This document shows positions 1-64,000 of a stretch of DNA of 64,000 bases, one piece after another. The notes beneath the pieces are model-generated. The model worked only from the letters and a program-made list of their open reading frames with translations, was not told the DNA's origin and ran no database searches. Within the stretch, counting starts at the first letter, position 1, and every line of letters starts with the position of its first letter. A program made the translations under genes and the position numbers. The DNA is from an uncultured Candidatus Binatia bacterium (GTDB lineage: Bacteria; Desulfobacterota; Binatia; Bin18): positions 3,700,017-3,764,016 of the forward strand of contig CBDEVZ010000008.1 of the NCBI GenBank assembly GCA_965243735.1, in the 5' to 3' direction.

Positions 1-489
1 GTTCTGGTCAGCTTTGCCGAAGCCTTTCCCGGCTGTCAGGTGATCGGCATTGAGCCCCTGCCGTATTTTGTCCACAGCTCACGCCAGCGCCTGGCAGAGC
101 GGGGTCTGGCCCGGCGGGTTCGGGTTGAATCGGTCGGTGGCGAGGGGATGGACTTCGAGCAGACCGCCGATCTGATCACCATGGTCCAGGTCTTTCACGA
201 GCTGCCGGATACGGAGAAAATTGCCATTCTGCGCCGCTGCCATCACGCCCTCAAACCCGGCGGCAGCCTGCTGCTGGTCGACCGCTGCGCGCCGGAGAGC
301 GCCCAGGACATTCAGGACCGGCGCTTCAGCATGAGCATCCTGGAGCAGTGGTTTGAGGTTACCTGGGGCAATATCGTCAACACCCGAAGCGAAATCCTGG
401 CCATGCTGCGCCAGACGGGTTTCAGTGTCAGCCAGGAAAACCCCGATATGGTTCCGACCTACTGGTCGTTTGTAGCGGACAAGAGCTGA
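1..489 (+). CDS. Class I SAM-dependent methyltransferase, C-terminal part (5' end outside window)
   Basis: Frame is open from base 1 (VLVSFAEAFPGCQVIGIEP...). Motifs 'VIGIEP', 'ADLITMVQVFHEL' and 'ALKPGGSLLLVD' are typical of class I methyltransferases. Confidence 0.8.
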   Translation, partial: VLVSFAEAFPGCQVIGIEPLPYFVHSSRQRLAERGLARRVRVESVGGEGMDFEQTADLITMVQVFHELPDTEKIAILRRCHHALKPGGSLLLVDRCAPESAQDIQDRRFSMSILEQWFEVTWGNIVNTRSEILAMLRQTGFSVSQENPDMVPTYWSFVADKS

Positions 490-518
490 GGGCCGCAGGC
501 GGTCCCCCGGAGCATCGT

Positions 519-1502
519 ATGTCTCGACTTGGCATGGTTGTGTATCACGGCATTGAAAGCGGCGCCGAGCTGGCCGAGTACGGCCGGATTGCCGAAGGAG
601 CAGGGTTCGACTCGCTGTGGGTCACCGAGCGCTATTTTCACGAGGAAACCTTCTCACTGTTAGGCTATCTGGCGGCCGTCACCCGGACGCTCACGCTCGG
701 TGTCGGAGTGGTCAATCCGTATACCCGCAACCCGGCCCTGCTGGCCATGGCTGCGGCGACTTTGGACCGGCTCAGCGGCGGGCGGCTGGTGCTGGGACTG
801 GGCCGCAGCGAGCCGGCGGTCATTCAGGACAAAATGGGCATTCGCTATGGCAAGGCCGGCGCGGCCATGGAGGGGGCGGTCAGCCTGCTTAACCGCCTGC
901 TGGCGGGTCAGCGGGTGAGCGCCACGGCCGGTCCGTTCAGCCTGTCCAACGCCAAGCTGTCGCCCGAGCCGATTCGGAAAACGCCGATTTATCTGGCCGC
1001 CATCGGCCGCAAGGGCCTGGGGCTGGCCGGCGCGATTGCCGACGGAGTGGTGCTGAACGCCTATGTGCCGACCAGCTATGTGGGCTATGCGGTCGAAGAA
1101 ATCCGCAGTGCCGCGCGGGCCACCGGCCGCGACCCGGCCGCGATTGACATCAGCTGCATGCTCGTCGTCCGCCTCACCGACGAGCCGCAGCGGCTGTACC
1201 CGGGGCTGAAAAGACGTTTGGCGCGTCTGCTGGACGAGGATTTTGTCGGAGAAATCCTGCTCGAAAAAGGCGGCTTTGACCCGGGCATTCTGGCACCCCT
1301 GCGGGCGGCCTACCGCAGCCGGGATGAAGAAACTGCGGCCAAACTGGTAACCGACGAGATGGTGAACGCCTTCTATGTAATCGGGCCGGCCGAGACCTGC
1401 AAAGAGCGCATCAACGCCTACCGGGCAGCCGGGGTTGATGCCCCCCTGCTGTTGCCGCGTCTGGAGGATTATCGCAAGGTGGCCGAGGCCCTGCGAGACT
1501 AG
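519..1502 (+). CDS. LLM-class (luciferase-like) flavin/F420-dependent oxidoreductase, Mer-like
   Basis: Motifs 'AEGAGFDSLWVTE', 'LGVGVVNPYTRNPALLAMAAATLDRLSGGRLVLGLG' and 'PIYLAAIG...LAGAIADGV'. Confidence 0.9.
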   Translation: MSRLGMVVYHGIESGAELAEYGRIAEGAGFDSLWVTERYFHEETFSLLGYLAAVTRTLTLGVGVVNPYTRNPALLAMAAATLDRLSGGRLVLGLGRSEPAVIQDKMGIRYGKAGAAMEGAVSLLNRLLAGQRVSATAGPFSLSNAKLSPEPIRKTPIYLAAIGRKGLGLAGAIADGVVLNAYVPTSYVGYAVEEIRSAARATGRDPAAIDISCMLVVRLTDEPQRLYPGLKRRLARLLDEDFVGEILLEKGGFDPGILAPLRAAYRSRDEETAAKLVTDEMVNAFYVIGPAETCKERINAYRAAGVDAPLLLPRLEDYRKVAEALRD

Positions 1503-1566
1503 CCTCTACCGACCTCCGCCCCGCCAACCTCCAGCAGAGTGATCGGCAAAGCCGTATTCTTCACCT

Positions 1567-1594
1567 TTGACTTTTGCCCTTTGACTTTCCTGTC
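1567..1594. repeat. Heptameric dispersed repeat, copy 1 (ttgactt-ttgccct-ttgactt-tcctgtc)
   Basis: 26/28 nt identical to 37127-37154; lies at the 3' end of a minus-strand gene. Confidence 0.7.
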
Positions 1595-2462
1595 ACTCCG
1601 TCCAACTGGCCTTCACCCCAGCCAAAAAATCAAGCACGGCCAGCCCAAAGGCATCGTTCTGGTCTCCGGCCACCATATGGCCCGCGCCCGAGACATCCAC
1701 GTACTGGGCGTGGGGCACGGCGTGGCGAAACTCGTCGGCGGTCTCTTCACTGACCACATCGCTGATTTTTCCGCGGACCAGCAGGGTCGGCACGGTCAGA
1801 CCCCGAGCGGCCGCCAACATCCGCTCGGGGTCGCGTCGCAACCGGGCCGGGCTCAGCATCTGGGGGTCCCAGTGCCAGCGGTAGCGGCCGTCCTCGCCCT
1901 TGCGCAGATTTTTTTCGAGGCCGCTCAGATTCTTGGGTCGTGGCCGGTGGGGCAGATAGGCAGCCACATAGTCGGCCGCCTCTTCGAGGTCGGCAAAGCC
2001 ATTCGGCCGGCCGGTCATGAAGGCCCGGATACGGTCAACCCCCTCTTGCTCCACCCGGGGCGTGATATCCACCAGCACGACGGCCGAGCTGACCGGCTCG
2101 GCCGACTCGCCCTCGGTCAGCAGGGAGGTCATGCCGCCCAGCGAGGCGCCGATCAGGACCGGCCGCTGGCTGAAATGACCCAGGATTTTGTGGAGATCGG
2201 CCACATAAGCGTCGATATTATAGTTGCCGTCCGGCGCCCAGCCGCTGTCGCCGTGGCCGCGCAGGTCGATTGAGACCGCATACCAGCCCTGCTCGGCCAG
2301 GGTCCGCGCCGTCCCGCCCCAGGCGTAACGGGTCTGTCCTCCGCCGTGCAAGAGCAGAACCGGCGGGGCGTCGCTCGCCCCCCAGGCATCGGCGGTCAGC
2401 CTCAGTTGAGTCTCGACCTGATAGTGGATCTTTTGCGGAGAACCGGTGTTGTGTCCTGCCAT
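1593..2462 (-). CDS. Alpha/beta fold hydrolase
   Basis: 'LLHGGGQT' oxyanion loop, nucleophile elbow 'GASLGG', His motif 'AGHMVAGD'. Start trimmed to the ATG at 2462 (MAGHNTG), which follows a GGAAG. Confidence 0.88.
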   Translation of the reverse strand: MAGHNTGSPQKIHYQVETQLRLTADAWGASDAPPVLLLHGGGQTRYAWGGTARTLAEQGWYAVSIDLRGHGDSGWAPDGNYNIDAYVADLHKILGHFSQRPVLIGASLGGMTSLLTEGESAEPVSSAVVLVDITPRVEQEGVDRIRAFMTGRPNGFADLEEAADYVAAYLPHRPRPKNLSGLEKNLRKGEDGRYRWHWDPQMLSPARLRRDPERMLAAARGLTVPTLLVRGKISDVVSEETADEFRHAVPHAQYVDVSGAGHMVAGDQNDAFGLAVLDFLAGVKASWTE

Positions 2463-2632
2463 CGCACTTCCTTGTGTCTCGAAATGATGCCGCAGCCTAA
2501 CAGGACGACAGGCCCAAGACAAGTCTTATCCAACTGAACGCTCAGTCAGCCAGCCCTGCCTATTGACCCGGCCGAAAGAATTGAGTACCGAGCGAGGAGC
2601 ACCCGACGGGTGTGCGGGAAGGAACGGACAGG

Positions 2633-3544
2633 ATGGCTGACAACGCAAATTTTACGGCCGACCCGCGCTACGCGGGCTGCGAGCAGATCACGACGGTCGG
2701 CGCCAGGGTGCTCAACAGCCGACGCGCGTTTCGGGCGCAGTCTCAGCTGGTGTGGGCGGTTCAGAGTGCGGGCAGAGCCTATCTGCAACGGCGTTCCGGG
2801 CAGCATCGCTCCGGGCCTGGTCCAGACGCTACTCCCTGGCAGCGGCTCCAGTCGGCCTATGGACGGATCAGGGTGCCGATTCCCGAAGGTCATGCGGCCC
2901 GCAGTCGGGTTGCCCGGCTTGAGGCCGGCGACGCCGCAGACCTGATCTACATCGGGGTTGAGGACCTGGACGCCGGCGGCCTGGGCTCAAAGTTTGTGGT
3001 GGCTTTTTCCGAGCGTCCGGCTGCGGTCGAAAACCTGCCGTCGCTGGCCAGCCTGCCCGATCACAGCTGGCAACCGGCCGTTCTGCCGACCGACCAGGCG
3101 CTGCGCTGGTTGGGACCGCCAGCCGAGAGCATCGAAGCCCTGGCCGCCCAGGCGAGTCTGATGTCGATCAACCGTTCCAAAGCGTTTGACCGACAGCTGG
3201 GCGTGGCACCTGAGCAGACCGGAAAGAGCAGACGGCTGTATATGGCGCTCGACCTCCGCATTGACCGCCTGGCGGAGTGGCCCGGCACGCCTGACGCACC
3301 GCTGGTGGCCTACCACCGGACCGAGCTGTTACAGCCGGACTCCGGCTCACACCTGCACCAGCTGCTGCTCGCTCCGGTCGCCAGCCGAGAGTTCTTATGC
3401 CGGGCGGTGGTGCACATTGTGCGGATAGGGCCGCGCCAGGACACGGCGCGGCCGTGGGGAACGATTACCGCGGCCGGAGTAGCCACCAAGCCGCAGCGGC
3501 TGGACGGGTTGTTCTTTTACCCGGCGCTCGACTTTGTGGCCTGA
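2633..3544 (+). CDS. Hypothetical protein (about 303 aa), no recognisable family
   Basis: Long ORF with host-like codon use filling the gap between two real genes. AGGA lies just upstream of the ATG at 2633. Confidence 0.6.
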   Translation: MADNANFTADPRYAGCEQITTVGARVLNSRRAFRAQSQLVWAVQSAGRAYLQRRSGQHRSGPGPDATPWQRLQSAYGRIRVPIPEGHAARSRVARLEAGDAADLIYIGVEDLDAGGLGSKFVVAFSERPAAVENLPSLASLPDHSWQPAVLPTDQALRWLGPPAESIEALAAQASLMSINRSKAFDRQLGVAPEQTGKSRRLYMALDLRIDRLAEWPGTPDAPLVAYHRTELLQPDSGSHLHQLLLAPVASREFLCRAVVHIVRIGPRQDTARPWGTITAAGVATKPQRLDGLFFYPALDFVA

Positions 3545-3574
3545 GAGAAATCGGCCGACGCCCGGCACGATGGC

Positions 3575-5338
3575 TCACTGTTTGGTAAAGACAAAGCTCT
3601 GGCCCATGTCCGCCCGTATGTTCTTCATATGGGTGACGTATTTGGGGAAGCCGCCGTTGTAGTTGCCGTCCTGGCGGCGCTGAAACTCGCCCTCGAAGTT
3701 GTAATAGCCCGGCGTGCAGTCCTGGTTGCGGGTCGTTTTGCCGCGGTGTTTGATGACCTCCTGCACCCACCACTCCTCGGCCTCGGGGGTCGGGTCTATG
3801 GACTGGTAGCCGTGGCGACGCACGTGGTCGATGCAGGCCGCGATATGATCGCCCTGGGACTGGAGCATGTCGGTCAGGTTGAACTGAAACGAGGCCTGGT
3901 AGCCGCCCATGATGAACAGGTTGGGATAGCCCTGGGAGTGGATGCCGAGCAGGGTGCGGATGCCACTGCTGTACTTGTCGGTCAGGTCCAGGCCGCCCTC
4001 GCCCCTGATCTGGTTGTAGATGCCGGTCTTCTGGACCTCAAAGCCGGTGGCGTAGATCAGCACATCGAGCTTGTACTGTTGGCCCTCAAACACCGGTCCC
4101 GCAGCCGTGATCTCGGTGATGCCCTTGCCGTGGGTATCGATCAGGTGGACGGTGGGCCGGTTGAAGGTCGGCAGGTACTCGTTGTGAAAACAGGGCCGCT
4201 TGCACATGAACATATACCACGGCTTGAGCGCCTCGGCCGTGGTCTTGTCCTTGACAATCTCGTCGATGCGTTTGTGGATACGCATCATGTAGTCGATGTT
4301 GGCGTTCTCCTGCCGCCTGACCTTCTCTTCGCGGGACATGGCGGCGCGCTCGGCTTTCTGCTCAGGGGTGAGCCGGGGGCCCCGCATGGCCCGCTCGCGG
4401 CGCTTGGCCTGCCAACCCGGCTTGAGCGTACGCGCCCATTCGGGGTCGGTCTGCCAGTCGTCCCGAATGTCGATTGAGGACGGGGTGCGCTGAAAGACGT
4501 ACAGCTCCTTGGCCGCCGCACCCAGGCCGGGAATGGCCTGGACTGCGGTCGCTCCGGTGCCGATGATGCCCACGACCTTATCTTCCAGACCTGACAGGTC
4601 ATCCCCGGTGTACGCATAGTCCCAGCGTGAGGTGTGGAAGGAGTGGCCCTGGAAGGTCTCCATGCCCGCGATCTTGGACAGCTTGGGCTTGGACAGGGTG
4701 CCGTTGGCGCAGATCACAAACCGCGCCTTCATATGGTCACCCCGGTCGGTGCTCAGGTGCCACATCTCTTCTTCTGCGTCCCACACCGTGGAGGTAACAG
4801 TGGTCTGGAACACGGCCAGCTTGTACAAATCGTACTTCCTGGCAATGGCCTGACAGTGGGCCAGGATTTCCGGTCCCTTGGCGTAGTGGTCCTTGGGCAC
4901 ATAGTCCATCTCGTCGAGCAGGGGCAGGTAGTCGTACGACACCACGTCACAGGCCACCCCCGGGTAGCGGTTCCAGTACCAGGTGCCGCCCACGTCGGCG
5001 CCACGCTCGACAATGCGGATACTCTCGACGCCGTACTCGCGCAGCCGGGCCGAGGTCAGCAGGGCCGAGAAGCCGCCGCCGATGAACAGACACTCGACCG
5101 TATCGTTGATCGGCTCGCGGGGCTCGAGTTCGCCGCCGTAAGGATCAAGCTCATAGCGGGCAAAGCTGCCGCTCAGGTCGGACGTGTACTGGGCCGTGCC
5201 CTCGGGCCGGTAGTTGAGCCGGAGGTCGCGCTCCTCGGCGAATTTCTGCTTGATGGCGTCGTAGTAGTCTTGCGACTTACCGGACTTTGAGAGGCCGTCC
5301 ATGGTACCGATCAGGGGCTTTTCCTGCGTATCAGTCAT
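3575..5338 (-). CDS. Baeyer-Villiger-type flavin-containing monooxygenase (cyclohexanone monooxygenase family)
   Basis: Two Rossmann motifs (IGGGFSA; IGTGATA) and both BVMO fingerprints: '[15 protein letters not shown]' and '[12 protein letters not shown]' (FxGxxxHxxxWD). Confidence 0.92.
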
Positions 5339-5463
5339 GTCTCACCCTCCGTACATGGGGATGGGCTGGCGGCGACTGCGCCAGGCGGGCTGTCAACGGA
5401 TGAATGGGCTGAGAAGAGGAACAGGGGGCGCGGGACGTGGGGCATGTCCTGCGCCTGGGAAAA

Positions 5464-5495
5464 CGTGAACGATGCCATGGTGGTCATCGTTCACG
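5464..5495 (-). terminator. Intrinsic terminator-like hairpin downstream of the ABM gene
   Basis: Perfect 11-bp stem cgtgaacgatg/catcgttcacg with a 10-nt loop, followed by TTTT on the minus strand (aaaa at 5460-5463). Confidence 0.6.
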
Positions 5496-5504
5496 CGGGC
5501 GGTC

Positions 5505-5801
5505 TCAGACATCGACCCGGTCAAAATACTTGATGCTGGGCGGTCCGACCAGGGCTTTACCGAGCTGCTCCATGGCGCCGGTCTCGGTCCGCCAGTTCAG
5601 ATAGCGCTGGTAGTGCTCTTTTGAGTCCCAGCGTTCGTAGAGCACCAGATGACCGCTTTGGTCCAGGTCCTCATAGACATCGAGCCCCTGACAGCCGTCG
5701 TAGGCGCGGGTATCGGGCAGCAGATCTTTGAAAGAGGCTTTGACCCCGGCCACAGCCTCGGGCTTGACGTGCATGTCGAGTATGACCACTGTTGTCGCCA
5801 T
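5505..5801 (-). CDS. Antibiotic biosynthesis monooxygenase (ABM) domain protein
   Basis: 98 aa with ABM pattern 'DTRAYDGCQGLDVYED...LVLYERWDSKEHYQRY'; AGGAGG RBS upstream. Confidence 0.85.
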   Translation of the reverse strand: MATTVVILDMHVKPEAVAGVKASFKDLLPDTRAYDGCQGLDVYEDLDQSGHLVLYERWDSKEHYQRYLNWRTETGAMEQLGKALVGPPSIKYFDRVDV

Positions 5802-5886
5802 TCTTGCGTCCTCCTATAGGTGAGATATGCCCTGTCGGGCGGTCCGAATCTAATCAAGTTGTCGGGCGTGTGTCAAACCTGCCGGG

Positions 5887-6483
5887 TCACGACAGGAGGG
5901 TTTGGCCCTTCTCGGGCGGGGCGACTGACAGCCGGTCGAAGCGGTGGTCAACCAGCTCATCGGCCCGGGCCAACAGGTCGTCATTGGTGGTGAATTTCTC
6001 GACCATGTAGCTGAGATCGCTCAGATCGTGGATGAGCAGCTTGACGGCCTGGTCGCGGATCATTTTCTCCTTGACAACCTGGAGCAACTCCACCACCACG
6101 TCCTCAAGCTCCGAGCTTTCAATATCAATCGCCATCTCGAACGCCCGCTCTACCCCGAGTCCGGTATCGACCTCGCGCCCATAGGCTCTGAGCAGAGAAC
6201 GCAGGCGGACCACCGAGGACGGGTCAAACCAGACTTTGCTGGTCTCGGCCACGTCCGGCTCGCTCTCCAGGACGCCTTCGACCAGGGCCAGGGCGCCAAG
6301 GTGGCCGGCTTCGTGGCGGGCCATGGCAAACCAGAATTTCCGCAGGTCTTCCTGATCGTTGAAGACCTGGGCGAAACGCATATACAGCGCCATGGTCTTC
6401 TTTTCCAGATTGACCGCAGTGCGGAGAATGTCCTTCAGCGTCACCCGCTGCGGACGACGGTGCAGATCAGCTCGCTCGGCCAT
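5887..6483 (-). CDS. Ferritin-like/rubrerythrin-family protein
   Basis: Helical pattern 'AVNLEKKTMALY...FWFAMARHEAGH' (ExxH) and second-half 'AFEMAIDIE'. Start uncertain. Confidence 0.65.
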   Translation of the reverse strand: MAERADLHRRPQRVTLKDILRTAVNLEKKTMALYMRFAQVFNDQEDLRKFWFAMARHEAGHLGALALVEGVLESEPDVAETSKVWFDPSSVVRLRSLLRAYGREVDTGLGVERAFEMAIDIESSELEDVVVELLQVVKEKMIRDQAVKLLIHDLSDLSYMVEKFTTNDDLLARADELVDHRFDRLSVAPPEKGQTLLS

Positions 6484-6562
6484 AGCCGAGTCATAGCAGA
6501 AGCGGACGGCAGAGTACAAGCAGACACGACCAACCGCAGCGCAAATCCGAACGCGACAAGCC

Positions 6563-6590
6563 TTGGCCGCAACGAGAGGTCTGCTATAAC
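6563..6590 (+). promoter_or_regulatory. Putative sigma70 promoter for the 6606 gene
   Basis: TTGGCC-16 nt-TATAAC with an extended -10 TG at 6582-6583. Confidence 0.4.
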
Positions 6591-6605
6591 AAGGGCAAGA
6601 CAGGC

Positions 6606-7253
6606 ATGACGATGGCCACCATCAACACCATAGAAGACCTGTTCCAGGTCCTGGACGAGAACCCCCAGTGGCTTGAAGCCCTGCGCGCCCGACTGCTGAC
6701 GCGCGAGTTGCTTGAGTTGCCCGAAAAATTCGCCCAGTTTGTCGCCGCCACGGAGAAGCGCTTCGACAATGTCGAACAACGCCTCGGCAATGTCGAGACT
6801 GCCGTCAAGTCGATTCGCGATGACCTCGCGCCGCTCAAGGGCACCCATGCCCGAAACGCCGCGCTCAGAGAGGCCGACCTCATAGCTGAGGAGCTGGGAT
6901 TCACGCTGGTGCGAACCCTGAACCAGCAGGACATCAAAGCCCTCGTCCAGTCCCAAAACACGCCAGACATTCCCACAAACGAACTGCGAAGCTTCCGCCG
7001 GGCCGATCTGATTATGGAGGCTACGAACCGGGCGGGCGAAACCTGTTATCTGGCCGTCGAGGTCTCCTTCACCGCCAACGGACGGGACACGACCAGGGCC
7101 GTCCGCAACGCCGAATTCCTGAGCAGGTTTACCGGCAGGCGCTGCCGCGCTGTCGTGGCCGGCCTGCACCGGGATAGGCGGATACAGACCAGCATCGAAT
7201 CCGGAGCAGTGTCCTGGTATCAGCTCGACCCGCAAGCCCTGGAAGCCGAATAG
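6606..7253 (+). CDS. Hypothetical protein with short coiled coil and C-terminal PD-(D/E)xK-like (restriction endonuclease-like) domain
   Basis: Coiled-coil segment 'TEKRFDNVEQRLGNVETAVKSIRDDL' followed by 'RADLIMEATNRAGETCYLAVEVS', a D...E-x-S nuclease-fold pattern. Confidence 0.6.
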   Translation: MTMATINTIEDLFQVLDENPQWLEALRARLLTRELLELPEKFAQFVAATEKRFDNVEQRLGNVETAVKSIRDDLAPLKGTHARNAALREADLIAEELGFTLVRTLNQQDIKALVQSQNTPDIPTNELRSFRRADLIMEATNRAGETCYLAVEVSFTANGRDTTRAVRNAEFLSRFTGRRCRAVVAGLHRDRRIQTSIESGAVSWYQLDPQALEAE

Positions 7254-7269
7254 CCGCCCCCTACCCTGT

Positions 7270-7470
7270 TCAGGGATACACACACGGGCGGATGGACCAG
7301 CGGTAGCGTATCCCGGCGTACTCAAGCTCGCGGGCTGGATCGCCGGTTTTGTGGGCTGTCGCGATTTGCTCGGATACGGCGGGAGGAATCTCGGCGGGGC
7401 TCAGGGTGCGGCCGTCGGCAACGACGTCAATGATAATGTCGAGTACGCCTTCGGGCGGGGGGTCGCTCAT
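7270..7470 (-). CDS. Small hypothetical protein (66 aa, MSDPPPEGVLDIIID...)
   Basis: The ATG overlaps the TGA of the upstream phosphoesterase gene (ATGA overlap at 7467-7470), implying translational coupling. Confidence 0.6.
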   Translation of the reverse strand: MSDPPPEGVLDIIIDVVADGRTLSPAEIPPAVSEQIATAHKTGDPARELEYAGIRYRWSIRPCVYP

Positions 7471-8225
7471 GCCGGCCCGAAGTGCAGCGAGCGCTGGTTC
7501 AGGCTGACTCCGCTGTCGGGGTCGAGGCTGACCACCACCACGCTGCCGGTCTCGTGGGCGCCCATGTGGAGCGGGGCGGGCGTGCCCGGATAACACGCCC
7601 GGGTCTGGCCGTGGGTGATGTCGGTGAAGACGTGCACATGGCCCAGGGCCAGGTAATCGAGCCTGGAGGCCGCCACCTCTTGGGGCGTGATCAGCGAGGA
7701 GCGCATGACCTCCACATCATCGACATAAAAGCCGTGGGCCATGCCGATATGCCAGTAATCGCCCTGGCGCTCGGGGACTCCGGCCAGGGGTTTGTAGTCG
7801 TGATCGTGCTCGACCAGGCCCTTGCCCCACACGGTGGCATGGAGATCGGGAAACTCCAGGACTTCGCCCGCTTCCGAGGTCAGGGTGAAAACGTGGGGCC
7901 CGGCATCACGGAAATCGACCTTTTTGTAGATCGAGCGTTGGTCGTAACAGTCGTGGTTGCCCGGAATCAGAACGACCGGACACGGCACCCGCGCCAGCTC
8001 GGTATACACAAACTCCACGCCCGATTCCTGGACCCGGTTCGAGTCGAACAGGTCACCGGCAATCAGAAACAGGTCGGCCCCTTCCTCGGCAACCGTATCA
8101 ACCACTTTTTGGAAGGCGTGCTGAATCCGGCTGCGGAAGGCCCGGCCTTCCTGACTCTTGCCAAAGGTATCACTCTCAAGATGAACGTCGGAGGTATGAA
8201 CGAGCTTCAGCGGGCGACGCGCCAT
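7467..8225 (-). CDS. Calcineurin-like metallophosphoesterase, SbcD/Mre11-like
   Basis: All five motifs present: HTSDVH, AGDLFD, PGNHD, AHG, LGHVH. Start trimmed to MARRPLKLVHTSD. Confidence 0.88.
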   Translation of the reverse strand: MARRPLKLVHTSDVHLESDTFGKSQEGRAFRSRIQHAFQKVVDTVAEEGADLFLIAGDLFDSNRVQESGVEFVYTELARVPCPVVLIPGNHDCYDQRSIYKKVDFRDAGPHVFTLTSEAGEVLEFPDLHATVWGKGLVEHDHDYKPLAGVPERQGDYWHIGMAHGFYVDDVEVMRSSLITPQEVAASRLDYLALGHVHVFTDITHGQTRACYPGTPAPLHMGAHETGSVVVVSLDPDSGVSLNQRSLHFGPA

Positions 8226-8260
8226 AGTGTATTCCTTGCTATTCCGGTGGCGGGCTCGGG

Positions 8261-8713
8261 CTAGGTAGCGGGATTGCGCAGCGGCAGGGTGACGGTTGCC
8301 CTGCCGGGGGTCAGGACTTTGCCGTGTCCGTTCTCGACCCAGATATCGCACTCCACATGCCCCAGCCCGTTTTCGATCCATTTCCTGGTGACCGTGCCTT
8401 TGCAGGCCAGCAGTTCGTTGACATACGCAATGTCCCGGTTGGCGTATGACATTTTTTTGAGCGTACCGCCCTCACCGATCCAGTTGGTCAGAAGCTGGGA
8501 CAGGAACGCGCCCCGCAGCGGACCGTGGACGACCACCTCCCGGTAGCCCTCTTGCAGGGTGAAGTCTCGATCAAAGTGGATGCGCTGCGGATTCCAGGTC
8601 ACCGCGCTGTACAGGAACAGCAGGGTATTGGACGGCGTTTTTTCCAGGCTGGGGAGAGCACTGCCCTCCTCGACATCTTCAAAATAGAGCTGTGGGTTTG
8701 CGACTGCGGCCAT
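8261..8713 (-). CDS. MaoC-like hotdog dehydratase (C-terminal-type subunit)
   Basis: 'NPQRIHFDRDF...VVVHGPL' hydratase-2-like motif. Confidence 0.82.
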   Translation of the reverse strand: MAAVANPQLYFEDVEEGSALPSLEKTPSNTLLFLYSAVTWNPQRIHFDRDFTLQEGYREVVVHGPLRGAFLSQLLTNWIGEGGTLKKMSYANRDIAYVNELLACKGTVTRKWIENGLGHVECDIWVENGHGKVLTPGRATVTLPLRNPAT

Positions 8714-8722
8714 ACCCGACTC

Positions 8723-9238
8723 CTAGCGCAGGATGCTCGCCCCTTTTTCGACCAGGACCAACTCCCCCCTCTGGTTGGTAAAGGTGGTCTCGCGCTGGAC
8801 AAAGATGAGCGGCCCTGAGCGGCCGTCTTTCTGGTAGATATCGGTGATCTTTGAGCGCCCGGTCAGCACATCGCCAACCCGGACGGGCTGCAAGAACTCA
8901 ATCTCGACACCGCCGTCCATCAGGCGTGGCAGAGGCGTGGGCGGAACCGGGAATTTGCCCTCAAAGGGCAGGCCGTCGGGCCGCAGCTCGGTCTCGGCCA
9001 CCGGCTCGGTCAGGGGCGCCATGTAAAACAGCGGCGGGGCGATCAGCCCGCCGTGGCGGCTGTTTTTAGCCCGCTCCTCGTCCGTATAGAGCGGGTTCGG
9101 GTCGTCCGTGGCGACCGCAAAACGCAGCACATCGCGGCGGCTGACCTGTATGGTCCAGGGCGGAACTTCGCGGCCGACCCACGACCGGATCTCGTCGGTG
9201 ATCAGCGATGCGGGCTGGGATTCGGGCTCACGCGCCAT
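8723..9238 (-). CDS. MaoC-family dehydratase, N-terminal-type subunit (FAS1-like hotdog)
   Basis: 'RDVLRFAVATDDPNPLY...GGLIAPPLF' and 'EIEFLQPVRVGDVLT'; forms a tandem pair with 8261-8713. Confidence 0.82.
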   Translation of the reverse strand: MAREPESQPASLITDEIRSWVGREVPPWTIQVSRRDVLRFAVATDDPNPLYTDEERAKNSRHGGLIAPPLFYMAPLTEPVAETELRPDGLPFEGKFPVPPTPLPRLMDGGVEIEFLQPVRVGDVLTGRSKITDIYQKDGRSGPLIFVQRETTFTNQRGELVLVEKGASILR

Positions 9239-9324
9239 GTCGGTCTCCACTCCGCATCTTCCTTAGCAGGCTTGGGCCGCCCAGTCTACGAGCCGGCCGA
9301 CCGCCTTTGAGGCCGGAGCGGAGT

Positions 9325-9430
9325 CAAGCGGAAATATGTCGTCCTTTGACACAGGGCTGTTGACACGTTTCCGCTTGCAAGAGGAAACGTGTCGTCCTTT
9401 GACACACAGCTGTTGACACGTTTCCTCTTG
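9325..9430. repeat. Two tandem 53-bp units, each bounded by 16-bp terminal inverted repeats (MITE/REP-like)
   Basis: Unit 1 (9325-9377): caagcggaaatatgtc-gtcctttgacacagggctgtt-gacacgtttccgcttg. Unit 2 (9378-9430): caagaggaaacgtgtc-gtcctttgacacacagctgtt-gacacgtttcctcttg. Confidence 0.85.
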
Positions 9431-9440
9431 TAGGTAGAGT
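9413..9440 (+). promoter_or_regulatory. Putative sigma70 promoter; -35 inside the repeat, -10 in the flank
   Basis: TTGACA (9413-9418), 16 nt, TAGAGT (9435-9440). The ATG starts at 9447 and no SD sequence is visible. Confidence 0.45.
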
Positions 9441-9446
9441 CCCGGC

Positions 9447-10277
9447 ATGATCGAATTTGCCCACAGCTTTTTGCTGATTTTTGCCCAACTGGCCTTCGGC
9501 GGACTGTTCGGTCTGAGTATCCCCGGCTTTCACGAGATTGAACGTGGATTTTTCAAGTCCACCGGCTGTGTCTACCTCGGCTGTGGCTGGGTCTTTTTTC
9601 TGGGCAAGACCTCTCTGGTCGTGTCCTCCCAAGCCGAGGCTGTGGTAGGCCTGCGTGGCTGGGAAATCGGTCTGTGGCTGATGTTCTGCTGCGGCTTCAG
9701 CGTGTATGTCGTCAGCCTGTGGGGCGAGGCCGTGGTGCTGCGCGCGCGAGCCTATCTGTTCGCCCTGGTGGCCGGACTGGTGGCTCTGGTAGTGAGCGCC
9801 AGCGCCTATTGCAGCGCGCCTTTTGTGTCGATTGAAACGCTCCTGTACCCGCTCAGCCTGCTGCTGTCGGCCCTGATGCTCGGGGCGGTGGCGACCGGCA
9901 TGTCGCTCGGCCACTGGTATTTGATTGAGCTTGACCTGTCGCTCGATCCGTTCAAACGCACCTTCAATTTTTACGCCGGCACATTGGTCGTCCACCTCGG
10001 GGTGCTGCTGGTCGCGGTCGGGCTGTTGGTGGTGGTCGGCCAGCCGGCCAGCGTGGCCCGGCTGGCCAGCCTGTGGACCGACCATCAGGCTCTGCTGTGG
10101 ATGCGGCTGGGCCTGGGCCCGCTGGCCTCCCTGCCGATTGCCTATATGATCTGGCGGACCCTGCAGATTCCCCAGACCATGGCGGCCACGGGCCTGTTTT
10201 ATGTGGCGATTCTGGCCGCGATTGTGGGGGAGTTTTTGGGGCGTTTTGTCCTGTTTCGGACGGCTCTGCCGCTGTAG
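9447..10277 (+). CDS. Polytopic membrane protein with GHWYL motif (unknown function, DmsC/NrfD-like topology)
   Basis: 276 aa with about 8 hydrophobic segments and a 'GMSLGHWYL' motif. Confidence 0.7.
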   Translation: MIEFAHSFLLIFAQLAFGGLFGLSIPGFHEIERGFFKSTGCVYLGCGWVFFLGKTSLVVSSQAEAVVGLRGWEIGLWLMFCCGFSVYVVSLWGEAVVLRARAYLFALVAGLVALVVSASAYCSAPFVSIETLLYPLSLLLSALMLGAVATGMSLGHWYLIELDLSLDPFKRTFNFYAGTLVVHLGVLLVAVGLLVVVGQPASVARLASLWTDHQALLWMRLGLGPLASLPIAYMIWRTLQIPQTMAATGLFYVAILAAIVGEFLGRFVLFRTALPL

Positions 10278-10280
10278 CGC

Positions 10281-10529
10281 CTACAGGTCGTAGACCTTAA
10301 TCACCGTCACCCGCAGACCGTGCGAGGTCCAGCCCACGTCAAAGCCGACCCGCATGCCCTCAAACAGGAAGCGCAGGTCGTGACGCGGCGCGCCGAGCAG
10401 CGTCACATAGGCGAACACAAACGAGAAGGTCTTGCCGGACCGGCTCCGAATCAGCCCGGTCTCATTGTTCCAGGAGATATTGTGGATAACGCCCTGATAG
10501 AAGCGATCAGAGGTGGTATCGTGTTCCAC
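10281..10529 (-). CDS. Small cold-shock-domain-like (OB-fold) protein
   Basis: 82 aa; 'GVIHNISWNNETGLI..SGKTFSF...LFEGMRVGFDV...GLRVTVIKV' follows CSD spacing. Starts 3 nt after the ilvB stop. Confidence 0.55.
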   Translation of the reverse strand: MEHDTTSDRFYQGVIHNISWNNETGLIRSRSGKTFSFVFAYVTLLGAPRHDLRFLFEGMRVGFDVGWTSHGLRVTVIKVYDL

Positions 10530-10532
10530 GGC

Positions 10533-12239
10533 TCAGGCGAACAGCATTTCGTGCATGGCGCTGCCGGCCGGGACCATGGGGAAGACCCCTTCGGCCGTGG
10601 GGATGACCGCGTCAACCAGAACCGGCCCGGGCTCGGCAAAGGCCGCCTGGAGGGTGGCCGACAGTTCGGCCGCGCGCTCGACCCGGAAGCCCTTGGCCCC
10701 ATAGGCCTCGGCGAGTTTGACGAAATCGGGCATGGCGTCCATGTAGGAGTGGGAGTAGCGCTCTTCGTAGAACTTCTCCTGCCACTGGCGGACCATGCCC
10801 AGGTAGTGGTTGTTCATGATCACGACCTTGACCGGCACCTGATACTGGACTGCGGTGGACAGTTCCTGGATGTTCATCTGAATACTGCCGTCGCCGCTGA
10901 TGACGACCACCTCGCGCTCGGGTGCGGCGAAATGCGCCCCAATGCCGGCCGGCAGGCCGTAGCCCATGGTGCCCAGGCCGCCAGAGGTGAGCCACGAGCG
11001 CGGATGTTTGAACGGCATCATCTGGGCCGTCCACATCTGGTGCTGGCCCACGTCGGTGACAATCACCGCCTCGCCGCGGGTCAGCTCGGCAAGGCCGTCA
11101 ATGAGCTGGCGCGGTTTGATCGTGCCGTCCGGGCTGTGTTTCTCGTAGGGCAGCGGTTTTTCCGCCTTCCAGTCCATGATCTGGCGATACCACTCGGCCC
11201 ACAGCCGTTGGCGGGGCGCCAGGCTCTCCTGGCTTTTGATCTTTTTGAGCATGGACCTGAGGACGGTCTTGATATCGCCCACGATCGGCACGTCAACCTT
11301 GATGTTCTTGCTGATCGACGACGGGTCGATATCAATATGGATGATGGTCTTGGCGTTGGGCGCAAAGTCCGCCACCCGACCCGTCACCCGGTCGTCAAAA
11401 CGGGCGCCAATGGCGATTAATACGTCACAGTGGTAGACGGCCATATTGGTCCAATAGCCGCCGTGCATGCCCAGCATGCCGAGGTGGAGCGGGTCGTCGG
11501 TCGGAATGGTGCCCAGGGCCATGACCGTCGGGGTGACCGGGATCTTGAGGCCGCGCACCAGCTCGGTGAGTTCCGGCGCCGCCCCGGACCACTGCACCCC
11601 ACCGCCCACATAAAACAGCGGGCGCTCGGCCTCCTCAATCGCGTGCAGCGCCTTTTCAATCTGGCGCTCGTTGCCCTTGAGGGTCGGCTTATAACCCCGG
11701 ATATCGACATGGTCGGGATACACGAACGGCGCCTCATCGGTCTGGACATCCTTGGGCAGATCGACCAGCACGGGTCCGGGACGGCCCGTGCCGGCAATAT
11801 AGAAGGCTTCTTTCATCACCCGGGCGATCTCTCTGACATCGCGGACCAGGTAGTTGTGTTTGGTGCACGGCCGGGTAATGCCGGTCACATCGGCCTCTTG
11901 AAACGCGTCATTGCCCAGCATAGCGCTCGATACCTGACCGGAGAGGACAACCATGGGGGTTGAGTCCATGTAGGCGTCGGCAATGCCGGTGACTGTATTG
12001 GTCGCCCCCGGACCGGACGTGACCAGGACCACGCCGGGCCGCCCGGATACCCGCGCATAGCCCTCGGCCATATGCGAGGCGCCCTGTTCGTGGCGGACCA
12101 GCACATGGCGCAGGTGGGGGTTCTGAATCAAGGCGTCATAGGTCGGCAGAATGGCGCCGCCGGGGTAGCCGAAGATGGTATCGACCCCCTCGGCCAGCAG
12201 ACTCTCAATCACGATTTGTGCACCGCTCAGCTTGTTCAT
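10533..12239 (-). CDS. ilvB: Acetolactate synthase, large (catalytic) subunit
   Basis: 'IFGYPGGAILP', 'VRHEQGASHMAEGYAR', ThDP-binding 'GDGSIQMN...NN..LGMVRQWQ'. Confidence 0.95.
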   Translation of the reverse strand: MNKLSGAQIVIESLLAEGVDTIFGYPGGAILPTYDALIQNPHLRHVLVRHEQGASHMAEGYARVSGRPGVVLVTSGPGATNTVTGIADAYMDSTPMVVLSGQVSSAMLGNDAFQEADVTGITRPCTKHNYLVRDVREIARVMKEAFYIAGTGRPGPVLVDLPKDVQTDEAPFVYPDHVDIRGYKPTLKGNERQIEKALHAIEEAERPLFYVGGGVQWSGAAPELTELVRGLKIPVTPTVMALGTIPTDDPLHLGMLGMHGGYWTNMAVYHCDVLIAIGARFDDRVTGRVADFAPNAKTIIHIDIDPSSISKNIKVDVPIVGDIKTVLRSMLKKIKSQESLAPRQRLWAEWYRQIMDWKAEKPLPYEKHSPDGTIKPRQLIDGLAELTRGEAVIVTDVGQHQMWTAQMMPFKHPRSWLTSGGLGTMGYGLPAGIGAHFAAPEREVVVISGDGSIQMNIQELSTAVQYQVPVKVVIMNNHYLGMVRQWQEKFYEERYSHSYMDAMPDFVKLAEAYGAKGFRVERAAELSATLQAAFAEPGPVLVDAVIPTAEGVFPMVPAGSAMHEMLFA

Positions 12240-12330
12240 GCCTGTACTCCGCGTCACGCGTTCGGTATTCCGGGAATCATATAAGCTGCGAATAAAAAAG
12301 GCAAGAAAGCCGTATTTTCTGAATTTTCTC

Positions 12331-12360
12331 TTGACACAAGCCGATTATATTCGTTATTTA
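12331..12360 (+). promoter_or_regulatory. Putative promoter of lrp-gltBD in the AT-rich divergent ilvB/lrp intergenic region
   Basis: Perfect TTGACA at 12331-12336 with an AT-rich -10 region (ttattta, 12354-12360). The 160-bp spacer is markedly AT-rich. Confidence 0.4.
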
Positions 12361-12400
12361 TTCGGCCTTACACTGAAAATTCCTTACAAAGAGAGAATGC

Positions 12401-12931
12401 ATGAGCCTCGACACCCTTGACCGGCATATTCTTTCCCTGCTCCAAGAAAATTGTAAGCTGTCCCTGAACAGGATTGGAGAGCGGATCGGGCTGTCCGCCC
12501 CCTCGGTGGTTGATCGGATCAGAAAGCTGGAAGAAAACGGCGTGATTCGGGGCTATACCGCAGTGCTCGACGCCCGCAAGCTGGGCAAGGATATTACTGC
12601 CTTTATCGGCGTCTCGATTCACCATCCCAGACTGATCCAGACCTTTGAGAAAGACATTGATCGCTTTGAGGAGGTCCAGGAGTGCCACCACGTCACCGGT
12701 GAGTACACCCTGCTGCTCAAGGTCAAAACCGATAATACCTCAGGGCTCGAAGAGTTGATCCGCCAAATTCGTTCCATCGACGGGGTTGACCGCACCGAGA
12801 CCTCGGTCGTGCTGTCAACGCATACCGAGGGGCTGTGGTTGAACCTCAAACAGGACGCCATGGTCGCCCAGCTCGACTCCAAAGATGAGTCCGAATCGGT
12901 CGTGCCTCTCCGCGCCAGAAGAGGAGCCTGA
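12401..12931 (+). CDS. Lrp/AsnC family transcriptional regulator
   Basis: N-terminal HTH '[50 protein letters not shown]' and RAM domain '[17 protein letters not shown]'. Confidence 0.92.
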
Positions 12932-12933
12932 AC

Positions 12934-15900
12934 ATGTCACGCCACAATCATCGCCAGCCCATGAAGAGCGTATCATCCATGCCCGCCAAGCAGGGCTTGT
13001 ACGACCCGGCGTTTGAGCACGACGCCTGCGGTATCGGGTTTGTCGTCAACATCAAGGGCCACACCTCCCACCAACTCGTCGAGCAGGCTCTGACCGTCCT
13101 CGAGAACCTCGACCATCGCGGGGCGTGCGGGTGTGAGGAAAACACCGGCGACGGAGCCGGGGTGTTGATGCAGGTGCCGCACGGTTTTCTGCGAGCGGTG
13201 TGCGCCGACCTGCGGCTGCCCGGGCCGGGCCAGTATGGGGTGGGCATGATTTTTTTGCCGCCAGACGCCGAGCAACGCCGGGCCTGCGAGCAGCGCTTTG
13301 AGGCGGTCGTGCGGGCCGAGGGCCAAACCGTTCTGGGCTGGCGTGATGTGCCCACCGACGATAGCGAGCTGGGCAAGACGGCCAGGGCGTGCGAGCCGTT
13401 CATCCGCCAGATTTTTATCGGCCGCAGCGCCGACCTGTCGGACGACATGGCTTTTGAGCGCAAGCTGTACGTCATCCGGCGCCAGATCACCAACGCGATC
13501 CGCTACGGCGACGTACCGGGCGGGGAATTTTTCTATATTCCCAGCCTGTCGTGTAAGACTCTGATCTACAAAGGCATGCTGACCCCGCGCCAGGTGACCA
13601 GCTTCTACCCCGACCTGTCCGACTCCCGCATGGAAACGGCGATCTGTCTGGTCCACTCGCGTTTCAGCACCAACACCTTTCCCAGCTGGGAGCGCTCCCA
13701 CCCGTACCGCTACATCATCCACAACGGAGAAATTAATACCCTGCGCGGCAACGAGAACTGGATGCACGCCCGGCAGTCCATGCTGGCCACCGAGCTGTTT
13801 GGCGACGACCTGCCCAAGATTTTTCCGCTCATTCTGGAGGACGGCAGCGATTCGGCCAAATTTGACAACTGTCTGGAGTTTCTGGCCCTGAGCGGTCGTT
13901 CCCTGGCCCATGCGATGATGATGATGATCCCCGAACCGTGGGAAAACCATGACAGCATGGACCCGGCCAAGCGGGCCTTTTACGAATACCACAGCAGCCT
14001 GATGGAACCCTGGGACGGTCCGGCCTCGATTGCCTTTACCGACGGCCTGCGCGTCGGCGCCGTGCTCGACCGCAACGGGCTGCGGCCCTCACGCTACTAC
14101 GTCACCAAAGACGATCTGGTGATCATGGCCTCGGAGGTCGGCGTGCTGGAGGTCGAGCCCGAGCGGGTGCTGGAAAAGCGTCGCCTGCAACCGGGCCGGA
14201 TGTTCCTGGTTGATACCGAGCAGGGGCGTATCATCAGCGACGAAGAACTCAAGCAGCAGATTGCCGCCGAGCACGTCTACCAGGACTGGCTGGACGCCAA
14301 TCTGGTCCATTTCGAGGCTCTGCCGGATGTGGACGACCCCCAGCCAGCCTACGATCACGGGGCCAGCCTGCAACGCCTCCAGGCCTTTGGCTACAGTTTT
14401 GAGGATCTGCGCATCAACATCGGCCCCATGGCTGTCAACGGCATCCAGCCGGTCGGCTCGATGGGAACGGATACGCCGCTGGCCGTGTTATCCGATAAGC
14501 CCCAGCTGCTGTACAACTATTTCAAGCAGCTGTTCGCCCAGGTGACCAACCCGCCGATTGATCCGATTCGGGAAGAACTCATCACCTCAACGACCCTGAC
14601 CCTGGGATCGGAGGGCAATCTGGTCGAGCCCCAGCCGGCCAGCTGCCGGCAGCTGCGCCTGCCAAGCCCGATCCTGAGCAACGGCGAGCTGGAAAAGCTG
14701 CGCCGCCTCGACCAGGACGGCCTGCGCGTCACCAGCCTGCCGATTCTGTTCAAGGCCGGCAGTGGCAGAGCCGGGCTCGAACAGGCCCTGGAGGCGCTGT
14801 ACAAGGCTGCCGATGGGGCTATTGCCGATGGGGCGACGATTCTCATTCTGTCCGATAAGGGTGTGGATCGTGAGCACGCGCCCATCCCGGCCCTGCTGGC
14901 CTCGTCCGGTCTCCACCATCATCTCATCCGGGCCGGCACACGAACCCGGGTCGGCCTCGTCCTGGAGTCCGGCGAACCGCGCGAAGTCCACCACTTCTGC
15001 CTGCTGCTCGGCTACGGCATCCAGGCCTTTAATCCGTATATGGCCTACGAATGCCTGAACGACATGATTGGCCAGGGCATGCTCAAGGACATCAGCTATG
15101 ACAAGGCGGTCGCCGGGTATAAAAAAGCCGTGGTCAAAGGCGTAGTCAAGGTCATGTCAAAGATGGGCATTTCGACCATCAAGTCCTACTGCGGGGCGCA
15201 GATCTTTGAAGCCGTCGGTCTGGGCCAGGAGCTGATCGACCGCTACTTTACCTGGACCCCGTCTCGGGTGGGTGGGGTTGGTCTTGACGCTATTGCCGAG
15301 GAAGCCGAACGCCAACACGCCAAAGCCTTTCCCGATATTCCGGTCAACGGCCGCACCCTTGAGGTCCACGGCCAGTACCAGTACCGCAAAGACGGCGAAC
15401 TGCATCTGTTCAACCCACGCACGATTCATCTGCTGCAGAAAGCCTGTCGCACGAACGATTACGCCACCTTCAAACAGTACTCCGGCCTGATCGACGATCA
15501 GTCCGAACGGCTGGCCACCCTGCGCGGCCTGCTCGGCTTCAAATCCGCTCCCGCACCAATTCCGATTGACGAGGTTGAGCCGGTTGAGGCCATTACCAAA
15601 CGGTTCAAAACCGGGGCCATGTCCTACGGCTCAATCAGCAAGGAAGCCCACGAAGCCCTGGCCATCGCCATGAACCGGATCGGTGGCAAGAGCAACACCG
15701 GCGAAGGCGGAGAAGACCCGGCGCGCTACGTCCCGGACCCCAACGGCGACTCGCGCAACAGCGCCATCAAACAGGTGGCGTCGGGCCGCTTTGGCGTCAC
15801 CAGCTATTATCTGACCCAGGCCAAGGAACTCCAGATCAAGATGGCCCAGGGTGCAAAACCGGGCGAGGGCGGCGAGTTGCCGGGCCGCAAGGTCTACCCC

Positions 15901-17556
15901 TGGATTGCCAAAGTCCGGCTGTCCACACCCGGCGTGGGGCTCATCTCGCCGCCGCCCCACCACGATATCTATTCGATTGAGGATCTGGCCCAGTTGATCC
16001 ACGATCTCAAGAACTCCAACCACTATGCCCGGATCTGCGTCAAGCTTGTCTCCGAAGTCGGGGTCGGCACAATTGCCGCCGGGGTGGCCAAGGGCCACGC
16101 CGATGTAGTGTTGATCAGCGGCCATGACGGCGGCACCGGCGCCTCGCCCCAGACCAGTATCAAACACGCTGGCCTGCCCTGGGAGCTGGGCGTGGCCGAG
16201 ACCCATCAGACCCTGGTCCTGAACGACCTGCGCAGCCGCATTGTGGTCGAAACCGACGGCCAGCTCAAAACCGGCCGTGACGTGGTGGTGGCGGCCCTGC
16301 TGGGTGCGGAGGAGTACGGCTTTGCGACCACCGCCCTGGTCACCCTGGGCTGCATCATGATGCGGGTCTGCCACCTCGACACCTGCCCGGTTGGCGTGGC
16401 CACCCAAAACCCGGTACTGCGTAAAAAATTCATGGGCGACCCGGGCTATGCGGTGAACTTCATGCGCTTCATCGCCCAGGAGATGCGCGAACTCATGGCC
16501 CAGCTCGGCTTTCGCACCGTCAACGAGATGATCGGCCGCACCGACCGGCTCGAGGTCAGACGCGCGGTTGAGCACTGGAAGGCCCAGGGTCTGGACTACA
16601 CCGACATTCTGTACCAGCCCCAGCTCGGCCCGGAGATCGGACGCTACTGTCAGATCGACCAGAACCACGGCCTGGAGAAAGCGCTCGACAACACCACCCT
16701 GCTCGAACTGGCAAAACCGGCTCTCGAACGGCGCGAACAAGTCCGCCACACGCTGCCGATCAGAAATACCGACCGGGTGGCGGGCACGATTCTGGGCAGC
16801 GAGCTGACGCGGCGGTTTGGTCCCGAGGGTCTGCCCGAAGATACGGTCCACTTCCATTTGCAGGGCTCGGCGGGCCAGAGCTTTGGGGCTTTTGTGCCAC
16901 CCGGCATGACCCTGGAGTTGGAGGGTGACGCCAACGACTACTTCGGCAAGGGCTTGTCTGGGGGAAAAATCATCACCTATCCGCCCCACGGCTCAAGCTT
17001 TATCCCCGAAGACAACATCATCATCGGCAACGTGGCCTTCTATGGCGCGACTAACGGCGAAGCCTATATCCGAGGCATGGCCGGCGAGCGTTTCTGCGTC
17101 CGTAACAGCGGTGTGCGGGCCGTTGTCGAGGGCGTCGGCGACCACGGCTGCGAGTACATGACCGGCGGCCTGGTCGTGGTCCTGGGCAAGACCGGCCGCA
17201 ACTTCGGGGCCGGCATGTCGGGCGGTGTCGCCTACATCTATGACGCGGCTGGAGATTTTCGGGATCGCTGCAACCCGGAGACCGTCTCCCTCCAAGTCCC
17301 CACCGCCGAGGACCTGGACGAGATCGAAGCCATGCTGCGACGCCACGCCAGCTACACCCACAGCGAACAAGCCCTCCAGGTGCTGGCGACCTGGACCACC
17401 AGCGCGTCCCGCTTCGTGAAAGTCATGCCCAACGACTACCAGCGCATGCTCGAAGCCATACAGCGGGCCGAGCAGGCCGGGCTGACCGGTGAGGACGCGG
17501 TGATGGCCGCCTTTGAGGCCAACAAGAACGACGCCGCCCGGGTGAGCGGCAATTAG
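12934..17556 (+). CDS. gltB: Glutamate synthase large subunit
   Basis: 'HDACGIGF' (mature N-terminal Cys), 'HSRFSTNT', 'HNGEINT', '[13 protein letters not shown]', [3Fe-4S] motif '[14 protein letters not shown]'. Confidence 0.97.
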
Positions 17557-17601
17557 GGGCACGGGCAGCACGATTCCCTGCTGAAGGAGTAGACCAGCGA
17601 C

Positions 17602-19086
17602 ATGGGTAAGCCAACCGGATTTATGGAATTTCAGCGCCAGTTGCCGGCCGACCGTTCTCCCCTGGAACGGATCGACGACTGGCACGAGTTTCACGACCAC
17701 CTGTCCGTGGACACGCTCCAGGAACAGGGCGGGCGCTGCATGGACTGCGGCATTCCCTTCTGCCACACCGGAACCCTGATCAGCGGCATGGCCTCGGGCT
17801 GTCCGCTCAACAACCTGATCCCCGAGTGGAACGATCTGGTCTACCGCGGCCTGTGGAAAGAAGCGCTGGAGCGCCTGCATAAGACGAATAATTTTCCGGA
17901 GTTCACCGGCCGGGTGTGTCCGGCGCCGTGCGAGGGTTCGTGCGTGCTGGGTATCACCAATCCGCCGGTCACGATCAAAAACATCGAGTGTTCGATTGTT
18001 GACCGGGGCTTTGCCGAGGGCTGGGTCGTGGCCGAGCCGCCGGAAAAACGCAGCGGCAAAAAAGTGGCCGTGATCGGCTCCGGGCCGGCCGGACTGGCGT
18101 GTGCGGCTCAGCTCAACCGGGCCGGTCATTGGGTGACCGTCTATGAGCGGGCTGACCGGATCGGCGGCCTGCTGATGTACGGCATCCCCAATATGAAGCT
18201 GGACAAGAACTTGGTCCAGCGTCGGGTCGATCAGCTGGCCGAGGAAGGGGTGCGGTTCGTCACCAATACCGCCGTCGGCACGGATGTGCCGGCCAGCCAG
18301 CTGCATGAGGAGTTCGACGCTCTGGTCCTGTGCTGCGGCGCGACCAAGCCCCGCAATTTTCCGATTGAGGGCCGTGACCTCGCGGGGATTCACTTTGCCA
18401 TGGAGTTTCTGCACGCCAACACCAAGAGCCTGCTCGACTCCCAGCACGCCGACGGCGCCTACATCTCGGCCACCGACAAGCACGTGATTGTCATTGGCGG
18501 CGGCGATACCGGCACCGACTGCGTCGGCACCTCCATGCGCCACAAATGCAAAAGCCTGACCCAGTTTGAAATTCTGCCCCGTCCACCGGATGAACGCCAA
18601 GACAATAACCCGTGGCCGGAATGGCCCCGCATCTTCCGCGTCGATTACGGCCAGGAAGAAGCCCAGGCGCGGTTTGGCGCCGACCCGCGGGTGTTCCTGA
18701 TCCAGACCGAAAAGTTTGTCGGCGACGAAAACGGACGGGTCAAGGAACTCCACACCGTTGAGGTCGAGTGGGCCAAGAACGAAAACGGCGCCTTCATTCC
18801 CAAGAACATTCCGGGCACCGAAAAGGTCTGGCCGGCCGACCTGGTGCTCCTGGCTATGGGCTTTTTGGGGCCGGAAGACCCCATCCTGGAAGAGCTGGGC
18901 GTGGAGCGCGATGGACGCTCAAACGTGAACGCCGAGTACGGCAAATACGCCACCAGCGTCGAGGGCGTGTTTGCCGCCGGCGACGCGCGACGCGGCCAGA
19001 GTCTGGTCGTGTGGGCCCTCCACGAAGGCCGGAGCGCCGCACGGGAGTGTGACCGCTACCTGATGGGCCGCACCGACTTGCCCTGA
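17602..19086 (+). CDS. gltD: Glutamate synthase small subunit
   Basis: '[10 protein letters not shown]...GCP', '[12 protein letters not shown]', 'IGSGPAG', '[10 protein letters not shown]', '[16 protein letters not shown]'. Confidence 0.96.
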
Positions 19087-19157
19087 GCCGTCCCCTTGAG
19101 TCGCCGCAGCGCATCGCGTACAAAAAAGAAAGTCTCGACCTACGAGGATGGAAGATC

Positions 19158-19412
19158 ATGAAGACAGTCACCGTATACACCACCCTGTTCTGTCCCTACT
19201 GTACAGCGGCCAAATCTCTGCTGACCAAAAAAGGCGTGCCGTTTGAAGAGATCGACGCGACCGGCAATCCAGACCTGCGCCAAGACATCATGGAACGGTC
19301 CGGGCAGCACACGGTTCCTCAGATTTTTATTGGCGAACAGTCGGTCGGCGGCTTTTCCGAGCTGAACGAGCTGGAGATGTGCGGGGAGCTTGACGAGCTG
19401 TTGGCGGACTGA
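19158..19412 (+). CDS. grxC: Glutaredoxin 3
   Basis: CPYC active site, 'TVPQIFI', 'GGFSEL'. Confidence 0.9.
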   Translation: MKTVTVYTTLFCPYCTAAKSLLTKKGVPFEEIDATGNPDLRQDIMERSGQHTVPQIFIGEQSVGGFSELNELEMCGELDELLAD

Positions 19413-19440
19413 AGACAGGCGTGAAAAAGGAGGAAGCGCG

Positions 19441-19749
19441 ATGGCACTGTATCTCGACGAGGTGTGGCTGAAAGACCCGAGTCCGGAACGGATGAAGGAA
19501 TTCACCAGGCTCATTGGCGCCGCAGCCAAAAGCCCGGCCTCGATTGGCGCGCCCCAAGAGGTCCGCTTTGCCGGTGGCCCGTGGTTCTCGAACGAAGAGC
19601 CCAAGGTCATCTTTCTGGTCGATATTCCCGACCACACCCCGACCTTTCAGATATTCGGCAAGATCGTCTCAAGCGGTCTGGTCGAAAAGCGCCGCCTGAC
19701 CCCGATTGTGGAATGGGGTGAGGTGGAGAAGATGGTCGAACAGCTTTAG
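19441..19749 (+). CDS. Small hypothetical protein, possibly DUF3303/GYD-like dimeric alpha/beta barrel
   Basis: GGAGG upstream of the ATG at 19441; 102 aa ending 'LTPIVEW'. Confidence 0.55.
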   Translation: MALYLDEVWLKDPSPERMKEFTRLIGAAAKSPASIGAPQEVRFAGGPWFSNEEPKVIFLVDIPDHTPTFQIFGKIVSSGLVEKRRLTPIVEWGEVEKMVEQL

Positions 19750-19794
19750 CCGAAGGTCCCGCGCAGGCGTACGGATCAGCCACACTGGGAGAGT

Positions 19795-20082
19795 ATGGGC
19801 ATGCCGACCGATCTGCTCAGCGTGCTGGTCGCGGTGGTGGCTGTTGGGGCAAGCTTAGCTGGAGTGATCCTGACTGGCCTGCACGGGATTCGCAGGGAGA
19901 TGGGCGACCTACGCAGAGAGATGAGCGATCTACGAGGGGAGATGGGTGGCCTGCGAGGAGAGTTGAACGAACTCCGCCGGGATATGGAAACGCGCCTGTC
20001 AACCGTCGAACGCCAGCAGGCGAAGCTCGAAGGATTGCTGGAAGGTCTGCGCGAAGCCATCACCGGGCACAACGCAGCATAA
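19795..20082 (+). CDS. Small membrane-anchored coiled-coil protein with heptad repeats
   Basis: N-terminal hydrophobic helix, then (RREMGDL)(RREMSDL)(RGEMGGL)(RGELNEL) encoded by degenerate 21-nt repeats from 19891. Confidence 0.65.
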   Translation: MGMPTDLLSVLVAVVAVGASLAGVILTGLHGIRREMGDLRREMSDLRGEMGGLRGELNELRRDMETRLSTVERQQAKLEGLLEGLREAITGHNAA

Positions 20083-20200
20083 GCCTCCCCGTGTCCGACC
20101 CCGCATTCCTGCACTGCCCTCTTGGAATGCATTTTCCAGGGGCTCCGCCATCTTGTCCACCAGGAAGTCGGATTACGCCTCTCACTTTGAACGCCGCTCT

Positions 20201-21106
20201 TCAGGCCGAGACCTCACACACCTCACACACCTCACACACCTCAGGATTGTTCTGCTCGGCCAGAACGCGGTCCTCTTCGAACTGATACTGCGGCGTGTCA
20301 TGGCGTTCGACGCGCGTATCGCCGTCGTTTGAGGCCGTCTCTTTCCAGCCGTCCCCGTGTGACCAGCGGAAGGGCAGCCTCTTGATGACGCCCGGCGTCG
20401 TCAGCTCGCTCAAGCCTGCCAGCGCCTGGCGCAGAATGTCTCGCTGCAACTGGGGTTGATGCGGCTCGCCGGTAGTGTGGCCCAGGGGAAAATCGAGAAA
20501 GGCAGCCCTGGGGGGATTCACGGCTTGCATGATGTCAAGCGCGCTGCCCATGCTGAGCGTTGGGATACCGGCAGCCTCGGCGTTGCGGGCGATCAGTCCC
20601 ACGGACTGATGACACACCGGTCAAACCGGGACGAGCAGCGCGGCATCGACGCGTTCGGCCAGCAGGCGCGCGGTCAGCTGCGGGGCCAGCTCGTCGCGCA
20701 CCCGCCGGGAAGAGTAAATCCCGCCCATGAAGGTGTAGGCGTGGTCGGCCAGTTCACCAATCACGCCTTCTTTGACCAGGCCGCGCAGCGTGTCGATGGG
20801 AAACACCACGTTGGCGTCTTTGCGGGCGTCGGTCTGGTCATAGGCGAAGTGGGCTGTTCGGAGATCACTCGTTCTTACGTCGGTGGGAATGGCTCGGAAG
20901 GACAGATCGTCTTTGAAATGGAAGGCGACTTGGCCCTTCATGTACAGCCCGCCGGACGCGATCAAACCCAGACGGCATTCGGACAGCGGCTTGCGCAGCG
21001 GTGTCCACGGCGGGGTGTCGGGGTTGTGGACCCACTTGTACGGCTTATAGCCGAGCTTGGCGTAATTATTGGTGATGCGGGTGATGTAATCGACCGTTTG
21101 CGACAT
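20201..21106 (-). CDS. Selenoprotein of the glycine/sarcosine/betaine/D-proline reductase selenoprotein B (GrdB/PrdB) family, 301 aa with Sec at the UGA at 20621-20623
   Basis: ORF-track pieces 20621-21280 and 20201-20617 are in the same frame and separated only by TGA and one Pro codon, reading '...DAALLVPV-U-PVCHQSVGLIARNAEAAGIPT...'. N-terminal 'PWTPLRKPLSECRLGLIASGG' and 'DANVVFPIDTLRGL' match the GRDB-like domain. Confidence 0.88.
20211..20243. repeat. 9-bp tandem repeat (acctcacac) x3 plus a partial copy, encoding EVC-EVC-EVC-EV
   Basis: Exact copies at 20211, 20220 and 20229, partial copy at 20238. Confidence 0.9.
20592..20610 (-). promoter_or_regulatory. Candidate bacterial SECIS hairpin
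   Basis: mRNA UGA-ccgguguguc-AUCAGUCC-gug-GGACUGAU: a perfect 8-bp stem whose G-starting apical loop begins 18 nt after the UGA. Confidence 0.7.
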
Positions 21107-21236
21107 GGCGTCCTCCGAGCGGCCTAGCTTGACGACTTTTGTGACGGAATGCAACGGCAGGCATGCTTGCACGGCTGTCGAGAACCGGCTAGGCTCCCGG
21201 CGTTCGGCACCCAACGACGACCAGGAGGGCACGCGC

Positions 21237-22085
21237 ATGAAATTTGGACTTTTTGGCATCAATATGGGCATCGCCAGCAACCCAGACGTAGCCGTGCGGG
21301 TTGCCCAGGCGGCCGAAGCGGCCGGTTTTGAGTCGGTCTGGACCGGTGAGCATGTGGTCCTGCCCGACCCCCAGGCTCCGCCCTCCCCGCTTCCGCCCCA
21401 CCACCCGATGCTCGACCCGAGTGTAGCCCTGGCCTTTATTGCCGGTCAGACCCAAACGGTCAGGCTCGGCACCGGCATCATCATTCTGCCCCAGCGCAAC
21501 CCCCTGGTGCTGGCCAAAGAACTGGCCAGTCTGGACGTGGTGTCCGGCGGGCGCCTGATCTTTGGCTTGGGTATCGGCTATCTCAAGCCGGAGTTTGACG
21601 CGCTGGGGATTCCGTTCAGCCACAAAGGGCCGCGGTCGATTGATTATCTGGAGGCCATGAAGGCTGTCTGGACCCAGGACAAGCCTGCCCACCAGGGGGA
21701 TTTTGTCTCGTTTGGTGATATTCAGGCTCACCCCCAACCGGTCCAGAAGCCCCACCCGCCGGTGGTCTTTGGCGGCCATACCCCGCAGGCCTACGAACGC
21801 AGCGTGCAGCACGGCAACGGCTGGTTCGGCTTTGCCCTCGATGTCGAGGCCACGGCAAAATGTCTGGAAGGGCTCAAACACGCCGCCCAGCAGGTCGAGC
21901 GTCCGGCCGAGTTGGGCAGCCTGGAAATCAGCGTCACGCCCAAGGGCCGGCTCGATACCGACACGGTCAAACGCTTTGCCGACCTCGGCGTAGACCGGCT
22001 GATTCCGTTCAAAGCCGCCAAGACCGAGGCGGACTGGATCGACTACGCCAAGCAGACGGGTGATGAGTTGATTGGTAGGAGCTGA
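21237..22085 (+). CDS. LLM-class putative F420-dependent oxidoreductase (Rv2161c-like)
   Basis: 'AEAAGFESVWTGEHVVLP', 'LGTGIIILPQRNPLVLAKELASLDVVSGGRLIFGLGIG'. GGAGG upstream of the ATG at 21237. Confidence 0.9.
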   Translation: MKFGLFGINMGIASNPDVAVRVAQAAEAAGFESVWTGEHVVLPDPQAPPSPLPPHHPMLDPSVALAFIAGQTQTVRLGTGIIILPQRNPLVLAKELASLDVVSGGRLIFGLGIGYLKPEFDALGIPFSHKGPRSIDYLEAMKAVWTQDKPAHQGDFVSFGDIQAHPQPVQKPHPPVVFGGHTPQAYERSVQHGNGWFGFALDVEATAKCLEGLKHAAQQVERPAELGSLEISVTPKGRLDTDTVKRFADLGVDRLIPFKAAKTEADWIDYAKQTGDELIGRS

Positions 22086-22106
22086 AAAAGCCGGGAGGGG
22101 CTCGTC

Positions 22107-22901
22107 TCACCCTTCGTTTGAGAAGGTGGCGAGGACCGGGGCGTGATCCGACGCCCCTTTGCCTTTGCGCGCCTGGCGGTCGATCTGCACCCCGGTGCAG
22201 CGCCGGACCAGGGTCCGGGTCACCAGAATATGGTCGATACGCAGCCCCTGATTCTTCTGAAAGGCGAGCTGCCGATAGTCCCACCAGCTGTACAGTTTGC
22301 CCGCGTCGTGGTGGAGACGGAAGGTATCGACCAGTCCCCAGTCGCACAGCCTGCGGAAGGCGTCCCGGACACCGGGCTCGCACAGTACAGTCTCGGCCCA
22401 GGCGGTCGGCTCACACACGTCACGATCCTCAGGTGCGATATTCAGATCGCCGCACAAGACCAGCGGCTGGTCGGGATCGCAGTCTCGCTCCAGATGGCGC
22501 TGGAGCCGGTCGAGCCAGGCCAGCTTGTAGGTGTACTTGTCGCTACCAACGACCTGACCGTTTGGCACATAGACGCAGATGATCCGCAGGTCGGCGAGTT
22601 GGGCCGACAGAAAACGGGCTTCGGGTTCGTCGTCATCGTCGTCAAAACGCCGGGTGATATCGCTTGGCTCGGCGCGGGAGAGCAGGGCCACCCCGTTATA
22701 CGTCTTTTGCCCGCAGGTGGTGACTCGGTAGCCTAGGGCCTCAAAATCAGCCCGGGGAAACGCCTCGTCAGTCACTTTTGTCTCTTGCAGACACAGCACC
22801 TCGGGCTGATGGGTCTCCAGCCAGGCCAGCGTCCGGTCTTTGCGGGCGCGGATGGAATTGACGTTCCAGGTTGCAATAGACGTAGGAAGCGACGCTGGCA
22901 T
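22107..22901 (-). CDS. xth: Exodeoxyribonuclease III (AP endonuclease)
   Basis: 'ATWNVNSIRAR', 'LCLQETK', 'CGDLNIAP', 'GLRIDHIL', 'SDHAPV'. Confidence 0.94.
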   Translation of the reverse strand: MPASLPTSIATWNVNSIRARKDRTLAWLETHQPEVLCLQETKVTDEAFPRADFEALGYRVTTCGQKTYNGVALLSRAEPSDITRRFDDDDDEPEARFLSAQLADLRIICVYVPNGQVVGSDKYTYKLAWLDRLQRHLERDCDPDQPLVLCGDLNIAPEDRDVCEPTAWAETVLCEPGVRDAFRRLCDWGLVDTFRLHHDAGKLYSWWDYRQLAFQKNQGLRIDHILVTRTLVRRCTGVQIDRQARKGKGASDHAPVLATFSNEG

Positions 22902-23006
22902 GGATCAGGCAGGTGGCCAGATATCAGCGTCTTGCCCGTCGGACAGAGTCAGACCAGCGCCGACTGTGGTGAGGTATAATGACACGGCAAAAGCGTGGGG
23001 AGCCAC

Positions 23007-24623
23007 CTAGGACGGCGTCTCTACTGCCTCGTGGTCGGGCTGAAGGGCCGGCAGCGGGGTCCCATGGGCACCGATCCGGCCATAGGTGAGTCCAGCCAGT
23101 GCGGGCACGGTCGCGCTCAGCTCGGCGAAGACCTCACTGATTGATACGCTATCCGGGCCGCCGAATTGAGTACTGAGCAGCGCCAGGGCCTCCCAGCCTG
23201 TCTTGACTTCGCCCGGCGGGGGAAAAGCCTGGCGCAGGCGTTGAATCCGACCGGCGTAGTTGATGCAGCTGCCGTCGGTCTCGGGAGCCGTAGCGATCGG
23301 CAAGACCAGGTCCGCATACTCGGTCGTGTCAGTGTAGTCGGTATCCAGCAGGATAACCGTGGCCTGGCCCAGAGCGGCGTCGACCACGGCCTGGCCCAGG
23401 GCAGCCACGAGGTCAACACCAAAGACGAACAAGACCTGAATCTGCCCCTGGCCAACGGCGCTCAGGATTTGTCCGGCCTCGCCCCCCCCATTCAGCAGGC
23501 CCAGCGTTTTGAGGCCGCGGGTGTTGGGGTTCTTGTCGGCCCGGATCAGCAGGTCGTCGTGAGGCGCGTTGTCGGGCGACCAGGACAGGCCAACAGCCTG
23601 TTGGCTGCCCAGCTGCTGGTTGAGAATGCGCGACAACAGATAGGCTTCTTCGTTGCTGGCCTTGGCTCCGATGATGGCCGCGACTGCGTCCTGACCGTGC
23701 TCGGCCTGAGCGTGTCGAACCGTCTCAACCAATCGCTGGACAGCCTCATCCCAGGAGGCCTGACGGAAGGCGGTCTCAGCCCGGACCAGGGGGTGCAGGA
23801 TACGGCTCTCGTGTTGAAACGCCCGGTACGACAGTCGGCCCTCGTCGCACATCCAGAACTCGTTGACCTCCATATTCTGGCGCGGCCGAAACCGGTACAT
23901 CTGACCGCGCCGGTGGTAGATGTCGATATTGCAGCCGGTCTCACACCGGGTGCAGATCGACTCGGTCTTCTCCAGGTACCAGACGCGTGCCTTGAAGCGA
24001 AAATCCTTGGCCGTCAGGGCGCCGACCGGACACACGTCAACGACATTCATGGAGTAGGGATTGTCCAGCGTTTTGCCCGGAAACAGGTCGATATTGCAGT
24101 GGTCGCTCCGGTCAAAAATCCCCAGCTCGCCGGTCTCGGTGACTTCATCCAGAAAACGGGTACAGCGGGCGCACAGAATACAGCGCTCCTGGTCGAGCAT
24201 GACCTGGGGACCTATCTCGACCGCCTTGTCTTTCTCGACCTTGGCCTCAATCGGCATCTGGCTCTTATACGCCCCGTAGTCCATGTAGTAGTCTTGCAGC
24301 TTGCACTCGCCGGCCTGGTCACAGATGGGGCAGTCAACCGGGTGATTGATCAGGATGAACTCCAACACCGCAGACTGGGCGGCCTTGACCTTGGGGCTGG
24401 TAGTGTGGATGACCATGCCGTCATTCACCCGCGTATTGCAGGCAATTTGCAGCTTGGGCATCTTCTCGATTTCGACCAGGCACATCCGGCAGTTGCCCGA
24501 GATGCTGAGGCCCGGGTGGTAGCAGTAGTGCGGCACCTCTATCCCCAGGCGCTCGGCCGCCTGGATGATATTGAGCCCACCCTCGACCGTAATCTCCCGC
24601 CCGTCAATCTCAATCTTTGGCAT
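23007..24623 (-). CDS. nuoG: NADH-quinone oxidoreductase subunit G-like Fe-S protein
   Basis: 2Fe-2S 'CYH...GNCRMCLV', 'HPVDCPICDQAGEC', 'CILCARC', and N7-type 'CTRCETGC...WMCDEG'. Confidence 0.88.
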   Translation of the reverse strand: MPKIEIDGREITVEGGLNIIQAAERLGIEVPHYCYHPGLSISGNCRMCLVEIEKMPKLQIACNTRVNDGMVIHTTSPKVKAAQSAVLEFILINHPVDCPICDQAGECKLQDYYMDYGAYKSQMPIEAKVEKDKAVEIGPQVMLDQERCILCARCTRFLDEVTETGELGIFDRSDHCNIDLFPGKTLDNPYSMNVVDVCPVGALTAKDFRFKARVWYLEKTESICTRCETGCNIDIYHRRGQMYRFRPRQNMEVNEFWMCDEGRLSYRAFQHESRILHPLVRAETAFRQASWDEAVQRLVETVRHAQAEHGQDAVAAIIGAKASNEEAYLLSRILNQQLGSQQAVGLSWSPDNAPHDDLLIRADKNPNTRGLKTLGLLNGGGEAGQILSAVGQGQIQVLFVFGVDLVAALGQAVVDAALGQATVILLDTDYTDTTEYADLVLPIATAPETDGSCINYAGRIQRLRQAFPPPGEVKTGWEALALLSTQFGGPDSVSISEVFAELSATVPALAGLTYGRIGAHGTPLPALQPDHEAVETPS

Positions 24624-24630
24624 ACGAACC

Positions 24631-25926
24631 TCACGCAGCCTGGGGCTGGCTATCGGCCTTTTTGCGCAGCGAACAGCCGCCCTCGGTGATGTGGGCCACG
24701 AATTCGTCGCGGAATTTACTCAGATAGCTCTGGGTCGGCATGGCTGCAGCGTCGGCCAGCACACACACGGTGTTGCCGGTCATGTTGGTGCAGATCCGGT
24801 CAATCAGGTCGATATCGTCGGGCTGACCGTTGCCCTCTTCGAGGCGGACCAGCAGCTTGTGCAGCCAGCCGGTGCCCTCTCGGCACGGCGAACACTGGCC
24901 GCACGACTCGTGGTGGTAGAAGCGGTCGATGATTTTGAGCGCCTGGACCATACAGGTGTCTTCGTCCATGACGATGATCCCGGCCGTGCCCAGAAAGGCA
25001 CCGATCGCCCGCATGGAATCGAAGTCCATGTTGACGTCGATCTCGTCTGGAGTGAGGATGGGAAATGACGAGCCGCCCGGCATCACGGCTTTCAGTTTCT
25101 TTCCACCCAGAATGCCCCCGGCGTAGTCATAAATGACCTCGCGTAGCGGCATGCCCATCGGCAGCTCGTACAGCCCCGGCTTTTCAACGTGGCCGCTGAC
25201 ACAGTAGATCTTGGGACCCGGACCGGTCTCCGGACCGATGGCCTTAAACCACTCCGGGCCGTGCCCGATGATGGACGGCACACAGGCCAGGGTTTCGACA
25301 TTCTGGACAATCGTCGGGCAGCCGAACAGGCCGTACACCGCAGGAAAAGGCGGTTTGATGCGCGGATAGGCGCGCTTGCCTTCGAGGGACTGGATCAGGC
25401 CGGTCTCCTCGCCGCAGATATAGGCTCCCGCCCCACGGTGCACGTACACGTCAAGGTCAAAGCCGCTGCCACAGATGTCTTTGCCCAAAAAGCCACGGGC
25501 ATAGGCCGCCTCAATCGCCTCGTGGAGGCGTTTGGCGCCGAGGGCAAATTCTCCCCGGATGTAGATATAGGCCGTGTGGGCGTTGATGGCGTAGGCGGAG
25601 ATCAGAATGCCTTCGAGCAGGACGTGAGTGTTCCACTCAATGAGCGCACGGTCCTTGAAGGTTCCCGGCTCGCTCTCATCCGCATTGGCGCACAGGTAGA
25701 CCGGTTTGTCCGAGTCTTTCGGCAAAAACCCCCACTTCATGCCGGCCACAAACCCGGCCCCGCCCCGGCCGCGCAGATTGGAGTCTTTGACCTGGGCGGT
25801 GACATCTTGCGGTGTAAGCGTGGTCAGGGCTTTTTTGGCCGCTTCATAACCGCCGTGTTTGAGGTAGACATCAAGCTTACGAATGTCGGGAACATCGAGG
25901 TGGCGCAGGAGTACTCGGTCAGCCAT
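24631..25926 (-). CDS. nuoF: NADH-quinone oxidoreductase subunit F
   Basis: 'LRGRGGAGF', 'NADESEPGTFKDR', 'GAGAYICGEET', 'ESCGQCSPCREG', 'CVL'. Confidence 0.94.
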   Translation of the reverse strand: MADRVLLRHLDVPDIRKLDVYLKHGGYEAAKKALTTLTPQDVTAQVKDSNLRGRGGAGFVAGMKWGFLPKDSDKPVYLCANADESEPGTFKDRALIEWNTHVLLEGILISAYAINAHTAYIYIRGEFALGAKRLHEAIEAAYARGFLGKDICGSGFDLDVYVHRGAGAYICGEETGLIQSLEGKRAYPRIKPPFPAVYGLFGCPTIVQNVETLACVPSIIGHGPEWFKAIGPETGPGPKIYCVSGHVEKPGLYELPMGMPLREVIYDYAGGILGGKKLKAVMPGGSSFPILTPDEIDVNMDFDSMRAIGAFLGTAGIIVMDEDTCMVQALKIIDRFYHHESCGQCSPCREGTGWLHKLLVRLEEGNGQPDDIDLIDRICTNMTGNTVCVLADAAAMPTQSYLSKFRDEFVAHITEGGCSLRKKADSQPQAA

Positions 25927-26100
25927 GCTTTTCGCCTCGCTTTACTCAGGTGCGGGAAATCGGCAGCCGCGTGGACCGACTACAGATTCGGTCTCTCGGG
26001 CGTCGTGGGGAGGATAGCCGCCCCGGTTTTCGGTGTCAACGGAGGAGGGCGGTCCCCGGCATTTACATTTTGCCCCGCCTCTGGTTTAACAGCCGGCCAG

Positions 26101-26667
26101 ATGATCGAACAGCTCACCCTGTGGCTCCACCTGCTGGCCATGACCGTTTTTGTGGGCAGCGCCGTCACCGTGCTAGTCGTCCTGCTACCGATGGCCGACC
26201 GGATTCCCTCGTCGGCGGACAAACAGAAATTTCTGGCCCAGGGACTGAAAGCCTACAACCCGCTCAGCATCGGTGCGCTGGGCCTGATTATCATGACCGG
26301 AGCGTTCAACCTGACCGCGTATAAGCAGCAACTCGGCCCACAATTCTTTGCCCTGCTGGGCGGTGTACTGGGTCTGAAGCTGCTGCTCGTCTTTGTTCTG
26401 ATTCTGATCAGTACCTCGGCCACGATCGGCATGGGGCATCGCCTGGTTCGCACCGAACTGCGGGGCGAGACCTTCGATCCGGCAAAGCTGCCCGGTCTGA
26501 TCAGACGCGTGCAGCTGTTCACCGTCCTGACCGTAGCCTTGAGCGCGGCGGTGGTGTGGGTATCGATGGAGATGAGCGAGCGGACCGAGACCGCGACGGC
26601 CGGAGTGTCGCAGACGCCGCTCCCTCGGTCGGCGGAGCCGGACAGCGAGGCACCCGACCAGGATTAG
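26101..26667 (+). CDS. CopD/DUF4149-like membrane protein
   Basis: C-terminal part of ORF 25189-26667 from the ATG at 26101; 'WLHLLAMTVFVGS' and four hydrophobic helices including 'LGLKLLLVFVL'. Confidence 0.65.
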   Translation: MIEQLTLWLHLLAMTVFVGSAVTVLVVLLPMADRIPSSADKQKFLAQGLKAYNPLSIGALGLIIMTGAFNLTAYKQQLGPQFFALLGGVLGLKLLLVFVLILISTSATIGMGHRLVRTELRGETFDPAKLPGLIRRVQLFTVLTVALSAAVVWVSMEMSERTETATAGVSQTPLPRSAEPDSEAPDQD

Positions 26668-26702
26668 GCCCGCCTCCGGCTCTCCGGCCATCCGGGTCGG
26701 TC

Positions 26703-27524
26703 TCAGGAGCCGGACCAGCGCGGCGGTCGCTTTTCCACAAAAGCCGCCACCCCTTCGGCGTAGTCGGCCTGGGTGGTCATGTCTCGAATCAGGCTGCCAG
26801 CGCTGTCAACGGCCGATTTTGCGTCGCGGTGCAGGTCGGTATAAATCTGCCGCTTTGTTTCCCGCAGCGAGCCGGGAGACACCGTGGCGATCAGGTTTTG
26901 GACATACGCGTAGGTGTGGGGCAGTAGCTCATCGGGCGCCAGGACGGCGTTGACGAGTCCCATCGCATACGCCTCGTCGGCCAAGAACACGCGGCTCGAC
27001 AGCAACACATCGTTGGCCCGGGTCAGGCCGATCAAACGCGGCAACAGCCACGACAGACCGAACTCAGCGGGCAGGTTGAGTTTGCCGTGGGCCGTCGTCA
27101 GCTTGGCTCCGGTCACGGCAAAACGCAGATCGGCATAACAGGCCAGGACCAGACCCACCCCGGCGGCCGCACCGTTGATGGCCGCGATGACTGGCTTGCT
27201 CAGGCCGAACTGGTAGGCGAAATCCGCGTCAAACTCCGGCCGCACGCCATAGCCGGGCCGGGCCATCTCCTGCGGCGTGCCTGGATCGTAGCCGCCCTTG
27301 TCCACATGGCCCTCCAGGGCCCGAGAGTCGGCGCCGACACAAAACGTGTCGCCGGCTCCGGTCACGACAATCGCCCCCACCGTGGGGTCGTGCTCGGCCT
27401 GCTCCAGCGCCCAGCGATATTCGGCGTGCATCCGTCCGGTCCACGAGTTCCGGCGCTGCGGACGGTTCAGGGTCAGCGTCGCAATCCCGTCGGTGACCCG
27501 GTAGAGAATAACTTTCAGTTCCAT
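26703..27524 (-). CDS. Enoyl-CoA hydratase/isomerase family protein
   Basis: True start MELKVILYRV at 27524; 'LNRPQRRN', 'FCVGAD', 'KPVIAAINGAAAGVG', 'FVEKRPPRW'. Confidence 0.9.
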   Translation of the reverse strand: MELKVILYRVTDGIATLTLNRPQRRNSWTGRMHAEYRWALEQAEHDPTVGAIVVTGAGDTFCVGADSRALEGHVDKGGYDPGTPQEMARPGYGVRPEFDADFAYQFGLSKPVIAAINGAAAGVGLVLACYADLRFAVTGAKLTTAHGKLNLPAEFGLSWLLPRLIGLTRANDVLLSSRVFLADEAYAMGLVNAVLAPDELLPHTYAYVQNLIATVSPGSLRETKRQIYTDLHRDAKSAVDSAGSLIRDMTTQADYAEGVAAFVEKRPPRWSGS

Positions 27525-27555
27525 GTGTGTTTCCTGTCGTCCGCCAACAGGCGGC

Positions 27556-28614
27556 TCAGACGTCGAGGGCCAACAGCTCGCCCAGGTGCTGATCAATCTG
27601 CTGGAGATAGGCCGGCTCCAGCCCGAACAGTCCCAGGTGGCCGTACATGCTGTGGAGCACCCGAAACTCGCTGTTGGGAATGAGCTTGTGCTCGGCTTCG
27701 CAGTCGCGCGGCGGAAAGAACATGTCTTCGTCAATGGGCAGGACAAAGACCTTGGCCGTGATGCGGGCCAGAGCCTGAGCCAGATCGCCGCCGGTGTGGC
27801 GGCTGACATCACCGCGCTGCCACTTCCAGGCCATGCACAACAGATTGTTGGGGTCCATGGGCAGAAAGTAGTTTTCGACAAAGCCGACGATAAAGTCTTC
27901 AAGCGAGGAGAACCCCAGCTCCCGCCAGGTCTCCTGCTTGAACATCTCGGTACAGAAACCCATCACCCCCCACAGCCGGGCGTGTCGCCGCAGGCCCAGG
28001 TGCACGGCGTGCGGGTCGGTGTACCAACCCGCATTCCAGGCCGGGTCCGAGGTAATGGCCTCGGTCAGCGTCTCGACAAACAGAAAGTCATGCGGGGTGT
28101 TTTTGGCCGTACCGGCCAGGGGGGCGGCGCGTTTGACCATGTCTGGATAGCGCACCGCCCACTCGTAGGTCTGCTGCGCGCCCATCGAGCCGCCACACAC
28201 CAGTTCCAGCCGCTCAATCCCGAACTGCTCGGTCACCAGCTTGTGCTGGGCACGCACGTCATCGCCAATCCGGATACGCGGGAAACGGGCCATGTTGAAC
28301 GGGGCGGGCGTATTGGTCGGCGAACTCGACAGGCCGTTGCCGAGCTGGTTGGCGATGATGACAAAATACCGGTCCGGGTCAATCGCCCGGTCCGGCCCAA
28401 CGTGCACATCGGCCATGATCTTGCTCGTGCCCGAGTACCAGGTCGGCAACAAAACGGCATTACTCTTGTCCGCGTTCAGCGTGCCGAGCGTGGTGTAGGC
28501 GAGGTGGCCGGCGTGAAGCGTGCCACCTTCTTCCAGTCCGAAGTCCCCCAGCTGGAAAAGCTGGAAAGGACCGTGCTTGTCCTGGGAGTAGTAGGAGTTG
28601 AACAGCTCAGACAT
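27556..28614 (-). CDS. Homoserine acetyltransferase (MetX)-like alpha/beta hydrolase, non-canonical subfamily
   Basis: 'GGSMGAQQ' nucleophile, Asp in 'PIDEDMFFP', His in 'YGHLG'. Has 'PTWYSG' where true MetX has HALTG. Confidence 0.75.
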   Translation of the reverse strand: MSELFNSYYSQDKHGPFQLFQLGDFGLEEGGTLHAGHLAYTTLGTLNADKSNAVLLPTWYSGTSKIMADVHVGPDRAIDPDRYFVIIANQLGNGLSSSPTNTPAPFNMARFPRIRIGDDVRAQHKLVTEQFGIERLELVCGGSMGAQQTYEWAVRYPDMVKRAAPLAGTAKNTPHDFLFVETLTEAITSDPAWNAGWYTDPHAVHLGLRRHARLWGVMGFCTEMFKQETWRELGFSSLEDFIVGFVENYFLPMDPNNLLCMAWKWQRGDVSRHTGGDLAQALARITAKVFVLPIDEDMFFPPRDCEAEHKLIPNSEFRVLHSMYGHLGLFGLEPAYLQQIDQHLGELLALDV

Positions 28615-28656
28615 AACGCCTCTCCTTGTTTTCTGTCCCGCATCGGCAGAGCCCGT

Positions 28657-29601
28657 TCAAGTCGAAATCTGGCGCAACTGATAGCCAAAACGCGGAAAGT
28701 GGACGGTCACCAGTCCGGTCCGTGCATGGCTATGCTGAAGCGCCATACGCACCGCATCAATAGAGACCAGGGTGCCGATACTGGGGTTGGCCTTTCCGTA
28801 ATCGGTCGGCGTCACCGCGACCGTCTGGCCGAGGGCAGGATCGCCATCGAACGGTTCGCTCGGCGGCGGTGGCGGCGGGTCTGCGGCGGCTGCCAGGTCC
28901 AGCGCCTCAGACGATCTCATGGGTCGGAAGTTTCCGTGCCCCCGGGCTGCAACCCGATCCATCCAGCGCCGTATCGGCTCGGGAATAAGTGCCAGGCGCT
29001 GACCCGACAGTTGGTCCATGACCCACAGCGGGTGGTAGATCACACAATCGGCCAGCGACATGCTGTCGCCACACACATAGACACGGCCGTCACTCAGCAG
29101 GTCGTGAATCCAGGCCAGTTGGGGGCGCAGCTGGCTCAGGTTCTTGTCGGCCGCCGCCCGCCGGTGGACCAGACCGGGCTCCGGTTTGCCGAGCAGGGCC
29201 GCCCGGTCGGCCAGGAAGTCGGGCGTGAAGCGTTCGGCCTCGGCGTAGGCACACGAGGTATAGTTGATGGTGTTGCGGGTCAGGATGGAGTCGGTCCAGC
29301 GTTCCAGACCGGCAATACAGGCCCGCTGGGCCGCCACATCCGGCCCGGGATAGAGCGAAGGCTGGGGAAAGCGCCGCTCCAGCTCTTCAATAATCCGCAC
29401 CGTATCGCAGTAGACCTCAGCCCCGATCTGGAGGGCTGGGGCGCGGCGATACCCGCCGGTGAGCGGCAGGTAGTCCGGCTTGGGCAGGACGGGAGGAATC
29501 TCAACCGAGCGCCACGACAGCCCTTTGAGCCCCAGCACGAGGCGGACCTTCTCCGAGTAGTTGGAGAAGTCATAATGGTGCAGAATGAGTTCGGCGGCCA
29601 T
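28657..29601 (-). CDS. Glutathione S-transferase family protein
   Basis: 'SNYSEKVRLVLGLKG', 'RRAPALQIG...YCDT', 'SLADCVIY'. Confidence 0.85.
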   Translation of the reverse strand: MAAELILHHYDFSNYSEKVRLVLGLKGLSWRSVEIPPVLPKPDYLPLTGGYRRAPALQIGAEVYCDTVRIIEELERRFPQPSLYPGPDVAAQRACIAGLERWTDSILTRNTINYTSCAYAEAERFTPDFLADRAALLGKPEPGLVHRRAAADKNLSQLRPQLAWIHDLLSDGRVYVCGDSMSLADCVIYHPLWVMDQLSGQRLALIPEPIRRWMDRVAARGHGNFRPMRSSEALDLAAAADPPPPPPSEPFDGDPALGQTVAVTPTDYGKANPSIGTLVSIDAVRMALQHSHARTGLVTVHFPRFGYQLRQIST

Positions 29602-29656
29602 AGCCCCTCCTTAGTAGCAGTCTGACAGTGACAAAAGAAGAGAAGGGTCGGGCAGG

Positions 29657-30499
29657 CTATTCGGCGACGCCTTTGGCCAGAGGCGTCGCACCCAGGCCGG
29701 CTTGGTGGCGGAGGGCGTGCTTGAGGCTGCCAACAAATTGTCCGACCTGAGGCAGAAGGTCGGCCTGGCCCTGATGGGTCTCGATGATCTGTGAGATGGC
29801 GCTACCGACAATGACGGCGTCGGCAATCCGGGCCACTTCGGCCGCCTGCTGGGGCGACGCGATGCCAAAGCCGACGCCGACCGGAACTGGCGAGATGGCC
29901 CGAATGCGACGCACCATCTCCGATAAATCGACCGGCAGCGCAGCGCGGGCACCGGTCACGCCGGTCACAGACACATAGTAGACAAAGCCGCGAGCCTGGC
30001 TGAGGACGGCGCTGGCCCGGTTCAGAGAGCTGGTCGGCGCCAACAGGAAAATGAGGTCGAGGTCGTGCACGTCGGTCTCGCGCTTGAGTTCACCGGCCTC
30101 CTCGGGCGGCAGGTCTACGCATAACACGCCGTCCACCCCGGCATCCCGTGCGTCGCGGGCAAAGCGCCCGCCACCGTAGCGGAAGATCGGATTGTAGTAA
30201 GTGAACAGAATGATCGGGATGCTGAGGGAGCGGCGCAGACGTTGGACCAACTCGAGAATGCCCGCCAGCGAGGTTCCGCTCCGCAGGGCGCGCTCGGCCG
30301 CCCGTTGGTGGGTCGGCCCGTCGGCCATGGGATCGGAAAAGGGGACGCCGAGTTCAATGATATCGGCTCCCTGACGGGCGAGTTCGTGCACCAGCTCAAA
30401 GGTGGTCTCCAGATCAGGGTCGCCGGCCGTAATATAGGGAATAAGCCCGACTTCTCGGCGCACGCGCAGGGCGGCAAAGGTGTCGGCGATCCGCGTCAT
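29657..30499 (-). CDS. trpA: Tryptophan synthase alpha chain
   Basis: '[10 protein letters not shown]', '[14 protein letters not shown]', '[10 protein letters not shown]', 'GFGI'. Confidence 0.96.
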
Positions 30500-31704
30500 T
30501 CTCTGTCGTCTCCCGTGTTGCGCGACTCTTCGACATACCGGGCAACACTTTCCAGATCCTTGTCCCCCCGTCCCGACACGTTAATCACCACCGTCTCATC
30601 GGGCCGTAGGCGCGGCACCAGCGACGCCGCATAGGCAATGGCGTGGGCGCTTTCCAGGGCCGGGATGATGCCCTCGGTCTCGGCCAGCAGCTTGATGGCG
30701 GCAACGGCCTCGTCGTCCCTGACCGTGACATACTCGACGCGCCTCCGGTCGTTGAGATGGCTCAGCTCCGGTCCGACCCCGGGATAGTCGAGGCCGGGCG
30801 CCAGGGAGTAGGTATCCTGGATCTGGCCCAACTCGTCTTGCAGCACATAGCTCTTGCTGCCGTGCAGGACGCCGACGTGTCCGCCATTGATTGAGGCGGC
30901 GTCCTGCCCGGGTCCCAGGCCGCCGGCCTCAACCCCGATCATGCGGACCTGATCCGCCGAGAGAAAGGGCGCGAATAAGCCCATGGCGTTGCTGCCGCCG
31001 CCCACACAGGCAATCAGATAGTCGGGTAAACGGCCGGTCTGTTTGCGCACCTGTCGCTTGGTTTCGCGGCCAATCACCGACTGAAAGTCGCGGACCAGCA
31101 TGGGATAGGGGTGCGGTCCGGCCACGGTGCCGATCACATAAAACGTAGAGCTGACCTGGGTGATCCAGTCCCGCAGGGCCTCGTTCATGGCATCTTTGAG
31201 GGTACGCGTCCCGGCCGCCACTTCGCGCAGCTTGGCGCCCAGCAGGCGCATCCGGAAAACATTCGGCGCCTGGCGGACCACATCGTCGCTACCCATGAAG
31301 ACCTCGCACTCGAAGCCAAACAGGGCGGCAACAGTGGCGGTCGCCACGCCGTGCTGGCCGGCTCCGGTCTCGGCAATCAGGCGTCGCTTACCCATGCGCT
31401 TGGCCAGCAGAGCCTGGCCGATGGTGTTATTGATCTTATGCGCCCCGGTGTGGCACAGATCTTCCCGCTTGAGATAGATCTTGGCTCCGCCCAGACGCTG
31501 GGTCAGACGCTCGGCAAAGCTCAGGGGGGTTGGGCGACCGACGTATTCTTGGCGCAGGGCGCGCAGCTCGGCCTGAAAGGTCGGGTCGCGCCGACACTGA
31601 CGATACAGCTCCTCCAGCTCAATCAGCGCTGGCATCAGGGTTTCGGCAACGTAGCGTCCCCCGTACGGACCAAAGTGACCACGGCTGTCAGGCTGTCTTG
31701 GCAT
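30496..31704 (-). CDS. trpB: Tryptophan synthase beta chain
   Basis: 'GHFGPYGG', PLP lysine motif 'HTGAHKINN', 'AETGAGQHG', 'GLDYPGVGP'. Start trimmed to 31704. Confidence 0.96.
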
Positions 31705-32308
31705 ACTGGATAAAGGCGCGGAGTTTGTCGGCATCCTTGTGGCCTGGGGCACGCTCTACGCCGCTAGCGACATCGACCGCCCAGGGCTGGACGGTGCGGA
31801 TTGCCGTCGCGACGTTCTCGGGCGTTAAGCCGCCGGCCAGAATAAGACGCTGGCGCTGGTCCTCGGGCAGCCCGGCCAGCCGCGACCAGACAAAGCTGGT
31901 CCCGGTCCCTCCGTATCGGCCTGGACGGTAAGTGTCAAGCAACACATAGTCGGCCGGGTGGGTGGACCAGTCCGGGAGCAGGGGCTCAGCCCCGACCCGC
32001 AGAGCTTTAATCGTTTTCTGTTGCCAGCCGCGGCAGTCTGGCGCGGTTTCATCGCCGTGGAACTGGACGGCGTGCAGGCCGAGTCGCTCGGCCAGTGCCG
32101 CCACCTGGTGTCGCGGGGCATTCACAAACACCCCGACCCGCCAGACCGAGGGCGGAAGCAGGCCACAGATGGCCCGGGCGGTCGGCTCGGACACGTAGCG
32201 CGGGCTGGGCGGGTAGAAGTTGAGGCCGATCAGATCGGCGCCAGCCTCAACCGCCAGACGCGCGTCGTCAACATTGGTAATGCCGCAGATTTTAACCCGG
32301 ATCGTCAT
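31688..32308 (-). CDS. trpF: Phosphoribosylanthranilate isomerase
   Basis: 'VKICGIT', 'VGVFVN', 'VQFHGDE', '[10 protein letters not shown]', 'VDVASGVE'. Confidence 0.95.
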
Positions 32309-32330
32309 CTGACGCTGAGAGAGACGCGGC

Positions 32331-33113
32331 TCACGGGGCGGCCCGGAGCATCGCCCGGAGGGGTTCGCCAGGGTCTGGGGCGGCCATGAAGGTCTCGCCG
32401 ATCAAAAACGCCCTGACGCCCCGCGCTTCGAGTCGGTCCAGTTGCTCGGCCCGGGACAGACCGCTCTCTGACACCACAGTCACGTCGGGCGGAATATGCT
32501 CCAGCAGACGTTCGGTCGTCTCGATGCTGGTCTGAAACGTGCGCAGATCGCGGTTGTTGATGCCCAGCAGTGAGACCTGGCAGGCCAGGGCGCGTTCGAG
32601 TTCGGCCTCGTCATGCACCTCAACCAGACAATCGAGCCGCAGAGAGTCGGCCAGCGCCGCCAACTCCTGGAGCTGGGCGTCTGACAGAATGGCGACGATC
32701 AGCAGGATGGCGCTCGCCCCATACGACCGGGCTTCATACACCTGATAGGGATCGAACACAAAATCCTTGCGCAGCAGCGGCAGGCCGACGTGCTCGCGAA
32801 TCAGGCCTAAATAGTCGAGATGCCCCTGAAAGAACTTCTGATCGGTCAGCACCGAGATGGCTGCGGCACCGGACGCGGCATAGGTGCGGGCCAGCCGCAA
32901 CGGGTCAAAGTCCGCCCGGATGACGCCTTTTGATGGCGAGGCTTTTTTTACCTCGGCGATGATCGTCCGACCAGGATGTTGCTGAAGCGCCTGCAGAAAG
33001 GCGGGCGGCACAGCCTGGAAGTGGACCGAATCCTGGAGCTGGGCTGGGGAAACCGTCCGTTTCTGAGCGGCCAGCTCGATCCGTTTGTGGGCCACAATGT
33101 CGTCGAGAATCAT
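32331..33113 (-). CDS. trpC: Indole-3-glycerol phosphate synthase
   Basis: 'IAEVKKASPSKG', 'SVLTD..FFQG', 'LRKDF', 'GINNRDL', 'SESG'. Confidence 0.95.
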   Translation of the reverse strand: MILDDIVAHKRIELAAQKRTVSPAQLQDSVHFQAVPPAFLQALQQHPGRTIIAEVKKASPSKGVIRADFDPLRLARTYAASGAAAISVLTDQKFFQGHLDYLGLIREHVGLPLLRKDFVFDPYQVYEARSYGASAILLIVAILSDAQLQELAALADSLRLDCLVEVHDEAELERALACQVSLLGINNRDLRTFQTSIETTERLLEHIPPDVTVVSESGLSRAEQLDRLEARGVRAFLIGETFMAAPDPGEPLRAMLRAAP

Positions 33114-34129
33114 TCCGCTTCCGTGAGGCTCAGAGCAATGTAGGCGTCAAGTGTCTGCGCGGCGGCTCCGCTATCAATGGCGGCTTGGGCACGGGCGACC
33201 CCCTGGCCGACAGACGAGACAAGATCGCCGACGTACAGCGCGGCCCCGGCGTTGAAACACACGATATCACGGGCCGGGCCGGGCTGAGCGGCAAAAACAT
33301 GGCGGATGAGGTCGGCCGATTCCTGGGCGCTGCTCACCTGTAGCTCGGACAGCCGGCAGGCGGACAGGCCGAATTCGGCGGGCTGAACGGTATAGGTCTT
33401 GACCCGACCCTCGGTCCACTCGGCAACGTGGCTGGGACCGGACAGCGAGAGTTCATCCAGACCGTCCGCGCCGTGGACGACCAGCGCATGGCGGCTCCCC
33501 AGGCGACCCAAGGCTTCGGCCAGCGGCGCGACCCAGCGCTGGGCAAAAACGCCGATGAGCTGGTGTCCGGCCCCGGCCGGGTTGGTCAGCGGACCGAGCA
33601 GGTTGAAAATCGTCCGAATCCCGATTTCTCGACGCGGTCCAACGGCGTATCGCATCGCCTTATGAAAGGCCGGTGCCAGAAAGAAGCCGAAGCCGACCGT
33701 CCGCAAGGAGTGGGCCACCTGTTCCGGCGTCAGTTCAATGCGTGCTCCAAGCGTTTCCAGGACATCCGCGCCGCCAACCACGCCGGACATGGCCCGGTTG
33801 CCGTGCTTGGCCACACGGCCGCCAGCCGCGACAACGACAAAGGCCGCAGCAGTGGAAATGTTGAAGGTGCGGCAGCCATCCCCGCCAGTACCACACGTAT
33901 CAATGACCGGCCCGGGTGGCTCGACCCGGGTGGCACGGTCTCGCATCACCCTGGCTGCACCGGCAATCTCGGCCACAACCTCGCCCTTTACGTGCAAACC
34001 GGTCAACAGGGCGCCGATTTGGGCCGGGGTGGCCTGGCCGTCCATGATCTCGGCGGTGACCAGAGCCATCTCCTGCTCGCTCAGGTCATGGCCGGCGGCC
34101 ACACGGGCGATGGCCTCTCGTACCGTCAT
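33110..34129 (-). CDS. trpD: Anthranilate phosphoribosyltransferase
   Basis: 'DTCGTGGDG..TFNIST', 'AKHGNRAMS', 'FNLLGPLTNP'. Confidence 0.96.
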   Translation of the reverse strand: MTVREAIARVAAGHDLSEQEMALVTAEIMDGQATPAQIGALLTGLHVKGEVVAEIAGAARVMRDRATRVEPPGPVIDTCGTGGDGCRTFNISTAAAFVVVAAGGRVAKHGNRAMSGVVGGADVLETLGARIELTPEQVAHSLRTVGFGFFLAPAFHKAMRYAVGPRREIGIRTIFNLLGPLTNPAGAGHQLIGVFAQRWVAPLAEALGRLGSRHALVVHGADGLDELSLSGPSHVAEWTEGRVKTYTVQPAEFGLSACRLSELQVSSAQESADLIRHVFAAQPGPARDIVCFNAGAALYVGDLVSSVGQGVARAQAAIDSGAAAQTLDAYIALSLTEAE

Positions 34130-34138
34130 AGACTGCTC

Positions 34139-34753
34139 TCAGTGCAAAACGGGGTAGGCCTGGGCAAAGGTTTTCTGGTGTCGGAAACGCGAGAGCGCCG
34201 CCTTGGCCTCCAGCTCTTCACTAAAGGGACCGATCCGGACCCGATACCACACCCTGCCCCGCCGAACGACCTTGCTGATTGAGGGACTGTACCCCTGTTG
34301 GCGCAGACGTTTCGCGGTCTGCCGAGCGGTTTTCTGCCGGGTCGTGGCCTGGACCTGGACACTCCAGCGTCTCGGTTTGGCGGGCGGCTTTTCATGCTGC
34401 GCGCGTGGTGGGGCTGTGACAGGTGGCTTGGGCTCAGGCGTGGCGGCAGGTGGCTCGGCCGTGGCCAAAAGAGGCAGCGGGGCGGATGGTTTCGGGCTCT
34501 CTGGCTGCTGGACCGGGACCGCCGCTTGGGGACTGGGCAGAGGCAGCGCCGCCGGGCGGGCGAGGAGTTCGGTTTTCGACCGTCCAACAGGTACGCGTAG
34601 CGGCGTGGCCTGTTCGACCGTTTTTTGAGCTTGAACCTCTTTGCCAACATAGACGCCGAAGACAAAAATCAGAAGAGAAGCAAACAGGCAGCTCACCACC
34701 AGTAGGCTTCCTTCAAACGCACTCACCTGTAACCGATACCGTCGCTGTGCCAT
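34139..34753 (-). CDS. SPOR-domain cell-envelope protein (FtsN/DedD-like)
   Basis: N-terminal TM helix, Pro-rich linker, C-terminal 'WSVQVQAT...WYRVRIGPF'. Confidence 0.85.
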   Translation of the reverse strand: MAQRRYRLQVSAFEGSLLVVSCLFASLLIFVFGVYVGKEVQAQKTVEQATPLRVPVGRSKTELLARPAALPLPSPQAAVPVQQPESPKPSAPLPLLATAEPPAATPEPKPPVTAPPRAQHEKPPAKPRRWSVQVQATTRQKTARQTAKRLRQQGYSPSISKVVRRGRVWYRVRIGPFSEELEAKAALSRFRHQKTFAQAYPVLH

Positions 34754-34779
34754 ACCCGTGTTCGGGCCGAGCCCTCAGA

Positions 34780-34817
34780 AAACCAGGGGGACGGCATACA
34801 GCCCTCCCCCCTGGTTT
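34780..34817 (-). terminator. Terminator-like hairpin between rplQ and the SPOR-trp genes
   Basis: 11-bp stem aaaccaggggg/ccccctggttt, ending in TTTT on the minus strand. Confidence 0.55.
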
Positions 34818-34912
34818 GGTACACTCTCGACTCGTTCCGCCCGCTCCTCCCACTCCTCCAACACTCGGACCGCCCTCGCATGGCCCGTTCCACTGCCGGC
34901 CGGCTGTGGCCT

Positions 34913-35290
34913 TTAGTTGGTCGCCGTCTCGGCCTCGCGTTCGGTGAACTCAATCAAGGATAGCGGAGCCGCGTCGCCGCGTCGAGGGCCGAGCTTAATA
35001 ATCCGGGTATAGCCGCCGGCGCGATTCTCAAAACGCGGGGCAATGTCGTCAAACAAACGCGACACCAGGGTCCGGCTCCCCAGCTGGGCATAGGCCAGAC
35101 GGCGAGCGTGGAGGGTATCCTTCTTGCCCAAGGTGACAATACGGTCGGCCCAACGGCGGAGTTCTTTGGCCTTGGCGTCGGTCGTTTGGATTTGCTCACG
35201 CTGGATGAGCGCCTTGAGCAGGTTACGGATCAGCGCTCGGCGATGCGCCGTGGTACGGTTCAGTTTTCGTCCGGTTTTGAGGTGTCGCAT
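34913..35290 (-). CDS. rplQ: 50S ribosomal protein L17
   Basis: 'MRHLKTGRKLNRTTAHR...TTDAKAKE...GGYTRI'. Confidence 0.96.
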   Translation of the reverse strand: MRHLKTGRKLNRTTAHRRALIRNLLKALIQREQIQTTDAKAKELRRWADRIVTLGKKDTLHARRLAYAQLGSRTLVSRLFDDIAPRFENRAGGYTRIIKLGPRRGDAAPLSLIEFTEREAETATN

Positions 35291-35320
35291 GACGGTGTAT
35301 CTCATGTCCCCTATGGGGCT

Positions 35321-36346
35321 CTAGGAACTCAGCTCTGGCTCGTGTTCTGCGCGCAGGCGGTCCAGCTCTTCCCGCGGAGGAAAGTCGTCGAGCTGCAGCC
35401 CCAACTCGAGCCCCATGCTCTGCAGGGTTTCCTTGATTTCGTTCAAGGATTTCCGACCGAAATTCTTGGTCTTGAGCAGGTCGGCCTCACTACGCTGCAC
35501 GAGTTCCCCAACATAGCGCAGGTCGGCGCTCTGGAGGCAGTTGGCAGAGCGTACCGACAGGTTCAATTCTTCAATCGGCTGGAGCAGATTCTCATTCACA
35601 ACCACGGCCGGCTCTTCGCCGGTCTCAGGCCGCCATTCCTGCTCCCCGCCCGGACCGGCAAAAACGTTGAGCTGGTCCTGGATAATCCGGGCCGCCGACG
35701 CGACCGCCTCTTCAGGCTTCAGGCTGCCATCGGTCCACACTTCGAGGGCCAGCCGCTCATAATCGGTCCGTTGGCCGACGCGCGCATTGGTGATGGCGAT
35801 ATTCACCTTGCGTACCGGAGAAAATGCCGCGTCCAGCGGAATCGTACCAATGGGGTCTTCCTCAGATTTATGCCGCTCGGCAGTCACATACCCCCGGCCG
35901 GTCTGGACGACCGCTTCGAATTCGAGGCTAGTGTCTTCGCCTAGGCTGGCGAGACGTTTGTCGGGGTTCAGAATTTCGACCTGAGCGCCAACCGTCAGGT
36001 CGGCTGCAGTCACCTCACGCTGGCCCTGCACGTCGAGCCGGATCGTCTCCTGGTCGGTGTCCTCAAGACGAAAACGGATTTCTTTGAGGTTGAGCAACAG
36101 GTCGGTGACGTCTTCGGTCATCCCTGACACGGTTGAGAACTCGTGCAGCACTCCGTTGATGCGCACCTTGGTGATAGCCGCGCCGGTCAGCGACGAGAGC
36201 AAGACCCGGCGCAAGGCGTTCCCCAGGGTCGTGCCGAAACCTCGCTCAAAAGGCTCTCCGATGAAGCGGCCATACGTGGGCGTGAGCGTTTGCTCCTCAA
36301 TGTCGAGGTTCTGCGGCTTGATCAAACTATGCCAAGTGTCCTGCAT
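35321..36346 (-). CDS. rpoA: RNA polymerase alpha subunit
   Basis: 'EPFERGFGTTLGNALRRVLLSS', alpha-CTD 'LSVRSANCL...NFGRKSLNEI'. Confidence 0.97.
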   Translation of the reverse strand: MQDTWHSLIKPQNLDIEEQTLTPTYGRFIGEPFERGFGTTLGNALRRVLLSSLTGAAITKVRINGVLHEFSTVSGMTEDVTDLLLNLKEIRFRLEDTDQETIRLDVQGQREVTAADLTVGAQVEILNPDKRLASLGEDTSLEFEAVVQTGRGYVTAERHKSEEDPIGTIPLDAAFSPVRKVNIAITNARVGQRTDYERLALEVWTDGSLKPEEAVASAARIIQDQLNVFAGPGGEQEWRPETGEEPAVVVNENLLQPIEELNLSVRSANCLQSADLRYVGELVQRSEADLLKTKNFGRKSLNEIKETLQSMGLELGLQLDDFPPREELDRLRAEHEPELSS

Positions 36347-36409
36347 GCTCCTCCCTCTTCCTTAGACGTGCGGGGCGACAATCCGGAGCCACCCTGGTGG
36401 CATGCGGTG

Positions 36410-37042
36410 TTAGACTTTCGAGTACAGCTCAACAATCAGCTGTTCATTGACCGGCACGGTGAGGTCGGCCCGTCCGGGCAGGGCTTTCATTCTGCCGACA
36501 AAGGTATCCTTCTCAACCTCCAACCATTCCGGTACGCCACGTCGCTGGGCCAGCTCGGCCGCCTCCTGGATACGGGCAATTTTCCGGCTCGCCTCCCGGA
36601 CCTGGACCTCGTCGCCAATGCCGACCATGTAGGAAGGAATGGTCACCCGACGATTATTGACCAGAAAGTGGCCGTGGCGGACGAGCTGTCTGGCCTCCGA
36701 ACGCGAAGTCGCAAATCCCATCCGGTAGACGGTATTGTCGAGCCGACGCTCCAGGAGCAAGAGCAGGTTCTCACCGGTGACGCCGCGCCGACGCTCGGCC
36801 AGGGAAAACATTCGACGGAAGGGCTTCTCCAGGGCGCCGTAGATGCGTTTGAGCTTCTGCTTCTCACGCAGCTGGATACTATACTCGGTCGCCTTCCGGC
36901 CTCTGCCCTGACCGTGCTGTCCCGGCGGGTAACTCCGCCGTTCTATCGCGCATTTATCGGTGTAGCAGCGCTCTCCCTTGAGGAAAAGCTTGATTCCCTC
37001 TCGCCTGCACAGGCGACAGACTGGCCCGCTGTATCGCGCCAC
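36410..37042 (-). CDS. rpsD: 30S ribosomal protein S4
   Basis: GTG start; zinc-type N-terminus '[16 protein letters not shown]...KC'; 'LERRLDN..YRMGFA'. Confidence 0.96.
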
Positions 37043-37126
37043 AAAATCCTCCAGCTTTCGTCTAGCTTGGTGGGGGGCTCCGTCGTGTCAGTGATGGCTC
37101 ACCACAGTCTCTCTCGCGTGTGAGTG

Positions 37127-37154
37127 TTGACATTTGCCCTTTGACTTTCTTGTC
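37127..37154. repeat. Heptameric dispersed repeat, copy 2 (ttgacat-ttgccct-ttgactt-tcttgtc)
   Basis: 26/28 nt identical to 1567-1594; in the rpsK-rpsD spacer. Confidence 0.7.
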
Positions 37155-37167
37155 TTCCTCAACCGCC

Positions 37168-37566
37168 TCAGACCCGTCGCCGTTTTGGAGGACGACAGCC
37201 GTTATGCGGAATCGGGGTCACGTCCCGGATGACGCTCACCGCAAAGCCGGTGGCCTGCAATGAGCGCAGGGCCGACTCCCGCCCTGCCCCCGGTCCCTTG
37301 ACATGGACCTGAACGGAACGCATGCCGGCATCGGCCGCTTTTCGCGCCGCGCTCTCGGCCGCCATTTGGGCGGCATACGGCGTGCCTTTGCGTGAGCCTT
37401 TGAAGCCCACGCTGCCCGAACTGGCCCAGGCGACCGAATTCCCCTGCGGGTCGGTGATGGTCACGATAGTGTTGTTGAAGGTCGAGTAGATATGAACGAC
37501 GCCCTCTGGGACCGACCGCTTCACACGTTTCCTGCGTGTCGAAGCACGCTCGCCGGCTCTGGCCAT
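37168..37566 (-). CDS. rpsK: 30S ribosomal protein S11
   Basis: '[12 protein letters not shown]', '[13 protein letters not shown]', '[13 protein letters not shown]'. Confidence 0.97.
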
Positions 37567-37591
37567 GCCATGTTCTCCTTACAGCTGCGGA

Positions 37592-37972
37592 CTAGCGGAC
37601 CGGCGCCTGTTTCTTTCCGGCCACCGTGCGCTTGGGGCCTTTTCGGGTCCGCGAGTTTGTTTTGGTCCGCTGTCCCCGGACCGGCAGATTCTTACGGTGC
37701 CGGATGCCCCGATGGGAGCCGATGTCGATGTAGCGCTTGATATTGCCAGTCACGTCCCGGCGCAGGTCACCCTCGACCCGGTAGTCTTCCTCAAGAACAC
37801 GGCGAATCGTGGCCACCTCGTCATCGCTTAAATCATCGGTGCTGCGCTCCAGAGGAACAGCGGCCGTCGCAAGGATGTCGGCCGCTGTCTTGCGACCAAT
37901 GCCGTAGATGTAGGTCAGGCCGATTTCGATCCGTTTATTCCGGGGCAGTTCAATCCCGGCGACACGTGCCAT
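37592..37972 (-). CDS. rpsM: 30S ribosomal protein S13
   Basis: '[10 protein letters not shown]', 'LTYIYGIG', '[11 protein letters not shown]'. Confidence 0.97.
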
Positions 37973-37998
37973 GGTGCTTCTCCCTGTCCTCGCTGATC

Positions 37999-38112
37999 CT
38001 AGCCCTGGCGTTGTTTGCAGCGGGGATTCTCACAAATAACGCGCACTTTTCCAAAGCGGCGAATAAGCTTACACTTCCGACAAATCTTTTTGACCGAAGC
38101 CCGAACTTTCAT
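37999..38112 (-). CDS. rpmJ: 50S ribosomal protein L36 (not in ORF track; 37 aa)
   Basis: Manual translation [37 protein letters not shown], at the canonical position before rpsM. Confidence 0.96.
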
Positions 38113-38134
38113 ACACGGCTCCTCTCTGACGACC

Positions 38135-38902
38135 TTAGAGCTGGCTCAGGATCTGTGGCCCGCGCTCCGTAATCGCAATGGAGTGCTCAAAATGCGCCGA
38201 CAAGCTGCCGTCTTTTGTCACCGCAGTCCAAGCGTCGTCTTTCATCATGACCGCGGCCTGTCCCATATTGACCATGGGTTCAATCGCCAGGACCATGCCT
38301 TCTCGCAGGCGAACCCCGCGATTTTTGGTGCCATAGTTGGGGACGGCGGGATCCTCGTGTAGGCGTCGCCCCACCCCGTGACCGACAAAATCGCGCACAA
38401 CGGAAAAGCCCTCCCGTTCGATACGGTCCTGGATGGCGGCCGACACATTGCCCAAACGGTTTCCGACCTGAGCCTGGGCAATTCCTTCTTCGAGCGACTC
38501 GGCCGTCGTGGTCAGGAGTTTGTGTGTACGCTCCGGAACGGCTCCGAGCACAAAGGAGATGGCGGCGTCCCCATAAAAGCCCTCATGGATGACGCCAAAG
38601 TCAAGACTCACTACATCTCCGTCTTGGATGGTGCGGGCAGTATTCGGAATCCCATGGACAATCTCATCGTTGATCGACACACAAATCGTGGCCGGAAAGG
38701 GCACCGAGCCATTGCGGATGGTATACCCCTTGAAGGCAGAGGCGGCGCCCTTTTTCCGAATCAGTTCGGTGGCCCAGCGGTCAATCTCACCGGTCGAGAT
38801 ACCAGGGCGCACCTGTTCTCGCAGCTCAGCCAGGATTTCGATCACGATCCGGTTGGCTTTGCGCATGAGTTCAATTTCGTGTGGCGACTTGAGGAAAATC
38901 AT
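38135..38902 (-). CDS. map: Methionine aminopeptidase, type I
   Basis: '[11 protein letters not shown]', 'DFGV...FYGDAA', 'GHGVG', 'AIEPM', 'AHFEHS'. Confidence 0.96.
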
Positions 38903-38918
38903 AAGCCTGTAGCGTGGG

Positions 38919-40229
38919 CTATCCTCTACGGCCCCGAATGCGGCCCCGTTTCATAAATCCCTCATAGTTGCGCATCATGATCTGGGTTTCCATTTGGCCG
39001 ACCGTGTCAAGGGCCACACCCACAACGATCAGCAGCGCCGTTCCGCCAAAGAAGAAAGGCACGTTAAAGAAACTGACCAGCAGGTTGGGTATGACACAAA
39101 CGATGGCCACATAGATGGCGCCACTCAGGGTAATGCGGCTCAGCACCCGGTCGATGTATTCAGCCGTCCGCTGCCCCGGCCGGATCCCGGGGATAAACCC
39201 TCCATATTTCTTCATATTGTCGGCAACGTCGGTCGGATTGAAGACGACCGCAGTATAAAAGTAACAGAAGAAAATGATCATGGCTACATAAGCCATGTTG
39301 TAGATGGAGCTGCCGGGAGCCAGGATATCGGCCACGGCCTGGGCCCATGCATGCTCGGAGAACCCGGCTATGGTTACCGGAAAAATGAGGACCGACGAGG
39401 CAAAAATAGGCGGAATGACTCCGGCGGTATTGATCTTCAGCGGCAGATGCGAGCTCTGCCCGCCGTAGACCTTGCGGCCGACCATCCGTTTGGCGTACTG
39501 CACCGGGATGCGCCGCTGAGAGCGTTCCATGAAGATCACCGCTCCAACGATGGCCACCATGCCGACCAGCAGCAACCCGACGGTCAGAATACCCAGCTCG
39601 CCCTCACGCACAAATTCGGTCGTGGCGGTCACCGCCGAGGGAATGCTGGCCACAATGCCGGCAAAAATGACCAGGGAGATACCATTACCAATGCCCCGCT
39701 CAGTAATCTGCTCGCCCAGCCACATGATGAAAGCCGTGCCAGCGGTGAGGGTAATCATGGTCATGATACGGAAACTCCAGCCGGGCTCAAAGACGACGGA
39801 GTTGCCACCCGGCGCCTGGATCTGCTCCAGGCCGACGCTGATGAAAAAACCCTGCACCAGCGACAGCCCGACCGTGCTGTAGCGCGTGTATTGGGTAATT
39901 TTTCGCCGACCCAGCTCACCCTCTTTGGACAGGCGTTCGAGGGTGGGAACCACGACGGTCAGGAGCTGCAGGATGATGGAGGCGCTGATGTAGGGCATGA
40001 TGCCCAGGGCGAAGATCGAAAAGCGCTCCAGGGCTCCGCCGGAAAACAGATTGACCAGACCAAAAACAGTGCTGGCCGCCTGTTCGAAAAAGGCGGCCAG
40101 GGATTCGCCATCAATGCCTGGCGTGGGAATGGCCACGCCAACGCGATACACCGCCAGCATGCCCAGGGTAAAAAACAGACGGCGCCGCAGTTCCGTAATC
40201 TTGGCGGCGTTTTGGAAGCCTTCGAGCAT
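38919..40229 (-). CDS. secY: Preprotein translocase subunit SecY
   Basis: '[16 protein letters not shown]', '[17 protein letters not shown]', '[10 protein letters not shown]', 'IPGIRPG'. Confidence 0.97.
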
Positions 40230-40231
40230 GA

Positions 40232-40669
40232 TTATCCGACCTCGGCCACCCCGCCGGCGGCGGTGATCTTCTCCCGCGCCTGCCGGCTGAAGGCATCGGC
40301 TCTGACGGTCAGCGCCTTGGTGCACTCACCGCTGGCCAGGATTTTGATCTTTTTCCTGCCCCGCACCAAACCCGACGCGCGCAGAACGTCGGCGTCAATA
40401 CGCGTTCCAGCATCAAAACGCTCCAGGCTGCGGAGGTTTACGACCTGGTACTCAGTCCGAAACGGGTTATGAAAGCCGCGCTTGGGCAGGCGCCGGGCGA
40501 GCGGCATCTGGCCGCCCTCGTAGCCGGGCGACAACGTGGAGCCGGAACGCGAGCCCTCACCCTTATGGCCCCGCCCGGCGGTCTTGCCCTGACCCGAGCC
40601 GGGGCCGCGGCCGAGCCGCTTGCGGTTTTTTGTTGCCCCGGCGGCCGGTTTGAGATGACTAAGATCCAT
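40232..40669 (-). CDS. rplO: 50S ribosomal protein L15
   Basis: 'RLGRGPGSGQGKTAGRGHKG', 'YEGGQMPL.RRLPKRGF'. Confidence 0.96.
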   Translation of the reverse strand: MDLSHLKPAAGATKNRKRLGRGPGSGQGKTAGRGHKGEGSRSGSTLSPGYEGGQMPLARRLPKRGFHNPFRTEYQVVNLRSLERFDAGTRIDADVLRASGLVRGRKKIKILASGECTKALTVRADAFSRQAREKITAAGGVAEVG

Positions 40670-40856
40670 GCGCCCGTACCTCAATCAGATGGTGGACTTT
40701 TCTGAGCCTGCCCTGCAGCGAGGGCGAGTTGTTGCGGAGCACAGTCTTTTCCCGGTGGGTCAGGCCGAGGCCGCGCAACGTTTCACGCTGACGGCGGGTC
40801 TGGCCAATCCCACTCCGTTTAAGCGTGATTTCCAGCACATTTGACGTTTCACTCAT
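40659..40856 (-). CDS. rpmD: 50S ribosomal protein L30
   Basis: 'ITLKRSGIG...TLRGLGL'; position between rpsE and rplO. Confidence 0.92.
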
Positions 40857-41374
40857 CGCCCTTCACCTCGTAATTCTTCAACGCTTTTTCCCAGGCGTTC
40901 GGCAACCTGCTCGGGCAGAGCCAGACTGCGCAGCGCTTCCAGGGTCGCCCGCACGGAGTTGTGCGAATTGGTCGAACCCAGGCATTTGGTGAGCGCATTG
41001 CGTACGCCGGCCAACTCCATGACGGCGCGGACCCCACCACCGGCGATCAGGCCGGTGCCTTGCGAGGCCGGCTTCAACAGCACCCGTCCGGCCCCATGCC
41101 GGCCAATCACCTCATAGGGCAGCGTTCCCTCGATGAGCGGCACATGGATCAGGGCTTTCTTCGCCTTCTCCACCCCTTTACGAATAGCTTCCGGAACCTC
41201 GTGCGCTTTGCCGAGTCCATAGCCAACATGGCCCTCGCCGTCCCCGGCGACGACCACCGCGCTAAAGCTGAAGCGTCGGCCACCTTTGACCACCTTGCTG
41301 ACCCGGTTGATATGGACAACGCGTTCTTTGATATCAAGCCCCTCGGCATTGATTCGTTCATCGGCAGGAGTCAC
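40853..41374 (-). CDS. rpsE: 30S ribosomal protein S5
   Basis: '[14 protein letters not shown]', 'GTGLIAGG'. Confidence 0.97.
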
Positions 41375-41385
41375 GCCTCGCCTCC

Positions 41386-41751
41386 TTAGAATTGCAGGCC
41401 AGCCTCGCGGGCGGCTTCGGCAACCGCCCGGATACGGCCATGATACAGAAAGCCGTTACGGTCGAAAATGACACGCTCGATACCTCGCTCCTGGCACTTG
41501 TGGGCGATCATCGTCCCGACGACCTTAGCCGCATCAACGTCGGTGGTTTTCTTGGTGCCGTCGAAGTCGCTCGACAAGGTTGAGGCCGTCAACAGGGTTT
41601 GACCGCTCTGATCAGAGATCACCTGGACATACAGATGTTTGCTGCTACGGTAGACGCTCAGACGAGGACGGCTGTCTGTCCCCCGTACGCCTCGGCGAAC
41701 CCGTTTTTTACGGACCAGCCTGCCGTGTTCCCGAATATGTGTCCGCGCCAT
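41386..41751 (-). CDS. rplR: 50S ribosomal protein L18
   Basis: C-terminal part of ORF 41386-42045; '[12 protein letters not shown]', '[11 protein letters not shown]'. Confidence 0.95.
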
Positions 41752-41755
41752 GGTC

Positions 41756-42304
41756 TCACTGCGCTCCTCCGGCAGCGGTTTTGCCGGCTTTTCTCCGAAT
41801 ATGCTCCTCGGCGTATTTGATGCCCTTGCCCTTATACGGTTCGGGCGGACGCAGGCGGCGAATCGCGGCCGCGACCTCGCCCAGCAACTGTTTGTCGATC
41901 CCTTCGAGCGTGATCTCGGTCTGTCGCTCAATCTTGGCCTGCACGCCCGGGGGCAGCTGGAAGATGATGGGATGAGAATAGCCCAGGGTGAACGTGATGC
42001 TATCGCCCGCGCCTTCGGCCCGGTAGCCCACGCCGTTAACCTCAAGCACCCGGGAGAATCCGCTGCTGACGCCCTGGACCATATTGGCGATCAGCTTCCG
42101 CGTCAGACCGTGCAGCGATTTGGCTTTATGGGATTCGTCCCGACGGGTGACGGCCACCTGTCCCGGCGTGATCTGGATCGCCAGGCAGGGGTCAACGCCG
42201 AAGTCCAGTTTGCCTTTTGGCCCTTCGGCGGTCACGGTTCCGTTATGTTCAGACACGGTGACGGAGTCTGGAATGGGCACGGGCCAGCGTCCAATACCGG
42301 GCAT
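41756..42304 (-). CDS. rplF: 50S ribosomal protein L6
   Basis: 'GPKG', 'GVGYRA', 'RPPEPYKGKG'. Confidence 0.96.
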   Translation of the reverse strand: MPGIGRWPVPIPDSVTVSEHNGTVTAEGPKGKLDFGVDPCLAIQITPGQVAVTRRDESHKAKSLHGLTRKLIANMVQGVSSGFSRVLEVNGVGYRAEGAGDSITFTLGYSHPIIFQLPPGVQAKIERQTEITLEGIDKQLLGEVAAAIRRLRPPEPYKGKGIKYAEEHIRRKAGKTAAGGAQ

Positions 42305-42325
42305 GACTGTCCTCTCTTTTCCGTC

Positions 42326-42721
42326 TTACCACAGGCTGCACAAGATCTCGCCGCCGACATGCTGTTTGCGCGCCTCGCGGTCGACGAGCACCCCGCGAGA
42401 GGTCGAGACAATGCTCACCCCGAGGCCGTTGCGCACCAGGGGAATCTCACCCGCTCCGACATATTTGCGCAGGCTGGGTTTGCTCTCGCGTTGCAGTCCG
42501 AGCAGGGTCGGACGACCGCTCGCGTCGTACTTGAGCTGGATCCGTAACATCCGGCGGGGCCCGTCCTGGACGGTGCTCAACTCGGTGATATAGCCTTCCT
42601 GCTTCATCACCGTCGCGATCGCTTCCTTGATACGCGACCACGGGCAATCCACGCGCTCCTTGCGTGCGTGCAGGGCGTTACGCACGCACGACAACATGTC
42701 TGCAATCGGGTCTGCGATCAT
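42326..42721 (-). CDS. rpsH: 30S ribosomal protein S8
   Basis: 'DPIADML..VRNA', 'SKPSLRKY', 'STSRGV...GGEILC'. Confidence 0.96.
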   Translation of the reverse strand: MIADPIADMLSCVRNALHARKERVDCPWSRIKEAIATVMKQEGYITELSTVQDGPRRMLRIQLKYDASGRPTLLGLQRESKPSLRKYVGAGEIPLVRNGLGVSIVSTSRGVLVDREARKQHVGGEILCSLW

Positions 42722-42729
42722 ACCTGCCT

Positions 42730-42915
42730 CTACCAGCTGGCCTTGGTCAGACCAGGAATCTGTCCCAGCAGCGCCAAATCCCGCAGGCACAAGCGGCACA
42801 TCCGGAAACGCCGATAAAAACCACGCGAGCGCCCACACAAGGGACAGCGGTTGTACTGGCGGACCTTGAATCGCGGTTTGCGTTCAGCTTTTACTCGTAG
42901 ACATGTTCGCGCCAT
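42730..42915 (-). CDS. rpsZ: 30S ribosomal protein S14, type Z (zinc-binding)
   Basis: 61 aa, 'NRCPLCGR...MCRLCLR...PGLTKASW'. Confidence 0.95.
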
Positions 42916-42916
42916 A

Positions 42917-43456
42917 TTAACTCCGAAACGGCATCCCCATGGCCCGCAACAGGGCACGCCCCTCTGCGTCGGTCCGGGCAGAGGTGACCATGGTAACGGT
43001 CAGGCCTTTCACCTGCTCGACTTTATCCAGATTGATCTCCGGGAAAATAGTATGCTCCCGGATCCCCAGCGAATAGTTCCCGCGCCCGTCAAAAGCGCGT
43101 TCAGAAACTCCCCGAAAGTCCCGCACCCGGGGCAGGGCGACGTTGACCAGACGGTCGAAAAATTCGTACATGATCTCGCCCCGCAGGGTCACCGCGCAGC
43201 CAATCGGCATGCCCTCGCGCAGCTTGAAGTTGGCGATCGATTTATGGGCCTTGGTCACCACCGGTTTCTGACCGGCAATCAGGCTCAGCTCGGCCGCCCC
43301 GCTTTCGATCAGCTTGGTGTTCTGGACGGCGTCTCCCAGCCCCATGTTGAGGGCGATCTTTTCCAGCTGGGGGACTTGCATGATATTGCGGTAGCCCAAC
43401 TCTTGTCTGAGGGCGGGCAACACTCGGCTGTGGTAAACGTCTTTGAGGCGTGCCAT
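42917..43456 (-). CDS. rplE: 50S ribosomal protein L5
   Basis: '[15 protein letters not shown]', 'LPRVRDFRG', 'FDGRGNY'. Confidence 0.97.
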
Positions 43457-43474
43457 TAGGTCTTCCAGTGTGTC

Positions 43475-43843
43475 TCAGAGCACCTCGGGAGCCAGCGAAA
43501 TAATCTTCATGAAACGCTTGGCGCGTAACTCCCGTGCGACCGGACCAAAAATACGCGTCCCAATCGGCTCCCGCTGGTTGTCGAGCAGAACCGCCGAGTT
43601 GGTATCGAAGCGAATGTAGGATCCGTCCGGTCGGCCGATTTCCTTGGCCGTCCTGACGATCACGGCGCGCATGATATCACCTTTTTTGACCTTGGTGTTG
43701 GGCAGCGCCTCGCGCACCGAGACGATGATCTCGTCGCCAACAGAGGCGTAGCGCCGTCGCGTTCCGCCCAGGACTCGGATGCAACGGACCGCACGAGCGC
43801 CGGAGTTATCGGCGACATCCAGCACGGTTTCGACCTGTACCAT
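43475..43843 (-). CDS. rplN: 50S ribosomal protein L14
   Basis: 'VADNSGAR', '[12 protein letters not shown]', 'SLAPEVL'. Confidence 0.97.
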
Positions 43844-43861
43844 CCCAGACTCCTTTACCCC

Positions 43862-44119
43862 TCAGTCCACATTTGCCGGTCTGAGAACGGTCTGCACCCG
43901 CCAGTTTTTCTCTTTGCTCAGCGGCCGTGTCTCAACAATGGACACTCGGTCCCCGAGGCGGCAGCGGTTCTCGGGGTCGTGCACCTTGTATTTCTTGCGT
44001 TGGCGGACGTATTTGCGGTACATGGGATGCTGCACGAGGCGCTCCACCCGCACGACGGCGGTCTTGTCCATCTTATCACTGACGACAATTCCCTGGCGTG
44101 TTTTTCGCTGTCCAGCCAT
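43862..44119 (-). CDS. rpsQ: 30S ribosomal protein S17
   Basis: '[11 protein letters not shown]', '[11 protein letters not shown]'. Confidence 0.96.
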
Positions 44120-44127
44120 GGTGTTTC

Positions 44128-44334
44128 CTACTCTTGCGCCTGTCCGGCGCGCGCACGTTCGTGTCGAATAGTTTTGAGCCGGGCCAAGTCGCGGCGCAGC
44201 AGCCGCGCCTGCATGGGGTTGTCAACCTGGCCAGTCCCTTTTCGCATACGGACCCGGAAGAGTTCTTCGGTCAACTCGCGCTCTTTTTGGCGGGCTTCAT
44301 CCTCGGTCAACTCACGTATCTCACGCGCTCGCAT
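44128..44334 (-). CDS. rpmC: 50S ribosomal protein L29
   Basis: 'MRAREIREL...ELFRVRM...RRDLARLKT'. Confidence 0.93.
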
Positions 44335-44749
44335 AGGGGGTCTCACTCCGGTTTCGAATTTGGGTGCTGACTGAGAGCTTGTGCGCGGCGAGCCGCAGAG
44401 CTTCGTAGGCCAGCTCTTCAGGTACCCCTTCCATCTCAAATATCATATGGCCGGGCTTGACCACCGCCACCCAGAACTCCGGGCCGCCCTTGCCTTTGCC
44501 CATGCGGGTTTCGGCCGGCTTCTTGCTCACCGGCTTGTGGGGGAAGACCCGAATCCAGATCTGTCCGCCGCGTCTGGCGTGGCGGGTGAGCGCGATCCGG
44601 GCCGCCTCGATCTCGCGGGCGGTGACCCAACCCAACTCGGTCGACTGCAAGCCATACTCACCAAAAGCCAGGGCGTTACCGCGCTGGGCGATACCGCGCA
44701 TTTTGCCGCGGTGGTGTTTCCGGTAGCGAACTTTTTTGGGAGCAAGCAT
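44321..44749 (-). CDS. rplP: 50S ribosomal protein L16
   Basis: '[11 protein letters not shown]', 'RMGKGKG'. Confidence 0.97.
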
Positions 44750-44782
44750 CGCGCAAAGTCCTTATTTGTGGGTGCAACAGCC

Positions 44783-45445
44783 TCAGGCGCCAATGGCGTT
44801 CCGCTGCTGTTCCTCTTCGCGGGTGAGGACCTCGCCGCGAAAAATCCACACCTTAACCCCAATGATCCCGTAGGTCGTCTTCGCCTCTGCCGTGCCGTAG
44901 CTGATATCGGCGCGCAGGGTATGGAGGGGAACGCGGCCCTCCCGATACCACTCGGTCCGGGCAATTTCTGCCCCGGCCAGACGGCCTGAGCAGCGGACCT
45001 TGACGCCCTGGGCGCCCATCCGGATTGCCCGCGCCACGCTCTCTTTCATCGCCCGCCGAAAGGCCACCCGACGCTCAAGCTGGAGCGCTACGTTTTCAGC
45101 CACCAGCTGACCGTCGAGGTCGGGCCGACGCACCTCGTGGATGTTGAGGTAGACCTCGCGCTCGGTCAAACCCGACAACTCCGATTTGAGCTTATCAATC
45201 TCGGCCCCTTTTTTGCCGATCACAATGCCCGGCCGAGAGGTATAAATATTAATTTTGGCTTTGTTGGCCGCCCGTTCGATCTCGATCTTGGACAGTCCGG
45301 CGTGGTACAGCCGCTTCTTGATGAAGGACCGCAGGCGCAGGTCTTCGTGCAACAAGTCGGCGTATTCTTTCTCGGCAAACCAGCGTGACTCCCAGCTTTC
45401 CAGCACGCCGAGACGAAATCCTTTGGGATGAACTTTCTGACCCAT
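44783..45445 (-). CDS. rpsC: 30S ribosomal protein S3
   Basis: '[13 protein letters not shown]', '[12 protein letters not shown]'. Confidence 0.97.
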
Positions 45446-45454
45446 GCGTTTCTC

Positions 45455-45790
45455 CTACTTTCCTTCGTCAACAACGACCGTGAAGTGGCTGGTGCGTTTC
45501 CGAATCGGGGTAGCCCGTCCGTGGGCCCGTGGCCTGAAGCGTTTCAGCGTAGCGCCGCCGTCAATATGGACGCGCTTGATGTACAGATCGTCAGGATCAA
45601 CGTTTTGGGTATCGGTGGCGTTGGCGATGGCGGAACGCAGCGTTTTGGCCAGAATACTGGCCGCTTTCTTGGGAGTGAAACGCAGCACCAGCAACGCCTC
45701 TTCGACCTGCTTGCCACGAATCAGGTCGGCCACAAGACGGGCCTTACGTGGGGACATCCGCACCTGGCGCGCGATGGCTCTTACTTCCAT
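45455..45790 (-). CDS. rplV: 50S ribosomal protein L22
   Basis: 'RMSPRKARLVADLIRG', 'RFRPRAHGRA'. AGGAG upstream of the ATG at 45790. Confidence 0.96.
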   Translation of the reverse strand: MEVRAIARQVRMSPRKARLVADLIRGKQVEEALLVLRFTPKKAASILAKTLRSAIANATDTQNVDPDDLYIKRVHIDGGATLKRFRPRAHGRATPIRKRTSHFTVVVDEGK

Positions 45791-45800
45791 AGGGGCGCTC

Positions 45801-46082
45801 CTATCGCCTTCTCTCGCCTTTTCGATCACCGGCGTGGCCGTAGAACGTCCGGGTTGGAGAAAATTCTCCGAGTTTATGGCCGACCATGTTTTCGGTCACA
45901 TAGACCGGGACAAACCTGCGACCGTTATGGACGGCAAAGGTATAGCCAATCATCTCGGGAATGATGGTTGAACGCCGGGACCAAGTCCGGATAACCTTCC
46001 TGTCTCCGCTGTCCGACACGGCCTGCACCTTTTTCATCAGGTGCTCGTCAACAAAGGGACCTTTTTTGACCGAACGCGGCAT
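45801..46082 (-). CDS. rpsS: 30S ribosomal protein S19
   Basis: '[12 protein letters not shown]', '[11 protein letters not shown]'. Confidence 0.97.
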
Positions 46083-46084
46083 GG

Positions 46085-46906
46085 CTATTTCTTTCTCTTC
46101 TGCACGATATATTTATCGGTCCGCGGGTTACGGCGGGTTTTATGACCTTTGGCCAACACTCCCCACGGGCTCTGGGGGTGGTTGCCCTTGCTCTGACCTT
46201 CACCGCCGCCATGGGGGTGATCGATAGGGTTCATGGCGATACCGCGCACGTGCGGCCGGATGCCAAACCAGCGTGAACGTCCAGCTTTTCCGTAACGGAC
46301 ATTTTCGTGGTCGGTATTGCCGACTTGGCCAATGGTCGCCCGACACCGCTGATGGATCAGGCGCATCTCACCGGACGGCATTTTGAGCGTCGCATAGTCG
46401 CCCTCCTTGGCCATCAGCTGGGCAGACGTGCCAGCCCCGCGCACCAACTGTCCGCCGGCGCCGATCTTCAACTCAATATTATGCACCTGAGTTCCGAGCG
46501 GGATATTACGCAGCGCCAGGGTATTGCCGGGCTGGATGTCGGCCCCCTCGCCGGACATCACTTGGCCGCCGACGGCGAGGCCGACCGGAGCCAGAATGTA
46601 GCGTTTCTCGCCGTCCCGGTAGTGGAGTAGGGCGATATGGGCGGAGCGGTTGGGATCGTACTCGATAGAGGCGACCGTAGCCGGCACACCATCTTTTTCG
46701 CGGTGAAAGTCGATAATCCGATACCGCCGCTTGTGGCCCCCGCCCCGATGCAGGTTGGTGATGCGGCCACGGTTGTTGCGCCCGCCACGCTTGTGGAGCG
46801 GAGCCAGCAGAGGGCGTTCGGGCGAATTCTTGCTCAGATCCTGAGCACTCGACACACTCTGCGAACGGCGGCCAGGAGAGGTCGGTTTGTAGACGCGAAT
46901 CGCCAT
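46085..46906 (-). CDS. rplB: 50S ribosomal protein L2
   Basis: '[11 protein letters not shown]', '[13 protein letters not shown]'. Confidence 0.97.
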
Positions 46907-46909
46907 CGG

Positions 46910-47203
46910 CTAGGCTCCTTCAAAGAAATCGATGCGATCCCCGGCGGCCAGGGTGACATAGGCCTTTTTCCAGGCCGGTTTGCGACCGACCGACCGACCG
47001 ACGCGGCGGGTTTTGCCCAGATACTGGATCGTCCGGACCTGGGCGACTTTGACCTGGAAGAGCTGCTCCACCGCCCGCTTGATTTCTATTTTGTTGGCCT
47101 GAGGGTGCACCTTGAAGACAACCTGGTTGCCGGTCGCATTGACCAGAGTTGCCTTTTCGGTAATCAGCGGGGCGGCAAGAATGGTGTGGGGATTCTGATT
47201 CAT
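46910..47203 (-). CDS. rplW: 50S ribosomal protein L23
   Basis: 'PLITEKA', '[11 protein letters not shown]', 'WKKAYVTL'. Confidence 0.96.
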
Positions 47204-47838
47204 GGTGCAAGCCTCTGGCTCACCCGCTCAAGCGCCGCCTGGGTGAACAGACAGTGCTGATAGCGCAACAGATCGTATACATTGAGACCAATGCAGCGTA
47301 AGACTTTGACCTGCGGCAGATTCCGGGCTGCGCGTTCGACCGTCTGATCGGCATCGGCAATCACGACTAGGACGCCACTGGTGAGTTCCAGGCGGGACAA
47401 GAATTCCACCATGTGTTTGGTTTTCGGCTCGGGCAGAACGATCTGATCGACAACGGTCAGGTTTCCGTCGCGCTGCTTGTGGGCAAGGGCGGCACACAGA
47501 GCGGTGCGACGCGCACTGCGGGGCAGACGGTAGGCGTACGAGCGGGGCTGTGGACCAAAGGTGGTTCCCCCCCCGACCCACAGCGGGGAACGGTTGCTGC
47601 CGGCTCTGGCCCGACCGGTCCCCTTCTGGCGCCACGGTTTCTTTCCTCCGCCGCGAACCTGGCTGCGCGTCTTTGTAGCTGCAGTACCGGCCCGACGCCC
47701 GGCGCGCTGCATTTTGACCATCTCGTACAGGAGGTGCTCGCGCGGGGGCTGAGCCGCAATGGCGGCGGGAAGTTCGATTTCGCCCACCGTCTCACGCTCA
47801 GGCGAGAGGACCGGAATCCGTACTGCTTGCGCGTCCAC
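47200..47838 (-). CDS. rplD: 50S ribosomal protein L4
   Basis: 'KPWRQKGTGRARAG', 'GGGTTFGP'. Confidence 0.96.
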   Translation of the reverse strand: MDAQAVRIPVLSPERETVGEIELPAAIAAQPPREHLLYEMVKMQRAGRRAGTAATKTRSQVRGGGKKPWRQKGTGRARAGSNRSPLWVGGGTTFGPQPRSYAYRLPRSARRTALCAALAHKQRDGNLTVVDQIVLPEPKTKHMVEFLSRLELTSGVLVVIADADQTVERAARNLPQVKVLRCIGLNVYDLLRYQHCLFTQAALERVSQRLAP

Positions 47839-47843
47839 CGTCC

Positions 47844-48476
47844 CTATCCTTTCTTGGTCTTGCTGAGTGTGACAATGCCGCCACGCGCGCCCGGTACGGC
47901 CCCGTGGACGAGAACCAGATGCTCTTCGGAGCGAATGGCAACAATGCGCAGGTTCTTGGTCGTCGTGCGGGCGTTGCCATACTGGCCGGCCATGGACTTG
48001 CCCTTGAAAATTTTGCCCGGGTAGGCACAGTTGCCGATCGCCCCACCATGCCGAAAGTACTCATGGGTGCCGTGGCTGGCGGGCGTACCGCTCATGCCGT
48101 GGCGCTTCATGACCCCGGTGTAGCCCCGTCCCTTTGTCCTGCCAACAACGTCAACCCGCTCTCCGGTCTGAAAAATCTGCTCGGCGGTGATTTGGTTCCC
48201 GACCTCGTAGCCTTCGACTTCAGGCATCCGAAATTCGCGTAATACCTCAAACGGACCCGAGCCGGCGGCCTGGCAGTGGCCAGCAACAGGCTTACTCACC
48301 CGCTGGGGTTTCCGGCTGCCAAAGCCGAGTTGCAGGGCGACATAGCCGTCTTTTTGCTCGGTCTTCTTTTGGACGACCGTGCAGGGTCCGGTCTGGATAA
48401 CGGTTACCGGGACCAGCGTCCCCTGTTCGGTAAAGACCTGACTCATGCCCAGTTTTCGCCCGATTAAGCCATGCAT
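47844..48476 (-). CDS. rplC: 50S ribosomal protein L3
   Basis: '[10 protein letters not shown]', '[12 protein letters not shown]', 'GKSMAGQYG'. Confidence 0.96.
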
Positions 48477-48485
48477 AGCGCTTCC

Positions 48486-48803
48486 TTACTCAAGCTTGAT
48501 CTCTACATCAACGCCGGCGGCGAGTTCCAGTTTTCCCAGCGCATCAATGGTCTGCTGGGTGGGATCAAGAATGTCCAAGAGACGTTTATGGGTTCGGATT
48601 TCGAACTGTTCGCGCGACTTTTTATCCACGTGGGGAGAGCGGTTGACGGTGAAGCGCTCTATCCGGGTCGGCAGAGGAATGGGGCCGGCCACCCTCCCCC
48701 CGGTCCGCTTGACCGTCTCAACAATCTCTTTGACCGACTGATCCAAGACACGGTGATCGTAAGCTTTCAGGCGGATCCGGATCTTTTCGTTCATGATATT
48801 CAT
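48486..48803 (-). CDS. rpsJ: 30S ribosomal protein S10 (start 48803 or 48794)
   Basis: '[12 protein letters not shown]', 'GPIPLPT', '[12 protein letters not shown]'. Confidence 0.97.
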
Positions 48804-48858
48804 ACAACTGGACCCATTGTCTCAGCAAGCGACGCCGCAGATCCGTCCTTGACGGCCA

Positions 48859-50037
48859 TTACTCCAAGATTTTAGCGACGACCCCAGCCCCCACCGTGCG
48901 GCCCCCCTCCCGAATCGCAAACCGGAGCCCCTCGTCCATCGCTATCGGTGTCAATAACGTTACCGTCATCTGCGTGTTATCCCCCGGCATCACCATCTCG
49001 GTCCCCGCCGGTAAGGCCACCGTCCCCGTCACGTCCGTCGTCCGAAAGTAAAACTGTGGCCGGTAGTTGTTGAAAAACGGCGTATGCCGCCCCCCCTCTT
49101 CTTTGGTCAACACGTACACCTCGGCCTCGTACCGGGTGTGCGGCGTGATGCTCCCCGGCTGCGCTAACACTTGCCCCCGCTCGATCTCTTCCCGCTTGAT
49201 CCCCCGGAGCAGACACCCCACGTTGTCCCCCGCTTGCCCCACGTCCAGCAGCTTGCGGAACATCTCCACCCCCGTCACCGTCGTCTTCTCCGTCGCCCGA
49301 ATCCCCACGATCTCCACCTCTTCCCCGACTTTGATCTGCCCCCGCTCAATCCGCCCGGTCGCTACCGTTCCCCGACCCGAAATCGAAAAGACGTCTTCGA
49401 CCGACATCAAAAACGGCTTGTCCACTTCCCGCTCGGGCTCCGGAATGAAACTGTCCACCGCCGCCATTAGTTCGAGAATTGACGCCGTGTCGGCGCCCTC
49501 TAAGGCGTCTAAGGCACTCCCCCGGATGATCGGCGTGTCGTCACCCGGAAATTCGTACTTCGACAGCAGTTCCCGCACTTCCAACTCCACCAGGTCCAGC
49601 AGCTCTTCGTCATCCACCATGTCCACTTTGTTCATGTACACCACAATCGCCGGCACCCCCACTTGGCGCGCCAACAGGATATGCTCCCGCGTCTGTGGCA
49701 TCGGCCCGTCGGTCGCCGCCACCACTAATATCGCTCCGTCCATCTGCGCCGCCCCGGTGATCATGTTCTTGATGTAGTCCGCGTGCCCCGGACAGTCCAC
49801 GTGCGCATAGTGGCGCTGCTCGGTCTCGTACTCCACGTGCGCCGTGTTGATCGTGATCCCCCGCTCTTTCTCTTCGGGCGCTTTGTCAATCTCTTCAAAC
49901 GCAATCGCCTGCGCCATCGCTCGCTCCGCTAACACTTTCGTGATCGCGGCCGTCAGCGTGGTCTTCCCATGGTCAATGTGCCCGATCGTCCCTACGTTCA
50001 CGTGCGGCTTACTCCGCTCAAACCGCTCCTTCGCCAT
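48859..50037 (-). CDS. tuf: Elongation factor Tu, copy 1
   Basis: 'GHIDHGKT', '[12 protein letters not shown]', 'NKVD'. Confidence 0.98.
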
Positions 50038-50175
50038 GTCTCTCGCTCCTTCGCTGCTGAAAGTTCGTCGTAATCTGGGAGGGATCTGTGTGACAGAGGG
50101 AGGTGGGATGGTCTTCGCTCAGCGATCGTTTCGTATCCCCTGCTCTCTTCCCAGCGCTCCACTCAAGAGGTGGCA

Positions 50176-50203
50176 ATTGTACGGACTATTTCACAAGAGT
50201 CAA
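50176..50203 (-). promoter_or_regulatory. Sigma70-like promoter upstream of tuf copy 1
   Basis: Minus strand TTGACT (50203-50198), 16 nt, TACAAT (50181-50176) in the rpsG-tuf spacer. Confidence 0.65.
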
Positions 50204-50251
50204 CCGGCCTGTGGGCCAAGCCGGTATGAAAGAACCCGCGTTCTCCCGCTT

Positions 50252-50722
50252 CTACCACCGATAGTGGACAAATGCCCTGTTGGCCTCTGCCATCCGATGC
50301 GTATCTTCCCGTTTTTTTACCGCCCCGCCTCTGTTCTGTGAGGCTTCATACAGCTCTGCGGCGAGCTTTTCCTTCATCCCTTTCTCCGGTCTGCCGCGCG
50401 CCGACTGGACCAGCCAGCGCATGGCCAGAGAGTTGCGCCGGACCTGGCGGACCTCGACGGGCACCTGGTAGGTCGCTCCACCGACCCGACGCGAACGCAC
50501 CTCAACAACGGGCTTCACATTTTCCAAAGCCTTCTTGAAGATCTCCAGAGCCTCTTCGCTGCTACGTGTTGCGCTCAGCTCCATCGCGTCGTACAGAATT
50601 TTTTCGGCCACCCCTTTTGCGCCATTCTGCATCATCATATTCACGAACTTCGACACCGTCGTGTCGTGATATTTGGGGTCGGGCAGCACTTCTCGCCTTG
50701 GGGCCGGTCCTTTGCGTGGCAT
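50252..50722 (-). CDS. rpsG: 30S ribosomal protein S7
   Basis: '[10 protein letters not shown]', '[14 protein letters not shown]', 'AEANRAF.HYRW'. Confidence 0.97.
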
Positions 50723-50744
50723 TTTTTCCTCTTCTTCGGCGTTT

Positions 50745-51116
50745 TTATTTCGGCCGCTTGGCTCCGTATTTGGAGCGGCTCTGCTTGCGTTCCTGGACCC
50801 CAATCGAGTCGAGGGTTCCACGCACGATATGGTACCGCACACCGGGCAAGTCCTTCACTCGTCCGCCACGAATGAGGACAACCGAGTGCTCCTGGAGGTT
50901 ATGCCCGATACCTGGGATATAGGCCGTGACTTCAATCCCATTCGTCAGCCGCACACGGGCAACTTTTCTGAGGGCCGAGTTGGGCTTTTTAGGCGTCGTG
51001 GTGTACACCCGGGTACACACCCCACGACGTTGCGGGCAGGCTTGCAGGGCCGGCGCAGTCAGCTTTTTCCGCTGCTGCTCACGGCCTTTTCGGACGAGTT
51101 GCTGAATTGTCGGCAT
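50745..51116 (-). CDS. rpsL: 30S ribosomal protein S12
   Basis: 'MPTIQQLVR', '[10 protein letters not shown]', '[12 protein letters not shown]'. Confidence 0.98.
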
Positions 51117-51145
51117 TCCTTCTCCATCTCTTGGGCGAGGCCCGC

Positions 51146-55240
<4,095 letters not shown>

Positions 55241-55258
55241 CTCTCCCCCCAGCGTGCT

Positions 55259-58200
55259 CTATTCTTCTTCGAGCAGTTCGACGTTGAGCGCCAAGCTTTG
55301 CAGTTCTCGGATCATGACATTAAACGATTCGGGAAGGCCCGGTTCCAATACGTTTTCTCCTTTCACAATCGCCTCATAGATACGCGTCCGACCGGCCACA
55401 TCATCCGACTTGACCGTCAACATTTCCTGTAGACTGTAAGCGGCACCGTAGGCTTCGAGGGCCCACACCTCCATTTCTCCAAGCCGCTGGCCACCAAACT
55501 GAGCCTTGCCGCCCAGCGGCTGCTGGGTCACCAGGGAGTAGGGACCGGTAGAGCGGGCATGAATCTTGTCCTCAACCAGGTGGTGCAGTTTCAGGATGTA
55601 CATCACGCCAACAGTGATGGCTCTCCCAAAGGGCTCGCCGGTCCGACCGTCGTACAATACGGTTTGTCCGGATTCAGGTAAGCCCGCTTTTTGTAACAGG
55701 TCAAAGATTTCTTTTTCCGGCGCGCCGTCGAACACGGGTGTCGCCACGTGCACCCCGGTCTGGGCGCGCTCGCTCAGGCGCGTCAAGTCCGCGTCTGACA
55801 GCTCTTGAATCCTGTCAACAAATTCCTTGTTGGCATACACCTCCTGGAGTTGGGAACGGAGGGTCTCCAGGGTCTGGGGCGGGTCGCCGTTGTGGCCGTT
55901 GCCCATCTGCTCGCCGAGGCTGCGCACGGCCCAGCCGAGATGGGTCTCAAGAATTTGTCCAACATTCATCCGCGAGGGCACACCCAGCGGATTGAGGACA
56001 ACATCGACTGGAGTCCCATCGGCCAGGTAAGGCATATCCTCTTCGGGCAGAATACGGGACAGGACGCCCTTGTTGCCGTGTCGGCCCGCCATCTTGTCGC
56101 CGACCTGGAGCTTGCGTTTGATGGCGACAAAGACCTTAACCATCTTGATGATGCCGGGGGGCAGTTCGTCGCCACTGCGCAGCTTCTCAACCTTCTTCTC
56201 AAACTCCTCCCGGATCCGGCCGACCTGGGCCAGCATGGCATCGACGCTCCGGCCCAGCTCGTCCTCGACCGCCTCATCGCCAAGCTTGAGCCGGCCCCAG
56301 TACGAGGGCGGAACGGCTCGCAGCAGCTCTTCGGTAATCTCCTGGCCTTTGGGAAACAGGACCCGCCTGGTGTCATCGTCGCTGATCCGAACGGTCAGCG
56401 TTTTGCCCAACGCCAGATCGAGAACTTTTCCGAACGTGCTCTCCTGGACGATCTGAATCTCGTCCTCCTGGTCTTTGCGGAGTCGCTCAATCTCTTCGTC
56501 CTCAATGCTCTGGCTCCGCTCATCCTTGGAGACGCCCTTGCGGGAGAAGACACGCACGTTGATCACCGTGCCCTCAACACCGGGAGGAACCTTGAGCGAG
56601 GTATCACGCACCTCCCCGGCTTTTTCGCCGAAGATCGCGCGCAGGAGTTTCTCTTCGGGCGACAGTTGGGTCTCGCCTTTGGGCGTGATCTTGCCGACCA
56701 GAATATCGCCCGGCGTCACCTCGGCGCCGATCCTGACGATCCCGCTTTCGTCCAGGTCTTTGAGCGCCTCTTCACCAACATTCGGGATATCCTGGGTGAT
56801 TTCCTCCGGGCCGAGTTTGGTATCGCGAGCGACGCATTCAAACTCTTCAATATGCACCGAGGTGAACACATCCTCGCGCAGCAGACGCTCGCTGACCAGG
56901 ATAGAGTCTTCAAAATTGTACCCGCCCCAGATCATGAACGCGACCAGCACATTGCGGCCCAGGGCCAGTTCGCCCATATCGGTGGCCGGTCCGTCGGCCA
57001 CCACGTCGCCGGCGGTAATATGGTCGCCGACCTTGACGATTGGCCGCTGGTTGACGCAGGTGTTCTGGTTGGAACGCTGGTACTTGATCAGGGGGTAGAT
57101 ATCGACCGCAGCGTCCCCGGCAGTCGGTGGCGCGTCGGCCTTGATCACCACCCGGGTGGAATCGACATTCTCAACCCGGCCGCTCCGATGGGCAACGACC
57201 GTCGCCCCGGAATCCCGGGCCACGACCTGCTCCATGCCCGTACCGACCAGCGGTGCTTCGGTGCGCAGCAGGGGAACCGCCTGACGCTGCATGTTCGATC
57301 CCATCAGAGCCCGGTTGGCGTCGTCGTGCTCAAGAAAAGGAATCAGGGCGGCCGCAACGCTCACCAACTGGGTGGGCGAGACATCCATCAGCTGGACCTG
57401 TTCGGGTTGGACCATTACAAATTCGCCACCCAGACGGGAAGACACCAAGTCTCGGACAAAGCGCCCGTCTTCGTCAACCGGGGCGTTGGCCTGGGCGATG
57501 GTCCGGGTCTCTTCTTCGAGGGCGGACAAGTACCGCACCCGCTGGGTCACCCGACCGTCCTCGACCTCCCGGTATGGCGTCTCGATAAAGCCGAATTCAT
57601 TGACCCGGGCATAGGTTGACAGGCTGGAGATCAGCCCGATATTCGGCCCCTCGGGCGTCTCAATGGGACACACGCGGCCATAGTGGGTCGGATGGACGTC
57701 CCGGACCTCAAAACCGGCCCGCTCACGGGTCAGGCCGCCCGGTCCGAGGGCGGACAGACGCCGCTTGTGGGTCACTTCGGACAAGGGATTGGTCTGGTCC
57801 ATGAACTGCGACAGCTGGCTCGATCCAAAGAATTCCTTGAGCGCAGCCGAGACAGGCTTGTAGTTGACCAGTTCCTGGGGCATCAGAGTCTCAACATCCT
57901 GGAGACTCATGCGCTCTTTGACGGCGCGTTCCATTCGGACCAGCCCGATCCGGAACTGATTTTCAACCAACTCGCCAACCGCGCGCACCCGTCGGTTGCC
58001 CAGATGGTCAATATCATCGACCACTCCGTTACCGTTTTTCAACTCAAACAGGTAGCGGACGACCTCAAGGATATCTTCCTTGCGCAGGGTCCCGAGATCG
58101 AGCGGGGCATCGAGCTGGAGCTTATGGTTGAGCTTGAGACGGCCAACCTTGGACAGGTTGTAGCGCTCGGCATTGAAGAACAGGTTCTGGAAGAAAACCG

Positions 58201-59368
58201 TTGCCGCCTCAGCCGTTGGCGGATCTCCGGGCCGTAGACGGCGATAAATCTCCATCTCGGCCTCTTTGGGCTCCGTAATCTTGTCTTGCAACAGCGTATT
58301 GCGCAGGGATGGACCGATGTGCGACTCGTCGATAAAGAGCGTCTCTATGGACGGGACCCTGCGTTCGATCAGGAGGTCGAGGTCGGCCTGGCTGATCTCT
58401 TGGTTGCAGGCGACCAGAACTTCCTGCGTCTGCGGGTCGCACACATCATGGGCTGCGACCAGGCCCACGACTTCTTCGAGGGTGATCGGGATCTGCTCAA
58501 GCCCGACAGCCCCTATCTGTCTGATCGCGTTCCGGGTGAACCGACGCCCTTCTTTAACTAGCACATCGTGGTTTGTCGGATTGCGAACCTCTTGGGTCGC
58601 ACGCAGTCCGAGCAGGAGCTGAGGTTGGAATTTCTTTGTGGCGCGGCCGCCGTCAAAGGTAATGGTATCGGTCGGGTAGAAATAGTTGAGCAGATCCTCG
58701 ACCGTCATGCCCAGGGCCCGCAGCAGCACGGTTGCGTGGAATTTGCGGCGACGGTCTATGCGGACATACAGGATATCGCGCGGATCGAATTCAAAGTCGA
58801 TCCACGACCCCCGGTAGGGAATGATCCGGGCCGAATAGAGCAGTTTCCCACTGGCGTGGGTCTTGCCCTTGTCATGGTCGAAAAAGACCCCGGGCGAGCG
58901 GTGCAACTGGCTCACAATAACCCGCTCAGTCCCGTTCACCATGAAGGTGCCATACGAGGTCATCAGCGGGATCTCGCCAAAATAGACCTCTTGCTCTTTG
59001 ACGTTTTTGATCGTACGAGCCTCCGTCCGAGGATCGACATCCCACAGCACAAGTTGGATCGTCACCTTCAGGGGAGCGGCATAGGTCATGCCGCGCTGGT
59101 GGCATTCCTCGACCGTGTACTTCGGCTCTCCGAGCGTATAGCTCACAAATTCAAGCGACGCGGTTTCATTGAAGTCCTTTATCGGAAACACCGACCGAAA
59201 AACCCCTTGCAGCCCGGACTCCGTGCGGTCGTCCGGGCTAGGGCTCCGCTGCAGGAATTCCTCGTACGAGTGCCGTTGGATCTCCAACAGGTGTGGAATC
59301 TCAATAATTTTGCCGATCTGGCTGAACGCCCGTCGGAAACGAAAATTATCTGCCAGCTGCAACGCCAT
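55259..59368 (-). CDS. rpoB: RNA polymerase beta subunit
   Basis: '[17 protein letters not shown]', '[12 protein letters not shown]', 'GGQRLGEME'. Confidence 0.98.
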
Positions 59369-59398
59369 TCCCACTCTTCTCCTTTGGCGTACACGCCC

Positions 59399-59791
59399 CT
59401 ATTTCAGCTCAACCACGCCCCCGACCTCTTCAATCTTCTTCAGGAGTTCCTCAGCCTCGTCTTTGGCAATCCCTTCCTTGACCGGCTTCGGCGCGTTATC
59501 CACCAGTTCCTTTGCCTCCTTGAGACCCAGGCCGGTGATTTCCCGAACGACTTTGATGACCTGGATTTTCTTTTCACCGGGGCCGGTCAGGACCACATCA
59601 AATTCGGTCTTCTCTTCGGCCTGAGCCGGCGCGTCGCCGTCCGCCGCCCCACCACTGGCGACAACAACCGGCGCGGCTGCGCTGACGCCCCATTTTTCCT
59701 CCAACTGTTTGACCAAGTCCGAGACTTCAAGAATGGTCAGGTCAGACAGGGTTGAGACCAGTTCTTCCATTTTTTCGGCGCTGAGAGCCAT
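59399..59791 (-). CDS. rplL: 50S ribosomal protein L7/L12
   Basis: '[10 protein letters not shown]', '[15 protein letters not shown]'. Confidence 0.97.
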
Positions 59792-59823
59792 GCGTTTCTC
59801 CTTTCCGCGTTAACGGTATACCC

Positions 59824-60375
59824 TTAGGCATCCGCTCCATTGGCTTGTGGTGAGGCTTGGGCATCGGCCTGCTCCTGCCTGGCGTTGAGGACACGGGCCA
59901 GTTGGGAGGCCGGAGCGGCCAGCACGCCGGCCAGTTGTGTGGCGGGCTGAGACAGGAGACCGAGCAGTTGCGCCCGGAGTGCATCCCGGCTCGGCAGGCT
60001 GGCCAGGGCTTCAATCTGGGCGGCGTCCAGGAACTGTCCCTCTGTGACGCCGCCTTTAATCGTCAGTTGTTCATGTTCTTTGGCGTAGCGGGTCACGGCT
60101 TTGGCCAAGTCAACCGCCTCGCCATAGCCGAGCACCAGACCGTTTTGGCCCGTGAGCAGTTCTTTGAGCGAGAGATACGGCGTTCCCTCGACCGCCAAGG
60201 ACACCAGACTATTTTTTGCGACCCGGTACCGTCCGCCGACCTCTCTCAACTCACGTCGCAAGGCGTCTAACTCAGCCACGCTGAGGCCCTTATATTCGGC
60301 GACGACTGCGGTCTGTACATCCCGAAAGATCCCCTGCAAGTCGGCAACAGCCTGTTCTTTCTCGTGGCGCTCCAT
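59824..60375 (-). CDS. rplJ: 50S ribosomal protein L10
   Basis: 'EYKGLSVAEL..LRREL', 'VAKNSL', 'LASLPSR'. Confidence 0.96.
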   Translation of the reverse strand: MERHEKEQAVADLQGIFRDVQTAVVAEYKGLSVAELDALRRELREVGGRYRVAKNSLVSLAVEGTPYLSLKELLTGQNGLVLGYGEAVDLAKAVTRYAKEHEQLTIKGGVTEGQFLDAAQIEALASLPSRDALRAQLLGLLSQPATQLAGVLAAPASQLARVLNARQEQADAQASPQANGADA

Positions 60376-60427
60376 AATGATTCGCTCTCCCGTCGTGTCG
60401 AGGCACTCTGAGTTTGAGAGACAGGGC

Positions 60428-61129
60428 TCAGCCGCGCTGGACCGTCGAAGGATCCACCCGCACGCCAGGTCCCATGGTGGTACTGACGCACACGCTTTGG
60501 AGGTAGGTTCCCCGCGCGGAAGCCGGCTTAGCCCGCACCAAACCCTCGATCAGGGAGCTGGTATTTTCGAGCAGCTGTTGCTCGCTAAACGACGCCTTTC
60601 CGACCGGGACGTGGATATTGCCGACTTTATCGACCCGATACTCGACCTTTCCGCCCTTCAGATCCTGAATGGTCTGCCCAACCTCCATGGTCACCGTCCC
60701 GACTTTGGGGTTGGGCATCAGGCCCCGGGGTCCGAGGATTTTTCCAATCCGGCCGACCACGCTCATCATGTCTGGCGTGGCCACCGCCTTGTCAAACTCG
60801 AGCCAGCCTTCATCGGTGATACGCGCGACTAACTCCTCAGCCCCGACAATATCGGCACCCGCCTCTTCGGCTTCGCGGGCCTTGTCTCCTTTGGCAAAGA
60901 CGGCCACCCGCACGGACTTTCCCGTGCCGTGCGGCAAGACCACTGTGCCACGCACATTTTGGTCGGCCTTACGCGGGTCAACCCCGAGTCGGACCGCCAC
61001 CTCTACCGTTTCATCAAATTTCGCCCGGGCCGTTTCCTTGACCAGGGCAACGGCCCGGGGCAAAGGGTAGCGCTGTTCGCGATCAACTTTTTCGACTGCG
61101 GCCCGGTATCCCTTGCTTTTTTTTGCCAT
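60428..61129 (-). CDS. rplA: 50S ribosomal protein L1
   Basis: 'KFDETVE', 'LPHGTGK', '[11 protein letters not shown]'. Confidence 0.97.
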
Positions 61130-61130
61130 C

Positions 61131-61556
61131 TTAGTCCACCACACTGACGCCCATGCTGCGAGCGGTTCCTTCAATGATTTTTCGGGCTCCGTCAATATCA
61201 TTCGCGTTCAGGTCGGGCATCTTCGTCTTGGCGATTTCTTCGACCTGAGCCCGCGAGATAGACCCGATGATATCTTTGGCCGGTTCCTGGGAGCCCTTTT
61301 CAATCCCCATGGCTTTCTTGATCAGGACGGAGGCGGGAGGGGTCTTGGTGAGAAAAGAAAAAGAACGGTCTGCATAGACGGTGATCACGACAGGGATCAG
61401 CAGCCCCTGTTGCGCCTGCGTCTTGGCGTTAAACGCCTTGCAGAACTCCATAATATTGACCCCGCGCTGACCAAGCGCAGGCCCGACAGGCGGACTCGGG
61501 GTCGCCTGGCCGGCCGGGATCTGCAACTTGATTTCGGTCATCACCTTTTTTGCCAT
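61131..61556 (-). CDS. rplK: 50S ribosomal protein L11
   Basis: '[15 protein letters not shown]', 'GTARSMG'. Confidence 0.97.
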
Positions 61557-61571
61557 TGCTCGTGTGCCTCT

Positions 61572-62111
61572 TTAGGTTTTCTCGACTTGCACCAAATCGA
61601 GTTCAACCGGGGTTGCGCGACCGAAGATGCTGATCAGCACCCGTAGTTTTCCTTTGTCCGGCTTGACCTCTTCAACCACGCCGGTGAAATCCTGAAAAGG
61701 ACCGTCCACTACCTTGACCCCTTCACCAACCTCGTACAAGACCTTGGGTTTCGGCCGTAATGTTCCTTCTTGGACCTGATTCAGAATCTCTGATACCTCG
61801 GCCTCAGACACTGGCGGGATCGTCTGAGGGTCAAACGAGCCCCCGACGAAACCGGTGACCTTGGGCGTTGACTTGACAACGTGCCAGGTCTCGTTGCTCA
61901 TCTCCATCTGGACCAGGATATAGCCGGGAAAAAACTTGCGGGCAGAAGTCCGTTTGCGGCCTTTGACAAGCTCGACGACCTGCTCTTCGGGAACGAGGAC
62001 ATCACCGAACAGTTCCTCCTTGCCGAGCGTACGGATCCGTTCTTCGAGAGCCGCCTTGGCTTTCCGTTCATACCCGGAATAGGTATGGACCACATACCAT
62101 TGCTTAGCCAT
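61572..62111 (-). CDS. nusG: Transcription termination/antitermination factor NusG
   Basis: '[11 protein letters not shown]', 'FPGYILV', KOW 'GPFQDFTG', '[10 protein letters not shown]'. Confidence 0.97.
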
Positions 62112-62138
62112 AGTGTAGTCTGCCGTACCGATGAAGAC

Positions 62139-62345
62139 CTAGTAGCCGATAAGCAGGCGTAACAGCCAGGCGAGAAAAGCATCAACTGCAAAGAGGTAGA
62201 GCGCTATCACACCCACCAAAAGCAACACCACCCAGGTTGCCGCCCGAACCTCTTTTTGGGCAGGCCAGTGCACCCGTTGAAGCTCAGCCCAGGCTTCCTG
62301 CAGGAATGTCCTGACAGTGTCGAAGCCGGCTCGTATGGCACTCAC
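62139..62345 (-). CDS. secE: Preprotein translocase subunit SecE
   Basis: 'FLQEAWAELQRVHWP' plus a single TM helix, directly upstream of nusG. Confidence 0.92.
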   Translation of the reverse strand: MSAIRAGFDTVRTFLQEAWAELQRVHWPAQKEVRAATWVVLLLVGVIALYLFAVDAFLAWLLRLLIGY

Positions 62346-62443
62346 TTTGCCCGCATCCTCTCTCCGCCCTCAGGAACTGAGCCTTGTCTGGAACTCGGTC
62401 GTCATCGGTCGTTCATCTTTCAGTGCTCCACCACAAAGAAAAG

Positions 62444-62518
62444 CGGGTCAGGCAGGCTTCGAACCTGCAACCCCCGGATTTGGAGTCCGGTGCTCTATCC
62501 AATTCGAGCTACTGACCC
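62444..62518 (-). tRNA. tRNA-Trp (CCA); 3' CCA not encoded
   Basis: GGGTCAG-TA-GCTC-GAATTGGATA-GAGC-A-CCGGA-CTCCAAA-TCCGG-GGGTT-GCAGG-TTCGAAG-CCTGC-CTGACCC-G folds as a cloverleaf; canonical position before secE. Confidence 0.93.
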
Positions 62519-62534
62519 ACATGCTCGGGAGGTT

Positions 62535-63713
62535 TTACTCCAAGATTTTAGCGACGACCCCAGCCCCCACCGTGCGGCCCCCCTCCCGAATCGCAAACCG
62601 GAGCCCCTCGTCCATCGCTATCGGTGTCAATAACGTTACCGTCATCTGCGTGTTATCCCCCGGCATCACCATCTCGGTCCCCGCCGGTAAGGCCACCGTC
62701 CCCGTCACGTCCGTCGTCCGAAAGTAAAACTGTGGCCGGTAGTTGTTGAAAAACGGCGTATGCCGCCCCCCCTCTTCTTTGGTCAACACGTACACCTCGG
62801 CCTCGTACCGGGTGTGCGGCGTGATGCTCCCCGGCTGCGCTAACACTTGCCCCCGCTCGATCTCTTCCCGCTTGATCCCCCGGAGCAGACACCCCACGTT
62901 GTCCCCCGCTTGCCCCACGTCCAGCAGCTTGCGGAACATCTCCACCCCCGTCACCGTCGTCTTCTCCGTCGCCCGAATCCCCACGATCTCCACCTCTTCC
63001 CCGACTTTGATCTGCCCCCGCTCAATCCGCCCGGTCGCTACCGTTCCCCGACCCGAAATCGAAAAGACGTCTTCGACCGACATCAAAAACGGCTTGTCCA
63101 CTTCCCGCTCGGGCTCCGGAATGAAACTGTCCACCGCCGCCATTAGTTCGAGAATTGACGCCGTGTCGGCGCCCTCTAAGGCGTCTAAGGCACTCCCCCG
63201 GATGATCGGCGTGTCGTCACCCGGAAATTCGTACTTCGACAGCAGTTCCCGCACTTCCAACTCCACCAGGTCCAGCAGCTCTTCGTCATCCACCATGTCC
63301 ACTTTGTTCATGTACACCACAATCGCCGGCACCCCCACTTGGCGCGCCAACAGGATATGCTCCCGCGTCTGTGGCATCGGCCCGTCGGTCGCCGCCACCA
63401 CTAATATCGCTCCGTCCATCTGCGCCGCCCCGGTGATCATGTTCTTGATGTAGTCCGCGTGCCCCGGACAGTCCACGTGCGCATAGTGGCGCTGCTCGGT
63501 CTCGTACTCCACGTGCGCCGTGTTGATCGTGATCCCCCGCTCTTTCTCTTCGGGCGCTTTGTCAATCTCTTCAAACGCAATCGCCTGCGCCATCGCTCGC
63601 TCCGCTAACACTTTCGTGATCGCGGCCGTCAGCGTGGTCTTCCCATGGTCAATGTGCCCGATCGTCCCTACGTTCACGTGCGGCTTACTCCGCTCAAACC
63701 GCTCCTTCGCCAT
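62535..63713 (-). CDS. tuf: Elongation factor Tu, copy 2
   Basis: Protein identical to 48859-50037; DNA identical wherever compared by eye. Confidence 0.98.
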
Positions 63714-63786
63714 GTCTCTCGCTCCTTCGCTGCTGAACTCAGCCTCTCAAGGCTGGTTCGTCGTCCTAATCCCCTGGCAAAAAGTA

Positions 63787-63859
63787 AGCCCAGGAGCGGG
63801 CTTGAACCGCCGACCTCGTCCTTACCAAGGACGTGCTCTACCTGCTGAGCTACCTGGGC
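63787..63859 (-). tRNA. tRNA-Thr (GGT)
   Basis: GCCCAGG-TA-GCTC-AGCAGGTA-GAGC-A-CGTCC-TTGGTAA-GGACG-AGGTC-GGCGG-TTCAAGC-CCGCT-CCTGGGC-T; canonical position before tufB. Confidence 0.94.
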
Positions 63860-63969
63860 TCGTGAGCGCTCGTGAGCACTCGGTCTAGCTGCGATCCATA
63901 GCACTCTATAAGCACTCTTATGTGTGCAGACGTAGCGGGGAAGCCCTTCGGCCTATCTCGTGGGGCACA

Positions 63970-64000
63970 TGGAGCGGGAAACGGGATTCGAACCCGCGAC
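63970..64000 (-). tRNA. 3' end of a tRNA, probably tRNA-Gly (truncated by window edge)
   Basis: Minus strand GTC-GCGGG-TTCGAAT-CCCGT-TTCCCGC-T-CCA. Acceptor 3' strand and U73 fit tRNA-Gly, as does the usual Gly-Thr-tuf order. The anticodon is outside the window. Confidence 0.75.

Follow-up and report, generated by a model that had tools for sequence, protein, structure and literature searches.

Organization of the Locus

The gene under study lies on the reverse strand of a 64-kb window, by which we mean the whole stretch of DNA that was analyzed, from the 98.65%-complete genome of a sponge-associated member of the Binatia, and it stands between a glutaredoxin gene and a gene for an LLM oxidoreductase that is predicted to be F420-dependent (Table 1). 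It starts at an ATG (first base at 21106) with a Shine-Dalgarno sequence, GGAGGA, 7 nt upstream, and is separated by a divergent spacer from the LLM gene, whose Rv2161c-like character agrees with the original prediction; the spacer itself, given there as 130 bp (21107-21236), exists but measures 127 bp. Blocks within it are conserved across the window and loci L004-L007 and L021, and a sigma-70 scan of its 127 bp returned no consensus match.

On the other side, grxC is convergent with the selenoprotein gene and ends 788 bp from its 3' end, which fits the distance of about 0.8 kb noted originally. Behind grxC lies a 103-aa open reading frame (ORF103) without a Pfam or NCBIfam match, of which tblastn finds copies with 63-100% identity in 16 loci, and then a lineage-specific segment whose 95-aa ORF gave no tblastn match in 80 loci; in contigs from a ~95%-identical relative, 40 nt take the place of this segment, joining 19745 to 20191.

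Table 1. Features of the selenoprotein locus (window coordinates)
Feature	Position	Strand	Basis or remark
grxC, glutaredoxin 3 (CPYC)	19158..19412	+	TIGR02181, 103 bits vs cut-off 90
Conserved 103-aa ORF (ORF103)	19438..19749	+	always after grx in Binatia-type loci
Lineage-specific 445-bp segment	19746..20190	.	absent from close relatives
95-aa transmembrane/coiled-coil ORF	19795..20082	+	inside the 445-bp segment
PrdB/GrdB-family selenoprotein gene	20201..21106	-	301 aa + TGA stop; translation with TGA = U
C-terminal tail PEVCEVCEVCEVSA, CxxC(xxC)	20204..20245	-	sequence
SECIS hairpin	20589..20613	-	stem AUCAGUCC/GGACUGAU, GUG loop, two outer pairs; MFE fold
Sec162 codon UGA	20621..20623	-	first residue of UPVC redox motif
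Divergent spacer, selenoprotein/LLM	21107..21233	.	127 bp; sequence
LLM oxidoreductase, TIGR03619/Rv2161c-type, predicted F420-dependent	21234..22085	+	TIGR03619 (F420_Rv2161c), 229.2 bits vs cut-off 166.9; PF00296, 167 bits

Family Assignment and Predicted Structure

That the locus encodes an orphan PrdB/GrdB-like selenoprotein is confirmed by profile searches, in which the protein passes the Pfam GRDB model PF07355 (E 1.2e-12, 48.2 bits, cut-off 22) and, narrowly, NCBIfam TIGR01918 (various_sel_PB; 67.7 bits, cut-off 65.45). Against the PrdB model TIGR04483 it scores 180.8 bits (E 3e-53), below the 300-bit equivalog cut-off, with residues 29-250 aligned to profile positions 13-236 of 238, and going by this alignment the window gene is a homologue of PrdB across the whole of PrdB's length. 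With the protein B models for glycine, sarcosine, and betaine reductase (TIGR01917, NF040794, and NF040795) it reaches 67.4, 61.8, and 58.4 bits against cut-offs of 602, 800, and 775, respectively; the GrdB-type profiles match only from position ~261-262 to 425, short of their full length of ~430 aa.

The AF2 model of the protein (pLDDT 92, pTM 0.92) has a fold that is not thioredoxin-like. Searching PDB sequences gave no homologue, the best E being 0.28, and Foldseek returned nothing from the PDB below E 1e-3 (best E 9e-3; TM-scores 0.2-0.3), so that we draw no structural analogy. The C-terminal tail falls below pLDDT 50 and is predicted to be flexible or disordered; it is encoded by three copies of a 9-nt tandem repeat (20216-20242), of which relatives have two. 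A CxxC motif lies among the last 25 residues in 66 of the 81 loci of the Sec form vs 0 of 11 Cys- or Thr-form homologues, these being raw counts that ignore kinship.

Selenocysteine Decoding

The candidate selenocysteine opens the redox motif in the context VPV-U-PVC-HQS (U162-P-V-C165). In all 81 loci compared, the window and 80 fetched ones, a TGA occupies the aligned position, and the LVPVUPVCHQSV block around it does not vary; some 40 residues beyond the U-P-V-C pair are also invariant. In the 35 genomes of the phylum with PrdB-like matches, every match likewise has an in-frame TGA. Full-length database homologues carry Cys or Thr at the Sec column, and the suspicion that the Thr is a translation artefact was rejected because it is encoded by a real ACA codon.

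The predicted SECIS hairpin has an 8-bp stem that begins 11 nt past the UGA. In the RNAalifold consensus of 74 distinct sequences, the stem AUCAGUCC/GGACUGAU gives way to ACCAGUCC/GGACUGGU through a compensatory change from U-A to C-G, and a G-U is conserved in the loop. The host genome holds tRNA-Sec, selA (584 bits), a Sec-containing selD, and an adjacent selB, and the covarying hairpin together with this machinery supports the reading of UGA162 as selenocysteine. Metatranscriptome contigs that cover the selenoprotein gene, including its UGA, come from the ~95%-identical relative and may contain DNA.

Distribution of the Family and the Missing Stickland Partners

Stand-alone "PrdB" selenoproteins are abundant in oxic ocean metagenomes and have been catalogued since 2005 (PMC1088965, PMC2398784), with 42 UxxC proteins of this name reported from the Sargasso Sea (Zhang, Fomenko & Gladyshev 2005, PMC1088965) and 235 from GOS (Zhang & Gladyshev 2008, PMC2398784). 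The proteins of our 80 related loci are 59-96% identical to the window selenoprotein; PrdB-like relatives occur in at least 590 GTDB species, and the family comprises 3,242 clusters at 50% identity, many of them broken exactly at the Sec position. The window gene is a further ordinary member of this widespread and long-catalogued family, and its stand-alone kind is not new; a literature search for PrdB-like selenoproteins by that name, or for selenocysteine in Binatia, found nothing.

PrdB-like Sec genes are present in 35 of 121 genomes of the phylum, two of which also contain GrdA and GrdE/PrdA, the Stickland partners being absent from the other 33. The host carries three such genes, namely the window gene and two paralogues (2 and 3), and the absence of GrdA and PrdA/GrdE that had been noted around the window gene extends to its whole genome: profile searches with PF04723 (GrdA) and PF09338 (GrdE/PrdA) gave no match anywhere in it, while the same models, as positive controls among the 121 genomes, found PF04723 in 5 and PF09338 in 4. 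Within the 64-kb window there is neither the thioredoxin motif WCGPC nor the thioredoxin reductase motif CATCD, in keeping with the lack of a thioredoxin system nearby that had been noted. The presence of cofG, cofH, cofD, and cofE, all above their cut-offs, supports a capacity of the host to make F420, and nuoF/G together with 165 LLM genes bears out its supposed aerobic character. On these genomic grounds, the window gene appears to be a genuine stand-alone Sec enzyme gene in a genome without GrdA or GrdE/PrdA.

Gene Neighborhood and the Proposed Redox Module

The neighborhood was surveyed by de novo clustering of five genes on either side at the 81 loci and by a Pfam scan of 150 immediate neighbors at 78 loci. 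Neither revealed a universal partner gene; the recurrent arrangements were lineage-specific, for instance, in a Deferrimicrobia-like clade the gene lies between PntAB and an ADP-forming acyl-CoA synthetase or 2-hydroxyacid dehydrogenase, in a second clade of Binatia- and delta-labelled MAGs (L056-L062) it lies between an acyl-CoA dehydrogenase and an LLM, and Entotheonella has an NAD-kinase-like gene. Pfam assigns the 150 neighbors to 153 families, of which LLM is the most frequent (8/150), and among the 25 families tabulated there is no Grx, Trx, or Prx. The selenoprotein gene has no conserved neighbor.

The glutaredoxin gene belongs to a gltB-gltD-grx-ORF103 block on the strand opposite to the selenoprotein gene, and the grx-gltD-ORF103 synteny is kept in 15 loci, all of Binatia type, at 1.3-9 kb from the selenoprotein gene. 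The orthologous LLM adjoins the gene only in L004-L007, which have a selenoprotein of 83-96% identity; in L021 it carries a frameshift, the selenoprotein there being intact, and it is absent from relatives whose selenoprotein is 74-78% identical. Since the host genome contains 165 LLM ORFs, adjacency to an LLM comes cheaply, and since the glutaredoxin gene travels in its own block, we regard both genes as neighbors through genome history and not as dedicated partners. Of the original interpretation, the genuine stand-alone Sec enzyme and the F420-capable host stand, and the selenoprotein-LLM-Grx redox module, whose linkage does not recur beyond the immediate clade (L004-L007), is not supported.

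The association with LLMs in general is less easily set aside. The next gene is an LLM for all three PrdB-like Sec genes of the host, at gaps of 127, 90, and 154 nt, although an LLM lies next door to only 6.7% of all non-LLM host genes, a gene-neighbor count that we used in place of a null model of random 1-kb placement, which ignores gene structure. Three such adjacencies have a naive probability of 0.067^3 = 3e-4, and when the gene that prompted the original finding is set aside, the two paralogues give 4.6e-3; the local density around the paralogues, 3-5 LLMs per 40 genes, raises the chance expectation for these two to an estimated ~0.04. We considered whether the three adjacent LLMs form one clade, as a duplicated pair would require, and rejected this, as each has closer paralogues elsewhere (at 74% and 62% identity to the LLM beside paralogue 2, and at 65% to that beside paralogue 3); their orientations also vary, being divergent, upstream, and downstream. 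Four or more further lineages (L056/60/62/70, L030, L053, and L048) have unrelated LLMs beside genes of the family, and in genome G110 an LLM lies beside the third paralogue, so that within Binatia some loose link in function to LLMs is possible. No LLM occurs within 6 kb of G110's orthologue of the window gene or of its orthologue of paralogue 2, and none of 29 phylum-wide loci has one within 1.5 kb. Within Binatia, unrelated LLMs adjoin PrdB-like genes slightly more often than chance predicts.

One might propose that, in Binatia, a PrdB-like selenoprotein works together with the F420-dependent LLM next to it as a two-enzyme system, in which the LLM would, for example, prepare or reduce the substrate, or F420H2 would feed the Se-S center, with Grx as auxiliary reductant. 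The divergent pair with its conserved spacer blocks in the window and L004-L007, the adjacencies at all three host genes and in the other lineages just named, the first rank of LLMs among immediate neighbors, and the F420 pathway of the host speak for such a system; we nevertheless hold it to be unlikely, given the abundance and local density of LLM genes, the differing orientations and separate ancestry of the adjacent LLMs, and the loss or frameshift of the orthologous LLM beside an intact selenoprotein gene (L021, L009-L022, and G110). Adjacency is also absent from the 29 phylum-wide loci, Grx, which is convergent, keeps to gltBD, and we know of no LLM that reduces a protein Se-S or S-S bond. 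Doubtful to the same degree is the thought that the recruitment of PrdB-like selenoproteins to a place beside F420/flavin-dependent LLMs, for consecutive catabolic steps, has happened repeatedly in Binatia and perhaps in other lineages rich in LLMs. If this were true, the LLM would oxidize or reduce a substrate to yield an activated carbon for the selenolate to cleave reductively, and the pair would constitute a pyruvoyl-free, partner-swapped analogue of the Stickland reductases in aerobes.

Proposed Function and Remaining Alternatives

The reading that we prefer, with a probability of roughly three in four, is that the gene encodes a functional and self-contained selenoenzyme from a large PrdB-like branch of the GRDB superfamily, found in non-fermenting hosts without PrdA/GrdE or GrdA, and that the LLM and grxC genes beside it are incidental. 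The window protein is most likely a self-contained UxxC selenol/thiol reductase, possibly recycled through its C-terminal CxxC tail. By analogy with PrdB, the selenolate would attack a small substrate at an electrophilic carbon or sulfur, Cys165 would resolve the adduct with formation of a Se-S bond, and the center could be re-reduced by electrons that the flexible tail relays from a general thiol system, either Trx or Grx/GSH.

A different role, that of a general thiol/selenol-disulfide oxidoreductase for defense against oxidative stress (a peroxiredoxin, sulfoxide reductase, or resolving protein) with no cleavage of C-X bonds, would suit a UxxC motif of the kind seen in Trx/Prx-like selenoproteins, the natural TxxC variants, the terminal CxxC, and an aerobic, sponge-associated host. 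We think it quite improbable, as the fold is not thioredoxin-like and found no PDB relative, Prx, Trx, and Grx are missing from the tabulated neighbor families, and the ~40 invariant residues outside the redox pair point to a specific substrate pocket. Less probable again is that the protein forms part of a cryptic reductase of several subunits, whose carbonyl, pyruvoyl, or acceptor partner would be encoded elsewhere and be non-homologous to PrdA, GrdE, or GrdA: the characterized family members PrdB and GrdB/F/H all act in complexes (PMC13188914), and the PrdB-length core is retained, but no neighbor of any kind recurs across the 78 loci, the genome is without a PF09338 or PF04723 homologue, and the family has a C-terminal segment of its own, with CxxC in most Sec forms. 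Finally, although gene callers split the gene and many database entries stop at profile position ~161 or begin at ~164-170, it is barely conceivable that the TGA is a true stop and the locus two fragments or a pseudogene, as the downstream frame is invariant behind a TGA kept in 81 of 81 loci, the SECIS element covaries beside a complete Sec machinery, and the Cys/Thr homologues read straight through.

Taking the protein as a self-contained selenoenzyme, the locus matters in several respects. PrdB-like UxxC proteins rank with the most common selenoproteins in oxic oceans, in soils, and in sponge symbionts, and databases still call them "D-proline reductase"; to our knowledge, no member outside Stickland fermenters has an established substrate, partner, or solved structure. 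The window copy adds clean genomic evidence that the family would work without PrdA, GrdA, and GrdE, and the locus survey indicates that it is almost exclusively Sec-dependent. There is practical value in the correct annotation of a gene that gene callers split at its UGA and in the removal of a tempting false lead, the LLM/Grx "module," while the compact 301-aa protein is a candidate for the first biochemical characterization in the family and the CxxC tail of most Sec forms suggests an electron relay that can be tested.

Comparison with Known Systems

A close characterized relative is PrdB, a 26-kDa selenoprotein that serves as a subunit in the D-proline reductase of Clostridium sticklandii and Clostridioides difficile (TIGR04483), with which the window protein shares homology over nearly the whole length, Sec as the first residue of UxxC, and presumably the attack by the selenolate followed by Se-S formation. 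It differs from PrdB in its sub-cut-off score (180.8 bits against 300), in ~50 extra C-terminal residues bearing the CxxC tail, and in its host, which is aerobic and non-fermenting and has neither PrdA nor any other PF09338 protein. GrdB, GrdF, and GrdH, the substrate-specific selenoprotein B components of the glycine, sarcosine, and betaine reductases, resemble it in their UxxC motif and in the catalytic region at the C-terminus, but it is without the first ~260 residues of GrdB, reaches 58-67 bits where the cut-offs stand at 602-800, and belongs to a genome that lacks GrdA and GrdE.

Mammalian TrxR has a flexible C-terminal redox tail, GCUG, and by analogy the redox pair in the tail of the window protein could shuttle electrons from an external reductant to a buried center; unlike TrxR, the window protein has a tail with Cys only (CxxC), carries its Sec in the core, and is without a flavin or NADPH domain. 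The "PrdB" family described from the Sargasso Sea and from GOS metagenomes (PMC1088965, PMC2398784) likewise consists of stand-alone pfam07355/UxxC proteins, abundant in oxic settings, mostly with Sec and with fewer Cys homologues, a picture that fits the window gene and its relatives in more than 590 species. On the strength of domain, motif, and ecology and not of a direct sequence comparison, these probably belong to the same subfamily as the window protein, the former coming from plankton and the latter from the genome of a sponge-associated member of the Binatia.

The selenocysteine codon and family assignment

The in-frame UGA of the PrdB/GrdB-family gene is a selenocysteine codon, and the selenoprotein gene, rightly spotted in the original prediction, is real. 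All 81 loci compared (the window and 80 relatives in GTDB species genomes) have TGA at this codon, within an invariant LVPVUPVCHQSV block, and an 8-bp hairpin (AUCAGUCC-GUG-GGACUGAU) that starts 11 nt 3' of the UGA is preserved in 74 distinct downstream sequences, with a compensatory exchange of U-A to C-G (AUCAGUCC/GGACUGAU to ACCAGUCC/GGACUGGU) and a conserved loop G-U. The Sec machinery of the host genome comprises a tRNA-Sec at C8:1042349 (C8 being the host contig) with selA adjoining (584 bits) and, away from these, selB beside a Sec-containing selD; the latter (G000:C8:4092433-4095371, minus strand) has one in-frame TGA and lies directly downstream of selB. Metatranscriptome contigs of sponge and marine origin from a relative of about 95% identity, in which DNA is possible, extend over grx, the 103-aa ORF, the selenoprotein gene with its UGA, and the gene for the luciferase-like oxidoreductase (LLM). 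The closest loci (protein identity 96%) are Candidatus Binatia MAGs, and metagenome runs of sponge and marine origin contain, in part, near-identical DNA.

In full-length database homologues the Sec column is occupied by Cys or by a genuine Thr (ACA codon). The Thr variants (VPV-T-PVC), found alongside Cys variants, include L114:5571-5593 (protein P0003) and the database proteins P0004, P0005, and P0014; their TxxC motif is reminiscent of peroxiredoxins, and at the L114 locus the family gene follows a CoA_binding/Succ_CoA_lig gene after 41 nt.

The ORF and its matches to Pfam and NCBIfam models bear out what had been read from the DNA, namely a selenoprotein gene with a divergent LLM and a nearby grxC. 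Residues 75-159 match Pfam GRDB (PF07355; 48 bits, cut-off 22), and residues 29-250 align to positions 13-236 of the 238 of the NCBIfam PrdB model TIGR04483, though the score of 180.8 bits falls short of the 300 set as cut-off; TIGR01918, which models the broad subfamily, is narrowly passed (67.7 versus 65.45), and scores against the GrdB, GrdF, and GrdH equivalogs fall far below their cut-offs. The window gene falls within the selenoprotein-B superfamily.

Features of the selenoprotein locus and the host paralogues (positions without prefix refer to the window)
Feature	Position	Strand	Remarks
PrdB/GrdB-family ORF, ATG 21106, stop 20201-20203	20201-21106	-	301 aa, GGAGGA before start
In-frame TGA = Sec162, motif VPV-U-PVC-HQS	20621-20623	-	translation
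Tail C-E-V-C-E-V-C, (E-V-C)n	20216-20242	-	9-nt tandem repeat GAGGTGTGT x3
Divergent spacer selenoprotein/LLM	21107-21233	.	127 bp
LLM, TIGR03619 / Rv2161c type, divergent	21234-22085	+	229 bits vs 166.9; AGGAGG upstream of ATG 21234
grxC, CPYC, TIGR02181	19158-19412	+	788 bp past selenoprotein 3' end, convergent
103-aa ORF	19438-19749	+	no Pfam or NCBIfam match; 63-100% conserved
445-bp segment with 95-aa transmembrane/coiled-coil ORF (19795-20082)	19746-20190		between 103-aa ORF and selenoprotein gene
Paralogue 2 (L002/L084)	C8:515377-516537	+	386 aa, LTPVUPLCPRTV; LLM 90 nt upstream, same strand
Paralogue 3 (L003)	about C8:2457066-2458211	-	~381 aa, LTPVUPLCTRTV; LLM 154 nt downstream, same strand

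Absence of Stickland partners

That no Stickland partner lies near the gene had been noted from the window, and for GrdA and GrdE/PrdA this holds genome-wide: neither PF04723 (GrdA) nor PF09338 (GrdE/PrdA) has a match in the whole host genome of 5.35 Mb, which is 98.65% complete. Since the named control genomes lacked PF04723 and PF09338, both searches were repeated on 121 genomes of the phylum, where PF09338 was found in 4 and PF04723 in 5, so that both searches are sound; relatives from the same family and class as the window have neither. PrdB-like genes occur in 35 of the 121 genomes, every one with an in-frame TGA, and only two of the 35 (G028 and G045) also contain Stickland partner genes, so that the stand-alone state is the rule and no peculiarity of the window locus. 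The proposed check for F420 biosynthesis genes was positive, with a cofG-cofH-cofD-cofE cluster at C8:3278125-3282419 that passes all equivalog cut-offs.

Conservation of the gene neighbourhood

The selenoprotein, the LLM, and the glutaredoxin had been proposed to form a redox module, a proposal that staked itself on conservation of the linkage among homologs and that we examined by tblastn of the window neighbours against the 80 loci and by an LLM profile search. The orthologous divergent LLM is found in L004-L007 only, where selenoprotein identity is 83-96%. At 86% identity (L021) the LLM ortholog consists of three frameshifted fragments (L021:9180-9830; profile positions 2-80, 74-151, and 144-249) upstream of an intact selenoprotein gene, with xth and the nuo genes likewise intact, and is either a pseudogene or the product of long-read indel errors, as some of these MAGs are possibly long-read assemblies. 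Both searches find the orthologous LLM gone from Binatia relatives at 74-78% selenoprotein identity; in G110, the genome of L019, neither the window gene's orthologue nor that of paralogue 2 has an LLM within 6 kb, and among 29 PrdB-like loci sampled phylum-wide none has an LLM within 1.5 kb.

Glutaredoxin lies within 10 kb of the selenoprotein gene in 15 loci, always on the opposite strand and with a distance to the selenoprotein start that ranges from 1.3 to 9 kb (7.7 kb of other genes intervene in L007); this variable distance, together with its constant association with the 103-aa ORF and its usual association with gltD/gltB in the same order, indicates that Grx is part of the gltBD block. 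When the immediate neighbours at 78 loci, 150 in all, were scanned with Pfam, 153 families came up, the commonest being LLM (8), PntB (7), and acyl-CoA dehydrogenase (7), and Grx, Trx, and Prx families are absent among the 25 families tabulated. The redox module is not supported, and in the terms in which it was proposed it is refuted.

In the window itself, a 103-aa ORF without a family and a 95-aa membrane/coiled-coil ORF separate grxC from the selenoprotein gene, and farther out lie gltB-gltD upstream of grx, and xth and nuoG-nuoF past the LLM. The 103-aa ORF, an unnamed conserved small protein, always stands directly after grx and downstream of gltBD in Binatia-type loci. The segment with the 95-aa ORF has no counterpart in the 80 related loci, and the relative of about 95% identity has 40 nt in its place, so that the segment is a recent insertion.

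The family context differs in a Deferrimicrobia-like clade (L023, L025, L037, L038, L044, and relatives), which has co-directional pntAB transhydrogenase genes upstream (gap of about 70 nt) and an ADP-forming acyl-CoA synthetase or a D-2-hydroxyacid dehydrogenase downstream (gap of 11-71 nt), an operon-like arrangement unlike the Binatia context.

Residual association with luciferase-like genes

A narrower alternative is a genuine functional tie between PrdB-like selenoproteins and LLMs that is limited to this lineage. Each of the host's three PrdB-like selenoprotein genes has an LLM neighbour, as against 6.7% of all its non-LLM genes, a background that is itself due to 165 LLM (PF00296) ORFs (about 3.6% of genes), often clustered, with six within C8:514-548 kb. 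Non-orthologous LLMs also abut family members downstream in L056, L060, L062, and L070 (gap of 88-168 nt) and upstream in L030, L053, and L048, and one also lies beside a third paralogue in G110. The naive probability of such adjacency is 3e-4 for the three genes and 4.6e-3 for paralogues 2 and 3, leaving out the window gene from which the finding arose, the latter value rising by our own estimate to about 0.04 at the local LLM density (5 and 3 LLMs among ±20 genes). However, the adjoining LLMs are not each other's nearest paralogues and their orientation varies; we consider the tie improbable, and read the adjacency as co-residence in LLM-dense catabolic regions.

The expansion of luciferase-like genes in this genome is extreme. 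Paralogues 2 and 3 represent another subfamily, in which a helical C-terminal extension of about 160 aa takes the place of the CxxC tail, and no LLM lies near the paralogue 2 ortholog of another genome in the same family (L085/L115).

Conserved residues, structure, and a possible mechanism

The family extends to at least 590 species in GTDB, with 909 matches among the candidates scored in a 90%-identity cluster database and 3,242 clusters when the identity threshold is 50%; many cluster entries end exactly before, or begin after, the Sec position. Among 49 aligned members 39 positions do not vary, among them D66-D67, H86, R95, M127-G-G-x-Y-S132, V159-P, P163-V-C-H-Q167, R174, E177, P199-R200, W248, W254, and R268; conservation of this kind favours a defined substrate pocket over a generic redox protein. 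The structure predicted by AlphaFold2 is a confident alpha/beta model (pLDDT 92, pTM 0.92) whose C-terminal tail is disordered; Foldseek returned no solved structural relative of this model, and no sequence homologue was found in the PDB.

Of 81 Sec forms, 66 have a CxxC within their last 25 residues, versus 0 of 11 Cys/Thr forms. The repeat that encodes the tail has three copies in the window and two in L004 and in the contigs of four RNA runs, all from close relatives, so that strains differ in how many tail cysteines they have. The motif, the tail, and the absence of partners are observed; beyond these, by analogy with D-proline reductase, for which PrdB chemistry is established (PMC13188914 and references therein), we infer a cycle in which the selenolate would attack the substrate, Cys165 would resolve the adduct to a selenenylsulfide, and the flexible CxxC tail, itself charged by a general thiol system, would regenerate the centre.

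Comparison with known families

Two features define PrdB, the equivalog score and a PrdA partner; both were tested and the window gene has neither, so that it may resemble PrdB in its working, yet is not a PrdB. It is alike in all features examined to the UxxC family labelled 'proline reductase PrdB', which ranked third in abundance among the selenoprotein families of the Sargasso Sea, with 42 genes, and numbered 235 in the GOS data (PMC1088965, PMC2398784), and for which recent reviews still list only the function of the clostridial enzyme (PMC9312934, PMC13188914). The window gene is a further member of this already catalogued, uncharacterised family.

Follow-up and report, generated by a model that had tools for sequence, protein, structure and literature searches.

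A predicted PrdB-like selenoprotein with a covarying SECIS-like hairpin in an uncultured Binatia bacterium

Introduction

GrdB, GrdF and GrdH (TIGR01917, NF040794 and NF040795) are the approximately 47-kDa, substrate-specific selenoprotein B of glycine/sarcosine/betaine reductase. The motif of GrdB is UxxCxxC (PMC13188914), and the related PrdB is the 26-kDa selenoprotein subunit of clostridial D-proline reductase (Kabisch et al. 1999, via PMC13188914); the known prd and grd genes lie in operons (PMC13188914). A metagenomic family, 'proline reductase PrdB' (pfam07355, UxxC), was named after PrdB by homology (PMC1088965, PMC2398784). Among the selenoprotein families of the Sargasso Sea data it ranked third in abundance, represented by 42 Sec forms and one Cys form (Zhang, Fomenko & Gladyshev 2005, PMC1088965), and it was again among the top selenoprotein families of the GOS data, with 235 Sec and 110 Cys forms (Zhang & Gladyshev 2008, PMC2398784). 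Anaeromyxobacter and Geobacter have also been reported to carry a PrdB-type gene (PMC1794560). Bacterial SECIS elements are described as stem-loops that lie right after the UGA and expose a small apical loop with a G (PMC1088965), and we found no literature linking Binatia or Binatota to selenoproteins.

Here we describe a gene within a 64-kb stretch of DNA (the window) from an uncultured Candidatus Binatia bacterium. Comparison of its sequence with that of its homologues makes it very probable that this is one gene encoding a Sec-containing protein of the GrdB/PrdB superfamily, decoded via a hairpin just downstream of an in-frame UGA. It is a new Binatia member of the selenoprotein family known from metagenomes since 2005: it shares pfam07355 and UxxC with the marine family, its Sec forms likewise outnumber Cys forms, its hosts are likewise free-living and non-clostridial, and its ORF is likewise interrupted by TGA and followed by a stem-loop, with no essential difference between the two. 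An earlier note on this DNA had presented the gene as a hidden selenoprotein, a claim to novelty that does not hold for a family already prominent in the 2005 and 2008 surveys (PMC1088965, PMC2398784).

Results

One reading frame across an in-frame UGA

The earlier note had also proposed that two ORFs separated by the gene caller are one reading frame, and translation of 20201-21106 on the minus strand bears this out. From 21106 to 20201 there is a single frame of 301 sense/Sec codons with one internal stop, which the ORF lister cuts into 20621..21280(-) and 20201..20617(-). The principal features are as follows.

20201..21106, minus strand: read-through coding sequence of 301 codons, Met1 to Ala301 with predicted Sec162 (from translation and collinear homologues)
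21116..21111, minus strand: GGAGGA upstream of the ATG, with a 4-nt spacer to the start
21106..21104, minus strand: start ATG, read off the sequence; the N-termini of homologues align here
20623..20621, minus strand: in-frame UGA, predicted Sec162, which opens the U-P-V-C motif (from translation and the homologue column)
20614..20612, minus strand: Cys165 codon UGU, an invariant column in the homologue alignment (C172 there)
20203..20201, minus strand: terminal TGA of the PrdB-like gene (from translation)

Around the internal stop the peptide reads ...ERVDAALLVPV*PVCHQSVGLIARNAE... (also written ...DAALLVPV*PVCHQSVGLIAR...), giving the motif VPV-U-PVC-HQ, and homologues can be aligned across residues 1-296 of the 301-residue protein. 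TGA is the stop codon of the PrdB-like gene itself and of six of the ten confident genes in the window; TGA ends so many of these genes that the code must be standard, with no reassignment. Scanning the 64-kb window for coding ORFs joined by a TGA recovered, besides the PrdB-like gene, three neighbouring gene pairs whose shared frame is coincidental, and no second selenoprotein gene. Promoter and terminator scans returned nothing useful for the PrdB-like gene.

On the plus strand, an ORF at 20456..21127 (223 aa) overlaps the gene; we rejected it as a GC-rich shadow frame. A similar antisense ORF occurs in 72 homologous loci, a recurrence that arises because the real gene is conserved.

Relationship to PrdB and GrdB

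Profile scores, computed with Cys put in place of the internal stop, place the protein clearly above the PF07355 (GRDB) cutoff (48.2 bits against 22) and narrowly above that of TIGR01918, 'various_sel_PB' (67.7 against 65.45). The best-scoring NCBIfam model is the PrdB equivalog TIGR04483, which is collinear with residues 29-250 over model positions 13-236 of 238 and falls below its cutoff (180.8 bits against 300). The GrdB/GrdF/GrdH models reach 58-67 bits against cutoffs of 602-800 and align only at model positions ~261-420 of 431. On these sequence comparisons we assign the protein to a 'PrdB-like' clade of the GrdB/PrdB superfamily. It is not PrdB or GrdB in the strict sense, because it scores below the equivalog cutoffs, has no UxxCxxC and, across about 125 loci, has no PrdA, GrdA or GrdE partner beside it. 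The family assignment of the earlier note thus stands at the level of the superfamily, where PF07355 and TIGR01918 are both passed, and fails as an identification with PrdB or GrdB proper.

The comparison with each relative is instructive. About 224 residues are collinear with PrdB, the Sec of UxxC occupies the equivalent position in both, and selenol/thiol chemistry is presumably shared by analogy; the protein described here is longer by ~16 residues at the N-terminus and ~50 at the C-terminus, where it carries a CxxC tail. With GrdB the match is limited to the C-terminal ~160 residues of that protein, which correspond to residues 76-232 with a homologous Sec position, whereas the N-terminal ~260 residues of GrdB are absent here and the motif is UPVCHQS rather than UxxCxxC.

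Gene context also bears on this question. The window neighbours encode glutamate synthase GltB/GltD, an Exo/endo-phosphatase, NuoG/F-like proteins and an enoyl-CoA hydratase, together with a divergently transcribed luciferase-like monooxygenase. None of the ten neighbouring window genes encodes PrdA, PrdC, GrdA, GrdE or GrdC, and neither prdD, prdE or prdF nor an adjacent trx was seen nearby. Across homologous loci, surveyed with crude ORF calling, there was no conserved partner within +/-6 kb, the commonest gene family being present in at most 17 of 80 loci. Among the immediate neighbours (106 upstream, 103 downstream) every Pfam family occurred five times or fewer, and neither the ten annotated recurrent clusters nor the 25 commonest immediate-neighbour families included the PrdA or GrdE families. 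Weak recurrent adjacency was seen for genes of CoA-transferase III, ADP-forming acyl-CoA synthetase, enoyl-CoA hydratase and acyl-CoA dehydrogenase. The gene is stand-alone and monocistronic.

One alternative is that the protein is nonetheless a true PrdB of D-proline reductase, or a GrdB-type subunit, whose pyruvoyl partner (PrdA or GrdE) and electron-transfer proteins are specified by genes at other sites in the genome. The rank of TIGR04483 as top NCBIfam match, collinear over 224 residues, speaks for it, as do the shared UxxC and the JGI label of homologues, 'D-proline reductase (dithiol) PrdB'. It is hard to reconcile with a score of 180.8 bits where the equivalog requires 300, with the lack of PrdA, PrdC, GrdA, GrdE and GrdC among the ten window neighbours and with the additional, conserved C-terminal extension of ~50 residues bearing the CxxC tail. 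Further, no partner family recurs across loci whereas prd and grd genes are operonic (PMC13188914), and the hosts are mostly environmental and non-clostridial rather than Stickland fermenters. We consider this alternative improbable, and a separate PrdB-like identity is preferred.

The UGA column across homologues

Searching 5.8 billion proteins produced 1,017 matches. About three-quarters of the top 120, which were inspected by length, are only 165-220 residues long, and eight such short homologues that we aligned all stop exactly at ...LLVPV. Full-length protein homologues read CPVCHQ (n=22) or TPVCHQ (n=5) at the UGA column. The alignment check suggested by the earlier note therefore came out in its favor, with Cys or TGA, and in a few cases Thr, at this column of a protein that passes PF07355.

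Two genome scans, taking one genome per species, yielded ~125 distinct loci, of which the best 80 were ranked by similarity to the query. TGA occupies the column, with the frame running on, in all 80 of the closest genomic loci, and it is present in 114 of 114 distinct closest genomic homologues from about ten phyla. The hosts include Binatia, Methylomirabilota, Desulfobacterota-type MAGs, Entotheonella, Acidobacteriota, Chloroflexi, Gemmatimonadota, Gammaproteobacteria, Acidimicrobiia and Myxococcota, with one cultured isolate, the gammaproteobacterium Thioalkalivibrio sp. HK1. More distant homologues have Cys or Thr in place of the TGA, and TGC/TGT at this column was confirmed in loci L083, L152 and L164-L167. 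Such broad retention of TGA rather than TGY argues, on comparative sequence evidence, for selection for a distinct residue. Cys165 shows no variation among the full-length Cys/Thr homologues, and every genomic locus has PVCHQ, partly by design since Cys165 belonged to the search motif; it is probably the resolving Cys of UxxC.

Substitution rates tell how the two halves of the gene have evolved. Measured against the closest Binatia relatives (dS 0.16-1.1), dN/dS is similar in the two halves, 0.05-0.08 on the 5' side of the TGA and 0.10-0.16 on its 3' side, and the latter value implies that the C-terminal half is translated in this Binatia lineage. The nearest relative, CBDBEO01, has an orthologue that is 96-97% identical in protein sequence and has one CEV repeat fewer. 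An exact 45-mer is shared with this Binatia MAG, which is a different assembly from that of the window; the DNA comes from a closely related member of Binatia, and looking up the N-terminal fragment as an exact protein gave no match.

These data weigh on two simpler accounts of the interrupted frame. If the gene were a pseudogene or an assembly error in which a Cys codon, TGC or TGT, had become TGA, a single substitution would suffice, and the sequence apparently does come from a metagenome-assembled genome. The same TGA, however, recurs in 114 different sequences spread over many phyla and assemblies, the frame beyond it is intact up to the conserved C-terminus, and the relaxed constraint that a pseudogene should show is the opposite of what is seen (dN/dS 0.10-0.16 downstream); we give this account next to no credence.

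The other account is a conserved split gene, in which translation really ends at the TGA and starts afresh for the C-terminal half at GTG 20617..20615, two codons further on. A GTG-started ORF does exist at 20201..20617, with 3 nt between the stop and the potential start. Yet in 76 of the 114 homologues the GTG position is GTC, GTT, GTA or ATT, none of them a start codon, and the UGA position aligns with the Cys of the homologous UxxC motif. The AF2 model builds both halves into a single domain core and places the motif where a strand meets a helix, and the covarying hairpin described below would cover the putative initiation region. A split gene is thus extremely improbable, and a single read-through gene remains the preferred explanation.

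A covarying hairpin downstream of the UGA

From the UGA onward, the RNA reads UGA CCG GUG UGU CAU CAG UCC GUG GGA CUG AUC. The perfect 8-bp hairpin that the earlier note had placed here, with a G-starting loop 18 nt past the UGA, is present at 20610..20592 (-), and its parts are as follows.

20589..20613, minus strand: SECIS-like stem-loop (from folds, RNAalifold, covariation and codon bias)
20610..20603 with 20599..20592, minus strand: 8-bp stem in which AUCAGUCC pairs with GGACUGAU
20602..20600, minus strand: apical loop GUG, between AUCAGUCC and GGACUGAU
G20613-C20589 and U20612-G20590, minus strand: lower pairs across bulged C's (from RNAfold)

The stem-loop begins 11 nt after the UGA, the first loop base, a G, lies 18 nt after it, and RNAfold gives -10.8 kcal/mol for the 25 nt of 20613..20589. 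The apical loop is just 3 nt with the closing C-G pair in place, and the Val codon also dictates its G and U. Within a single genome this structure stands out from chance only in part. Perfect 8-bp hairpins with loops of 3-8 nt are rare, the 64 kb containing seven. Of 1,935 TGA triplets in any frame, three are followed by such a hairpin at a distance of 6-19 nt, roughly as many as chance predicts, so that by itself the hairpin is poor evidence. When compared with its dinucleotide shuffles, the 60-nt stretch has a folding z-score of just -1.2. When the peptide and genome codon usage were held fixed, 1.4% of synonymous recodings reached eight of eight pairs and 0.7% folded equally well; the gene places CAU, UCC and the rare GGA (8% of Gly codons) just where the stem requires them. 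No Rfam model matches the hairpin: at a permissive threshold only dauA appeared, on the opposite strand and at E = 2.2, a chance match.

The comparative data are real support for the hairpin as judged from sequence. Among 78 distinct 60-mers, 98.2% of stem cells are paired. Pair 27-43 is U-A in 52 and C-G in 21, a switch made through silent His CAU/CAC together with Ile AUC/Val GUC; pair 30-40 is G-C in 74, A-U in two and G-U in two; and pair 31-39 is U-A in 68, U-G in six and A-U in two. Double changes are thus found at three stem pairs, and the covariation score was matched by none of 500 shuffles. Sliding the 3' arm out of register lowers pairing to 2-47%, and the RNAalifold consensus recovers the same helix with the two lower pairs and a bulge.

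Codon choice points the same way. Across the 114 homologues the stem Gly codon is GGA in 97, GGG in 11, GGT in six and GGC, the genome's preferred Gly codon, in none; Leu is CUG in 106, UUG in eight and CUC in none; and Ser is UCC in 101. Nearby Pro, Val, Cys, Ala and Arg codons outside the stem use all synonyms, and we attribute the rare codons within it to the constraint of the hairpin. TGA forms average 7.8 of eight pairs and -11.3 kcal/mol, as against 5.4 of eight and -5.0 kcal/mol in the Cys/Thr forms (n=9; TGC/TGT or ACA/ACC/ACT). In one locus (L082) the peptide HQSVGLI is unchanged, the codons are GGC CUC and the stem is broken.

Taken with the covariation, the frozen stem codons and the loss of the stem in Cys/Thr forms, the earlier suggestion that the hairpin serves as a SECIS has held up well, and the data support its behaving as a conserved, covarying and selected RNA element. 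Like bacterial SECIS elements of the E. coli fdhF/fdnG type, the consensus applied in the SECIS searches of PMC1088965, this predicted element lies within the coding sequence just 3' of the UGA, has a small G-containing apical loop and, in the RNAalifold consensus, shows a bulged pyrimidine below the upper stem. It differs from them in its family-specific hairpin sequence.

Decoding of the UGA

Of tRNA genes, ARAGORN and Rfam searches of the window found tRNA-Trp and tRNA-Thr only, with no tRNA-Sec, and an ARAGORN SeC scan of the window and 81 loci likewise found no tRNA-Sec. A tblastn search of the same 64-kb window and 81 loci with E. coli SelA, SelB and SelD queries detected no selA, selB or selD, its sole matches being two tuf genes. 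This gene, and this gene only, indicates that this Binatia lineage may be taken to decode selenocysteine.

Cys insertion at Sec positions occurs in other systems. It is therefore worth weighing whether the UGA is read through without Sec, either by near-cognate Trp or Cys insertion or by Cys-tRNA(Sec) under Se limitation, with the hairpin a mere stimulator. This precedent, and the fact that the Sec trait of the organism is deduced from one gene, lend the idea some substance. Against it, the motif and its position match the biochemically proven Sec of GrdB/PrdB (PMC13188914), the hairpin has the position and the small G-containing loop of a bacterial SECIS (PMC1088965), and TGA has been conserved over TGY across a broad range of hosts. 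We judge non-Sec read-through to be very improbable. The reading of the gene as a single 301-aa selenoenzyme, which the earlier note had put forward, is supported by TGA conservation, covariation and dN/dS, and we hold it with high confidence.

Predicted structure and the C-terminal CxxC tail

An AF2 model built from a 36-sequence alignment (mean pLDDT 92.1, pTM 0.91) shows a single alpha/beta domain that is continuous over the UGA. In the model, strand 155-159 (LLVPV) leads into helix 164-178, with U162-P-V-C165 predicted at the helix N-cap, the usual place of redox-active CxxC motifs. Residues 291-301 are disordered (tail pLDDT <50). Foldseek found no PDB relative below E = 5e-3 (TM at most 0.32), nor did sequence and profile searches of the PDB.

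The C-terminus has two features of interest.

20204..20245, minus strand: C-terminal tail PEVCEVCEVCEVSA, in which CxxC is extended to CxxCxxC
20211..20243: 9-bp tandem repeat array of 3.7 copies, found by TRF

Sec forms have a conserved C-terminal extension, WK...D.R.PR..TPQYQ.EEDR..AE, followed by CxxC (CPVC, CPTC, CEVC or similar). One extra copy of the 9-bp repeat lengthens the tail here, the relatives L002 and L003 having two CEV units. The final 20 residues include a CxxC in 95 of 115 distinct Sec forms as against none of nine Cys/Thr forms, and none of 27 full-length Cys/Thr proteins has a C-terminal CxxC; with these nine non-Sec DNA sequences and 27 Cys/Thr proteins as the controls, the association of tail and Sec may be phylogenetic rather than functional. 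The CxxC tail of Sec forms and its lengthening here by the 9-bp repeat are two smaller new points. In the portions of the two metagenome surveys available to us (PMC1088965, PMC2398784), no mention was found of the C-terminal CxxC tail, of the absence of a partner gene or of Thr forms.

Discussion

We propose that the UGA at 20623..20621 is not taken as a stop in translation and that the stem-loop, acting as a bacterial SECIS, would bring SelB-GTP-Sec-tRNA(Sec) to the ribosome, so that Sec becomes residue 162. Sec162 and Cys165 would then act together as a selenol/thiol redox pair of the kind present in GrdB and PrdB, in an enzyme that most likely carries out a reductive cleavage or another selenol-dependent redox step. 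Its substrate is probably neither D-proline nor glycine, which are improbable because no pyruvoyl partner subunit is encoded nearby.

In the chemistry that we envision, Sec162 would attack the substrate and Cys165 would resolve the adduct, leaving a selenenylsulfide. The flexible C-terminal CxxC tail would probably re-reduce the Se-S bond and could, more speculatively, receive electrons in its turn from thioredoxin or another cellular dithiol. We offer this chemistry and tail relay as a doubtful but specific scheme. A broader conception, which we hold tentatively as a real possibility, is that the Sec 'PrdB-like' proteins are orphan, self-contained selenoenzymes rather than proline reductase subunits, widespread in aerobic soil, marine and sponge-associated bacteria, with a U-x-x-C that is recycled by their own CxxC arm and a new chemistry that is possibly acyl-CoA-linked. 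The link between the Sec form and the CxxC tail provides a concrete hypothesis for the orphan PrdB-like family, and the locus is further evidence that a selenoprotein family ranking among the most abundant in the environment has neither partner genes nor a solved structure.

These findings also bear on database annotation. The proper entry for this gene is a single 301-residue selenoprotein carrying a translation exception at 20623..20621, and hundreds of 160-180-residue 'PrdB' database entries are halves of such genes. That standard pipelines would split the gene, as the earlier note anticipated, is visible in public records, where the N-terminal fragment of 160-180 aa is held as the 'protein'. 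Public records of Sec forms are such N-terminal fragments, for example HOQ41974.1 (160 aa), and go by the name of PrdB or of 'glycine/sarcosine/betaine reductase selenoprotein B family protein'.

Threonine-type homologues and the C-terminal tail

Some full-length homologues of the PrdB-like selenoprotein carry a Thr codon (ACA, ACC or ACT) in place of Sec or Cys, two substitutions away from TGA, and these Thr-type genes retain the second Cys of the motif but have neither the hairpin nor the CxxC tail. Here and below, L numbers denote fetched homologue loci, with the position within the locus after the colon.

L082:6577, L162:1050 and L163:3493, Thr-type homologues, Thr at the Sec/Cys position, motif TPVCHQ

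The selenoprotein of the window ends in (CEV)3, encoded by a perfect 9-bp tandem repeat.

20211-20243, 3.7 copies of the 9-bp repeat (minus-strand codons 20204-20245)

Because its closest relatives, L002 and L003, carry two units (CEVCEV) rather than three, the tail is longer here, CxxCxxC instead of CxxC, through an in-frame microsatellite.

In the orthologue from a long-read Binatia MAG (CAXXHG01; L067:6472 onward), just 97 codons of the C-terminal half can be aligned (55% identity) and the protein terminates in an unrelated tail, probably reflecting a frameshift or assembly error 3' of the TGA.

Opposite the selenoprotein gene lies an open reading frame that we rejected as a real gene, reading it as a GC-rich shadow frame; a similar antisense shadow frame occurs in 72 loci only because the selenoprotein gene itself is conserved.

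20456-21127, plus strand, antisense open reading frame of 223 aa

Genomic neighbourhoods

In the window, the selenoprotein gene and a luciferase-like monooxygenase gene are divergently transcribed from start codons 130 bp apart, a layout shared by L002-L005, the nearest four Binatia loci, and not conserved further out. Beyond it, a NuoF-like/NuoG-like pair lies outside any full nuo operon, with an Exo/endo-phosphatase gene downstream; the short NuoG-like protein has 2Fe-2S and 4Fe-4S domains and only a partial molybdopterin domain, and the pair may be a soluble diaphorase module.

21237-22085, plus strand, luciferase-like monooxygenase
23007-25926, minus strand, NuoF-like (431 aa), then short NuoG-like (538 aa)

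Among the homologues, a CoA-transferase family III gene adjoins, or shares 4 nt with, the Cys-type homologue in three loci, and an ADP-forming acyl-CoA synthetase gene (CoA_binding and Succ_CoA_lig domains, plus ATP-grasp_5 in the L031-type frame) adjoins the Thr-type gene of L082 and the homologue in about 12 Sec-type loci.

L083:4880-6004, L165:1769-3004 and L166:2668-4402, CoA-transferase family III context of Cys-type homologues
L082:4487-5959 (Thr-type) and L031:6941-8968, ADP-forming acyl-CoA synthetase context

Enoyl-CoA hydratase, acyl-CoA dehydrogenase, 4HBT thioesterase and AMP-binding ligase genes also recur, and these CoA-linked neighbours hint weakly at a tie of the family to CoA-thioester metabolism.

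Elongation factor genes in the window

At its far end the window runs through an ordinary bacterial str/rif region, whose two tuf copies account for the SelB-query matches in the tblastn search of the window and 81 loci with E. coli SelA, SelB and SelD.

48859-50037 and 62535-63713, minus strand, EF-Tu (tuf), 392 aa each
51146-59374, between the tuf copies, rpoB/rpoC-sized pair (1371 and 1364 aa), assigned by size
62443-62518 and 63786-63860, tRNA-Trp and tRNA-Thr, adjoining the second tuf copy
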